Shown here piece after piece: positions 1-64,000 of a DNA stretch of 64,000 nt. Both the position numbers and the translations under genes were made by a program. Under the pieces are notes generated by a model. It was given only the letters and a program-made list of their open reading frames with translations. It had not been told where the DNA came from and ran no database searches. The stretch lies in contig NW_024704742.1 of NCBI RefSeq assembly GCF_018977255.1, positions 115,384,001 to 115,448,000 on the forward strand, in the 5' to 3' direction. The number at the start of each line of letters is the position of its first letter. Position 1 is the stretch's first letter. The stretch comes from Callorhinchus milii (lineage: Eukaryota).

Positions 1-1770
1 ATATCATCAAAGCAATATAGTAGTTTTTGATCAAACTGAATAGCATCAGCATTTTTACATTTGTTCCACAGATTTGAATATAAAAAAGCTGAACAAATAC
101 GTGGAGCAAGGGAAAAAATGTTTTTAAACAAGTGGACAAAAAAAACTTTACCTTAAAAATGAAATTGTTCAAAATATCTCAACGCTGAAAGGGAATTAAA
201 GCTCTCGGTTTTAACTCATCTACATTGTGGAGCATGTTGAAAGAAAAATGGTGGAAATTGAAAATAAGATGGTAGAGATACCGCAGAAAATCATGAACGG
301 GAAGGTCTTCTTTTGCAAAGAACTGGGTATTGAAAGAAAGAAACAGCTTTGATGGAACTGACAATGATTTGAATCCAATATACTCCACAATCCTCCTGTG
401 AGTGGCCCTCACAGCACCATCAAACAAGACCTTATGTTTAAACCAGAAGTGCATTGTCTGACTGGAGCAGTTGCGGAGGCTGCACTCATTGTTTGAGGTG
501 CATATGTGTGTCCATATGGAGAGCGCTGTGCCCTCAGAGGCTGCAGCTGTAGTCTTTCCCTGTGACACCTGTGGGCCACAATAGAGCAGTGGGTGAGGTG
601 GGGGAGGAGGCAGAGTTACAGATGATATCCTTCAAAGCAGGAAGTGATCCCAGATAAACAATGCAGTGCTGAACAGCACAGCAACAAAGCTGCATTGCTG
701 GAGTGGAGCCTCTTATTACAGAAAAAGAAACAAAGCAACACACGGACATTGATTCCGAAACGATTAATGGTTTTGATACTGATTTAGGGCTGTGAAATCT
801 TTAGAAATTTTCTGTCGTGCTTAGAGGAATAGATAGCGTTCTTCACCTGATGCAGTCTAATTGATGTTAGTATTGAAAAATATAGCTTTCCCTTGCTGCT
901 CTGTTATGATGTGTCTTTAACTGGGTTTTAGCATGATCTCTTGCTCAATAGGTGCTTAAATCAGGTGGCTGCTTCAGACACTGTTAAGGGTCTTTGCTCC
1001 AAATATGAAGTCATATTATATTTCAGACTTCAGTGCTCCCCCAACCCCCACAAATCTTTTGAATAATTCAATTTAAATGTTCGGAAATAATAGAAGTCTG
1101 AACGCTCCTGACTCAGACAATGATATAAATTTATCAGAGACCAAGGGCCGGATTTCCATCTTTAAAACGGGAGGAAAGAATAATGATTATTAATAATAGT
1201 AATAATTATAATAATAATCTTGCTTTTTTTAATATCCCATGTCTGAGATAGAAGGAGGTTGGTAATCGATCCGATGGATGAACCTGAAAGATGTGCTCTG
1301 TTATTGGACTTTCCTGGCTGGCATTCACTGACAAATTACACAGTCACTACACTCGACAGTGTATCCTGTGAAGCGCTTTGAGATGTTTTCTTGACATGAA
1401 AGGCATTACATTAAATGTAGGATTATTATAAATCAAACCATGGGGTCAAATTTGCGGTATTTCTTAACTTTTCTAAGGAACATTTTATGGAATACCAGCA
1501 GGTGGGTAAGAGCTTTGGTTCTGGCACCACCATTTTCTGGACTCTGATGTGAATAATTTTACAGTGTAAATTGCAGGCGCTACATCAAGCTCTAGGTTCC
1601 ATGTTTTGTTTAGTTTTGCTTTCCCAAGATTGATCTATCAAGGAAGCCTGAAAGTCTAGGCCAAAAGAATGTACTTTTACCAATTGGCCCGGAAGCTTTA
1701 ATCTTAACCCACATGATGACTACAGGATGCATCTTAGCATTATGTGAGCATGGATTTCAGCCTTCTAGGG

Positions 1771-1802
<32 letters not shown>

Positions 1803-2078
1803 CCTTGCATTTGATATAGCGCTTTTCACGTCGGGAGGACGTCCCAAAGTGCTTCACAGAACACACTGTAAAGTGAATTGACTGTATATTTGTGGGCGAA
1901 CGCGGCAGCCAATTGCGCACAGCAAATTCCCACAAACAGTCGTAGATTGAAAATGACCAATTTATTTTTGTTTTTGGAGGGATTATTATTAGGCGTGTGG
2001 AGTAAGGAAACTTGCCCAAGGTTTCGCCCTGCCTGGAATTGAACTCGATCTCTCGCTTGCACTGAGCTACAGGACTCC
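1771..2078 (-). mobile_element. Young tRNA-Ala-derived SINE, short form, 18-nt deletion in head
   Basis: Near-identical to copies at 2159, 32447, 60397 and 60829; (ATT)n tail. Confidence 0.9.
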
Positions 2079-2740
2079 AGTAGAGTAGATAGGGAGAAAC
2101 TATTTCCACTGACCGGTGGTTCAGTAAGCAGGGCACATAGAGTTAAGAACCAGGGGAGATAATAATAATAATAATCCTTGCATTTGATATAGCGCTTTTC
2201 ACGTCGGGAGGACGTCCCAAAGCGCTTCACAGAACACACTGTAAAGTGAATTGACTGTATTTTTGTGGGCGAACGCGGCAGCCAATTGCGCACAGCAATG
2301 TCCCACAAACAGTCGTAGATTGAAAATGACCAATTTATTATTGTTTTTGGTTTTGGAGGGATAATTATTAGGCTCTGTGTGGAGTAAGGAAACTTGCCCA
2401 AGGTTTCGCCCTCTGCCTGGAATTGAACTCAGGTCTCTTGCTTGCAAAGCGAGTGCTCTAACCACTGAGCTACAGGACTACAGGACAAAATGAGTCATTT
2501 TGTTTTACACAGAGAGTTGTTATGGTCTGGAATGCACTGCCTGAAAGGCTGGTGGAAACAGATTCATTAACAACTTTCAAAAGGGAATTAGATAGGTACT
2601 TGAAGAGGAAACCTTTGCAGGGGTAACTTTGCAGCGGGGAGTTGGACTGATTGGGTAGCTCTTCCAAAGAGCTGGCACAGGCACGATGGGATGAATGGCC
2701 TACTTCTGGCTTGTAATATTCTATAATTCTATGATTCTAG
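2079..2740 (+). mobile_element. CR1-type LINE 3' fragment split by a SINE (2079-2158 + 2480-2740)
   Basis: Degenerate CR1 ORF2 C-terminus (RVDREKLFPL... / FTQRVVMVWNALP...FKRELDRYL) followed by 3'UTR GAATGGCC and (ATTCTATG)-like tail. Confidence 0.75.
2159..2479 (-). mobile_element. Young tRNA-Ala-derived SINE, short form, inserted into a CR1 fragment
   Basis: Box A TAGCTCAGTGG, box B GAGTTCAATTCC, anticodon arm with TGC, L2-like 3' stem-loop, (ATT)n tail. Confidence 0.9.
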
Positions 2741-2954
2741 CCAGACTGACCTTGAGGGAAGTAAAATTGCCTGAAAAGTAAACAGAAAAATGTAAGGTCG
2801 AAACTTTACGAAATAATATCACTCACCTCAGAGCGCAGTAAATGACAGCGCTAAGACCTGAGAGGAAAAGCCATTTACCCAGAGAGGGGTCATCTTCAGG
2901 TATTCCTTGAAGAATTCCTTAAATAAGTTATGGAATCCTTTAAGGAATACTGCA

Positions 2955-3215
2955 GGACTACCTAGCTTTTCCCTACCTAAACTGCAGTCTATCCAGAATG
3001 TCCTTTCACTCACTAGGCTCCACAAACCCATCACATCCATCCTCGCTCGTCTCCATTTGCTCCCCATCCCCCAGTGGAGCGAGCTCAAAATCCTCGTCCT
3101 CACCTTTACATCTCTTGTGGACTCCCACTCCGACCTCGGGTGCCAGGCTAGTATTGTTAAGTGCTTTGGGATGTCTTCCTGATGCGAAAGGCTTTGCATC
3201 AATGTAAATTTGTTT
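2955..3215 (+). mobile_element. L2 LINE 3' fragment, internally deleted
   Basis: KLQSIQN...PITSILARLHLLPIPQ..LKILVLTF motif followed by L2 tail. Confidence 0.75.
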
Positions 3216-4299
3216 TGCATTGTATCATTCATTACATATAATAAAAACGGTCTTTGCATTTGATATATTGGCTTTCAGATCAGGAGTATGTCTCAACCTT
3301 TCACAGAATTTACTGTAAATTGTAGTGAGTGGGTATTTTGTAGGCGAACATAGGCGAACATACATATTTCATTACATACTGGTATACTTACGACTTCAGT
3401 AGTTAAACTTCAGCAATTCATGATATAAATGCAAGTTGTGTTGATAAATATGATGTACGTAACTGACATGACCTCACGCTTGCTATTTGCAACAACAAGA
3501 TACAAATGTCAGTTAGGAAATTCCCTCTACAAAAACTAGCATTTTTAAACCCCAAGAGTTGCTGACATACTTTCTGTTCAAAGTTATTGGACCACAAGTG
3601 GTCTCTTTTTAACACCAAAGTTCCTTTTTTGGAAACGTGTCTCTATTGTAGCAGAATTGGCTGCCTGTTGCTCTGAAAAGATTTTCCTAGGGCCAGGCTG
3701 CCTCTTGTGTACTTAACGACTGAATCTTCAACTCAAGTAAATCAAACAATAAACATAGGAATAAACAACAAACATTGTGGTCAGAGGGAATATTTAACGT
3801 CTGACCATTTAGGCACGTTAGACCGTTAGAAAGTAATGGTAACTAATCTCTTAAGATCTGTCTCCTTTAAGCCTTATCTCTTCAATTTGGGATGCTTTGG
3901 GACGTCCCCCTGACGTGAAAGGCGCTCTATAAATGTAATTTTGTTGTTGTTGTTGTTCAATTGCTCTTTCAGCCATCTTTCCCCTTCTTCAGACTCCATC
4001 CAGCCCCCATCCTGCTCAGGCTCTTAGTCAGTTATGTGAAGACCTTTGAGATGTTTCATTGTTATAGGCAATGTATCAAATACAAGGATTATTATATTGT
4101 AAAGATCAAAAAATGAAGGCAAAGGATAAACTCAAAACGTTATAAAAATAAATAATAATTATTGTTTGATATAGCTCCTTACTACATCATTGAGATGTCT
4201 CAATGCACTGAACAGAATATACTGTAGTCCAAGGTAAACTTGTGTGTCAGCTTGACTCAGCCCTTGTCTCTGAATCAGAAGGTTAGTGGTTCATACGAA

Positions 4300-4742
4300 A
4301 AAGAGATATAGTCAATGCTGACTGTGTATTTTGTGGCCAAATGCAGCAGCCAATTTGAACATAGGAGTGCCCCACAAAGAGCCACGAAGTAAATGACCAA
4401 TTTTGTTTTGGAGGATTGTTGGCCAAGACACTGGGATGCTTTGGGACGTCCTCCCAACGTGAAAGGCGCTCTATAAATGTGGGAGAAATTCCCTTCTGTT
4501 TTCAAATAGTGCCATGGGATCTTTAATGTTCACCTGGATAGGCAGTCAGAAACTTAGTTTAGCATTTCATCCATAGGACAGCACCTTCAACAACACAACA
4601 CACCTCAAGCACTGCATTGGAGTGTCAGCATCGACTATATTATTATTATTATTATTATGGGTTCCAAGTCCCAAAATTGAGCTTGAACCCATAACCTTCT
4701 CACTCAGAAGCGAGAGTGCTACCAATTGAGACAGGCTGACAC
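4300..4742 (-). mobile_element. Old DeuSINE (SacSINE1-like) with nested L2 tail at ~4437-4479
   Basis: tRNA-like head, Deu-core-like CAGGTGAACATTAAAGATCCCATGGCACTATTTGAA and AATTGGCTGC 3' block. The nested tail is flanked by TGGGA repeats. Confidence 0.7.
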
Positions 4743-5284
4743 ACATGTTTACCGTGTGCTACACAATTACAGAAATACGAAGAAGTTTTTTTTATTAAGA
4801 AATTGATGCTGCCAATCGCAGAAACAAAATTCACATTGAATTGTCTATGATAATCAAAATGTTATCAAAGCATTTGAAAATGCACAAATGCTGCAGGATT
4901 TTATGAGATGAATTAACAGGTAACAATAAAAAAAGTAGACCAAATATGCCTTGGGGTAATGGGGAAAAAACCACTGATATACTGTGACTGAATGATTGCA
5001 AAGCAGATTCATATATTCCATGAGGAAGAAAGTGTTTCCCCAGAGTATTAGCAGCCTGATAAGTGGGAAATATTCTCCTAAAAACAATCCTCCGCTACAT
5101 TAAAGTAGTATGAAAGCAATGTTCTGACTGATATTCTTAATCAGTTTGCTGATATCAGTCTGTAAAGTGATTACTTCATCTCAATGTCAGCATCCCTCTT
5201 CATTTTTTCAATTGCATAAATTATTCTCACAGTGGTATCCGCAGCAATCCTGCATCTCTAGTAAATGTGCAGACCAAAATGTTA

Positions 5285-5600
5285 GGAGTCCTGTAGCTCA
5301 ATGGTTAGAGTACTCGCTTGGCAAGCGAGAGACCTGGGTTCGGGTCCCGGCAGGGCATACCTTGGGCAAGTTTCCTCACTCCACACACCTAATAATAATC
5401 CCTCAAAACAAAAAAACAATAATAAATTGGTCACTTCAATGCATGACTGTTTGTGGAACACTGCTGTGCGCAATTGGCTGCCGCGTTTCACCCACAATTA
5501 TGCAGTCAATTCACTTTACAGTATATTCTGTGAAGCGCTTTGAAACATCTAGAAGATATGAATAGTGCTATATCAAATGCAAGGATTATTTTTATTATTA
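5285..5600 (+). mobile_element. tRNA-Ala-derived SINE, short form, older tail variant
   Basis: Same head and body as the young copies; tail GAAACATCTAGAAGATATGA. Confidence 0.88.
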
Positions 5601-6724
5601 AAGTACACGTCTGCCTATTTATGTGGATGTTAAAGCATTATTTAAAAAGTGGAGTCTCCCACAGTGTCCTGACTGACAGTCTCCTAGGTTAAAAAAAAAT
5701 TGCTAATTTCTTTCAGGACTGTTTGTGGGATATTGCTGTGCTTGTTCGCCAACTAATAAACAGTCACAGAAAAACTCTTGAGATATTTTGACATAATAAG
5801 GAGCTATATCAAATGCAACAATTATTATTATTGAATGAAACAATGTCCTTCACGCCTCCACAGATGATTCATTTTCATCCCCCTCCAGTGTATCACTTTA
5901 TCATATTATAAACATCTCCGTGGTTGACTGTTTCCACACATGGAAGGACCAGCAAGCCTTGGGTGCATCATTTGGAGTTACCGCCGGGAGTTTCCCTTGA
6001 TGTGCCATCCAGGAAATAGTCTGCTGTTGAACAGCAGAGAGATTTTCATTTGTTACCAGAACTTCCTAGTGATCTTTCTCTAGGATCCACCATGCAAGTC
6101 TACAGCAACAGATCACACAACACAATAAACACAAGAGACATATCCTGTCCTTTTACCACCACCATCAACACACCCACCCTGGAGCACAGGATATTTGCCG
6201 ACTCCATAAAGTCACTGCAAATGTCCTTGTTAGCCTGGTGACATTTACATACATACTGATGTGATAATATTGCTGAATATTATCCAGTTAGGCTGGACAC
6301 AGTTGGTGGTACAGATTGTTTTTCTTATCAATCTGCTTTCCCTAATGTTGCACAAAATGCAATCCTCCACCATTCCTGTCTGAGTTTTAGTGCCTTGGGT
6401 ATCTTTATGATGTGAAGGGCGCTATACAAGTGTAGTTTGTTGTTGTTGAGTTGTTGCCATCCAGAGCTCTCACTAGCCATCTGACCCTCTGAAGATCTTG
6501 TGACATTTTGTTGAATCCAGAATTCAGTTCTCTTTTAGCCTAGCTGCCCTCCTTCAGAGGATCCTGCAATCATGTAGAACGTCATTCCAGAGCCATGTTT
6601 TCTGAATAACTACTCTATAAATCTGCGAGAAAAAGAGGTACAAATACAGATTTAGAATGCAGATAAAGCCAGAATGTCACCTATATTAATACCACAATAA
6701 TATTACTTCTTCTGGGATGCTTTA

Positions 6725-7064
6725 ATAATAATAGACGTCTTAAAGCGCTTCACAGAATATATTGTAAAGTGAATTGATTGTATATTTTGTGGGCGAAATG
6801 TGGCATCCAATTGCACACAGCAGTATTCCACAAATAGTCATGGATTGAGTGAACAAGTTATTATTTTATTAAAAAAATTGGGAAAGGATTATTACCCCCG
6901 GAAAGCAATCCACCAATCAACTAACAACCGGGTTCCTACTTAGTGCTGGGTAAACAGAGGCTTGTGGAGTAAGGAAACTTACCTAACATTTTGTCCTGTC
7001 CGGGAATCAAAAACTGGTCCTGCCGCTTGCGTGGCGAGCACTCTTACTAATACGCTAAAGGACT
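6725..7064 (-). mobile_element. tRNA-derived SINE, long form
   Basis: Contains an extra ~64-nt body segment (CCTCTGTTTACCCAGCACTAAGTAGGAACCCGG) also seen at 40050-40113. Confidence 0.8.
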
Positions 7065-7364
7065 TTAATGCAGGAAATGTTATGATATATTGAATTTTTG
7101 TGGAATGATAGACATTCCAAAAACTTACTTTAGAGAAAAATAAGCATGATCTATTCTTTTGTACTTGGTCCTTGAGGTTGTATCAAAGATAACTACACTG
7201 CTGTTACAACACAATTTTAAAGTCATTTGTCTGTAATATTTTTTCAGCTGTTTCAGTGAATGTTGTTTATTTCCTTCGGTCATGTCTCCAGAGTTTTCTC
7301 TTCCTCCTCCATAGTCTTTCAATTCCACCTAATTTATACATTGGTAGTTATTCATGCTCCTGAG

Positions 7365-7870
7365 TGTACACTCCCACCCTCACTCCCACCCTCGCTCGCC
7401 TCCACTGGCTCCCCATCCCCCAGAAAATCGATTACAAGATCCTCATCCTCACCTACAAGGCCATTCACGGCTTTGCTCCCTCCTACCTCTCCGACCTACT
7501 ATCCCCCTACTTACCTGCCCGTACCCTCCGTTCCTCTGGCTCCGGTCTGCTCCACATCCCCCGCCCCAACCGCCCTACCATCGGTGGCCGGGCCTTCAGC
7601 CTCTCACCCCCTTGGCTCTGGAACTCCATCCCCCAGTGCCTTCGCCGCCTCCTCCCTTTCCTCCTTCAAGGCCGGTCTCAAGACCTTTCTCTTTGACCGT
7701 GCCTTCAGCTCCCCTCTCGACTCTCTACCCCTCCTTGCTCCCTCCCTTCCCTCCCCTCACCCTGACCAGTTCCCCCCTGCTCGGGTCCTGACCCAACTGT
7801 ACAGCGCCTTGGGACGTCCTCCTGACGTGAAAGGCGCTCTATAAATGGAATCTTGTTGTTGTTGTTGTTG
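7365..7870 (+). mobile_element. L2 LINE 3' end (ORF2 C-terminus, 3'UTR, (GTT)n tail)
   Basis: TPTLARLHWLPIPQKIDYKILILTYKAIHGFAPSYLSDLL...RTLRSS...GGRAFS...LWNSIP, a typical L2-clade C-terminal motif; terminal stem-loop. Confidence 0.92.
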
Positions 7871-8559
7871 TAACTAGAATAATGTCCAGAATGTTCAGTC
7901 ACATGCAATGTTCTTCCATTTTGTGGGATCAGTTAAAATTACTACAGTACTGTATACACAATACAATTTACATTTGTATACTACCTCTCATGTCAGGAGG
8001 ACGTCCCAAAGTACATTCACAGTGCTGGATACCTGACTTGGGGCTGGGAGCTGAATGTATGGAAATGGGAAAGAGGTACATTTTTAAACATGCCTTAAGA
8101 AAGGGGAGGAAGGGAACACCTCAGAAGGACTCCAGGATGGAGTTCCTGAGAGCGACGGCAGAATGGTTAAATGCACATTCGCCAATGGTGAGGCGGATTA
8201 TTTATGTAGATAAGGTCTTAGCTTGTGCCAGCTATAACAGAGAAATATATCCCCCATACGAATAATTCTCTTGCATTTACATGATAATACATCCAATGCA
8301 TGCATTTGAAATATACACTTACATAATTCAAAAGATGCTTAATTATAACCATTCCAGTGTGCGCCAATTTGTGTGAAAATCATTATTACAAGGTGTATTC
8401 ACGTACCTTAGACTAATATTACACTTACTTTAACTGAAAGATTCTAACATATTTTTATTTGAGCTGGATAGAAATAGAGGAATTTGAGGTGAACAGAAAT
8501 AAAGGAATAGGAATAAAGGAATAGGAAAAAAGAGGACAATACAGATTAAATACAGAAAT

Positions 8560-9025
8560 TCCTGTCAAGTGTAGTGACTGTTTATGCAGGCAAATATGAC
8601 AGGCATTTTGTGCGAAGCAAGTTCCCACAAACAGAGAGAAAAACCCTTCTGTTTTTGAATAGCGTGATGGGACAGTTAGTGTCTATCTAAAATATAGGTA
8701 GGCAGGACTTTGGGTTGATATCTGATCTGAAGGCTGGTACCTCTGGTAATTTAGGGTTTCCCAGTATTGTATTGGAGGACAGCACAAAGAACTCTCAACT
8801 GATCCCATCTTTAAATGCTCCAGATGTTACCCATGCAAAGAGCGCAAAACGGATGCAAGTTGTTGTTGTTGTCTTTACAAAGTGCTCTGAGATGTTATCC
8901 TACATTGAGGGTGCGAAATAAATTCAAGTTGTTGTTGTGTCAGCCGAGAGAAAATCCAGATGTGGAGCTTGAATCAAAATCTTCTGACCCAAAGGCAAGA
9001 GTGGCACCAACTGAACCAAACTAAC
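8560..9025 (-). mobile_element. Old DeuSINE-like copy with nested L2 tail(s)
   Basis: Diverged match to the 4300-4742 element, head at ~9020; L2 tail at ~8790-8870. Confidence 0.5.
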
Positions 9026-9177
9026 AGTAGGTACTAATTAATTTGTTTTGGGATCTTTGGCAATTTAATATGGTTTAATGGGAAAAGTAACAGGATGCAA
9101 ACAGATGTGATTTTATAATGGGTTTGACTATAAATAAATTGAACGGTTTGGCAATAATAAAATATGTAAAGGAATTG

Positions 9178-10210
9178 TTTTTTGGTCAGACTGTGTCAAA
9201 TTCACGTGGAAACCCATTACCATGCTTAGTAATATCCAAAATAGACTGTGAGTTCCACATATATGTGTCACCTACACATGGAGATTTCCCTGTATCTGGA
9301 ATGGAATGTGCTCTCTCTCTAGGGAGGGACTCACCTGCTTTTCTAATTCCGGAGAGTATTAGAATTGCGCGACCCTATCACCCCCATCCTCGCCCAACTC
9401 CACTGGCTTCCCATCACACACAGGATACACTTCAAGATCCTGGTCCTCACCTTCAAAACCCTTATGGTCTTGCTCCCCCACCCCCTACCACCCTGTTCAG
9501 CGGGCTCCGGCCTGCTTCATGTCCCCCGTCTTGCTCACCCCACTATCGGCGGGTGCGCCTTCCGCCACTCTGCACCCACCCTCTGTAACTCCATCCCCCA
9601 GTCCCTCCATCTCACCCCCTCCCTCGATACTTTCAAGACCCACCTGAAGGCACTCCTCTTCGACCGTGCTTTCGATCTCCCTGCTTGCCCCCCTGCCCTC
9701 CCCCCCTCCCCCACCCCAACCCTCAGCTAACTCTGTCTGTCCAGCGCCTTGGGACGTCCTCCCGATGTGAAAGGCACTATACAAATGTAATTTTGTTGTT
9801 GTTGTTGTTGTATTTAGCGCAGATTGGCGAGAGCAAGGCATGGGCACTCCAGAGTGTGTGTTGGGGTGCTGCTGGATTATAACAAGGTACAACTGAGTTG
9901 TTTGCCATTGAGAGCATTGTCTGGCAAGCTACCTGGTGCTTATGCAGTTAGGACTATGTTATACATTAGGAGTTTTACTTGTAGCGTAACATTTGCTGAG
10001 TGGAACAAATCCTTACTCTCAGTGACCCCTCTAAAGCTTGGCATGTTGTCATTAGCAATGGCCTGGAGTATTGCAGACCTGCTTGGCTCAGGAACTGAAC
10101 TACTGAGATCGCCACAGAGGATTGAGTCAGTTCTGATATTCCATGCCAAGCACAGCACCTTTCGCAGCTCAGCTCCAAGGAGACCCCACTTACCCCCTCA
10201 CACCCCAGGC
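9178..10210 (-). mobile_element. Unclassified ~600-bp A-tailed repeat, interrupted by an L2 (9366-9811)
   Basis: 9178-9365 and 9812-10210 align collinearly with copies at 17008-17610 and 18945-19565. Confidence 0.75.
9366..9811 (+). mobile_element. L2 LINE 3' fragment
   Basis: RDPITPILAQLHWLPITHRIHFKILVLTFK...GGCAFRHSAPTLCNSIP; stem-loop and (GTT)n tail. Confidence 0.9.
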
Positions 10211-10404
10211 ACGTATGCCAACGCCATTCTATATATACAGCATCTGAGTGCCCAATTATTTGAAATTAACAGTGATGTTGTGGCAACGCTGTTAAAAATA
10301 CATTTAGCATTAATCTAAGAGACAACTGCTTGACGAACCAGACCCCACACAGTCCACTTTCTTTTTGGTCTGATATCTGGGGTGAAAGGCCGAAATATAT
10401 TCAG

Positions 10405-10765
10405 GATTACTCTGGCCTCTGAGTTAGAAGGTTGTGCGTTCAAGTCACTTTGGGACTTTGAACTCATATAGTCTAGACAGAAACTCCATTGCAGTGCTTG
10501 GGGGGTATGCTACATTATTGGAGGTGCCGTACTTGCGATAAGATGTTAAAGTGAGGTCCCATCTGCCTATTCACTTGGGCGCTAAATGATTCCAGGACAT
10601 TATTCAAAAAGGGAAGGTAGTTTCTCCCGGTGGCGCGGCCTGGTGTCACGGCAGATCAAATCGGTCATCCCCTTCATGGCTATTTGTGGGGCATTACTGT
10701 GTACATTACTGTGTACTGTGCCGCCAGTTTCCTGTAAGAATACACGGTCACTCCACTCCACCCCA
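10405..10765 (+). mobile_element. Old DeuSINE (SacSINE1-like) abutting the MAP1B CpG island
   Basis: CTCTGGCCTCTGAGTTAGAAGGTTGTGCGTTCAAGT head; GATGTTAAAGTGAGGTCCCATCTGCC core; GGCTATTTGTGGG..CTGTG 3' block. Confidence 0.65.
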
Positions 10766-10769
10766 CGGT

Positions 10770-11418
10770 AAACCTCCGTGAAAGCGCTCGCGAAGCTCTC
10801 CCCTCCCGCCCCCCCCCCGCCCGCCGCCCCCCCACCGTCCCCCCGCCCCGGTGCCGTGCTCCGCCACGGTCGAGCGCTGAAGCCCGGGCGCCGGGAGCCC
10901 CGCGCGGAGGTCCGGCGGCCGGCGGCACGCGCAGCAGGACCCGCCTTTTGGAAGCGATCGAAGGCGATCCTTTCCAGGGAAAGGAAGGAAAGGAAAGGAA
11001 AGGAAACCAACCGCGCGTGGGTGGTGGAAAATAAAAAAAAAGGAAGAAGCCCTCCCCCCCAACACCCCCCCCCCCACCCCACCACCCCCCCCAAAAAAAA
11101 AAACTTGCCCAGAGCGCGAGGGCAGGGGTTTGCTGCGCACGGTGGGATGCTCGGCTCTGGTGGCCTCTGGTTGCCTGGAGCGGGTCTGATTCGCTGCCGA
11201 TGACATCAGTTGGCGATGTGAGTGAGTGAGTGAGTGAGGCGGCGGCGAGTCTCTCCTCTCTCTCTCTCTCTCTCTCTCCCTCCTCCCCGGGACCGGGACA
11301 GCGTCTGAGCTATAAAAGCGGCCGAGCCTCGCCCGCGGAGCTCACTCTCTCCCTCCCTCCTCCCTCCCCTGTCTGTGGCGAGTGTAGCGAGCAACGGGCG
11401 GAGAGGCTGAGGCTGAGG
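10770..11418 (+). promoter_or_regulatory. MAP1B: MAP1B CpG-island promoter and 5' UTR
   Basis: CpG-rich region with TGACATCA (CRE/AP-1-like) at 11201-11208, (GTGA)n and (CT)n tracts, TATAAAA at 11311-11317, and Inr-like TCACTCT at 11342-11348 about 31-33 nt downstream. ATG is ~75 nt further. Confidence 0.85.
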
Positions 11419-11584
11419 ATGGCGACCGTGGACGCGGACCCCGAGGCTTCGTGCAGCAAACTCAGCCCCTCGCCATCACACGCCACCCACCGCTTCCTCG
11501 ACAACAAGTTCTATCTGCTCGTGGTGATCGGGGAAATTGTTACGGACGATCATCTGAGATGTGCCATTTCAGATATAGAGCGAG
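11419..11584 (+). CDS. MAP1B: Microtubule-associated protein 1B, coding exon 1 (55 codons + 1 nt)
   Basis: ATG at 11419 in good context (AGGATGG). Translates MATVDADPEASCSKLSPSPSHATHRFLDNKFYLLVVIGEIVTDDHLRCAISDIER, matching the recalled MAP1B N-terminus (MATV...SHRFLDSKFYLLVVVGEIVTEEHLRRAIGNIE). Ends at donor GAG|GTAAGG, phase 1. Confidence 0.96.
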
Positions 11585-11744
11585 GTAAGGGGTGAGGGGT
11601 GGGGGGTGGGGGGGACTTGCAGCCAATGCTACATTATTATTATTACCTATTATTGTTGGTATTATACGATGCTGATGTGCTGCCTCGGGGATAAACGCAG
11701 AGTGGGGGTGCGGGGGGGTTGGGGGTTGGGGGGTGGGGGGGGTT

Positions 11745-11940
11745 AGAGAGAGAGAGAGAAAAATCTGTGCAATAATGATGAGAGGTGCAATGAAAAGAGA
11801 TACAGAGAGAGAGAAAAAAAAATCCGTGCAATAAATAAAGAGTGCAATAACGTGCCATGGAAAGAGATAGAGAGAGAGAAAAAAAATCTGTGCCATAATA
11901 AAGAGTGCAATGAAAGGGAGAGAGAGAGAGAGAGAGAGGA
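11745..11940. repeat. Imperfect ~60-bp minisatellite (3 units) with (GA)n tracts
   Basis: Repeating (GA)n-AAAAATCTGTGCAATAA..AGAGTGCAATGAAA unit. Confidence 0.75.
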
Positions 11941-13189
11941 GGGGATGGGTGGGGGGGGGAAGAAGAGAGCCACATCTGAGTGATTTAGGGGCTCTCTGAT
12001 GCTGCTGTTGGATTGGGAGCCCGCAGTGCACTTGCAATTTAGAGATAACCTTGGAAGAAACCTGTGAGAGGTGCAAGACAGCAGCGAGGGGTGTGGTGTG
12101 TGTGTGTATTTGTTTGTTTGTTTATTTATTTGTTGATAAGCTTCAGGTTCCTCGCATCCCCCTGATTTGACAGTGTGGATTTTTTTTTAAAACCACCAAA
12201 AAAATAAGTATAGCTTTGTAGCTGAGAGATATCACCCCCCAACTCCCCCACACACACACACACACACCACCACTCCCACTCCCTGCCTCTCCCAGTGTTA
12301 AATCGTCTGTGGTTCGGCTGCGGATCTAAAAGCCCCAATTGATGGCAATTCCGGACACTCCGGATCACTGGGTTATGGTGTTGGTTCTGACATGTGTTTG
12401 AGCAGGAGAGCGGCCAACAGTCCTGTGGGGCTGCAGAATATCTTCCGTTATTGATGCCGAAGCCCCTGTTGTCCCCAAACTTACGGAGAGGACAGGATTG
12501 CTGGAAAGAGTTAAATCCAATCGTTCGCTTTTATTTTCTTGTTGCAAAAAAAAACCCCCCACCACCTGTACAGCACAAAAATATTTTATATATATATATG
12601 TATATTTTTTGGTGGGAAGTGGGGGGTGAAATCAGCAATGAATCAGCATTGCCATATGGAACAATGAAAGCCCCCACCCCTCAGTTTGCAAGACACACAT
12701 TGTCTGGTGGGAGGGAGGGAGGGGTTATTGTTTGCAATAGCTGGGGGACGTGTAGAAGACGTTAGCACTGGTTGTTGTCGGTGGTTACACAGTTAGAAAT
12801 CTTACCCCCCCATTTTTTTTTGCAATCGTGTGTTTTTTTTTGCATTGATGCGTTCATTGTCTGAGCTGTGAGGGGTGGGGTGGGGGGGGGGGTGGGGGGG
12901 GAAGAGAGACGGAGAGAGATCCGCCAGTGCTGTGTGTGAATTGCACGACCCCCTTTTTAGCAAAGTAAAGGCGTTGTCCCTCGACTTGAGTTGATGGGTG
13001 TGGGGGGGGAAGAGAGAGAAACGCTCACTCCGATCGCAGTGCAAGCGCTTTAAAGCGCTTCTGAGCCTGGGGAGAGGAGAAGACGGAGGGGGGGGCGGGT
13101 TGGGGTAGAAACAAAAGCCCTGATGAGGGAGGGAGTGAGTGAGGAGCTGCACCTCTCTCTCTCTCTCTCCCCCTCAGTCACTCCCTCCC

Positions 13190-13360
13190 TCAGCCGCTCC
13201 TCATTCATTTGGCCGCCGGTGGGCGTGGCCCCGCGCGCTCTCCGCACTGCGGTCTCTACGGAAACTCCAGACGGACATCCAGACAAAGGGCGGGTCGGCG
13301 CGCTGCACTGCGCCTGCGCTGGCCCGCGGGGCCTTCTGGGAGCTGTAGTTCTTTTCTGTT
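13190..13360. promoter_or_regulatory. Intronic CpG-rich promoter-like module (Sp/KLF, NRF1, ZNF143 motifs)
   Basis: GGGCGTGGCC 13221-13230; GGGCGGG 13288-13294; TGCGCCTGCGCT 13309-13320; minus-strand AACTACAGCTCCCAGAAGGC 13331-13350; high CpG density. Confidence 0.6.
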
Positions 13361-14695
13361 GAGCCAGAACACAGACAAGACACAGACAGTGAGAGCATCA
13401 CAGCCCTTAAAGCTATGCTGCTCCCCCCATCCCCCCCATCCCCTCCCCCCCCCCCACACACAGACTCCCCCCAATATCCTTTTTCTTTTTAAAAAGAACA
13501 CAATAGATTTGAAATTGTTTCGTTCCAGATGAAGCGGCTGTACTCCTTAGTTTGAAATCCCTTATCGTGCGAGGGCGACGTCTTGCGTGCTGAATTTGGG
13601 TGGGGAGTCATTTTTTTTTATATAAAAGAAAAAGGCAGTTCGTTGCAGGATTTTTTTATTTTTTTTTATTTAAAAGCAAAATTCAAGCCGGGAAGACGAA
13701 TTGAATTTTTTTCACGGGTGGCTTTTGTACTCGCACAGGATATCTGCCGTCAATTCAATTCTCTAAAACCTGTCTGGTACCCGCCTATGATTTGGATGAA
13801 CTGGTACCATAGGAGCAAGGTCAATGTCACTGTAATGTGTAAATGTGGTACCTGGGAAAAAATTGTGATACGTTATCAAATCAAAAGAAAAAAGTGCATT
13901 GTGAATATGAATTCTTGTGATTTAATTCAACCCCCAGAGCTGCCAATATTAATTGGCGAGTACCTGTGGCTTTATCTTATTATACGGACCATATACTTGT
14001 AAATTTGTCAAAATTACACAAAGTAAATTACAACATCACCTTCATTACCCCTCCGTCTTTGAGTTCAACACAACAGTAGCAAATATGTTTTTAATAAACA
14101 CTGCAGTATTTATTTTCTTTAGTTTCTTTGGTTCTATGCCTCCTGGTGTATCTGGATGGGTGGGGCAATTAGAACAGCATATTTCTCCATAGCCAGTCAC
14201 CATTATTGTTGCTACTCCCTGCTCAGTCAATAGGGCTATGGCTGCGCAGAGGTTGAAATAAGTGTCTGGCTCTCTTCCCCCACCCTCTGCCAACAATTTA
14301 GATAAAAAGTTCCAATCGGTGACTTGACGGGAAACCTTTGTGGCTTGCAAGTGTCAAGGAGCAGTGTTCCTGAGACCAGAGAACAAGGCAGACATTTTGT
14401 TGTTATTAACTGTACAGTTAGTGCATAATAAGACATGTCGCCCATCAATCATGAGATGGAGCACATCGAGGCTGGGAAGCTATTGTAATTACATTAGGGA
14501 AAATGCACTGCATGAGGAACAGTTCTAAATGCCCTAGGGCAATTTTATTTATGATTTCTATATGAATTCCTGTTGCAGTATTAATATCACATTTTCATCA
14601 CTGGTGTTCCTCTGTAACAGGAAGCAAGTATTATGAAAACAATTTTTAATTTTGAACCTATTGTTTTCATGTTGCCTCGATTGTTCACCACATAT

Positions 14696-14885
14696 TAATA
14701 ATAATAATAATAATCCTTGCATTTGATATAGCGCTTTTCACATCTTCTAGACGTCCCAAAGCGCTTCACAGAATATACTGTAAGGTGAATTGATTGTATA
14801 TTTGTGGGCGAAACGTGGCAGCCAATTGCGCACAGCAGTGTCCCACAAACAGTCGTAGATTAAAATTGACCAATTTATTATTTTT
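14696..14885 (-). mobile_element. 5'-truncated SINE (young family)
   Basis: 3' body plus tail matching the family. Confidence 0.85.
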
Positions 14886-17007
14886 TTTAAAGATCTCCCT
14901 CCTTGAAATAAATACTTTGGCGTTGCATTAATGTATAATGTATTGAACATATAGTACAATCTGCCTCTTCCTAGTTCTTTTTTATTTCCACAATCTCAGT
15001 TTAGTGTCCTCTCCCAGTCCTGCATTTATAATGGAAGCAGGCTCAAGTGAAGATGGCTGAAAGGACTACAGCAATTTCAAAATAAACACCATACGCAACA
15101 TGTTGTTGGAACTGTGAATTAAATGATTGAGCAAAGAAAAGCCAAATAAAATTTCTATGAATTACAATGTTACATAAAATTGAATCATACTGGAGGCTTT
15201 TGTTTAAATAACCTGTGCATCTTTTGGTATTATGTGAGGTTGTCATTGGAATGCCAACCATTATTGATGTTTCTACGTTTTGAACATGCAATGGTTCAAC
15301 AGGCTTAGGAATGTGGCACATGGATACATCAAGTGGCTTGTGTTTGGTATTTGTGTAGATGAAATGCAGCAACCAGTTTTGGGAAAGTGACTGAAGCCAA
15401 CATTAGTTGGCCAGTGAACTGCTTCATGGTGTGAGCTAAGAAGGCATCAGCTTTGGGGGAGTAATGAGAGCCAACTGGGGTGGGCACATAAACAGAAAAG
15501 TCATAGAGATAACCTAATGGGTGCCAGCTTTGACTGCAAAGTACTTGCCTTTGGGTGACCCACCCTTTTCACTGCAGTAATTTGAATTAGGAATTGGAAT
15601 GATGCCTAGTATCTGCCTGAACAGCTGCATGAAGCGCTTTGAGATGTCCTCCTGACATGAAAAGTGCTGTATAAATGTAAATTGTATTATATTGCTAAAT
15701 CATTAATATACTTCTGCTACTGCTTAAATAGCTTTAAAAAAAGAACAAATGTGAGTGGTGAGTTTGACTTTAAAGTGTACCTTGGCTTAATGGTTTAGGT
15801 TTTATTGACTTATTACACAGTTTATTTGGCTCTTGCAGCTATCAAAACATCAATTGGAGGCAAGTTTAACTGTGACTTGACCACTCAGGGGCCCAATGGG
15901 CAGACATGAATATTTTTTCTGTATCCATGTCTGAATTGGAATGTCCTTCCTCCAAGAACATTCCTGGAAAACTGATGAGCACAAAAAGAAATTGGGCAGA
16001 AATAAAAAAAAATATTTAGCAGGCGTGTGACTATTTTAATAAGACAACATTCAGAACAACAATGATAAAACATTACATCTGAATAGCGCCTTTCACGTCA
16101 GGAGGACATCCTAAGGCGCTGGACAGTCAGGGATCTACAATTATTAATTATTAATCTATAATATCCTTCTGCAATTACTTGATTCTAATAAAGAAACTAA
16201 TGCAAAGAGAATTTAATTTGGTTGCTGAATGCAGGCTGCTGTATTGTGTGAAAGGATTCTTCGTTGTATTCCACAAGGACAGATGTGTTGATCAGATTAT
16301 TGACTTTCTCTTTCGTACCTGGCAGCCATATCTTAGCGGCTTGTGGCAGCAGGAGTCGACGTAATTTTTTCCTTATGGTCTATTGTTCAATGAGTCCAAG
16401 AGCTTTTAAATCTATAAAGTGCTGGGCATTCATTACAAATGAGGAGATTTCAATCCTAAAGCTATTTGGGGGACATTGCAGAGCACAAATTAGCTTCTGT
16501 GTTTGCCCACAAATGCACAGTCGTTATACTTACAGTATTACTGTGAAATGTTTTGAGGAATGTCAATGACATGATGAGGCACTACACCAAATGCAAGAAT
16601 TATTATTAATCTATAATATCCTTGTATTTAGTAATGTGTCTTACAACATCGACCCATACTCTAGTTGAAGAAAAATAGAATTAAATGCTTTGAAGAGAGG
16701 AGCAATTACAATTGGTGAGGGAGATAATTTGATTTGTCTTCATGGTGTGGGATAGTGGCTAATAATGGTCATTAACTACTGAGCTACTGTGTCCATGAGA
16801 ATAGCTTAATATGAGTCATCACTCATGGAGTTACTGACTGAGATTAGAAATCGGCTGAGACAATGGTTATATCATTGACTTGACCCTGTTTCAGCAATAT
16901 ATTGCTGAGTTGGTTGTGCCTCTTTCACTGGAATTAGTTGCTTTTGGAGAAAACATTTAGTAGATGTGCTTCAAAATCAAGTTGCTACATGGTATTTTAA
17001 AAAAAAA

Positions 17008-17610
17008 TGTTTTGGTCAGCTGGGTGTCTGACACATACGGAAACCCATCACCATGCTTAAGAGTATCCAAACCAAACCGATATTTCCATGCATCCCAGCT
17101 ACACGGAAAATCTCAGAGATAGATTTTTGGAATGGAATGCGCACTCTCTCCCTGGAAGTATGCATCCTGTTTACCTAATGCTGGAAAGTATTAGGTGCAG
17201 GTTAGTAAGGGCCAAGGATGGGGACCCCAGAGTGTGCGTTGGGATAACTGCTAGAGACTAACCAGCTAATAGCGCAGAGCTTGCCATTGATATTGTTGTC
17301 TGGCAAGCTTTCCCGCTGCTTGTTCAGCTCGGATCACCCTACCCTACTTAGGGCTTTGGCTTGCAGGGTTAACAGCAGCTGAGTGGGATGACTCCCTGCC
17401 CCCAGTGACTGGTCTGCCCTTCCAGATCCTGCTGATGAGTCAGGCTGGCTGTGCTGCCATAAGCAGTGCCCTGGAATACTGTGGAACCGCCTGACTCAGG
17501 AACCATGCTTCCAAGGGCTGGCTCGATTCCGACATTCCATCGCCAGGCATGTCACCTTGGAGCCAGTTCAGCTGCAATGGGTCCCGCTTACCCTCCCGCC
17601 CCAGGAGGGG
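17008..17610 (-). mobile_element. Unclassified ~600-bp A-tailed repeat
   Basis: Collinear similarity to 18945-19565, 9178-10210, 24385-24650, 42230-42386 and 55125-55645. Confidence 0.8.
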
Positions 17611-17768
17611 TGGAGGGAGGTTTTTGTTTTGCATATTATAGTTGGTGGAGCGGTGTGACTTTATCGAAGATTGTATTCCTAGTTAGCAGCATTTCAAAAA
17701 TGCCATTTACAATGGACTCTTAGTAACTGTCGAGAGGTATAATCCTGTGCCAATGCTTTTATTTCTAG

Positions 17769-17870
17769 GTATCCGCTCCTGGGACACAGACTTGATAGCC
17801 TGCAACCTGGACCAAGAACTCAAGCTCTTTGTATCACGTCATTCAGCTAGATTTTCAGCAGACGTTAGAG
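17769..17870 (+). CDS. MAP1B: MAP1B coding exon 2 (102 nt)
   Basis: Acceptor CTTTATTTCTAG| and donor GAG|GTAAGG. In frame with exon 1: (G)IRSWDTDLIACNLDQELKLFVSRHSARFSADVR(G), versus recalled MAP1B GIRSWDTNLIECNLDQELKLFVSRHSARFSPEVPG. Confidence 0.97.
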
Positions 17871-18944
17871 GTAAGGCTCCCCAAAATGCTATGAATTCTA
17901 ATAATGTATGAGTTATTAGTTTTTTGTACTGTAAATAATTATCATATTTAATGTGGTGGTGACATTGCACAAAATAGCTCTCTTTCTACTTGCTAGTTCA
18001 TTTAATGCAGTCACTAGTAAAGACACTATGTATAGCACTTTAGCACTATACATTGCCCAAATTGTTACATTAAGCTCTTATTCTAACATGCTTAAGTATG
18101 ATTCAATTGTATGTTTGAGATGTACAGTGAATATGTGATGGTAATGAGATTAAATAAATTACCCTAGTGTCAGATCAGATCTCTTCCATCCTAATGAAGC
18201 TGTGAGTTGTATTGATATTTTACAGATCTGAGGTTCAGTTCCTATCAATTTAATATTTTTCTTATTCTCCCATTTTTCTCTGATCACACATTTTAATTTC
18301 AGCATCACACATTCCTTATTTAACAGTTACTGTAATACGTTGTTGCAGTTAGTTATTGTATGAGGCAGTTGGCGAATTATAAAAACAATGGAACTTATTT
18401 GATACCTTACGTAGGAGATGGCAATGTTTATGTCCGAAAGTGCCCTTCAAAAGAACACGTATTGCCTGTGATGGCACGTGGGGCTACCTGGCCCCAGGAA
18501 TATTGGTCATAGCCATCCCATTGTCTGGCACTGGAACACATTATTCCAGTTTTGCCACTGCAATACATCACGCCAGATTACAAATTTATCATGTTTAAAA
18601 TCTTCTGGAACATTTTAATGGAGCAAACAGAATACACGGCAGGTAAGAGTAAAATGCAGTGTGGCCGTCATGACCTAAACAGTTGCTGACCTTGGTGCTG
18701 ATAGGTTAAGGGGTTTGGTTTTAACCAGTATTTTACATATTCTCACGGTCAGCAACCATGTGTCCTTTCCAGTCTCATTTTGTTCTATAATGTAACCTGT
18801 GAAATATCCTTTCAGTTTTACAGCATCTCTTGCGAAAAATAACCTGTTTTCTTAATGAATTAAACTGTTGTGAATCACACATTGGATAGTATTAGTGTTA
18901 TTTACCTGAAACGGTCAATGAGTAAAACAAACCTGCATGGCTTT

Positions 18945-19565
18945 GTCTTTTGATCAGTTGGTTGCTTGACACTTGTGGAAACCCATCACCATGCTTACGA
19001 GAATCCAAACCAAACTGAGACTTCCATGCATCCCACCTATCCCTGGAAATCCCAGAGATATCTATTGAAATGGAATGGGCACTCTCTTCTTGAGGGATGC
19101 ATCCTATTTACTTAATTCCAGAGAGTTAGGTGCAGGTTGGCAAGGGCCCAGGCTTGGGGACCCTAGAATGTGCATTGGAGTACTGCTGGAGTCTAACCAG
19201 CTAAAACGGCATAGCTTACCATTGAAAGCGCTGTTTGGCAAGCATTACCACTGCTTGTCCATCTAGGACCACGCTACCCATTAGGGTTTGACTTGCAGGG
19301 TTAACAGGATCTGAGTGGGAAGAGTTCTGGCCCTCAATGACTGGTCTGCTCTTCCAAGTCCTGCCAATGAACCAACTGGCTGTGCTGTCATCAGCAGTGG
19401 CCTGAAGTATTGTGGACCTACTTAGCTCAGGAACTAGACTAGTGAGATGGCCACAGAGGGTGGGCTTGATTTTGACTTTCCATTGACAAATGAGTCGCCT
19501 TGGAATCCGTCATCTCCTGCTTATCTGCCCACCCCCTTCCCAGAGGCTGGTCACTATTCGGTCAT
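18945..19565 (-). mobile_element. Unclassified ~600-bp A-tailed repeat
   Basis: Shared GGAAACCCATCACCATGCTTA..ATCCAAACC and TAGGG..TTGCAGGGTTAACAG blocks. Confidence 0.8.
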
Positions 19566-20664
19566 TCGCAATCAACAAGTATAAAAATTTGGACAAAAAA
19601 AATGTCCATTGTTACCAAGCCATATTAATATGTTTGAACACTCCTTTCAGTATGCAAAATATGGACTATGAAAGTTTTTGCATGAGTGGAATAAATACAA
19701 CACACTATAAATTTACATTTATATAGCGCCCGTTATGTCAAGAGGATATTCCAAAGCATTTGATGCTGCTGCCTGAGCACCTGGGGAGGGGGGGAGAAGA
19801 GAAAGATGACTGAAAGCCTAGTCGAAGAGAGAGGAATTGAGATAGACCTTGAACAAAGGGAGGGAGGGGAAGAGTTGTAAGGACTCTCAGATGGAGTTCC
19901 AGAGAACTGGATGGATTGTCCCCACACACTTACTATATTACTATAGTATAGTACTATATTCTCTTAAAGGGCTGGTTGAATCTCAATCATCGAACTAGAA
20001 CCAAAATTCAATTTTCCAAAGAAATTGGGACAATCTGTATTGATTTGGAATTGCAGTTTCACTTAACACTTCCTTAGTTTTTGCCACAGACAGTTCTTTA
20101 ATATTTGGCATGGTTACAAAATGTGATTCATAGTTCTAAAACCATTAAAAATAAATCTGTCACCAATATCCTCACAAATGTAGTTTGACAATGGAATTAG
20201 TAGTGAACTCTTCTGTTACCCCATTATTGCCAGTCTAGACACTACCCTTGGTTGGCTTGCTCTTCCATACAGCAGGCCACAACACCAACTTGCATTTCTA
20301 TAACACATGATTGCATCCGATTGTCGCACAGTGGCAGGGTTGGATGTAAGGTGAAACTCCTCTGGAGGCAGCCCCTGGCAATGACTTGTACATTTTCTCC
20401 CTCCTCCTTTCCTCCTCCAGTAGGGAAAGTGCCTGGCCTTTACTCAGTTGCCTACACCCACACGGTTAGGATTGGGGACTCACTGAATTGAGAGACCTTC
20501 ACGCTTCCTCCCACTGCTTGATGGTGCTGTCTGTTGGTGCTACAATGGGCACTGTCTCCCATATAACATTTATATAAAAAAATCAAGAACGTGACTTTTT
20601 CCTGCTATTCTCTGTAAAGATCTTAATACTTCATCTCTTATGTGCTAAATTATTAGGTGCTTTT

Positions 20665-20800
20665 AATAATAATAATAATCCTTGCATTTGATATAGCGTT
20701 TTTCACGTCTTCGAGATGTCTCAAAGCGCTTCACAGAATATACTGTAAAGTGAATTGACCGTATATTTGTGGGCGAAATGTGGCAGCCAATTGCGCACAG
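20665..20800 (-). mobile_element. 5'-truncated SINE
   Basis: Family 3' end with (ATT)n tail. Confidence 0.8.
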
Positions 20801-22189
20801 AATGTGAGGTGTAGCTATGTTTCTGCATATGGACTAAAGTGTTAAGCATAAACGTGGTTCTGGAGCAGAGAAGGTGGAAATGGCACTTAATTGATTTAAA
20901 TTTTACAGCAGAATGGGGAGGGGAGGAAATGCATTTAATGTGCTGTGAGTCATCTTACAGACAATGTGACTTTCAACGCAGAGCCTGAAAACTGCGCATT
21001 GCAGTAAATAACAGTGGTACAGAGGAGTACTATATCCTGTGCCAGTGATTCTGTCTTGTACACCTCAATACAGGAGGGCAAATTCTCAATTGATTTATAG
21101 TCTTAGGTCATTTAACATCTCCTAACATAAAACCATTTTTGAAAAAAAATGTAATGCTTGCTGATTTACAATGATCCCGAGTGTAAAATATATTGCAATG
21201 ATTTTGTGTCTCTCGCATGAGTAATGAATTGAAATTGTCTGTGTGGTTGGGAATGTTAGTGGTTTCAAAGCTGTGTTCAAGATGGTGTTGCTGCGATTAA
21301 CTCTGCTTCCTCAGAGAAGGAACTGTGCAAAGCATTTTTGATCACTGACTGCCTGTAATAAATTCAGTTTCAATCTGAAAGTTGGAAGAGAAATGTAGTC
21401 AGAAAAAAAAGTGCATCGATATTGCATTGACAGTCACTTCCTGGATCTGGTCAATTAAACCCAATCTTGTAAAATAAAAGTTGGATTCTGAACATGTAGA
21501 CCAACGCCAAGTAATTTCATTGGATTCCACAATCACACTCATTGTCTTTAAGTTTCCATATTGGGAAATTTCATGATGATCTCGATTCCTTATTTGTATT
21601 TAACTCTGTTATAAATCTTCCAGTTTCCTGGCTGGCTTTATTGCATTTTCTTGTGGCTTTCGTGCGCTCAGTTTAGATTGTTTTTCTTCCAACTTTCTTG
21701 CTTCAATGATATGCTGTAAGTGATCACTCGACTGGGCCTACAAAATAATATTTAATAATCCTTGGAATGTTTTTTGATATTGCTCCTTATCATGCTGTTG
21801 AGACGTCTCAAAGCTAATATTCCAGGGTGTTGCTTTTCATTATGAAGGAGTGTGCTGGCTATCTATTAACAGATGGAATGTACATTTTTCAGGAATTTAT
21901 CTTGATTGCTCTAAGGCATTACTTAACACGATCGTGGATTTTGATACAAAGCAGTCCTGCCTGTTCTTTGGAAGTTCAATTCTTACAGTAAATTTTATTT
22001 TAAAAAAAATTAAACTAGTAATCTAATGAATATCTTAAGAGTCATGACTTCCCTGTACTGTAAATATTCTTCATAATTGAAGGAAGTTGTAACACTTTCC
22101 TTTCACATAAACACTTTATAAAAAAAACTTGTGAAATTCTAATCCATAGATTTACATGGCTTGTTTCTGTGCTGTACAATCTATTTGGC

Positions 22190-22520
22190 CCAACTAGTCT
22201 GTGTCAGTGTTTATGCTCCACATGAGTCTCCACCCACCAAATACTCTTTCCCATACCTTTCTAATCCCTTCTCCCTGATGTGTATATCTAGCTTCCTCTT
22301 TAAAGCACTATACTATTTAATTTCAGGCACCACATTCTCACAAACCACTGCATTGAAGTAGTTTTGCCTAAAGTTTTTTTGGATTCCCCCAGTTACTATC
22401 TTACACTTGTGTCCCCTGATTACAGTCTTCCCAACAAGTGGGAATTGACTTTACGATAACCTTGTTGAACCCTTTTATAATTTTGCACACTTCTATTAAA
22501 CATCTCTTCAGTAGTGAAAA
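22190..22520 (-). mobile_element. CR1-type LINE 3' fragment
   Basis: Reverse strand shows degenerate CR1 ORF2-end wording (ACAAGGTTATC..TTCCCACTTGTTGGGAAGACTGTAATCAGGGGACACAA..GTTTGTGAGAATGTGG). Confidence 0.6.
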
Positions 22521-22619
22521 AAATATCATGGTAAATTATTTTCCATAAAGGTTTAATTACCAAATGGCTAGGGTTAAAGGTTAATGCACTAACCAATTTA
22601 TATTATATATGTTGGTAAT

Positions 22620-22900
22620 TCCAGTGCCCATGTGGTTAATTGCACCACTTGGACCAGCAGGAAGCAGCAGTTTGATCCTTAGTCCTCTGTTAGCTGGTTC
22701 TCAGTACGGGTGTTACTATTGGTCTCTGTGCCTGGTTTGAGAGAAAGGCCTCTGATGGTTTCTTTCACTGACTTCTATCCCGACACCACTGCTGACAAGT
22801 AGATATTGAATGAGGATGGGATTAGTCTTGACTGCGATGCTCCCTACAGCCTGTATCACTTATTTTCTAAGCTCGCACATGAAGAACTAGCTGTACCCAT
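22620..22900 (+). mobile_element. Old, diverged third SINE-like family (other copies ~28585-28900 -, 31060-31340 -, 40670-40820 -, 46120-46400 -, 47060-47230 +, 62905-63035 +)
   Basis: Mutually similar degenerate blocks, e.g. GTTAGCTG.TCTCAG, CTATCC.G..ACC.CTGCTG, GCTC.CACATGAAGAA. Confidence 0.45.
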
Positions 22901-24384
22901 TGCAGCTTTGCTTGCAACCAAACAATGCGATATGGAATGTAGATTGACAGACACCACATATATATGTTCATCTGGGAGGACTTCAGTGGGAGGACTCGGC
23001 GCTTTAAAATATAATTTTGTTGTAGTTGTTGCTGCGGCTTAGTTTTATCTGTGTTCTTTATTTTGTTCCTGCCACTTGGCTACGTACGTGCTCTGGAACG
23101 CAGGATGCCACAGTGCCACGGTCAGCCGCCGTGGCTACCAGGGTTAACTGCAGTGCATGGGTACATACGTAGGTGCTCTGTGAAGCACGATACCACAGCA
23201 GCACTTTAACTCGGCGGCCACCAGGTGTAACTGCAGCAAAACACGCAAAACTGAAAGTAATGTGTGAACGATAGGAGGCACCCAAAAACAAATATGCCCA
23301 TGTCACTCCTAGGTGCAAGATCTTTCTGATGAGGTATAAATCATGTCTCTACGTCAATTGATTATTGAGATCCTTCTTGAAGTGCAGACAGACATTGTCA
23401 TTTTATTAATGAAGAAGGGGATAGATAGTGACTTGGTTGAGTTGCTATAGAGTGATCTGTGAAAATGATACTGTATCTATTTTTGAAATGCACACCAGTA
23501 AAAGTAGGAGTCTACTATCAGCTCAATATCAGGGGAAATAGAGAATGGAAAAGAGATGCATCTTTCCCTATAGGGAGGGAGAAAGTCTGAGATGAGTGTC
23601 ATGCCCCCATTACGTTTCTGCCCCTACTAATGGCCTATCTTGTCAATGGTATTGACAGCCCTGGGCCATTTGTCAGCTATCTTAATTATGAAATGAGATG
23701 TGGCAACAAGACAACGCAAAAGCAATGAAGAAAATACAAAATTGGGAAAAATCTGAAAACTTTAAACAAGGGCAAGAATGAGGAAATGTTCATTTCTGTG
23801 CATCAAGTGCCAGACAAGAGTTTTATTTCTATGTGTGATTTGAATAATGTTGGGTTTTATTATCATTTATATTTTGGGGTTTGTTACTGAAAAAAATGTT
23901 GCCAGTTATTCTTAACAAATCTATGAAGTGATATGAGCAGAGCATAGTGTGATAAGAGCTTGGTTATTTCAGTGCATAATGTGTTATATCAGCTGACAAC
24001 CAGTGACAAATTATTCCATCAGTTCTGCTGTCACTCACTTTGGAATGCACATAGCAAGCATTACAGAAGCTGACCTGATGTGCAGTCAAGGAAGGAAGGG
24101 CAACATTCTTCAGTTAGGAGGCACTTAAAGGTTGGACCACTTTGGCTAATAGCATCTTGTATTATCATTTCCAGTTTCTGATATCTAGCTCGCACTATTT
24201 TACTATAAAAGCTTGGAGCATTTTTTAATATTTCTTGATTCACACTAAGCCTATCAGTATGGCTGTTTTGATCTGGAATCAATTAATTCTTTCCACCAGG
24301 TATCCCACCTCCTCTCTTGAAGGTCCTGTCTATACAATTCATAGCAACTGGCAGCTGTTCATTAGCTTGCCAAATGAGTTTTTT

Positions 24385-24650
24385 TTTAAAATTAGCCAGG
24401 TATCTAACCTATGTAGAAAACTACCACCATGCTTAAGAGTATCCACACCAGAATGGGAATTACACATATACATACCACCTCCACCAATGACTTGATGTCT
24501 GGAAAGGAATGTACATTCTCTACCTAGCGGGAAGCATTCTTCTTTCCTAATTCTGGGGAGTATTAAGCGCAGATTATCTGGTGCGCATAATACTCCCCAG
24601 TATTAGGTAAGAAGCCAAGCCAAACTTAAGCCAAGTCTTGGAGCCCAAAC
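24385..24650 (-). mobile_element. Truncated copy of the ~600-bp repeat with internal inverted duplication
   Basis: CCACCATGCTTAAGAGTATCCA block; hairpin at 24546-24607. Confidence 0.65.
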
Positions 24651-26899
24651 GTGTTGTTTGAGAAGAATTCTACCTCGCTGACTAGTTTTTTCTATTTGTT
24701 ACAGTACTAAAATAAAAATGCTGCTGTATATAATGTGTGTTTGTATATATGTAACATGTACAATACATGGGAATACAAATAGTGTAAACAGAAATGTTTT
24801 AATAATATGCCACATGTTCCCGAAATATATTCTATGTTTGTCATTAATATATTCCTGGCTTATTAAACCAAATTATTGTTTTTTGTATAATGTTTAATAT
24901 AATGAAAACATTTTTTAAGACACCTAATGGAAACTGTGGACAGCTTATTTTAACAATGATCTCTCAAGATGTCTCGTGCATCCGTGTTTTCTTTGGAGCT
25001 TCTCCAGTGAAAACAGTTAGTGGGTGGCTCATGAAATGCAACAAGTCCTGTAATTACAACTCAAATCGTTATTTGTCTGGTGCTGCAATGGGCTAATGTC
25101 ATTGTGTGACTAGGAAGGATTAACATATACCAAATAGTCAGATGGGCTGCTTTCCCTATAGCCTTCATGTAACAAGAGAAATGTCAGTTGATTTTTACCT
25201 TGGAATATGCACTGCAATCTAAAGATCATGTTTAGGACATTCTCCTCTCATTACTGACTACCACAGCAAACAGGTATAATTTTCATTGTTTGCACCTTAT
25301 TTTGTTGTGTGCATTTCATTTTAAGAGCATTAAGCTGGTTATTAAACAAGGCTTCCCGTATTGCAAAAGTGCTGAGAGATTGTAGCCATGTTTACCACAA
25401 TCTCACTTTTTCCTTAATAGAGAACCCATTTGAAAGGTTGTAGTCATGTTTACCACTAGAAGGAGGCAAGGATTTTTAGAGGATTGATTTTTTTGGAAAG
25501 GAATGAAAAAAGATTTAGGCAGCGAAAAGGTTCATTAGGCCCAACAAATCCATTACATTTAGATTTCTCAGCTGTGCTTTTCAAACCATTTACTTCTGTT
25601 TCAAGAACTGTTTGTAACCCTTTGAGTAAAATGGATTTTATCTTGTATCTGTCTCCCATTTCCTAACAGCTTCACTTTGATTTTGGGTTCTCTATTAAGG
25701 GAAAAGTGAGGTTGTGGTAAACATGGCTACAATCTCTCAAACTCCTCTCAGGAGATGTAATTGAGCAAAGGTTTTCCCTGCAGTAGGAGGAATGGAATTT
25801 ACCAAGTTCAGCCAAAATGTCTCTTAAAGCAATGGTGCTCAGTGGTGTATGGGCCCTTTTTCCTTTATCTCTATCCCTCAAGATTACTTGATTATCCATG
25901 TGTTTCTGGGCCACTTAGGTCTCTCCACTGTGGGATTTTGAGTTGGGATTGAGTGCAGATCCCTCTCCATTTCTGCACTTTAGCAAAGAAAACAAATGCT
26001 ATGAAGAGGCCGGACTATCTGACCTTCTATAAACAACAACTTCCATTTATATAGCGCCCTTCACGCAGGTTAGTGTCCTGGAGGGCTTCAGTGATGGAGT
26101 CTGACACTGAGCCAGGGAAAGAGGGAGTGGGGAGGTGACCGTGAGCACAATCAAAAAGGAAGGCCTTTAGATGAAATTTTACGGTGGGGATCGAGGGGGC
26201 ATAACGGAGGAATTGAGGGAGGTGTGGCCCTGGGAGTGAACAATAGCGGGACCATTCTGAGAGGAGTTTACTTGTCCGGCCTCTTAACTGGTGAATGACT
26301 AATTAAAATAAAGAGTTGGGAGTGTCAAATAAAGACTGTGATGCTTGGAAAAATATAAATACTAGTTGAAGGAGTAATAGATATTTTGATTTTGATTATT
26401 AACACATGAAAAACCATTTATAGCCAGCAAAATGCACCAAATTGAACAGTCGTTGTGTGCCAAATTTTAATGATCTGTGCGGGCAGCAACTTTAACCTGT
26501 TGGAAGAAACAAAGGGAGGAAGATTTCGGGACCGTTCAACAGCAGGATCAAGAGTCTGGCTCTGCTTTAACTCTAGCAAGATCAAGTAAGTGCTAATCCA
26601 GGCCTTATCAAGTGGCAACTGAACAACAGGCTTCACTCCATCAAACAATGCCTGTTACGTAGTTGTACTATATTTGTTCTTAAGTGCACTCTGGTATCAT
26701 TTTCAGTTTTATTTAGGGGGAAAAAAACATGTTCAACTACAATGAACTGTACTGCTTATAGGATTTGTTTGTGTGGGATTATTGTCAATCATTAATTTAT
26801 CTGATCGCTAATACCTCAATTCAAAGAAGTTAGCCGCAGTATGAATATAATTATAGCATAGAACCTCAGCAGAATGTTTGGGGGTGGCAGTAAATTGGG

Positions 26900-27180
26900 A
26901 AGTTGCAAGCTTGAGACTTGGGTTCAATTCCCGGCAGGGCGAAACCTTGGGCAAGTTTCCTTACTCCACACGCCTAATAGTAATCCCTCAATAAAAAAAA
27001 CGAATAAGAATTTGGTCATTTCAGTCTTCAATCCACGACTGTTTGTGGGACATTGCTGTGCGCAATTGGCTGCCGCGTTTCACCCACAAATATACAGTCA
27101 ATTCGTTTTGCAGTATATTCTGTGAAACGCTTTGAGACGTCTAGAAGACATGAAAGGCGCTTTATCAAATGCTATTGTTA
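26900..27180 (+). mobile_element. SINE short form, head partly truncated
   Basis: GGGTTCAATTCCCGGCAGGGCGAAACCTTGGGCAAGTTTCC... body and tail. Confidence 0.85.
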
Positions 27181-30158
27181 TTGCTTTATAACCTTCTGAT
27201 TTACTGAATGCCCTTTTAAGCTCGTCTTTCAGATCATTTCTGTGCCTTTCCTGAAGACTTCACTTTTCGGAAGTGAAAATAAGGAAATGTGCAAAATCTG
27301 GTAACTTTTTGTAATTTTAAGAGTTCAAATTACAAACAAAAAGCCCTTTAGATATAGCCACTTCAAGTTTGAAAGGGTTAAGATCATTGAGGGCAAAATT
27401 GTCTCTTTAGAGAGATGATGTGGGATGGTTGTTAACATAATTTATTGCCTGTGGTCCCATCCTTCCTCATATCACTGATCTCATGAGATAACTGAAGGCA
27501 ATTCAGCTATGGCTGGACAATGTCTGAGCTGTCAGTTATGTTAGTCTCATCACATTATCCTTCAGGCGAGGTGTTCAGCAGTGAATTCTTTAGTATCTGC
27601 ATTTTTTTAATGATCCATTGAAAAATGTATAACTTTGATGAATTAATCAAAGTTAATTATGCAGCAAAAGTAATTCTTTGTGTCAATGTAACATAAGATG
27701 TGCAGTTCTGTAAACTTGGTGGCTTTATTTGGTGGCTAACTTTTCAGTCACAATGCCTTTGTCTTTTGGAACGCTTCCCAAAATACTTTTGCTTTACATC
27801 TTGCCTATCTGCCTTCAAAGCCCTCTTTTCACTGTGTTTTCAATCAACATCTGATTATTCTCCTCCCCCTCCACCCTAGCTGCAGAGCAGCCCAAGTATT
27901 TAGTTATGGTCTGGGTGTTATTTTCAATGATATGTTAATTAACAGTTCACATGTTGCAAATTTTCACCCCAACTTCTTCATCCAATAATCACTGCTGATG
28001 ACCTCTGACTTTGGCCTTCAATAAATGTTCTGCTTTACGATATCACATTTCATATCCTCCTGACGTGAAAGGCATTGAACAAATGTAATTTGTTAATTTT
28101 GTATAGTGTGTTTAAATACATGTTGGAACTCTGAACCCACTACCTATTGCCAAACTAGTGACAATTTACTCCCTTTCCCTCACATTGAGGTTTCAGAAGA
28201 GACAGAGGTTTGTCTGATTGCTAATTACTTTGTATCAATCAGTAATTGTTTTAAAGCTTTGTGTTAAAATATATGAATGGTATCATTGTGCATTGTTTCC
28301 AAAGTACTCAAACCATATTGCTTCTTACATTCTGACAGCTAATGGGTTACTTATTAAAACCCAGTGTTCAAAAGTGCAAATCCTAACTCAGTATTGTAAC
28401 AGAATGTTGGGCTCCCTTGTTTTCAGGTGAACCTGTGGCTTTCAGATCAATTTGGCTGTAATTCAACCTGCGACGGTCATTCAGTTATGATTGGGGAGAG
28501 GATTGAGGGTGGGGTTGGGGGGGTGGGGGGCAGGAACTATTGATACAACTTTAAAAATGTACTTTTGTTTAACATCTTTTCCCTCTCCCCATCAGTATTT
28601 TTTTTTCCCATTGGCTTCTGAAGGCACCGCGTCTGACTTTCATAAAGTGACCATACTTGAAGTGTGAATCCAAATAATTAGTATCATCAGGTTAGTCAGT
28701 AGTTGTGCACAGCACAGCCTGATTCTCGCTCAACATCCATTTGTGCTTACATTCCTAGAAGGGGTTGGTCCACTGGATGGTGAGTAGCAGCAGCTATCTT
28801 GCCTGATTGCCCCCCCACCTTCATAACCAACTGAGATCATCGGTCTAAGGTTCAAGTATGAGATTTTCCACATCTGTGGCTATTACTGGCAATTACTTTA
28901 CCAGCAAACCTCAGTAGTTATCTTATTTCAATAGTTCTTTTTTAAATCAGAGGTGGCTTAGTTTGTCAATATTTGTCTGTTTGATCTCTGTATAGTTCTG
29001 AATCAATGAAACTTTGGCGGTTCTTGATGACAGCAGTAAAGGTTTCCTATAGCTTCTAAAAGTGACCTCGGATAATATTTACAGATGAAATTTGATCTGT
29101 CATTGGAACCGGCATTAGCTGGTCACTAATGCAGAGATGGTCTGTCCAGCCATGTGACCATTAAGATGCATTTGGCTGAACAGTACTTAACTGCTTCAAT
29201 CATGTCATACAGTGGCGAAAGAGCTTCAAAGCACAGGAATGAAGAATGTTTTTTTTATGTCAAATTTTCTTGTGGATCTTTTGAAATCTGTTGCTTCAGG
29301 ATTCCGTTTTGTGATTTCAGTTTCAGTGCTAAAGCATCATTAATTGGTACAAGGTTACATTATCCTCATAGAGTTTCATTAACATCCATAAAGCTGAATG
29401 AGGTTGTATAGTTGTAAGGATTGCACCTTTTTTCATAAAATGTAATTATTTGTACGAACCATTTTTTTTGTACAGGGCAAAGTCAGGAAATGTGTCTGTA
29501 TTGTATAATACAATATATGGATTTTTTTTACTGCAAACACTTTCATTCCTAATGCACATCATGCATAATTGCCATTTGTGTTTAAAAGCATGATTGTAGC
29601 AAACTACAGTAATTGTCACCAATTCATTTTAACAGACAAATGAAATGTAATCAAAAATGCTACAGATTTTTTGCTTTGCTTCAGCACAGTTGCAATTAAA
29701 TAATTTTTAAAGGAGAACGGAAGTCTTAGAGGACTAATACTATTGGTTCCACTGCTCCCCCTAGATTTTTTCCCCTCTAAAATCCTCCCGCAGCCTTTAC
29801 TTTTACAGACAAGTAATTTATGTAGAATACAAAATTACATTTGTATAGCACCTTTCACATCGGTATAATTCTTTATATTTTTGTTATGATGCGAGTGTGA
29901 CTATATATATATATAGTTGGCTGCTGTTGATGCCAAAAATATTACAGTGAGAACATTGTTTGCCTTGGCTCAGATTGTTTTATATATACACCGCTACCAG
30001 TACAGTAATGAGTCATCAGTTAAATCACTCTTACTGCAGTATCAATGGTACAAGCCGACACATTTTGTATGTGTGTTGCAGTTGGAGTCCAGCAGCAGTT
30101 CTGTGAAAGAGGCACAAGTGGGGTAAAGTACTGCATCTCCCTCCCCCTGCCCCACCCC

Positions 30159-30159
<1 letters not shown>

Positions 30160-30194
<35 letters not shown>
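30160..30194. repeat. (CA)n microsatellite
   Basis: About 17 CA units. Confidence 0.95.
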
Positions 30195-30196
<2 letters not shown>

Positions 30197-31619
30197 CATA
30201 AAAATCCCACAAAGGTTTGCAGTTCTGTTCAGGTGAGACAAAGGTGATTTGAAACGTGTCAAACGTGTGGAATTACAGATCTAAAGTTGCCAGGAAACTC
30301 AAGAAAGTGAAGATTCATACTCACGAGGAGAAAGTAAAATGGCAAAACAATTTTTAAAAAGTTCGCAAATTCAAAGAACAAAAGATGTTTGGTTTGAGGT
30401 ATTACTCAATACTTATTGAGGTATTGAAGTATAACCAAAATATCTTTTTAAGAATTGTGTTATTTTTCTAACACTTAGCTTTTCACAGCCATGAACCTGT
30501 AACCCTTTGCCATATTATTGCACTTGGCTTACTTCCTCTATACAGTTTATCAAGGTTTGTAAGGCATCCTCTGAGACTCCTTTTTTTTCCCCAAAGCTGA
30601 AGAAGCTTTAAATCAAGTCATTCTTCATAGCTCATCCCTCAAAGTCTTGGCAAATTTGGTTGCATTGCTTTATTTATTTCTAAAAACTGATGTTAATAAA
30701 GCATCTGGTACTGAAGCTCCTTTCCGGAGCACAGTGCAAATTACGTTTTAAACTGTTCTCTCCTCAAGATATTAAATCCTGCTGTGGTATGATTTCATGG
30801 GTACCCTCGCTGGCCCTCTAGTACCTCACCCAAGTGGTCATTCTTCAAATGTATTCAGGTACAATACCCCCAACCACAGGGACTCTCCTACCACTTCATC
30901 TCGTCCTCTCTCTTTCTGTCTAATTCATATCTTAAAAACCTACCTCTTTGATCATTTACCTTTTTTTCCCCCCTCCCCTTTCTTGCTCATCATTCGACCA
31001 TATCATCTGTGAAGCACTCCAAGACCTTATTCTACATAAAGTGCTCTATATAAATGTATAGTGTATTGTTAGTTGTTGAGGGGTGGCAGGCCAGTCAATC
31101 ATGTGCTACGGCAGCCAAGCTTGATCTTGTCTTCAACATCCACACTTTCCACTCGGGGTCATTTCATAATGATGGGAAAGAGGGAACCTTGACTGATGTT
31201 CTGTTCCTAGCTCAGGGCCTTTGAGGCTAATTGTGGAACTCTCCAGCGCTGCTGAGATGGAGATAAGTTGACAGCAGAGACCTGGTCCTTTCCCTGTCTG
31301 TGCAGCCAACTGAATTTCCAATTAAGTTTGAAATGACACATCTGGCTCAATCGCGTAGTGAGCACTGCTGTATACATGAAGTGGAATTAACATCTCCAAA
31401 AGGAACGATGTGCTGGAATCATTCACACAGCCCCCAGAGCATTTATGCTCTGATTGTTGAGGCAACAGTCATGTGCATTGATGTGGTTGGTCCCTGCAAG
31501 AGAGCCTGTTGCCACTCTTCCTGGACCAGCACGGATTGCACAAGATGGATACATGACCAGAAAGCAGAGAAATTGAATATAACAGCAGCTGACATTGATA
31601 TAGTGCCCTTCAGGTAGAT

Positions 31620-31821
31620 CAGGGTGGTCCAACGTTTTGGCTGCTGATGGCTGAATGCCCTATTTGAGAAACGTCCGTGGGCTGCTTAAGCAATATTTTT
31701 GTGTTTCCCTTCCAGAAACATAACGTAGCATTTGCAGGTTATGGAGGGAGTGGGTGGGCCAAATGAAATGGGGTGGGGGGGAGATGAAATCATCCCGTGG
31801 GCTTCCAGTTGGACCAACTTA
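31620..31821. mobile_element. Degenerate hAT-type MITE related to 42513-43030
   Basis: Left TIR CAGGGTGGTCCAAC, right GTTGGACCAACTTA; TSD not recognisable. Confidence 0.6.
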
Positions 31822-32446
31822 CAGTAAGGTAACATCTGAGCACTATACAGGGATTAGGGTGGAGGCCGAGCAAAGGGGTGATGGTGTTAGACATTTTCAA
31901 AGAGGTAAGATTTGAAATAGAGCTTAAAGTTAAAGGGGTGAAGGTGAATTCCTCATACTGTATTTAGCTTGTCATAAGCGGATTGACTAGATTTTTAAAT
32001 AGTAAACTCGCTCTCCAAGTCCTTGCATTTATTAGTCTGACCTTACAGTAACAAGTTGCAGACCAATAACCCTGCGTAATGCTTTTTGCAATATCGCTGA
32101 GCTTTTCTATAATGAGTATACGTGCAGTGATTTAGGCAAAGGTCGTTGGTATAGACCGGCCCAAGGGAATAAATGCACTGTTACAAATATAATACAATAT
32201 AGATTTTTCCATGTAAATACCGGTCAATGTAATTTCATGTAAAGATAACCTTCCTTTATTTCAGGGTGGTTGAAGAGATTGTATAGTATTATCTGAATGT
32301 CATCAGATACTGGAGTACTTACATTAGACAGGACACTAGTTACAGTTCCATGTCGCTTTGACTACAAATACAGTTAGTATACTTTACAGTAAATCTTATG
32401 AAGAGCTTTGAAATGTCTCTGGTGTTATATCAAATGCAAAGATTAT

Positions 32447-32759
32447 TATAATAATAATAATCCTTGCATTTGATATAGCACTTTTCACGTCGGGAGGACG
32501 TCCCAAAGCGCTTCACAGAACACACTGTAAAGTGAATTGACTGTATATTTGTGGGCGAACGCGGCAGCCAATTGTGCACAGCAATGTCCCACAAACAGTC
32601 GTAGATTGAAAATGACCAATTTATTATTGTTTTTTTTGGAGGGATTATTATTAGGCGTGTGGAGTAAGGAAACTTGCCCAATGTCTCGCTCTGCCTGGAA
32701 TTGAACTCAGGTCTCTCGCTTGCAAAGCGAGTACTCTAACCACTGAGCTACAGGACTCC
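32447..32759 (-). mobile_element. Full-length young SINE, short form
   Basis: Complete tRNA-like head to (ATT)n tail. Confidence 0.92.
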
Positions 32760-35624
32760 AAATTATGTGAGTGCTTTTGCTGCAATAAGATTTTCAATAA
32801 GAACCAAGCTGCTCCTAAAGTAAATATATATTTAAAAAAACAATACTAATGTCTTTCATAGTCTGGTTTCTTTGCCAAATAGCTCTCATTCCCTTGAGTT
32901 TGCCGACACAAGCTTCACTGCTTTCCTGGGTGGTCTATTCCGTATATTTTCCTCTCTCTGGGTAAGGTAACTATTACCAAATAGTGAAGGAAAAATCTGT
33001 TACATTATGCGTGACACACATGGGAATACCTGCATATTTTTTCATGCAAAAGTGCTACAGTTTGAGTGATACTAGACTACATTGCTTATTGGGGGCCAGT
33101 ATTGAAGCAATAAGTAATGAGCCATGTTAATGATTAATGGCCCATTGATCCCTTCTAAGATTGATGGAATCAATTTGAAACAGCCAAAGGAAGAGGTTGT
33201 TTCTTAATAGAAAGCGTAAAGAGCTGTGTCTGCTACTCAGTGAACTTACCAACTTTGATGGAGTGATTTTCTACTGAAGAAAATCTCTGTATAAATTGGA
33301 CACAAGCTCAGTTTACTCACAATCAGAGAATGATCCCAAAACTTGTTTCAGAGTGAAATACTTTTCAGTGTCTAAACTCTTTATAGTAGAGCATCTTTAC
33401 ACTCACAATTTGCTCTCAATTTACACTGTTAAATAAAGAATATGCACAAATGATTTGTTGTCTTTATCTTTATAATAATAATCTTTCGTTTTGATGTAGC
33501 GCCTTATCACATCTTCAAGATGTCTCAAAGCACTTCACAGAATAGATTTTGTGGGCGAAACACAACAACAAGAAGATTACATTTGTATAGTGCCTTTCAC
33601 ATCGGGAGGACTTCCCAAGGCGCTGGACAGTGTACAGCATTTCAGAAACATGGCAGCCAATTGCGCATAGCAGTCTCCCACACAAAAAACAATTATGATA
33701 AGAAAGAGCTAAGGAAACTATTATCTACTGCCTTGATGATCACTGAAATTCACTATTATAGATCAATGCAATCCATTGTAAAATTAGTTAGTTTCTATAA
33801 TACCTTCTATGCAAATGATGTCCACTGCTGATTTGACCTCAAATTGATTCCCACATCTGTGTGAAATCCTTTGGGATTATGGAAATCTATCTATTGGAAG
33901 GTCATCAAATGGATTAAAGAGATTAGCTTTCTGAGCAAATGTTGAAGAGCATCGGTTGAGAATTTCCCTTTTAAGTGGAAATGGGTTATTGGGGGATTAA
34001 GACTATGCCACACATAGAGTTTTCTCTGTACTTGCACATTACAGAAATAAACATTCATCTGCAAAAGGTGGTCGTCCTGTGTCCTTGCATTGTGGGGAAG
34101 AACAGATGCTGTAAAGCTCATGTGATTTCAAGATTGAGGGTAATTAAGTCTGTGAGCCCTTTAGATATGCATGAAACACTATTTAAAATCAAGATTTATA
34201 CAGTATATTAATTTTTTGGAATAAAAATAACACCGATGGTAGGTACTTTATTTTTAAACGACCAGCCATATTATTAAATACTGTACCTGGCCTGGTGGTT
34301 TAGGAGGAACGGGTTGTAAACTGTAGCAGTTCATTCAAAGCTGATGTTCAGGAAACTAGGAAGGTCTAGATACTTGCGATGGTTCCTCTAAAAATCTCTA
34401 GTTTATCCATCCTCGGATTTCAAGCATGTCCTGATTACCGATTAATAATTCTCTTTACTGTAGGGGATGTCAGTTAGCATTGAGCCGCATGAGGAATTTT
34501 CCGGTCTTAGCGTTAGCTCGTGGTCACTGGTGTAAGCGCCAGATGGTAGAAAGCAGGGGCTGAAGTTGCAGACCTGCGCTGTGCTTAAAGCACTGTGCTG
34601 TCTCCTGTATAAATCATTCAGGGATGATGAGTCATTTGTGAGATGTTATGAACCGATATAAGAAGTTCTCTTTCGTTATTGCCCTCACTGATTCCCTGTG
34701 GTGAAATGGTTCTTCTTGGAATAGTTTTGCTGTGGATGCTAAATGACTGTAGATGATTCACTGGGGCCTCATGAGTCATTGCAGTGAACAATCACACTGT
34801 GACTAGGCACCAGCCATGTGTTGCAGGGTTAAACAGGATAGAAGGGGAGGGAACATCTTGGGATATTGCGGACAGGCTACTGATCGCATCAGTGAGATGA
34901 AATGAGGGCTTATCTTATTTGGAAGCATTGCATATTGTTTTTCTTTTTTAATCCTAGATTTAATCCACTCTTCCATTTCCAATATTTCTCCAGAACAGCT
35001 CAGTCATGTATTCTGATTTGTTCCTGCAATGTTGCATGTAAATTGGTCATTCGACTCCATAGCTGTTTGTAGGACTCTGCTGTGCACAAATTCGCTGATG
35101 CGTTCACCCATAAAGTATACACAACCATATCACTGTCCAGTGCATCCTGTGAAGCGCTTTTAGATTTCTTGATGATGTGGTAAGGTGATGTATCAAGTGC
35201 AAGGATTATTATTATACAATAGAGGAAAATCTATGGGGGAATAGTTTGCTCTTCTCTCCCAAGAGCAGTGACTGGTGCTGCAGTTGTACAGTGAGCTTGC
35301 TGCAACAGCTCTCATCTTCCATTCCATTGACTTTCAACACTGTATTGCTTCTCGAATTAACGTTCAATACTGACGTGCGGTTACATTCAGGACTAAGCAC
35401 AGAATTTTTTATAATGAGGTTACAATTGTGCAACCAAATGGACGCTGGCGAATCTCCTCTGGCGTCCAGACAGCAGTGTGAATGGGATCTGTTAGGATTA
35501 ATCTGACAGCGAATTAATGTGGTTAGCTGGGTTTTGCAAGCCAGTGAAAGGGCAAAAACTGAACTTAGTGTGAAATGTTATTCACAAGGAATGAGGTGTG
35601 TGGAAAGAAGATAAAGCAAAAACC

Positions 35625-36181
35625 TGAGTAAAGTTTGCAGTATTCCCAAATGTGTATGCTTTCTTATTTAAGGAACACTTTAAGGAACACCACCAGGTGG
35701 AGTCTTTCTCGAAGTAAGGGATTTGCAAGACTCAGGATCATTTTGTTTAAGCCTGAGATGAGAAATATTGTTTTGTAAAGTTTAAGGTCTAAAACTGAGC
35801 TCTAGATTTTTTTTTAATTGTGCTTTCCTGGGATTTATGCCTGAATCCGTGCTCCTAGACCAAAAAAACTTATTCGGTTAAGCCAAAGCCTGCGGCTGAT
35901 CATTGAACATTAATGTTTTGGCCAAGGAGAAGATGGATTTGGTGCCCTTGGAGGCAGATAAATCACGAGAAAGAAAAATTCAACACACAAATCTAACCCT
36001 CTAAACTCCAAAATTTACAAAGTAAGATTGCTCGCATTTCGTTAAAAGAACATATGGTCATGCTACAACTCTGAGTGGAGCAAGCCACTTACCTTTACCG
36101 TGGCTCCATCTGCTGGTGTTCCTTAAAGCAGCCCTTCAGGTAGAAACAAAACATATTTAGGGATACTGTAAATTTTACTCA
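35625..36181. mobile_element. Old MITE-like element with ~78-bp imperfect terminal inverted repeats
   Basis: TGAGTAAAGTTTGCAGTATTCCCAAAT...CTTTAAGGAACACCACCAGGTGGAG versus the reverse complement of 36104-36181. Related fragments at ~1442-1690 and ~2900-2955. Confidence 0.6.
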
Positions 36182-36351
36182 ATTGTAAATCAGGTGTGAA
36201 GCCATTAAAGGGTTAACTTGGTCATTAGAGGTGTTCATATATTACCTTGAAACTGACAGATCTGCCCACACCGAGACAGTGGTTTGGCGTTTCCAAGCTT
36301 AGACTGAGGGAGGAAACACAGTTAATTTCTCGAGAAAGATTCACATTCTGT

Positions 36352-36790
36352 TCACAACAATAACAATAACAAATTGGATTTATATAGTGGGAGGATATCT
36401 CAAGCCACTGGAAAATCGAGGGTTTGCACCTGAGCTGAGGTCAGATTCGGGAGGAGTGGAGGCTAAAGGGATTTGGGGAAAAATGACCAAAGTTGAGGTC
36501 AAAGAGGAAGGTCTTTTAATCAACTTTGAAGGAGTCAAAGGAAATGGTGAGACAAAGGGGCTCCAGATGGAGTTCCAGAGAATATTGGACTGCCGAGTGG
36601 AGAGACGACACTGGTTGGTAGGGTTTGAGGTGTTCACAGAAGTAGTGTGGGACAATACCGTGGAGGGATTGAAAAGTGAGAATCGTGAACTCATCCTCTG
36701 GGGGATGGGGAACCAGCGGAGCCTAGTGCAATAGATGCCATGAGCTTCAGAGTTCTGGTTGTTCTGCAGCTTGTGGAGGGAAGACAAAAT
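36352..36790 (-). mobile_element. Degenerate L2 LINE 3' fragment
   Basis: KLQNNQNS...TRLRWFPIPQR...LWNSI motifs; (GTT)n-like tail. Confidence 0.7.
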
Positions 36791-37409
36791 CTGTGAAGGA
36801 GTCAAAACATTGCACTGTAATACACTGGAGTGTCTGCATTCAAATAACAGTGAAAGACTATATATTCTGGGGTCAGAATCCTCCAGTGGGTATATTTTGT
36901 GAGGGGTGAGATCACAATAGATTTACATTTCCAACTTCAGTAAATTTACGAGACAAACTCACCATTGCACTCAATCAATTTTACCAGCTACCAAAGAATC
37001 ATCTCCTTAGTAGGCAACTTGGATTTGTTTTGAGTGAAACATTGAAATGGTTGAGTTGAGTTGTTAATCTTTTATTGATGGGGCTTAAATTATGAAGTGA
37101 TTCACAGTGATTCATGCATCTTAGTACTCAGAGCAATGCTTATTCCAGTCTAGCTTGAGCTATTATTTTACTTATGACATTTGAGAAATTTGAGCATGCC
37201 TGAAAGACAGCCCTCATTCAGTCCTGACTACTGTGTCACTATTCCTGCAGGAAGGTTTATGTGTTGTTATAAGCTCACACTGCCAAGGTTGGTACATTTG
37301 TTGACCAGGGAAGAATCAATGGTGTATGCCTACGGAAGTCTGTAAATTTACTGATGCTAGGATATTCACTGCAGAAGTCTCAACAGACAAACATGTCATT
37401 TGTTTTATT

Positions 37410-38075
37410 GAGTGTCAGCTGGTAGCACTCTTTCCTCTGAGTCTGAAGGCCGTGGATTCAAGCCCCTCATTGAAATTGGAGCGCACGATTTTGGCTGAAA
37501 CTCAAGTGCTGTACTGGGCAAGTGTTGCTTTGGAGGAGGTGCCGTCCTCTAACTCTATGGTAAAGTGAGGTTCCGTTCAAATGGATGTTAAAGATACCGC
37601 AAAATGTTTTGATCACATAAAGTTGTTAGGGTATGGAATGCCCTGTCAGAAGCGGTGGTTGAGACAGAATCTGTATTAGTTTCCAAAAGGGAACTAGATA
37701 ATTTTCTAAAAAGGTGCAAACTACAGCGGTCTAGGGGAAAAGGTAGGTAAATGGAACAGAAAGGATTGCTCTTCAAAAGAGCCAGCACAGACACAAAGAG
37801 CTAAATGGCCTTCTGTGCTGTAATACCTATGCTTCCATTATTGGAAAAGAGAAGTTAGTTTCTCACAGTATCCTGGCCAGCGATCAGCCAGATAAATTGG
37901 CTATTCACCTACCTCATGGCTATTTGTGGGTCCTTGCTGTGCTCATAATGGCCGTTTGCTTTCGGAGTCATTGCATCTGATAGTAATCCAAGGCCTTTTT
38001 TAGCGTGACAAAATGTTTCAAATGCTTCAAGACATTTTGACGTGAAAATATAAAAATTGCTATAAAAATGCAATT
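37410..38075 (+). mobile_element. Old DeuSINE interrupted by a CR1 3' fragment (~37600-37835)
   Basis: Head and core up to GGATGTTAAAGATACC, then CR1 (GTTGTTAGGGTATGGAATGCCCTG...AAATGGCC), then the Deu remainder. Confidence 0.65.
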
Positions 38076-39940
38076 TTGTTCTTATAGCTATGCTAATCAT
38101 TCAGTGATAGTACATGATTTCCATACGGTGTGGGATGATTTGGGATCATTTTTAACTGTGACTCGTGTAACCAGACTTTAACAATATCAGACTTCCATGA
38201 CTTTTTATTTACCTGGATCAAATTGCTGATAAGATTTGCAAGATTCTATGGTAATCTTTCTGGTATATGGTAATCTGGGAAGAGTCAAATGAAGCAGCAG
38301 GAATCGTTCTGGACAGTTTTACCCAGGATTAGGTTAAGTTTAATACCCAAGAGATTCCCAAAAATGGGATAAGTGTCAATAAATTGTAATGAAGATGACA
38401 TTTGAGCTTGTACTATTATTCACGCAGCCAGTTGTTTGCTCAGCATTATGTTCTCTTAAAAATGTCACTTCAATTATCTATCACTTGATCTTTCCCCTCT
38501 CCAAAATGTCTCCCTCCTGAGGCACTGACTTATTCTGGGGTTTGGTTTCACATGTGCTAAAGTAATCGTCCTTAGGCAAGTTTTAGACATCGTAGACCTG
38601 ATATTGCACCTAGTTTTATTATATCTTGACATTTAAATATTGTGAAAAATTCTTAAAATCAGTCTTATTTAGAATTCAGTTTATTGCAGTTCTTAAGAAG
38701 AAAATGGCTTCTAAATTAAGACTGAGTTCAAGAATGTCATAGCTGCAATCTTTCAAATGTCCAGTGTATTAAAAGAAGGCCCTGCCTGTCTGTTCAGGTG
38801 GATGTTAAGGATTCCATGGCATTATTCGAATACAAAAGGGAGTTTCTCCAGCTTTCCTGGTCAACAGTACCCCAGGTTAGTCTGTCATTCATCTCATGAC
38901 GATTTGAGACATTTTGCTTTTGAAACTACCTGCGATATCTGCTTCCAAAACAAGTCAATACACTTGACAGAAATTATTTGTGAGACGCTGTGAGACATTT
39001 CAAAGTGATAATAACCCTATAAAAGTGCAGGTTTTTCTTTCTTGTGGAAACAGCGCGGTGCTTGACTCAGTTAAGGTCGATTCAGCGGCCAATTCAGGGG
39101 AATGTAAAGATTTTGTTTTTGTCATTTGCAATGCTCTAAATTTTAGCAAAGAATTTATGTTTGCCATTTGGTGCATGGAGCATTCTCAGATGCTGCCCTT
39201 TTCAGCATAATTTCTCCCCTCTTTGATATGCAGATTACATCAGAATTATTCAACAGTTGCACAAATCAAAGCTGTAAGGTAAACAGCGAGAAAATGAAAT
39301 GGAAATGAAGCTGTCGGAGCAGGTGACCTGCACTAATGTCAGGGCACAGATGGAGCTTTGCATGTACTCCCCCTCCCTCCCCCCACTGCCCCCTCCAGGC
39401 TTATGGAAATGAAGAGCCAGCTGGGAGCTGCTTTTAGAGGAAGCTAACAACACAGTCTGAGTAAATGGGCCATCTCATTAGCTTCAACTCAAGTTACACC
39501 CCGATTGCCATTTAGCAATAGATTAAGAAATAATCATTAGGTCGTAATGTATAAATTCTGCTGGACAAATGTGAAATTTTATTTTGCCTAAAACTATCAA
39601 AGTTTGTTATTTCAAGACGTTGACAAGGAGTGTGTTGGCTGAAGGGCTGTGCTGATGCACACAGGCAGAGAACGCTGCCATGGGAAGGTCAGAGATTCAG
39701 TTTGGTTCATTTTTTAATTGTTTTTTGTATCTAAAATCCGCAGATTTATTTTTACACTTGTGCTGCTTTGCGCTTGAATGTGCTTCATTGCATACATGGC
39801 ACTGCAACCTCATTTTGTTTCCTTTCTGCATATATTTTCATAGGAACTAAGCATTTTCCTTGTTATTTTAATGCAAAGTCATAATTCTAATCTTCAATTT
39901 GTTTGCTCAGTTATTGCGATCACTTTAATCATTTAAGTCC

Positions 39941-40302
39941 AGAGTCCTGTGGCATAGTGGTTGGAGAGCTCAACACGCAAGCGAGAGAATCCGGATTCGA
40001 TTCTCGGGCAGGGCGAAACCTTAGGCAAGTTTCCTTACTCCACACGCCTCTGTTTACCTAGAAGTAAGTAGGAACCCGGTTGTGAGTCGATTGGCAGATC
40101 GCTAACCAAGGGCAATAATCCCTTCAAAATAAATAAATTATTCAGTCAATTCATGACTGTTTGTGGAATATCGCTATACGCAGTTGGCTGCCGCGTTTCA
40201 CACACAAAATATACAGTCAATTCACTTTACAGTATATTCTGTGAAGCGCTTTGAGACATCTCAATGACATGATACATTGAGATGCAAGTATTATTACTAT
40301 TA
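39941..40302 (+). mobile_element. tRNA-derived SINE, long form
   Basis: Head plus extra segment 40050-40113 plus shared 3' body. Confidence 0.85.
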
Positions 40303-41242
40303 AGTCATAAAATCAGAAAAGAAGCTTCAAAATTGAACATATGAACATATTGCTATGAACTAGAAACCACCACAATAAACCATCAACAGATTACATTTGT
40401 ATGCCACCTTTCATGTCAGGAGGAAGTCCTAAGGTGCTGGACAGTCAGGGATTTGGACCACATGGATAGTTAAGTAGAACAAATATAAAACACAAATGTG
40501 TAATCTTTTCGCTTCTATCATTGGGAATTTTCTGAGCAAATATCCCTGAGAAACTTGTTCCTTATTGAAGATGTTGAACATCTCGATCTGCACAATTCCA
40601 AAGGAAATCCTATCTTCAAGTCAAATGTGAATTTGAACTTCATGATCCAGGGAGTTTTGGTCATTGCAATTTTCCTGTTCTCTCCTGAAGGCACTAAACG
40701 CTGCTGGCATGTAGATTCACATATGCCGGCAACTCACTATAGTCTAATCCAAATGGCCATTCATGCATCAGCCTGGTCATTAGTGAGGTCAGAAAGGCAA
40801 TGCAATAGTGTGTTTGGATGCTATAATATTAAATAATCCTTGCATTTAATATAACGCCTTATCATGTTGTCAAAGTTTTCCCAAGTGCTTCACAGGATTT
40901 ACTGGAAATTGTAGTGACTGTGTATTTTTGTTCTGCGTTAAGACCACTTTTGACCTGTTTTGCAATATCCAGCAGGACTCATTGAATAAGAATAAGGAGG
41001 AGAAATTCCTCCGGGGTTTAGATTTGACCTTTTTTCACAGCATTTTAGAGTTGTCAAAGATGGACAATTGTGAAAATTAAGCCAATTTGGGGTGGTTTTC
41101 TTTCCAAGAATTACAGAACACCCGTTTCAAAATTAAGACTCAATATTAAGAATTGTCCATTCTAGGCCAACGCCAATTGTTGTGCTTGCAATGCTGCCAT
41201 GGTTTAGAACAGCCAGCTCGACACAGAGCTAAAAGTTAAAAA

Positions 41243-41512
41243 TCCCTTTCAGTTCATGTACTGCCGATACTTTCTTTTCTGCTGCACGTTAACAGCAAAG
41301 GCATTCACGGAGCCATCCACTTTCTTTCCCTTTGTGGTATCAAAACCACCAAAACCCATCTGCTTCATCATTTCAATTTCTTCCTCTGTTTTCCCCTCCA
41401 TATCTGCCTCTGAAATCTGATATTCTTTTCCTGCCTTGTCATCGTTTTGCCTCGAAGGGGAATCTGAAGCAGACCTGTGTCGCCATGGAGACCTCGATCT
41501 CCTTCTGTATGG
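41243..41512 (-). pseudogene. SNRNP27: Processed, truncated pseudogene of U4/U6.U5 tri-snRNP 27-kDa protein
   Basis: Minus strand reads [89 protein letters not shown], matching the recalled SNRNP27 C-terminus (..[64 protein letters not shown]). No introns, TGA at 41251-41249 in place of Arg, N-terminus missing. Confidence 0.9.
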
Positions 41513-42229
41513 GTCAGGCCAGTCTCCTGGCCTGAATTGTCCGGTTGCACACTACACAGTGCCTTTGCCAACTAAGCTGTTGGGGGAGCTTAACTGAAAA
41601 ATAATCCGCGGGCAGAGTTCACCTGCAACAACAACAATTTACATTTGTAAAGCATCTTTCACGTCAGGAGGATGTCCCGATGCCCTCAGAAAGGCAATGC
41701 AACAGTGCATTTGCATTGCCTTTCTGAGTACCTTGGGACAGACAGTCAGGGATGTGGACCCGAGCTGGGGGGGTATTACAAAATTGTGATCGTGTATTAC
41801 AAAAATCACGGCACTTTGCAAATGTCAAACACTTTGAGATATCTTCCCGATGTGAGAGACAGTTTATCAAAATGCAAAGGTTATTATTATAATTCTCCTC
41901 CGTTGATTCAGAATGGGTCAGCGGCAAAGCAGATAATTCTGTCTCTTGTGTTGCAATGGTTGTACAACAGTTGGAAAGTAGGTTGGAAGTCCAATATATT
42001 ACATAAGGTCGGTTTGAATGAGATTGCAAGAGTAGGATCAGTGGCATTTCCATTACAAAAAAATGAAGAGCATTTTAATCTGCTATATTTCATGGAGCAG
42101 TTCATATCAAAATTTGCCCAAAAGCTGAACTCACTTGATTGTCATACCTTTTGTCGTGGAGTAAGAATTGCAAATGATAAAATTCTGAATCAGTGTGGCT
42201 GCTCTTCCCAACCTGTTATTAAAGATAAG

Positions 42230-42386
42230 CAGGGTACGTCTCTCCAAGGAAAGAGTGTGCTTTCCATTCCAAACATGGGAATTTCCATGTGTAGGTGACA
42301 TATAGTGAAATCTCAGGGTGGTTTGGATACTCTTAAACATGGTGTTGGGTTTCCACATGTGTCAGACACCCAGCCGACCAAAAAAT
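42230..42386 (+). mobile_element. 3'-end fragment of the ~600-bp A-tailed repeat
   Basis: ...GGGTTTCCACATGTGTCAGACACCCAGCCGACCAAAAAA, the reverse complement of the end shared by the other copies. Confidence 0.75.
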
Positions 42387-42512
42387 GATTAGAAATCTTT
42401 GTCTCCTTTACTTTTCCTTTCCTAATGGAATGTACAGAGCTTTAAAAAACGGGTTTGTCATCACCTAAATATTTCTTCTGACTTATCTCGAGATTTTGCC
42501 ACTCTTTTAAAC

Positions 42513-43030
42513 CAGGGTGTCCCGACTGGCAGCCCGTGGGCCGCATTTGGCCCAGGGGATGATTTCAACCGGACCGCGAACGATTTCCAACTTCATTGTC
42601 CAACGAGCAAATCCAGGCAACACAAGCCAATCAAGGTCACCAGGGTCTCGGGCTCTGCCCGGGAATGTTTCTGGCCAATCAGGAGATGGTCACCAGGAGC
42701 TCAGGGTCTGCCCGGCAATGTTTCTGGCCAATCAGGAGATGGTCACCAGGAGCTCAGGGTCTGCCCGGCAATGTTTCTGGCCAATCAGGAGATGGTCACC
42801 AGGGGCTCAGGCTCTGCCCGGCCATGTTTCTGGCCCATCAGGAGATGGTCACCAAGGGCTCAGGCCTTGCACGGCCATGTTTCTGGCCAATCAAGAGTGG
42901 GTCACCAGGGGCTCAGACTCTGCCCGGCAATGGGACTGGCCAATCAGGATAAAATATTGTTTATGTGGCCTGCAAATGTTTCTTAAATCCAACCTCCGGT
43001 CCACAGCAGCTGAAAGGTTGGACCACCCTG
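42513..43030. mobile_element. Non-autonomous hAT transposon (MITE) with internal 53-bp minisatellite
   Basis: Perfect 8-bp TSD TTTTAAAC at 42505-42512 and 43031-43038; TIRs CAGGGTGTCC.. / ..GGACCACCCTG. Confidence 0.9.
42625..42950. repeat. 53-bp tandem repeat, ~6 units
   Basis: Unit TTTCTGGCCAATCAGGAGATGGTCACCAGGAGCTCAGGGTCTGCCCGGCAATG; CCAATC phase positions 42675, 42728, 42781, 42834 (variant), 42887, 42940. Confidence 0.95.
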
Positions 43031-43894
43031 TTTTAAACCATTAGTGATGCACTGCAATATGGGTGTCACCCTTCACTTGGATTCATGAATTTTAACAAAA
43101 AGCAATTGTGGGTTCCTCGTGAACTTTGAACAATATTTTCTTTTGCCATGTGTAATCTACAGCTGCATTTGTTTATTTTTAATTTAAAAAATGTTAAATC
43201 CAAGTCACAGTAGCAAAAGGTCACAGAACTCCATTCAAGCTAATCCTAAAGATTTGTCTGAGAGATGACTTTGAATTTGCTTGCATCACTTAGCTCTACA
43301 CGGGATATGAAGGGATGAGGGGACAAGATGGGGAAATGGGATTTCAAGTTACAATAATAATATTAATCCTTGAATTTGATATAGTGCTTATCAAACCATT
43401 GAAACGTCTCAAAGAGCTTCTCAGGAGTTCTACTGTGAAATGTAGTGATTGTGAGCTGATAAAATAGCAGAAAATTCTCGAAGATCTGAATAGCCTGTTC
43501 TTCTTCCTATCTGCCTGAATCTGTTTTAACTGCCATTTTGAGTTCAGCAATGTAGGTACCTGTAAGATGATAGTCTGCACACTCAAGACATGCTTACAAA
43601 ATGGTAGAGACGTGAATTATTCATTATCAGGGGTCCCCCATTCTAAACATACACAGATAAAATGAAACCGGTTAATGAAATTGTAGGACCTTTTGAGAAA
43701 TTGCATATCTTTAACCTCAGAGCCAGATAAACTGAATATTAAGTTGTACTTATTTAATTTCTGCCTGTGTTCCATGAAGGCAGGAAGAATAGATATTTTG
43801 GTGCTCTGTTAATCGAATGCTAGAGATCAAAATAGGAATTAAAATGAATTAACATGAAAACAGTAACTTATTCAATTTATATTTACTCCATAAG

Positions 43895-44360
43895 TGCCAC
43901 CTCGTCCTCCTGGACCTCTCCGCCGCATTGACAGTTGACTATGCCATCCTCATTCATCGCTTCTCCTCCCTCATCCACCTTAGTGGGACCGCACGAGCCT
44001 GGTTGAGTCCTACGTAACAAACCGCCTTCACTTCATCTCTTCAAACAGTTTCTCCTCCTGCCCCCTCCCAGTCACCTGTGGCATACCCCAGGGCTCCATT
44101 TGGCTTCCTCCTCTTCCTCATCTATATGTTCCCTCTTGGCGATGTCATCCGCAGACACGGGGTAAACTTCCACACGAATGTGGATGACTCACAAATCTAC
44201 TTCTTCTCCAGCTGCGACGACTCCAGGTCCTGGCTCTTGCGTACCTCTCCGACCTGCTTGTCCTCCAACTCACTACCTGCTGGCTACCTTGACTGGCTCC
44301 GGTCTTCTGAATGCTCCTCATGCCTTCCATTACACTATCGGTATCCATGCTTTCAGCCAA
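43895..44360 (+). mobile_element. L2 LINE reverse-transcriptase fragment, degenerate
   Basis: [61 protein letters not shown] (decayed YADD region). Confidence 0.85.
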
Positions 44361-46414
44361 GTGAAGTTCAGATTTGGGTTTGATTTGAGACTGCATCTTG
44401 AATTATATTATGATAAATAAAAATGATAATCCTTGCATTTGGTTATAGCACCTTTCACGTCTTGAAGTACTACACAGGATTTACTGTAAAGTGCAGTAAG
44501 TGTGTGTTTTCTAGGCGCAAACAGCAGGTAATTTGCATCCAGTAATATCCCACAAACAGCCATAGAGTGAGTGACCAATTTTATTTGGGGGATTGTTGGC
44601 CAGGACAGATATTCTGGCAAGATATCACTGAGGGTAACAAGATGCAGATTATAGGAGGGAGTTGATGAGTTCCCTAGTTTTGTGATGGGAGAAAAAAGTT
44701 TTCAGAGCGGTGCCAGCGCTAGACTTAGCTCCTCCATTACAATAATGTAATCCCAATTCCTACCATGTACTGTACTGTGCAATATTCCCCATGAAACGAT
44801 TATCCATTTCCTTGTTCCAAATTGTTGAGGTCTCAGCTTCAACAGGCACTTGTAACGAATGACACATTGAGCTTGTGGGGTCTATTATGTGCTCTTTTAA
44901 ACTAAGTATCACCTTTTTTGTTACTCTTTGACAAAGGCAGCTTCTTTTATGGTTTGGTTAATTGTTGTATAATGTTCTGCTTTAGTGCCAGATGCAATTT
45001 CTGTCATCACGTTGGTGTTCGTTTCTCAGTTTACAAAACTTCAGATTTTATGAGACACATTGCTAGAGCAGGATAATCCTTCAACATCCGTTAGGTTCTG
45101 AAGTAGCAGCATGCACATCTGCTCTAACACTGTTCTGTTTAATTAATGTCTTTAGATGATGCACATTTCTGATAGAATGAACGTTCCCCCTCCCCGCCCA
45201 CCCCGAGTCAAAGCAATCACAGCACGTGCAACCACATTTCAAAGGCTTCCTTTAATAAAATGACACTGACATGCACTTTCTAGTATCTGTTTGACTATTT
45301 TTCCATGCCAGTTTAGAATAGCTTTATGACTTTATCAAAGAAAAATCCTATAGGTATGATAGAATCTGTAGTATTAACACTTGTAATCCATAAACGTTAA
45401 GATTTAGACAGTTATAATCTTAGATTTTATTAGCGTGAGACAGGTCAAACCAGAGTCGTGTATGTTTTTGTTACCTAAGTTGACCAGTAAAATTATCTGG
45501 GTGTTTTATTTGCAGGAAAATCTCATCAAATCCCATGGAATCCTATTAAATTCTATATAAAATCACAGAATAGAAGTTGTGTTTTGCTCAGAAAGATCCT
45601 ATTGAATTGCTTTCCAAAAACTTGCTGGAAAATGTGAAATGTATTGAGCATTTGAAATGTATTAAAATGTATTTTGCCAAAAAATACATTCTAAAAATAA
45701 TTTGTTTGGTTGCGAGTGGGTGTTGGGTGCATTGTTTTGCTGAGAACAGGTGTCAAATATCAGGGATGAAAAGTAGTTAACCTTGCTCAGCTCTTAAGAA
45801 ATGGCATATAAAGCAAAGTGTCATCCCAATTTTGAATTGAGTTTGCATAATGGCCGTTTAGAAGTGGAAAACTACTGAGATAATTTTGAAACTAAGGAGT
45901 CTAATACAGTGTTTTCTAAAAGCATCAGAAAATATAGAATCCCACAGAACTCCACTCAGATGCCATTGTCATCTCCGACCTTCATGAGGTTGGATTATGG
46001 CCAAAGAGAGGTAACCAGCAGGAAATTGGTGTCTTAATTTTCGTTGGGACAGACACACATCCGAGTGCTTGCAGGATTCCATATTTTCAAATCCCTTTAT
46101 GAATCCCCCAAATTAAACTCCAGAAAATGATTGGAAATTGTTCATGTCCTAGTGGGTAGTGCTCCAGAAAATATTATTCTACCCTAAATGGTTATTCTTT
46201 GTGTGTGAGCCTGATCAGCGAATGTCAATGAGAAATTCAACAATAGGGGTGGTGTATTACAGTTGACTTTGGTTCTTTCCTGAGTCAACATCCGTAAACC
46301 TCAGCTTTCAAAGGTTTCTGAATCGTGATCCAAACTGAGACCCTTAGCAGAATTTTCCCTTCCAAAGGCCAAGTTACCAGGATCAATTTTACAGTCCCAT
46401 CATTATGAAATTAG

Positions 46415-46740
46415 GCACTTGATTTACAAGGAGAGGTTGCAGAAGCTGGGAATGTTCCCATTAAAAGAGAGAAGGCTCAAGAGCGATTTTACTGCATTGT
46501 TCAAAATCCTAAAGCATATTGGTGAACTGAACCTTAATTATATGTTTAACATGGTCAAAAAAATCTGTAACAAAGGAACATGGACTGAAGCTTGGCAGAG
46601 GCGAGGTAAAGAGAAAATGTAATTAATTTAATGAATATTTGGAATAACCAGTGCAGGAAAAATTCTGGAAATTCAAGAGAGAATTAGATTGCTGTTGGTG
46701 AATAATTCAATTGAGTATGAGGGATAGAGTATTGTAGGAT
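46415..46740 (+). mobile_element. CR1 LINE ORF2 C-terminal fragment
   Basis: YKERLQKLGMFPLKERRLKSDFTALFKILK, a CR1 signature (YEERL..LGLFSLEKRRLRGDLI..YKILK). Confidence 0.8.
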
Positions 46741-49176
46741 TCATTGTTTTACATTGGAATGGCCAGATGGATCCCAATGATCTTTGCTATCAGTGCTCTA
46801 GTTAACTTAGTACACATAAAGAACCCTTTAGGATATCGTAAATCTGTATGGCTCAGTACCATGACATTCTGGATTGGTATGGTTCAATACCAGACTGGAG
46901 CTTGCATTTTGCATTTACCACTGAGTCACCGGAGGAGCTGTCAAGTGCAGTATTTCTCACAATTCATAACTCTCCTTAAAGCCATATGGAGGCTTAGGCT
47001 GACTTTAACGTGTGATATGAATTCATAATGATTCCCAAACAGAGCAAGGAGATAGCTTCTTTGACTCCAAGGATTTATTTGCTGACTTGGAAGATGGATG
47101 ATAGCAGATGTTCACATGATGTGTGACTGGAATAGTAACTCGGCCTATGCGTTGGGCATCATTAGCACTGAAAGAGCAGCATGGAAACCTGGGATAAGGG
47201 CTAATAGTGGGACTGGCATAGGTACCCATCAATATTTTAGAATGAGAAATCTATTTCAGAACTGTAACAGCTCTCGGCGTTATATTATAATGAAAATTTT
47301 TTGGTCTGGTCACTCAGCAGCATTTATCATTCTGTGACTGTGTCTCTTTTGACTGTAAGGCTCTTTATTTGGAGAGAGTGTTGGAAATCTCAATTCCATG
47401 AGGGAACTGGACCACCAATGCAGTGAAAATTGCTGTACTCTCTCAGAGAGCCTATAAAGATGACTGGTGGTGCGTAATTGTCCTGTTATATCTGACCTGG
47501 TTTAACTTCATACAAGAAGTGCACTGCAGCATGTGTCTCTGTCTTCAGGAGATGGGCGAGAGGGCACCCCTGGAAGGGAGGGAATTTTTAGCAAGAAGCT
47601 TGTACGTTTATTCAGACTGAACAATATGTTAGTAATCTCTGAACTCTTAGGTTTTACTTTTTAACATGACAATTTTCTGATTGAGGAACACACTCGAAAT
47701 GTTGAACCAATCTGTCTCCTTCACATGCTGATCAACCTGCTGTGAATTAACAGCATTTTCTTCTTGTAAATATCCTATTTGTTTAATTGTTTGTTTGTGA
47801 AAAAAAATCCTTTAAGGTTCCTTCCTAAAATGTACGAGAACATTGTGAGAAAGGCTGTTAGACCTATACATCAGCTCTGAGTATACCGTTAAGTCAGCGA
47901 TAGTGAACGGGGATTAATTGACAGAAAGAATCTAACTCAGAGATGGGGGCGAGAAAATTCTCACCTCATCAGGTCATTGACTTGGTCACCTTCCTCCTCC
48001 TGGCTCGGCCCCAGGATCCGTTATTGTGAAGTGCTCTGAGACACCGTCCGGCGTGGAGGGCGCTATATGAATCCAAGTTGGTGTTGACTTGGGCTTGAGG
48101 AAAGACACTTCCCACAAAGCTGTAAAGTGAATGATGCATGAATGACTAGGACATTGGGAGAAGCACCCTTGTTTTTTCAATAGCACCCCCGCCACCCCAC
48201 CAGCCTGAACTCGATGTGGATTTTGAAACAGCAAACTTGTGACTCAGAGGTGAGAGTGCTGAATGCTGAGCCAGGATGACACCTGCTTTACAGTATTACT
48301 GTGATGTGCTAAGAGATGTTTCAATGTGATAAAGCTCTGAAAATGAATGTTCTTTCTTTCTCTTTAGATTCTGGCACTGTACAGCCATACTCGGTGGAGT
48401 AGTCTCAAATGTCACTCATTATGCTTCCAGCTCATGCAGGCAACTAGCAGATAAGGAGTGCTTTGAGTCATAATTAGTTTTCCTCAAAAGTACCTGCACT
48501 CAATCCGTAGATTATTAATGAGGATGATTACAGAAAAGAGCAGTAATGGTACCGCATAGAAATTATTTATGATCCAGCGTCAATCTAGGACATGACCTAC
48601 TCCTAGGGGAACTTACTCACTTTTTTTATTGTCTTTTACTCAATCCTCCATTATTGCAGTTGCCAGTGTCAAAATATGTTTTTTATATATGCATCCAAAA
48701 ATAAAATCATTTAACATAATCACACATTAATTGTTGCGGTATACCTGCAGTCATAAAACATTGCACAGGGCACCCATAAAAACATCCATAAGTCCTTTGA
48801 ATTGACACAGGCAACTAGGATGTCAGCTCCTCAAAAACATTTATGAGATCTATCTGACAATAATGCCTTTTCTGAAGACATGTTCGTTGTCATTTTATAG
48901 GTTATTTTTAGGATTGTCTGGATTGATACAAAATGGTAAACATTGCTATTCGATAATATTTTTTCCTATATTCTGCAATCTGACCCGAATGCATTTCCAC
49001 TGGTTAAAAAAAATCTGTTTTTCTAATGTTTTTAATCTAATTTTTGAGTACTAAAATAGCCGACCACAGAATAAATGGTGGGAGTGCTGGAAAAAGCACT
49101 TCAGGGGGTAAAGTGCATCTTGTGAAGAAAACTCTCATTAGACAACACTGACCTGCGTAAACGCTGCTTTTAAGAT

Positions 49177-49780
49177 ACAATGCAATACAAATTACATTTG
49201 TATAGCGCCTTTCACATCGAGAGGACGTCCAAAGGCGCTGGACAGTCGGGGATTTGGACCCGAGCTGGGGGTAGGGATTGGGGGGGATGGAGTGCAAGAG
49301 GGTAGCCGAAGGCTCGGGTCGAAAAGGAGGGTTTTGAGACGTGCCTTGAAGGAGGTAAGGGAGGGAGCGAGGTGAAGGGACTGTGGGATGGAGTTCCATA
49401 TGGTGGGGGCAGAAAGGCTGAAGGCCTGGCTGCTGATGATCGAGTGGGCAGGTGGGGGACGTGGAGCAGGCCAGAGCCTGCTGAGCGGAGGGAATGGACA
49501 GATGATATGGGGTCATCAGGTCGCAGAGGTAGGGAGGGGCAAGGTGTGGAAGGTCCTGAAGGCAAGGACGAGGAATTCGAATGCTATCCTCTGAGGAATG
49601 GGGAGCCAGTGGAGCCGGGCGAGGGTGGAGGTGATGGGGTCACAGAGCCTAGTGTGGGAGAGGATACAAACTGCAGAGGTCTGAATGATCTGCAGCTTGT
49701 GAAGGGAAGAGATGGGAAGGCCGACAAGCAGGGAATTGCCGTAGTTGAGCCTAGATGTGATGAATGCATGGATGAGGGTA
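49177..49780 (-). mobile_element. L2 LINE 3' fragment
   Basis: HAFITSRLNYGNSLLVGLP..LHKLQIIQTSA...DPITSTLARLHWLPIPQR on the reverse strand; terminal stem-loop. Confidence 0.9.
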
Positions 49781-50397
49781 TATTCTGACTAGAATAGCAA
49801 AATTCTCACGGAACATACATAGGTTCCCTGCATGAGACATACTTTTAAGTACTGAGATGCTTTTTCCAGCATTTGTGTTATTTACATTGTTGTTTTCCGA
49901 TTAAAGCATGTTTTCAACCTAGGGTTACGTTACTGATCATGAATTCTGTGTAAGTGTATGTTACCATCTCCTGGTTCATCAACAGGGCAAGCGTTGAACA
50001 AAATGTCTCAAATGGCCTGGCTGTTACAGCTGGTTCTGCTGTGTGTGTGGATTAAATTCAGTAACAGATAGTGATACTTTAACATCTGTCCTTTCATCAC
50101 AGACTGCCTGGAAAACTGGGTCAATATGAAGGTCCACAGGAGAACACATTGTCTCCTACACTGCAAATGGCAGCAGAATTGAATTTGCTCTTTGTGCTAT
50201 TAATTTGAAAAAATGGTCAGGACTTATTTTTTTAAATGTCTGGTAGATTAAGAGTAGAATCTCACTAATAGCATAATTAGTGATCTTGCTCTATAGCTCA
50301 GACATCCTGTCAAAGGCACAGCATAACTTTAAGGTAAAACACAGCATATACTGTTCAGGATATGCCCAGCAACTACAGTAGATTATATTTAGCAGCC

Positions 50398-51070
50398 AAG
50401 TGTCAGCTCGGCTTAGTGGTAGCATTCTTGCCTCTGGGTCAGAGGTTGGGGATCATAGCCCAGGTTAGCTCATGTTCCAATGCAGTGCTGGGGAATCTAG
50501 CATTGTTGGGAATGTTCTTCTTTTGGATGAGATGTTAAACTGAGATCTATCTGCTTGTCCAAGGCATAGCCTTAAAACTGGAGCTAAGTCAAAACAGAGG
50601 TCAGGAAGCATTTCTTCACACAGAGAGCTGTGATTATGTAGAATCCTCTACCCCATAATGCTGTAGAAATCAATAGGGATATTTAAAAGAGAGATTGACA
50701 GATACTTGGGTAGTAGATGTATAAAGGGGTATGGGGAAATGGCGAGACAATGTGATTAAAAGGTCTACCAAGATCAAATAAACTGGTGGAACAGACTTAA
50801 TGGGCTGAATAGCCTTCTCTTGTTTTTGTTTCTCTATGCCCTCAGGTGTCCATTGAAGATCCCATGACATCATTCAAAATGAGAATGTAGTTTGTCGTGG
50901 CCAGTAATCCTCCAGATCAATTGATCATTCACTCCATGGCTGTTTGTTAGACCTTACTGTGTGCAAAATAGCTGTCGACTTTGCCTCTAAGAAACAGCTA
51001 CACCACTTAATAGTAATGACTGTAAAGCACTTTAAGATGTTTTGATTATAAGGTGCTGTAAAATGTTCTC
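50398..51070 (+). mobile_element. Old DeuSINE interrupted by a CR1 3' fragment (~50560-50840)
   Basis: Head GTGTCAGCTCGGCTTAGTGGTAGCATTCTTGCCTCTG; core resumes at CTCAGGTGTCCATTGAAGATCCCATG after the CR1 (AGGAAGCATTTCTTCACACAGAGAG...). Confidence 0.7.
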
Positions 51071-54000
51071 TTTCTTGTATTTCAACTAGTTTCTAAATGC
51101 AATGTTCTGCTAAGGAGATGCTCTCAGCAGATTTCTTCATTATCCCTATTATTTAACTGATGACCATGCCTCTGGTTTCAACCATCTATTTTGAGAAATA
51201 GAACTGGTTAAAAGCTGCCATTCATTGCCATCATATTCACTCCCATCTGTTTAGTATCAACTAATATACGTGGATACTGTAGATTGAGAGCACTGTAACC
51301 TAGTATAGCAGCGTGTATTAAACACCAGGACAGAGTGGAGAAGAAGCCGGTGTTCAGTTGTATCACATCGCTAGAAAATACAGGAGTTGTTGAACTGATA
51401 CAAACAGTATTTTTTGTTGATAGTAACAATAGTGATCTTTTGCATGTCTTTATAATAGGAATTCCTATTATAGAAACATAGGGATTACATTTGTGGTATT
51501 CCCAACGTGTTCTCACAAATTTTGGCCCACAGGAAAAGATTGCAATTTTTAACTAAGTCAACCCCTACTCATTCATTGCATTTATATAGCGGTCTTCATG
51601 TCAGGAGGGTGGCCATAGATACGAGACAGACTTGAGCTGGTGTTTGGATTTGGGAGGGTGTGGGCTGAGGGGCTGGGGGGTAGGAAAATGTACAAAGAGG
51701 AAAGTCTTGAGATAAGCCTTGAAGGAGGCAAGGGAAGGGGACTCCAGGCTGGAATTTCTGAGGGTCATGGCAGAAAGGTGGGAAGCCCAACCGCTGATGG
51801 AGGGATGGGCAGGGTGGGGGATGTATTAACAACAACAACAACAACAAGATTATATTTGTATGGGAGGACATCCCATTAATTATATGCAGCTCATGGATGA
51901 TGTGCAGGTAGGGTTCTGTTTGATCAGCATAATGTCCCACATACACATAAAGTCACTGCTAAGCATTTTCACACCAAATTACTGACATTCCACATATGTG
52001 TGGAAATTTCCATTTCTCTGTCAGGAAGTGTCTCTCCAGAGTGATGCTCCCTGCTCATTTAACCCAGAGAGTTTAGGTGAGTTTGTGAAGAACCAAGCAT
52101 ACAGAACACACAGTGGGTATAGTATATATAGTAGCAGGTTACCATTGGGACCAGTGGTCAGTCAGCTTCTCACTGCTTGTCTCGCCCATTAGGCTAGACA
52201 ATAGAGTAATAGAGAATCTGCCTCCGCCCCCCCCCCCCGCCGCCCCCTTGAATGCTCTAATCCTCCAAGCCCCGTTAATGGTCCAGACTGGCTGGTGTGT
52301 CATCAACAATATCTTGGAGTATTGCGAATCTGCCTTGGTTGCTTAGCTCCAAAGAGATGCCAATTACTTTCCCAAGGAGGACAGTAATGTGAGGGAGGGT
52401 ATGCCTCATGTACAAATATACAGCTCTCTGCAGATTATGCATTGGCCTGTATAAACGTTATGCAGCTCCTGCAGTATGAGCTATCTTAGACATTCTGGGG
52501 TCAGCTATGACAGTGCTGTACATCATACCCGATGGTACCAATCAAACACTCATTTATTAATTGAAACTAATAAAACTTTCATGCATTAGACTTTGGTGCA
52601 TAAAGTCACATTGCATTTTCTCTGGTTGAACACACTTGTGCACAAGCCAGCAAAGCGGATTTAAATCTTTCCCTTGTTAATAAAGATCTAATTTGCCCAT
52701 AGACATCTGGCAGCAAATTCAGTGAGCACCATTACCACTGATGTGTCACTGCTTTTCTGAGTCATTGATTGCTTCTGTACAGCACCAGAATTATAATGCA
52801 CAAGCTGCGTTATATTTTATGAACATGTATTAAAATACTGAGTATAATCTGTTTATCAGTCATTATCTGCTTCTGTGCATATAGTTAGTAATCTTGATTT
52901 TCAAAACATTTCATAATGCCTTTGATCTAGTTCTACTTTTTCTCCTTTAACGAACGAAAACTTGCTAAGTCTTGCTAAGATTTCATTCAACAATTGGCAA
53001 ATTCTGGATGCTCTAAAATGCCACATAAATAAAATAAATTTAGACCCAGGTGTAATTTCTTCCCCACTTATCTGATTGATATATCTGAAAGCATTTCACA
53101 AGTATCTACTGTCCAGTGTAACCTCTATACTGCATAATGGGCTTTGACAACCCCAACTGTTACAGTTATGACCAAGGCTCACACCTGAACTCCAACCTAT
53201 CTCCAGTTGCTATTTTTGATTTGCATCATTCACATTTTTCTTATCACTTGAAATATTGTTTCATGACGCTTTACAGATATAAAGTCTGGTGGACTTTTTT
53301 TTTCCAAATGATATTTATTTGCTGTGGAAAATGGATTGTTCCAAGAGTTCATCATGTAGGCTCCTCTGAGAAAACTCTATAACTAAACATCAAATTGGTT
53401 CCCTTGTTCCATTTTGAAAGTCTCAGTCTAGCAGAAAAGGCCAGGGTATTTAAAGCAGCATTATGGAAATGTTTCAGAATCCTCTTCACAGCGTTTCACG
53501 CTGATGACATTGTTATTCAGAAGATGTATGTTGTGAGTCACAGCAGCCAAGAAGGAGATTAAAGGGGATGTGTTTCTTTAAACTTTTACAACCAAATATG
53601 GAACAGTTTAGCTGTGGTGTGTGCCCAGCGGTGCTCCTGTTTGGTGAGATCAGAAAAGCTACCGGGCCGAAAGGAAAGAGCTGAGGCTGAATAACAATGA
53701 ACTGCATTTCATTTGGCGAGTTTATCTTTATTCAGAAGTTCTCGGCTGCAGACAGCCCTTAGCATAAGTGTTGAAGGATAGAGTTTAACCTATATATAAT
53801 GGGACTTCCATTATTTTCCTTTCCATTGTACTTATTGTGTTCACTTCCCCGACAGTTCCCGCTCGGTTCAGCTCAGATTTCTCCTGTTTTAATGGTAAAG
53901 GTGATAATTTGATATTTTTAAATAAATGCTAAACGTTGAAAAATATCATAGATCTAATCATTCTTCAAGTAACCTTGCACCAAATTTAAAATGTATAAAT

Positions 54001-55124
54001 ATCAGTTATACATTCAACAAGAGAATGTGGCAAGTCCCAGTTATACTGAGCCATTTGTAACATAATTCTCATCAAACATATAGTAAAGATCATTTAATGT
54101 TTAAATATTTCCAAGATTCAACAACAAAATTACATTAATATGATGCCTTTCATATCGGGAGGGTGTCCCAAGGTGCTGGATGTTGCCAGACTGATTGATA
54201 AAATACAAAATCAATTGTAGTTCATGAAAGTCACCTCAAAAATAAACATAGGTTGATCTGAATGTTGCTGCTTGTGAATTCTTAACATGAGAAAAGATGA
54301 AATAATGGATGGCATGATTCCTCTTTAAGAATAAATCCACTGTATCTCTGGATGTGCAGTGTTTTTTATTGCAGCAAATGTGTAATTAAAGTGTTGATAA
54401 TTCCCTGTTAAAAGATTTTCACTTCATGTTAATTCTCATTCTGTATAAAGCTGTACAGAGAAGGAAATAAAGGAAAAAACTGATGTTTTACCAGTCAGAC
54501 ATTTCTTTAGGCATTAACGTATTTAAAATGTAACTGTAACCCTGCCTGTGAATATCAAGTAAAGTGACGCAAATCAAAGCCACACAGGGAAGAAGCTTCC
54601 TTTTTTAAAAAAAATCTCGAAGATGGGATAAGGTGCTATATCAAATGCAAGGATTATTATGATTATAAAAATATTCTTTATTAACAGAGGACCTTATATT
54701 AAACCTCACAATGTTCTAACAGAAGATTTGTAGAGTTTCTCAATTGGTTTCAATCCAAAGCAGTGATAATGTCAAGCAGGTGGAAGCCATATTGGGGATT
54801 TGAGGTCCACAGGATCACAGTTGCAAAGGGCAAATTCAGGACAGGCATCAGATGCTGGATGCATTTAACAAACAGCTTGATGTTGTAATGGGAGGATGGT
54901 TAATTAGGCAGGATGAGATCAAATGGGCTGAAGAACCTTCATCTGAACCTCTCGTATGATCTTGTGATCATTATTGGATCATCATTATTGGTCTAGTCTG
55001 AGCCTATTAGACCATTTTGTCTCAGAATTTAGTATTGCACAGAATTGTGGAAAATACTTTAATTTGGAGCCTACTTTTTAAGAATTGCAGAAAAACAGCT
55101 GCCAGATTTAGGGATCCTGCTTCC

Positions 55125-55645
55125 GGAGAGTATTACACAAAAGCCAAGATTTGGGGACCCCAGAATGCGCATTGGAGTGTGTGGAGTCTAATCAGCTAAA
55201 ACCGCATAGTTTCCTGGTGAGAGCACTGTCTAGCAAGCTTTTGTGCTGCTTGTCCAGCTATGATGAATATAATAAAAATAGAATGCAATATAATACAGCT
55301 CCTATGTTCCTTTATGTATTCCTATGTTCCTATGACCACCCTATCCTTTAGGGCTTTGGTTTGCAGGGTGAACAGGAGCTGAGGGGGGAAGAATCTCTGC
55401 TCCCAGTGACTGTTCTGCTCTTCCAAAACTTGCCCATGAGCCAGGCTGGTTGTACGGTCATCAGCAGTGCCCTGGAATACTGCAGTCCAGCCTGGCTCAG
55501 GAACTGGACTACCGAGACCGCCACAGAGGGCTGGCTCGATTCTGACATTCCGTTGCCAAACATGTCACCTTGAAGCCAGTTCAACTCCAAGGAGACCCCG
55601 CTTACCTTCCCCAAGGAGGATAGTCACTAGTTGATCATTTGACAA
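55125..55645 (-). mobile_element. Copy of the ~600-bp repeat lacking its A-tailed end, with a small (TTCCTATG)n insertion
   Basis: Collinear with 17210-17610. Confidence 0.75.
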
Positions 55646-55879
55646 AACGGTCTTACAGGCTAAGACGAGTGAACTTTCAGGTGTATATACCTTAATATTT
55701 AGCAACACAAAATGAAGCAGTTTTCTTAAGCCAAGCTTATGCTATAATTAACATTTGCTTTCAAAGTAGATGATGTATTGCCATATATCTGGCAGGTTTG
55801 TGCAGTCAAGTCACTTGAGAACTGATGTTAGCTGTTCCTGTCCTAAGGGGGGAGTGATTGCTATCAGCAGAGGAAAGTA

Positions 55880-57110
55880 TAACGCCAGCATTCTTCCAGG
55901 TGAGATCTGAAGATAGGCAAAGAGAAAGTAAGTTGGAGGGATTGAGCTTGGGAATTCAAGTAGGTCAGGCCATAGTGTCTGAAAGCACCCCTGCCGATGG
56001 TGGAGGGGTCCAAGGGATGTGCAGAATGCCCAAGCTACCTGAGCGAAGCAAGCGGGTAGAGGAGTGGACTGAACAGGCTGGGAAGGTAGGGAGGTTCCAG
56101 AGCATGAAGTGATTTGCACTGTGAATGCAAGGATCTTGAAATCGATCCATTCAGCACCAGAGAGGCAGTGGAGCCTGGCAAGGACTGGATGATGGGAGTT
56201 TTATTGGTTTTATTGCGGTTATTTGAGGTTTGGAGTTGAAGTGCTACCGTATTTCTGAAAACCTTAAACAAATCTTTCTCCAAGCCTGGCGACAAATGGT
56301 CCTAGCTAAAGACAACTGTGTGCTCTTCCATAACCAACAGTAAGAGAAGAAATCAATTGATCTGTAAGCAACACGCGATCCTGTGTTCACGGACAAGGGT
56401 CTATTGAATGAACAAAATAATGCTTGTTTAAAAGTAATGAATAGGCACTTGTGGATCACATTCGGTCCAGACAAAGTCTGAAAATTCAGTCACTCCTCAA
56501 GCAGGATAAATAGCCAAAAGCACACCACTTTCAGTGTGTCAATTTTGGCTACGTTTGTATCATTCTCGCCTCTGGGTCAGAAGATTTTGGGTTGGAGCTC
56601 TATTTTGGGAGTGCTGCACTGATGGGGGTGTCATCTTTTGGATGACGCATTTAAAGATCACAAGATTAGTTCAGGAAGAGAAACCCTCAGCCTATTTGTT
56701 CTCATCCTTACAGAATACAACAACAACAATTTGCACTTATATGGAGCCCTCCACACAGGGTAGCGTCTCAGAGCGCTTAACAATGGCTGCCTCTGAGCCG
56801 TTAGGGGGGTTGGGAGGTGGCCGTAAGCACGGTTGAAGAGGAAGCTTTTCAGGCGGGACTTGAAAAAGGGGAGAGAGGGGGCAAGGAGGAGGGATTGAGG
56901 GAGAGTGAACCAGAGTTTTGGGGCCAGTGCCTAAAAGCGCGACCTCCGATGGTGGGGGGGGTGGTTCGAGGGATGAGCAAGAGGCCAGTCGAGCGGAGGC
57001 GTCGGTTGGTGGTTTGGGTGGGGAGGAGGTCGGAAAGGTAGGGAGGTGCCAGAGAGTGAAGGGATTTGAACATGAGTGTGAGGATCTTGAAGTCGATCTG
57101 TTTGGTACCC
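55880..57110 (-). mobile_element. Two L2 3' fragments (55880-56190, 56715-57110) with a DeuSINE head between them
   Basis: QIDFKILTLMFKSLHSLAPPYLSDLLP...RRLRS...IGGRAF motif. Confidence 0.8.
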
Positions 57111-57119
57111 AATGCCCAC

Positions 57120-57480
57120 CTATCCATCCTCCTGTTAAAGAATCCAGCTGTTTTTTAAATGAGCCCAATGTCTTGGCCTCAACCACTCTTCTTGGCGACC
57201 TGTTCCAGTCATTATATCCTCCCAGTAAAGAAATGTTTCTAGCTTCAGCATGACTTCTGGGGATTTAAACTCAACTGATTTGACAATATAGCCCAGCATC
57301 CTGCTTGCTTTGTTTACAACTGCCTCACACTGTTTTAACATAGTGGGGGCTGAGCGCACACCGCTAGATCACTTTCAGCTCCCCTTGGCGAGCTCTATCC
57401 CACCCATTGATTACTTGAGTTTCCTATTCTTATTTCCTATATGTAATGTCTTGCATTATCTGTATCAAACTTCATTTGCC
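57120..57480 (-). mobile_element. CR1 LINE fragments
   Basis: KQCEAVVNKASRMLGYIVKSVEFKSPEVMLKL and VEAKTLGSFKKQLD, typical CR1 ORF2 motifs. Confidence 0.8.
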
Positions 57481-60396
57481 AGTTATCTGTGCATGTGGAT
57501 ACCAAGCAGAAGTTGCATCTTTTTGTTCAGGAGGACGTGAATTTATCCTATTGAATTTAACCCGGTGTCCTGGCCAACAGTCCCCCAGAAAAATTGATCA
57601 TTCACCTCATGCCTGTTTATGTGGTCTTGCTATGTGCAAAATGGTTACCCTGTTTCCCAAAAAACAATTGGTAATTCATGTAATTTGGGACTATAAAAAT
57701 GCAAGTACCTTCTTTGAACCTTCACATTGTACAGAGATTTGTCTGGTTGTAGGAAAGTCTGGATTTACCAACCAGATGCCTTCTACTGCAGAAACACATG
57801 GGCCTGTTACTGTAGTGATTCATAGTATGAGGAGGCTGCTATTTCTAAGGTTTCCAAGCTCTATAAAATTATTACCTTGATTTTTTGCTGTTAAATAAAA
57901 AACATAATTGGACCAACAAATGTCATGCCTCCTGTGGTAGATGGGAAGAAAATGCAGTGGATTTTGTCTCAAATATTAAGATGTTTACCTGGATAGAATG
58001 TAATGTCTTCTTAATGTTTGCTAACACTTTGTGGCATGTACCAAAAACCCGACTGCTTATTTTATGTGAAAATATTTGAAAACGTAAGTGGTAGGTAGAA
58101 AAATGTAAATTGATGTATTCAATGAGTGAGACACACATTGCATTTAAAATAATTAAACTTGAGGTTGTGAATCTATACAGTAGTTGAGGAGAAGAGTACC
58201 GGATGTTAGATCCTTTGCGTAATTGGAACGATTTTGATTTTTGGTGTTGCCCATACTGGCTTTTGTCAAGCAATACCTATTTTATTCATTTCCAGTTTGT
58301 TTAAGGTAAACCCATACATAATCTGAGGACAATGTTAATCCAACCCATGACATCCACTGCATCAAACTTTTTGTCTTGGTTGCAAATAATTAATCAATAA
58401 CATTTATGATCCAGTTGTGAATGCTGAGCACGATGCAGGAAATAATCCAGTCAATGCTGCATTTCTCTGGAAATACAATGAAGACGTAAACCGTATTGTT
58501 TTATTAAATTATTCCTCTGACAGTTAAGTTGCCAAAGGGCACATCAAATGGTGTACGATTTGCAAATTTATGTTTAATCTCTAGTTTAGAGAAATTATGA
58601 ATCATGTTCAAAAGTAATCTTCCTCCAAGCGTAACAAATCCTGATAAACTGGTAAATGGATTCAATTGCACCGGGAACTCCATCAGTTTATCCCCCGTGA
58701 TTTGTACACTTGAAATATCAAAGAAGAAAATAGACATAAAGCAAATATCAATAGCAATGGAATATACAAGTAACTGAGCCTTTCTGTACCTAAGCACAGA
58801 ACAGTCATTAGCTATTCCTTCATATAAAGGCTGCATTGAGCTGCAATTTCCACATTCCGATTAATGTATATGAAAAATAGTTAACCTAATCAATCAAATG
58901 TAACCTGTAACATTTAACCCTCAAAATTGAATAGTGCATTTGACTGTTGAGAGAAACAGAAAATCTAATGGTAAATGCACATGTCAAGAAAGATTTTCTG
59001 AAGGAATGACTTAAATACTTACGTTGCTAACAACATGGACTGGGAATGGGGGAAAGGATAGCATTTAGTTAAGACTTAAGCCATTATTATGCTGCTGTGC
59101 TGGAGAGGCAGGAAATGTCTTCTAGGAAACAGCAGTTCTACAGCCTTGGTTTTCATTGGTACTAAATATCTTATGTTGCAGTGATGAGAGTATTCTCAAT
59201 GAGGTAAGTAAATCCTTTAAATCCAGCATTAATCTGCTCTTGTACAAATCCCTTATCCTTTAGATCACACACTAAACACTATTTACACGCTACTTAATTA
59301 AGTGCCATTTTACTTGAATTCCTTCCTATCCTCAACTCCAACAATTTATCATATAAGCGCTTTGGGATGTCCTCCTGATGTGAAAAGCGCTATATCAAAT
59401 GCAAGGATTATTATATAAAAAAACAAACCCACGATGTAAAAAACACATGAATCACTGACAATCTGGAAGAAAAAAGATCCCATGTTCAAATCAAGTCTTC
59501 CTCCTCTGCAAATTGCCAGGGCCTGATGATCTTTGGATTATGCAGTTGTGTAATTTGCTGAGTGCAGTTACAGGGCAATCTGTAGGAAGTCCTCCTGGGA
59601 GCTGAAAGTGCTGGTAATTCACTTTGTATTGATCACTAATGCAGGGCACCAGCATTAAAAAGCCGTGTTGTCTATAGACCAGCATTTGCAGTGATTTCTA
59701 AGGCAGAGTGATGGGAAAGCCATTATTGGTTATTCTTTACATCAATTAAGCAGTTCTCAGAAGCAATCTATTGTGAAATGATCTATGTTCATAATCAGTA
59801 TTCTGCATCATCCATCTCATTTCTTTAAATTGAAGCCATCAATTTCATTTTTAGGTACAGTTAAAGAGTCCTTTGTATTTCCCGTCTCTTCAGATCAAGG
59901 TTAAGCAGTTTTTTAAAATGTGTTTTTTGTATATTTTCAATGAACGTGTTTTTATTAAAGAGTTACCTGTTTAAAAGTGAGGTGAGGGGTGTTGGGAGTT
60001 GGGGGGGTGGGGGGTGGAGTACTGAACATGCTACTTTCTTAACAAGATTTGCACCTGAAAGAATATGATTAATTAAATTTAAAAAAATTTGGTCACTCAA
60101 TCCATGACTTTGTGGAACACTGCTGTGTGCAATTAGCTGCCGCATTTTGCCTACAAAATATAGTCAATTCACTTTACAGTATATTCCGTGAGTGATCTGA
60201 GACATCTCAATGATGTGATAAGGCAGGCTATCAAATGCAAGGATTATCATTGTTATTTTAAAATAAGTGTTTAGCCTCTGGCTTTGCTGCAAATGGACTG
60301 CGAGAGGAATCATGCTCTTTGTTCCTGTGTCCTGTCCCAGGGTTGGTTGATTCAGGCAATGCCAACTGCAGGAATCAAGTGAATCATCATTTTTTT

Positions 60397-60698
60397 TATC
60401 CTTGCATTTGATATAGCGCTTTTCACGTTGGGAGGACGTCCCAAAGCGCTTCACAGAACACACTGTAAAGTGAATTGACTGTATATTTGTGGGCGAACGC
60501 GGCAGCCAATTGCGCACAGCAATGTCCCACAAACAGTCATGGATTGAAAATGACCAATTTATTATTGTTTTTGGTTTTGGAGGGATTATTATTAGGAGTG
60601 TGGAGTAAGGAAATTTGCCCAAGGTTTCGCCCTGCCTGGAATTGAACTCAGGTCTCTCGCTTGCAAAGCGAGTGCTCTAACCACTGAGCTACAGGACC
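60397..60698 (-). mobile_element. Full-length young SINE, left arm of inverted pair
   Basis: Complete head and tail. Confidence 0.92.
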
Positions 60699-60828
60699 CT
60701 GAGCACAAGTGGGGCAGGGGTAAGTTTGGGAAATCAGAACACTGAGGTTGGTTACAAAAATAAATAGATGGTGATTCATTGACAATGTATTTTAAAACAA
60801 AGGTGACATCATCTTGAAGAACTCTTGT

Positions 60829-61147
60829 GGAGTCCTGTAGCTCAGTGGTTGAGCACTCGCTTTGCAAGCGAGAGACCTGAGTTCAATTCCAGACAGGGCG
60901 AAACCTTGGGCAAATTTCCTTACTCCACACGCCTAATAATAATCCCTCCAAAACCAAAAACAATAATAAATTGGTCATTTTCAATCCATGACTGTTTGTG
61001 GGACATTGCTGTGCGCAATTGGCTGCCGCGTTCGCCCACAAATATACAATCAATTCACTTTACAGTGTGTTCTGTGAAGCGCTTTGGGACGTCCTCCTGA
61101 CGTGAAAAGCGCTATATCAAATGCAAGGATTATTATTATTATTATTA
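60829..61147 (+). mobile_element. Full-length young SINE, right arm of inverted pair
   Basis: GGAGTCCTGTAGCTCAGTGG head to (ATT)n tail. Confidence 0.92.
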
Positions 61148-62417
61148 TAAGGCCAATGTATTATTATTATGTTTCCAAAGCTTTGTTGATTATACTTTCA
61201 AAGGAGGCATTCATCAATCAGACCCCAGTGCTATTACCACTTGGGAATGGGTACTGTCATTTTTAAACAGATGTGTGAGCTGAGCCATCAGAGAAGTTCC
61301 ATCCCCCACCATTTTCTTTCATCTCATCTATCTTTCATTCCTCTTCAGTCTTTCAACCAGTCTTTCTTTCCTTCATTTTCCCATTACCTTAATGGCTTGA
61401 ATGTTCTGCTTAATGTAGGTGACTTATTGAATGTATAATGTAGTGATTTTACCTGCACAAAAGATCATGGGTAAAATCTACCATCAATTGTGAGTGGCGC
61501 ACAGTTATTAACATCTCATTTAAATCCTCACCTTTGTGGCTAAATTGGTTATTGCTAATAGCATTCATTGTCTTAAGCATTTCATGTAAGAAAATGCCCC
61601 TACTCCTTGATGGTTTAATCTATTGGCTTTCAGTGTTGAAAGTCTGGGATATTCTATGGAATACTCCTGCCTTTAGCAACTATGTGGTCATACTGTGGAA
61701 TACAGTGATGATTAATCCAGATGTGCCATCTCTGGATCCTAACGCCCTGAGTGTTGAATGAAAACTTGAGAAAAAATAAGAGTTCATTAAGTTTGCAAAG
61801 TGAGAGGTTAGATTATAGAATGTAACACTTCAAACTAACTCAATGTATGAAGTCTGTTAAAACACGATAAGCTGTTACAGCGAATGCAAATGTTATCTAT
61901 GTACAGAAGAACATTATAAAGCTCATGAAAAACATTTGTGTCACTAAATGTTTACATGTGTGGTATTATTTTTATATGTGGGATTTTGATGTTAACCAGA
62001 ACTTTCCTTTGATTTACTCCCCATATAATTTGCCACTGTACTCATGACAGTAGCCAAGGTCAGCAGTAACCCAAATCACATTAAGTTAGAGCTCGTGGAG
62101 GCAAGAACAGTAATGTTGGACTATGTTTTAATGACAACATCCCCATTTCAAAAGAACACAAGATTAGTTTGGATGAAGAAGACCTATCCAATCTCATCTC
62201 TCCAGAACACCCACCTTATTGTCTTCCTATCACAGCATCAAGCTGCTTTTTAAAAGACTCGTGTCCTGGCCTCTTCCTGAAGTGATTCTGCAGTTAAACA
62301 TGACCCTGGAAAGCTAGCAGAGTGTGACTTTGGGGGTGAATATTACTCATAGAGTTCCTTGGCCAGTTTGTTCTGGACTTTGTTGATATTCAGTTGCCTT
62401 CTTTCTTTTCTCAATAG

Positions 62418-62500
62418 GTCAGAAAATCCTTCACCACAGAAGTGATGTTTTGGAAACAGTTGTCCTCATTAACCCTTCTGATGAGGCAGTGAGCACTGAG
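62418..62500 (+). CDS. MAP1B: MAP1B coding exon 3 (83 nt); gene continues beyond the window
   Basis: Long polypyrimidine acceptor CCTTCTTTCTTTTCTCAATAG| and donor GAG|GTAAGG. In frame: (G)QKILHHRSDVLETVVLINPSDEAVSTE, matching recalled vertebrate MAP1B. Confidence 0.97.
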
Positions 62501-63032
62501 GTAAGGTATCCAGTAGGAGGTGCATGAAGGGATGGTAAAGTATAATAAATAGGACACAGATGATCCTATGCTTTAACCTTGGGATGTCCTCCCGACGTGA
62601 AAGGAGCTTCATAAATGTAATTTGTTGTTGTTCCTGAAAAACCCTGGAGTTTTAGTAGATTGAGGAATTTATAGTATTATGTAATAATAATAATAATAAT
62701 AATAAATGTCATAAGGGAGGTGGGTGGAACTAGAATGACTGGGTTTGGGTTATTTTCAAATGCAAGTCCTGTTATCCATGCATTATATTGCGTTTTTTGG
62801 AAATTTATGAGGGTGCTTATGATCTATTCAGATCTCTGAGTGAAATATGAATTATTTAATGTATATAATATGCTCTTACTCAAGTTTATATAGATATATA
62901 TATGGCTTCAATATCCCTGGCCCAGGGAGGCAAAATAAACAGTTCAGGTTTCTGTTCCTATCTAGTGTCCCTGGGATAGAAAGTGCATGTATGTGGACAT
63001 AGGGCTCAGACAAGGTCAAGTGCACTTGTTAT

Positions 63033-63207
63033 GATAATAATAATCCTTGCATTTGATATAGCGCCTTAAAATACATCTGAGACGTCTCAAAGCGCATCAC
63101 AGAATATACTGTAAAGTGAATTGACTGTATATTTTGTGGGCACTTTGAGATACCTCCACAATGTGATAAAGCGCTATATCAAAATGTAAGGACTAGTATT
63201 ATTATTA
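63033..63207. mobile_element. Two fused SINE 3' fragments in opposite orientation
   Basis: Minus-strand tail 63033-63141 joined to plus-strand tail 63141-63207. Confidence 0.7.
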
Positions 63208-64000
63208 ATACAAGTCCCACTTTTGACAACATACATGACATGAATTAAACTGTACCATTCTCTAAAGGACAACATGCTAAAGCCTTTCGGAATGCCCAGA
63301 AAGTACATTTGCATTTTTAAAATAAGTATTTCAGCCCACTCTCTACTCAGATTAGTAGATTGTTATTATAATGAATAAAGATTACTTCCAAGAATTTCAA
63401 ACAGATGTTCACATTGATACAACTAGATAGATAATGTTTAGAACCACTGCATGGATGTTTGAGGCAGAGTTGTGACAGAGATAGCAGTAAATGGAAGTAA
63501 CAGGGGCAATATGATTTTTTCACCCATTTCATAGTCGACCAGTCTGATATTGTAAATCATTACAGGTTTTGTGTGGGTGACATGAAGGTTTAAAAAAAAT
63601 TCAATCCTTGAATTGCCTCTTTTTACATCTTTAAATTGGTTTTGACCTCCAAAGACTAAATGTGATTAAAGACTTGTGATGCTAATAGGGCAATAGCTTT
63701 AATTCACACCCTAAGGAAGTAATTCTGCTGTTTATAAAATAATACCTTTCACACATCTTGGCTTCCAGCCTAAACCAGCTGCTGTTAAAGGATGACCAAT
63801 TCTCCAGTGGCTTCCAAACAGTGAACAGGACCTATCATTTTAATTTAGAGGAACTGAAATAAATTACCCTGACTCCAACAGGAAGCTTTGGGATGAAATC
63901 TAATATTGTGACGTTGTAGAATTGAACTGAAGCCTGTTTGTCTGGCCTCTGCTGATAACCCTCGCTTCAAGTGAAGAGACGTTGCAACAGGAAGTCACTC

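Follow-up and report, generated by a model that had tools for sequence, protein, structure and literature searches.

Introduction

Capture of message fragments at broken DNA has been described in mouse zygotes, where pieces of spliced mRNA joined into Cas9 breaks are reported to be cut at both ends, to lack poly(A) and to show short microhomology (PMC4516963). Snap-back repair, for its part, is described as leaving inverted repeats at junctions (PMC5728401). For cartilaginous fishes, a recent preprint, from whose main text the words shark, chimaera and Callorhinchus are absent, counts 14,081 retrocopies at 5.4% of loci, and ties the retrocopy counts of non-mammals to their CR1 or Tx1 content (bioRxiv 10.64898/2026.06.26.734816). 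CR1 is described as stringent (PMC5470649), and L2, CR1 and SINEs as prevailing in the elephant shark genome (PMC5381603); PMC3022923 and PMC3747384 served as general background only.

The window considered here, a stretch of 64,000 nucleotides of Callorhinchus milii DNA, carries a 270-nt piece of SNRNP27 coding sequence in antisense orientation within a MAP1B intron. This piece is very probably a dead, doubly truncated processed pseudogene fragment, and with a probability of about one half it was patched into a DNA break. The known systems are set beside the locus again at the end of the text.

Identity of the SNRNP27 copy

The copy and its main lesion are placed as follows.

41243..41512, minus strand: processed SNRNP27 fragment; parent codons 50–139, from the end of exon 2 to the start of exon 6; differs from the present mRNA by 5.3%
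41249..41251, minus strand: premature stop at R137, removing 13 C-terminal residues common to relatives

Read on the minus strand from 41512 to 41243, the copy comprises 90 codons with zero frameshifts, which bears out the frame of about 90 codons that an earlier reading of the sequence alone had assigned to SNRNP27. Residues 50–139 of C. milii SNRNP27 (P0001, XP_042200455.1) align with it by tblastn without gaps and with 85 of 90 residues identical (E 1e-54). P0001 is the best of 102 relatives, the next being 80% identical; the human SNRNP27 chain 6qw6_X matches at E 5e-29, and positions 1–44 of the 56 in Pfam SNRNP27 (PF08648) are covered. The 5′ end can be placed only to within a few bases (41508–41513), and at the other end homology may extend a few bases beyond 41243, out of frame, to 41235.

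The amino-acid changes with respect to P0001 are H51Y, R59W, K72N, H80Y and R137stop. The mutated codons at residues 59 and 137 are TGG and TGA, as had been noted when they were called CpG-type lesions; such an origin is likely for both, although R59 may have been AGG in the parent. The 13 residues lost through the R137 stop are identical in all nine aligned relatives. The coding sequence is thus disabled, being cut at both ends and carrying this stop, and the parent-length open reading frame (ORF) by which a functional retrogene is judged is absent, 50 of the 149 parent codons remaining open. The stop recurs: two of 23 inspected relatives (those of at most 115 residues plus eight hand-picked, out of 102), both of them ENA proteins, end at the same residue. 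These proteins, P0074 and P0091, are SNRNP27-like, and P0091 also carries the copy's His-to-Tyr change; they look like independent pseudogenes hit at the same mutable sites.

Placement within MAP1B

Three coding exons of the host gene were located by MAP1B relatives, with AG/GT ends.

11419..11584, plus strand: MAP1B exon 1, coding part
17769..17870, plus strand: MAP1B exon 2
62418..62500, plus strand: MAP1B exon 3

Intron 2 (17871–62417) accordingly spans 44.5 kb. Because the MAP1B exons lie on the plus strand and the copy on the minus strand, the copy is antisense within this intron, as had been claimed. Exon 2, which is 102 nt long and in frame, is missing from the Polypterus MAP1B model P0107, in which exon 1 is joined straight to exon 3; it could be skipped, or could merely have been missed in that model.

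Parent exons and spliced message

Contigs from four of the 24 listed public runs (X2, X5, X6 and X11) were compared with the window over 40850–41850. Runs X2 and X5 belong to one study, with about 890 million letters of contigs; the kind of library is not on record, and they were taken as genomic DNA. Runs X6 and X11 belong to another study and are presumed to be RNA. The parent exons recovered within the copy are as follows.

41493..41512, minus strand: last part of parent exon 2; junction 41493/41492 inferred
41410..41492, minus strand: parent exon 3, 83 nt; bounded on one side by X2 record 14
41330..41409, minus strand: parent exon 4, 80 nt; unlike sequence to either side of it in X2 and X5
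41265..41329, minus strand: parent exon 5, 65 nt; junction 41265/41264 inferred

In the presumed genomic assemblies, two contigs, record 13 of X2 with 635 nt and record 22 of X5 with 624 nt, match the copy over 41329–41411 only, with 320 unlike letters before this match and 232 or 221, respectively, after it; the surplus over the 80-nt parent exon consists of the AG and the G by which the match overlaps the splice sites. Record 14 of X2 fits from 41494 to 41410 and continues with 102 unlike letters. In the presumed RNA, by comparison, X11 record 5 (1,241 nt, depth 377) fits 41243–41505 without a gap and with 14 differences in 263 nt. The copy therefore fuses two exon junctions that are seen directly (41410/41409 and 41330/41329) and two that are inferred (41265/41264 and 41493/41492). 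The former of the inferred pair is based on the distance-to-end values in X2 (25 at 41288, 5 at 41327) and on gene model P0097, which departs after the same codon. For the latter, homology starts or resumes at this point in eight of the 23 inspected relatives, and contigs of X2 and X6 both start at 41497. A retained intron end at 41505–41508 in place of exon 2 is allowed by the contigs alone and was set aside on these eight gene models. Exons 4 and 5 of human SNRNP27 likewise measure 80 and 65 nt.

With parent exons separate in genome-sized assemblies and gap-free in presumed mRNA contigs, the description of the locus as an intronless copy of a multi-exon parent holds, and the copy is almost certainly mRNA-derived. 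Duplication at the DNA level of a parent that is itself intronless over this span, the case named as counter-evidence in advance, found no support: exon 4 is bounded on both sides (X2, X5) and exon 3 on one (X2), which, provided that these contigs represent the parent gene, leaves that origin a negligible probability.

The parent message continues beyond 41243, the 3′ end of the copy, for 914 letters in the X11 contig and 981 in X6. At most 33 of the letters past this end can be coding, so that a 3′ untranslated region (UTR) of about 900 nt and the tail are missing from the copy.

Anatomy of the junctions

The following elements lie at or near the two ends.

41514..41535, no strand: perfect 9-bp inverted repeat with a 4-nt loop (arms 41514–41522 and 41527–41535), abutting the 5′ junction
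41150..41158, plus strand: left copy of a 9-nt direct repeat, the right copy being 41534–41542
41235..41242, minus strand: T-rich 3′ junction, with a word that, if shifted by one base, matches the Phe-Asn codons following in the parent

The hairpin described earlier at the 5′ junction is real, with exact arms. It is one of 11 distinct perfect stems of at least 9 bp (loop 3–10) in the 64,000 bases, and the chance that such a stem falls within 30 nt of either junction is about 0.9%. As RNA, a 71-nt segment over the hairpin region folds at only z −1.79, with 10 of 200 shuffles as good. The hairpin is a candidate fold-back repair scar, and could instead be old flank sequence. An inverted 5′ segment of the twin-priming type was considered at this position and rejected, no opposite-strand joint being found among the 15 of 60 contig joints inspected. 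The depth of X11 in the bin 41496–41529 is wholly accounted for by record 5, and a loose plus-strand likeness near the hairpin to the parent's start codons was taken as chance.

After the 3′ end of the copy there is no poly(A) or A-tract; together with the 914–981 letters of parent message that lie past this point, this upholds the claim that the copy is tailless and cut at its 3′ end. No target-site duplication was found either, the longest word common to both ends within 30 nt being 4 nt. The 9-nt direct repeat was rejected as such a duplication: it lies 84 nt from the 3′ end, and the 84-nt filler that it would need is not fitted by the parent mRNA contigs. A 9-mer repeat arose by chance in 117 of 5,000 trials with flanks of 100+40 nt, and in 315 of 5,000 with flanks of 100+100 nt. 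The Phe-Asn-like word at the 3′ junction, which occurs at 0.0023 per base on the minus strand, marks a candidate site of priming by microhomology, or of a small indel, where the parent is presumably rich in U.

The flanks are single-copy in X2 (depth 9–15); the bins 41156–41223 and 41530–41597 are single-copy in X5 as well as in X2, and nothing else in the 64-kb window matches them. This single-copy depth excludes flanks formed by an LTR element.

Presence and age of the insertion

X2 has contigs that carry the letters of the window across both junctions, and in X5 and X6 such contigs span the 5′ one; the X5 contig over the 3′ junction reaches just 18 letters into the copy. Locus contigs differ from the window at six of 1,949 letters, against 5.3% between copy and mRNA, and no empty allele was found among the 15 of 60 contig joints inspected. 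On these grounds the insertion appears far older than present polymorphism and is probably fixed, as judged from two studies. Joints skipping from 40927 to 41623 were discarded as an empty allele, high-copy repeats lying on both sides. Position 41288 within the copy is itself polymorphic, with G in the window and the parent-like A in the X2 locus contig.

A probable second SNRNP27 copy

X5 record 21 (153 nt, depth 2.8) fits 41297–41449 without a gap over two exon junctions. It has five parent-like letters and four private ones, the latter amounting to two stops, one missense and one silent change. Record 23 of the same run, which overlaps it by 30 letters, extends to 41508, beyond the presumed boundary of exons 2 and 3, and continues with 285 unlike letters. 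The two records represent a probable second dead processed SNRNP27 copy elsewhere in the genome, although depth is low and record 21 is missing from X2; this copy may extend further 5′. The sequence-only reading had expected mRNA retrocopies to be uncommon in a region dominated by L2/CR1. The sources that describe CR1 as stringent and L2/CR1 as dominant agree with that premise, but the count of 14,081 retrocopies and the second copy leave it weak.

Selection, the 50-codon ORF and expression

The two reading frames that bear on possible function are as follows.

41252..41401, minus strand: 50-codon ORF, parent M87–N136; open, with five silent and no missense differences from the mRNA
41368..41442, minus strand: upstream ORF of 24 codons in another frame, which runs across the start codon of the 50-codon ORF

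Of the 14 differences between the copy and the X11 mRNA contig, 10 are known by letter (eight silent, two missense), the others (the stop, R59W and two silent changes) being inferred from counts, alignment ends and P0001. H51Y and one silent difference, at 41506, fall outside the fit of this contig. In total the copy differs from its parent by 15–16 changes, 10–11 silent (three of the 11 inferred) and five non-silent. Under six mutation models, with site counts taken from the copy's own codons, the pairwise dN/dS is 0.11–0.18 (P 0.004–0.051; small counts, equal rates assumed), compared with the 0.5 or more given as the expectation for a dead copy and a constrained parent (PMC5470649). A three-lineage model that includes the second copy gives 0.25–0.35 on the window copy (P 0.006–0.04), and nine silent changes are private to the window copy with respect to the mRNA and the second copy, against five amino-acid changes.

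The internal ORF of 50 residues that had been noticed earlier is indeed open from 41401 to 41252. For its five silent and no missense changes P is 0.003–0.01, or 0.012–0.04 when the stop is counted, the ORF having been chosen after the fact; all four missense changes sit 5′ of it. Its start has a purine at −3 and a G at +4, a context inherited from the parent. Its penultimate residue is the equivalent of human M141, which is described as contacting SNU66 and PRP8 (PMC11098459) and which positions U6 snRNA. A further ATG lies upstream at 41486 (15 codons). The exact 50-residue sequence was not found in the protein collection, where the best of 25 short matches is 88% identical; its absence from nature is not implied.

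The copy is very probably not functional today. The loss of 13 conserved residues to the stop, the two upstream ATGs and the upstream ORF that overlaps the start all argue for a dead copy; the dN/dS of 0.11–0.18, below 0.5, runs against it. The comparison with the parent, proposed as a check on function, is thus not cleanly neutral and keeps the door slightly open. We weigh the silent excess lightly, since counts are small, some changes are inferred, the ORF was picked post hoc and protein-like copies are those that get noticed; it is a weak hint that the copy or its donor may once have been under selection.

One contig of X6, 488 nt long and with a depth of 8.3, shows the letters specific to the copy and continues into the right flank. 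Its depth is 0.8% of that of the parent's contigs (1,006–1,108), and the contigs are without strand; it could derive from MAP1B pre-mRNA or from library DNA. The X6 contigs cover mainly the right flank and X11 has none listed on the unique flanks, which is uninformative either way on expression. That each MAP1B pre-mRNA would carry some 270 nt antisense to SNRNP27 follows trivially from the position in the intron; a regulatory role for this segment, at 0.8% depth, is unsupported.

Repeats in the window

Repeats in the window finish in TTA or TTG runs and not in poly(A): there are 38 such short U-rich runs, 25 of at least three TTA/TAA units and 13 of at least three TTG/CAA units. Five Rfam tRNA-like heads score 38–55 bits, and four of them are followed, some 300 nt further on, by a TTA/TAA run.

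5287–5600, 60831–61147, 32449–32757, 2160–2475 and 60627–60698: tRNA-headed SINE family, from Rfam tRNA matches

The Rfam scan gave nothing at the SNRNP27 copy, and Pfam at its curated cut-off gave nothing in any of eight repeat-like or nearby ORFs, so that the L2/CR1 labels used here follow PMC5381603. Three further features were observed near the copy. At 41673–41740, a 30-nt inverted repeat (87% complementary, 8-nt spacer) splits a high-copy repeat fragment; many contigs of other copies of that repeat join about 41676–41680 to 41740–41744, so that some 60 nt look inserted here; this would be another scar of the fold-back-like kind, at a distance of 130 nt from the SNRNP27 copy. A short low-copy repeat at 41088–41155 has a depth of 35–109 in all four runs, compared with about 9 for unique flank in X2, and is not repeated within the window. 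A minisatellite occupies 42635–42949, with 5.9 copies of a 53-nt unit at 89% matches and a CCAAT-like word in the unit.

Origin of the insertion

The copy is cut at both ends and has neither poly(A) nor target duplication, as break repair leads one to expect; with LTR flanks likewise absent and a hairpin at one junction, capture at a break fits. The earlier proposal of an mRNA fragment inserted by template switching or break repair stands as to the message origin, and break capture agrees with the junctions as a candidate route. As an insertion route, break-repair capture is about evenly balanced against the other routes taken together. A germ-line reverse transcriptase (a LINE, or polymerase theta itself) would have made cDNA from spliced SNRNP27 message, and this cDNA would have been joined into a double-strand break by end joining, not by normal poly(A)-primed insertion. 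An A-rich broken end may have annealed to a U-rich spot near the coding end, there either priming the copying or capturing a ready cDNA, and the other end may have been resolved by fold-back synthesis, giving the 9-bp hairpin. The copy would since have drifted, and would do nothing except leave with the spliced-out intron.

A LINE could also have produced a copy that is equally dead today by nicking its target, priming at a U-rich stretch inside the mRNA and stopping early at the 5′ side. Repeats of this window do end in U-rich runs, four of the five tRNA-like heads being followed by a TTA/TAA run, and with a shift of one base the T-rich 3′ junction agrees with the Phe-Asn codons that come next in the parent; doubly cut copies without a tail have been described (PMC5322556), and retrocopy counts in non-mammals are reported to follow CR1/Tx1 content (bioRxiv 10.64898/2026.06.26.734816). 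The defining target duplications of 8–35 nt near the ends are absent here, such copies are tied to L1 in the report that describes them, which gives none in platypus or chicken (PMC5322556), and the hairpin would be left unexplained, so that internal priming is possible but unlikely. Capture by an LTR retrotransposon through two template switches would also yield copies that are 3′-truncated and without poly(A) or target duplications, as reported in PMC5131818, but both flanks are single-copy (X2, X5) and match nothing else in the window, and we regard it as highly improbable. An improbable origin, though one that would account for the missing ends and the silent excess together, is a second-hand copy, made at the DNA level or from RNA, of an older processed SNRNP27 copy or retrogene once under selection. 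X5 record 21 is indeed another intronless copy, with two stops, and shares the window's letter at 41360, unlike the present mRNA, as record 23 appears to do at 41506; the nine silent changes unique to the window copy, against five amino-acid changes, point the same way. Against such a donor, the two common letters, both silent, may have arisen through more recent change on the parent's side, the window copy has none of the second copy's four private changes, the listed differences of X6 and X11 show a single mRNA type, and the second copy is known from low-depth contigs.

It is very unlikely that the copy is a functional nested element, whether its 50-codon ORF were translated, now or formerly, from a minus-strand transcript or an antisense intronic RNA regulated SNRNP27. 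The absence of missense changes from an ORF with five silent ones, when all four missense changes lie 5′ of it, a start with purine −3 and G +4, the retained M141 equivalent (PMC11098459) and the presence of the insertion in X2, X5 and X6 would agree with such a role. The region was, however, picked post hoc from a kind of copy that is preferentially noticed when protein-like, the start context is inherited and masked by the overlapping upstream ORF, the conserved 13-residue tail is lost, and the sole contig with the copy's own letters in presumed RNA has a depth of 8.3, compared with 1,006–1,108, and extends into intronic flank. A more far-reaching reading, which we consider quite improbable, is that the 50-codon ORF, in which the RS domain and the final 13 residues are missing, once encoded a shortened spliceosomal peptide that was made from within a MAP1B intron and kept by purifying selection, or descends from a lost functional retrogene; the locus would then also document, in nature, the capture of an mRNA through priming at a U-rich site within it, among mobile elements that end in U-rich repeats.

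Comparison with known systems

The copy is most likely an ordinary dead pseudogene fragment of an already known class of retrocopies. No paper on it was found in the literature on SNRNP27 pseudogenes and on Callorhinchus milii retrocopies, and the supplements of the bioRxiv preprint could list it. As a dead fragment it matters little, retrocopies being plentiful in cartilaginous fishes by the recent count. What modest value it has lies in its being young and still readable, a test case for asking which enzyme is responsible for retrocopies where stringent L2/CR1 LINEs dominate the genome: copies that have a hairpin at the junction but neither tail nor duplication speak for break repair or internal priming, not for poly(A) priming. 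If the silent excess is real, a lost retrogene or a truncated splicing-factor peptide would be of interest to specialists in the spliceosome and in new genes.

Vertebrate processed pseudogenes of housekeeping mRNAs resemble the copy, as described, in their fused junctions, a parent located elsewhere, a stop and a divergence of a few percent, and its length is near the low end of their reported medians of 375–674 bp (PMC5470649; bioRxiv 10.64898/2026.06.26.734816). Unlike them, the copy is without 3′ UTR, poly(A) or target duplication, and its dN/dS is below the 0.5 rule (PMC5470649); it differs from a classical L1-type, poly(A)-primed retrocopy both in the 3′ UTR and poly(A) and in the target-site duplication. 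Tailless retropseudogenes are likewise 3′-truncated and without a tail, possibly from internal T-rich priming, and doubly cut forms exist, but they are reported to have a target duplication of 8–35 nt within about 15 nt of the 3′ end, which the copy lacks, and to be L1-dependent and found only in therians and the anole lizard (PMC5322556). LTR-mediated retrocopies, also partial and without poly(A) or target duplication, are described as having the two parts of one discontinuous LTR element on either side, whereas the copy has no such flanks (PMC5131818).

The products of RT-product-mediated double-strand-break repair (RMDR) are, in the published account, also internal spliced fragments cut at both ends, without poly(A), target duplication or LTRs; the SNRNP27 copy differs in being a natural, inherited event in a chimaera and in having a hairpin at one junction (PMC4516963). 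Snap-back, synthesis-dependent microhomology-mediated end joining likewise places a short inverted repeat beside the junction, but that work deals with local templates in Drosophila and not with mRNA capture, and the hairpin at 41514–41535 is only a candidate product of such a reaction (PMC5728401).
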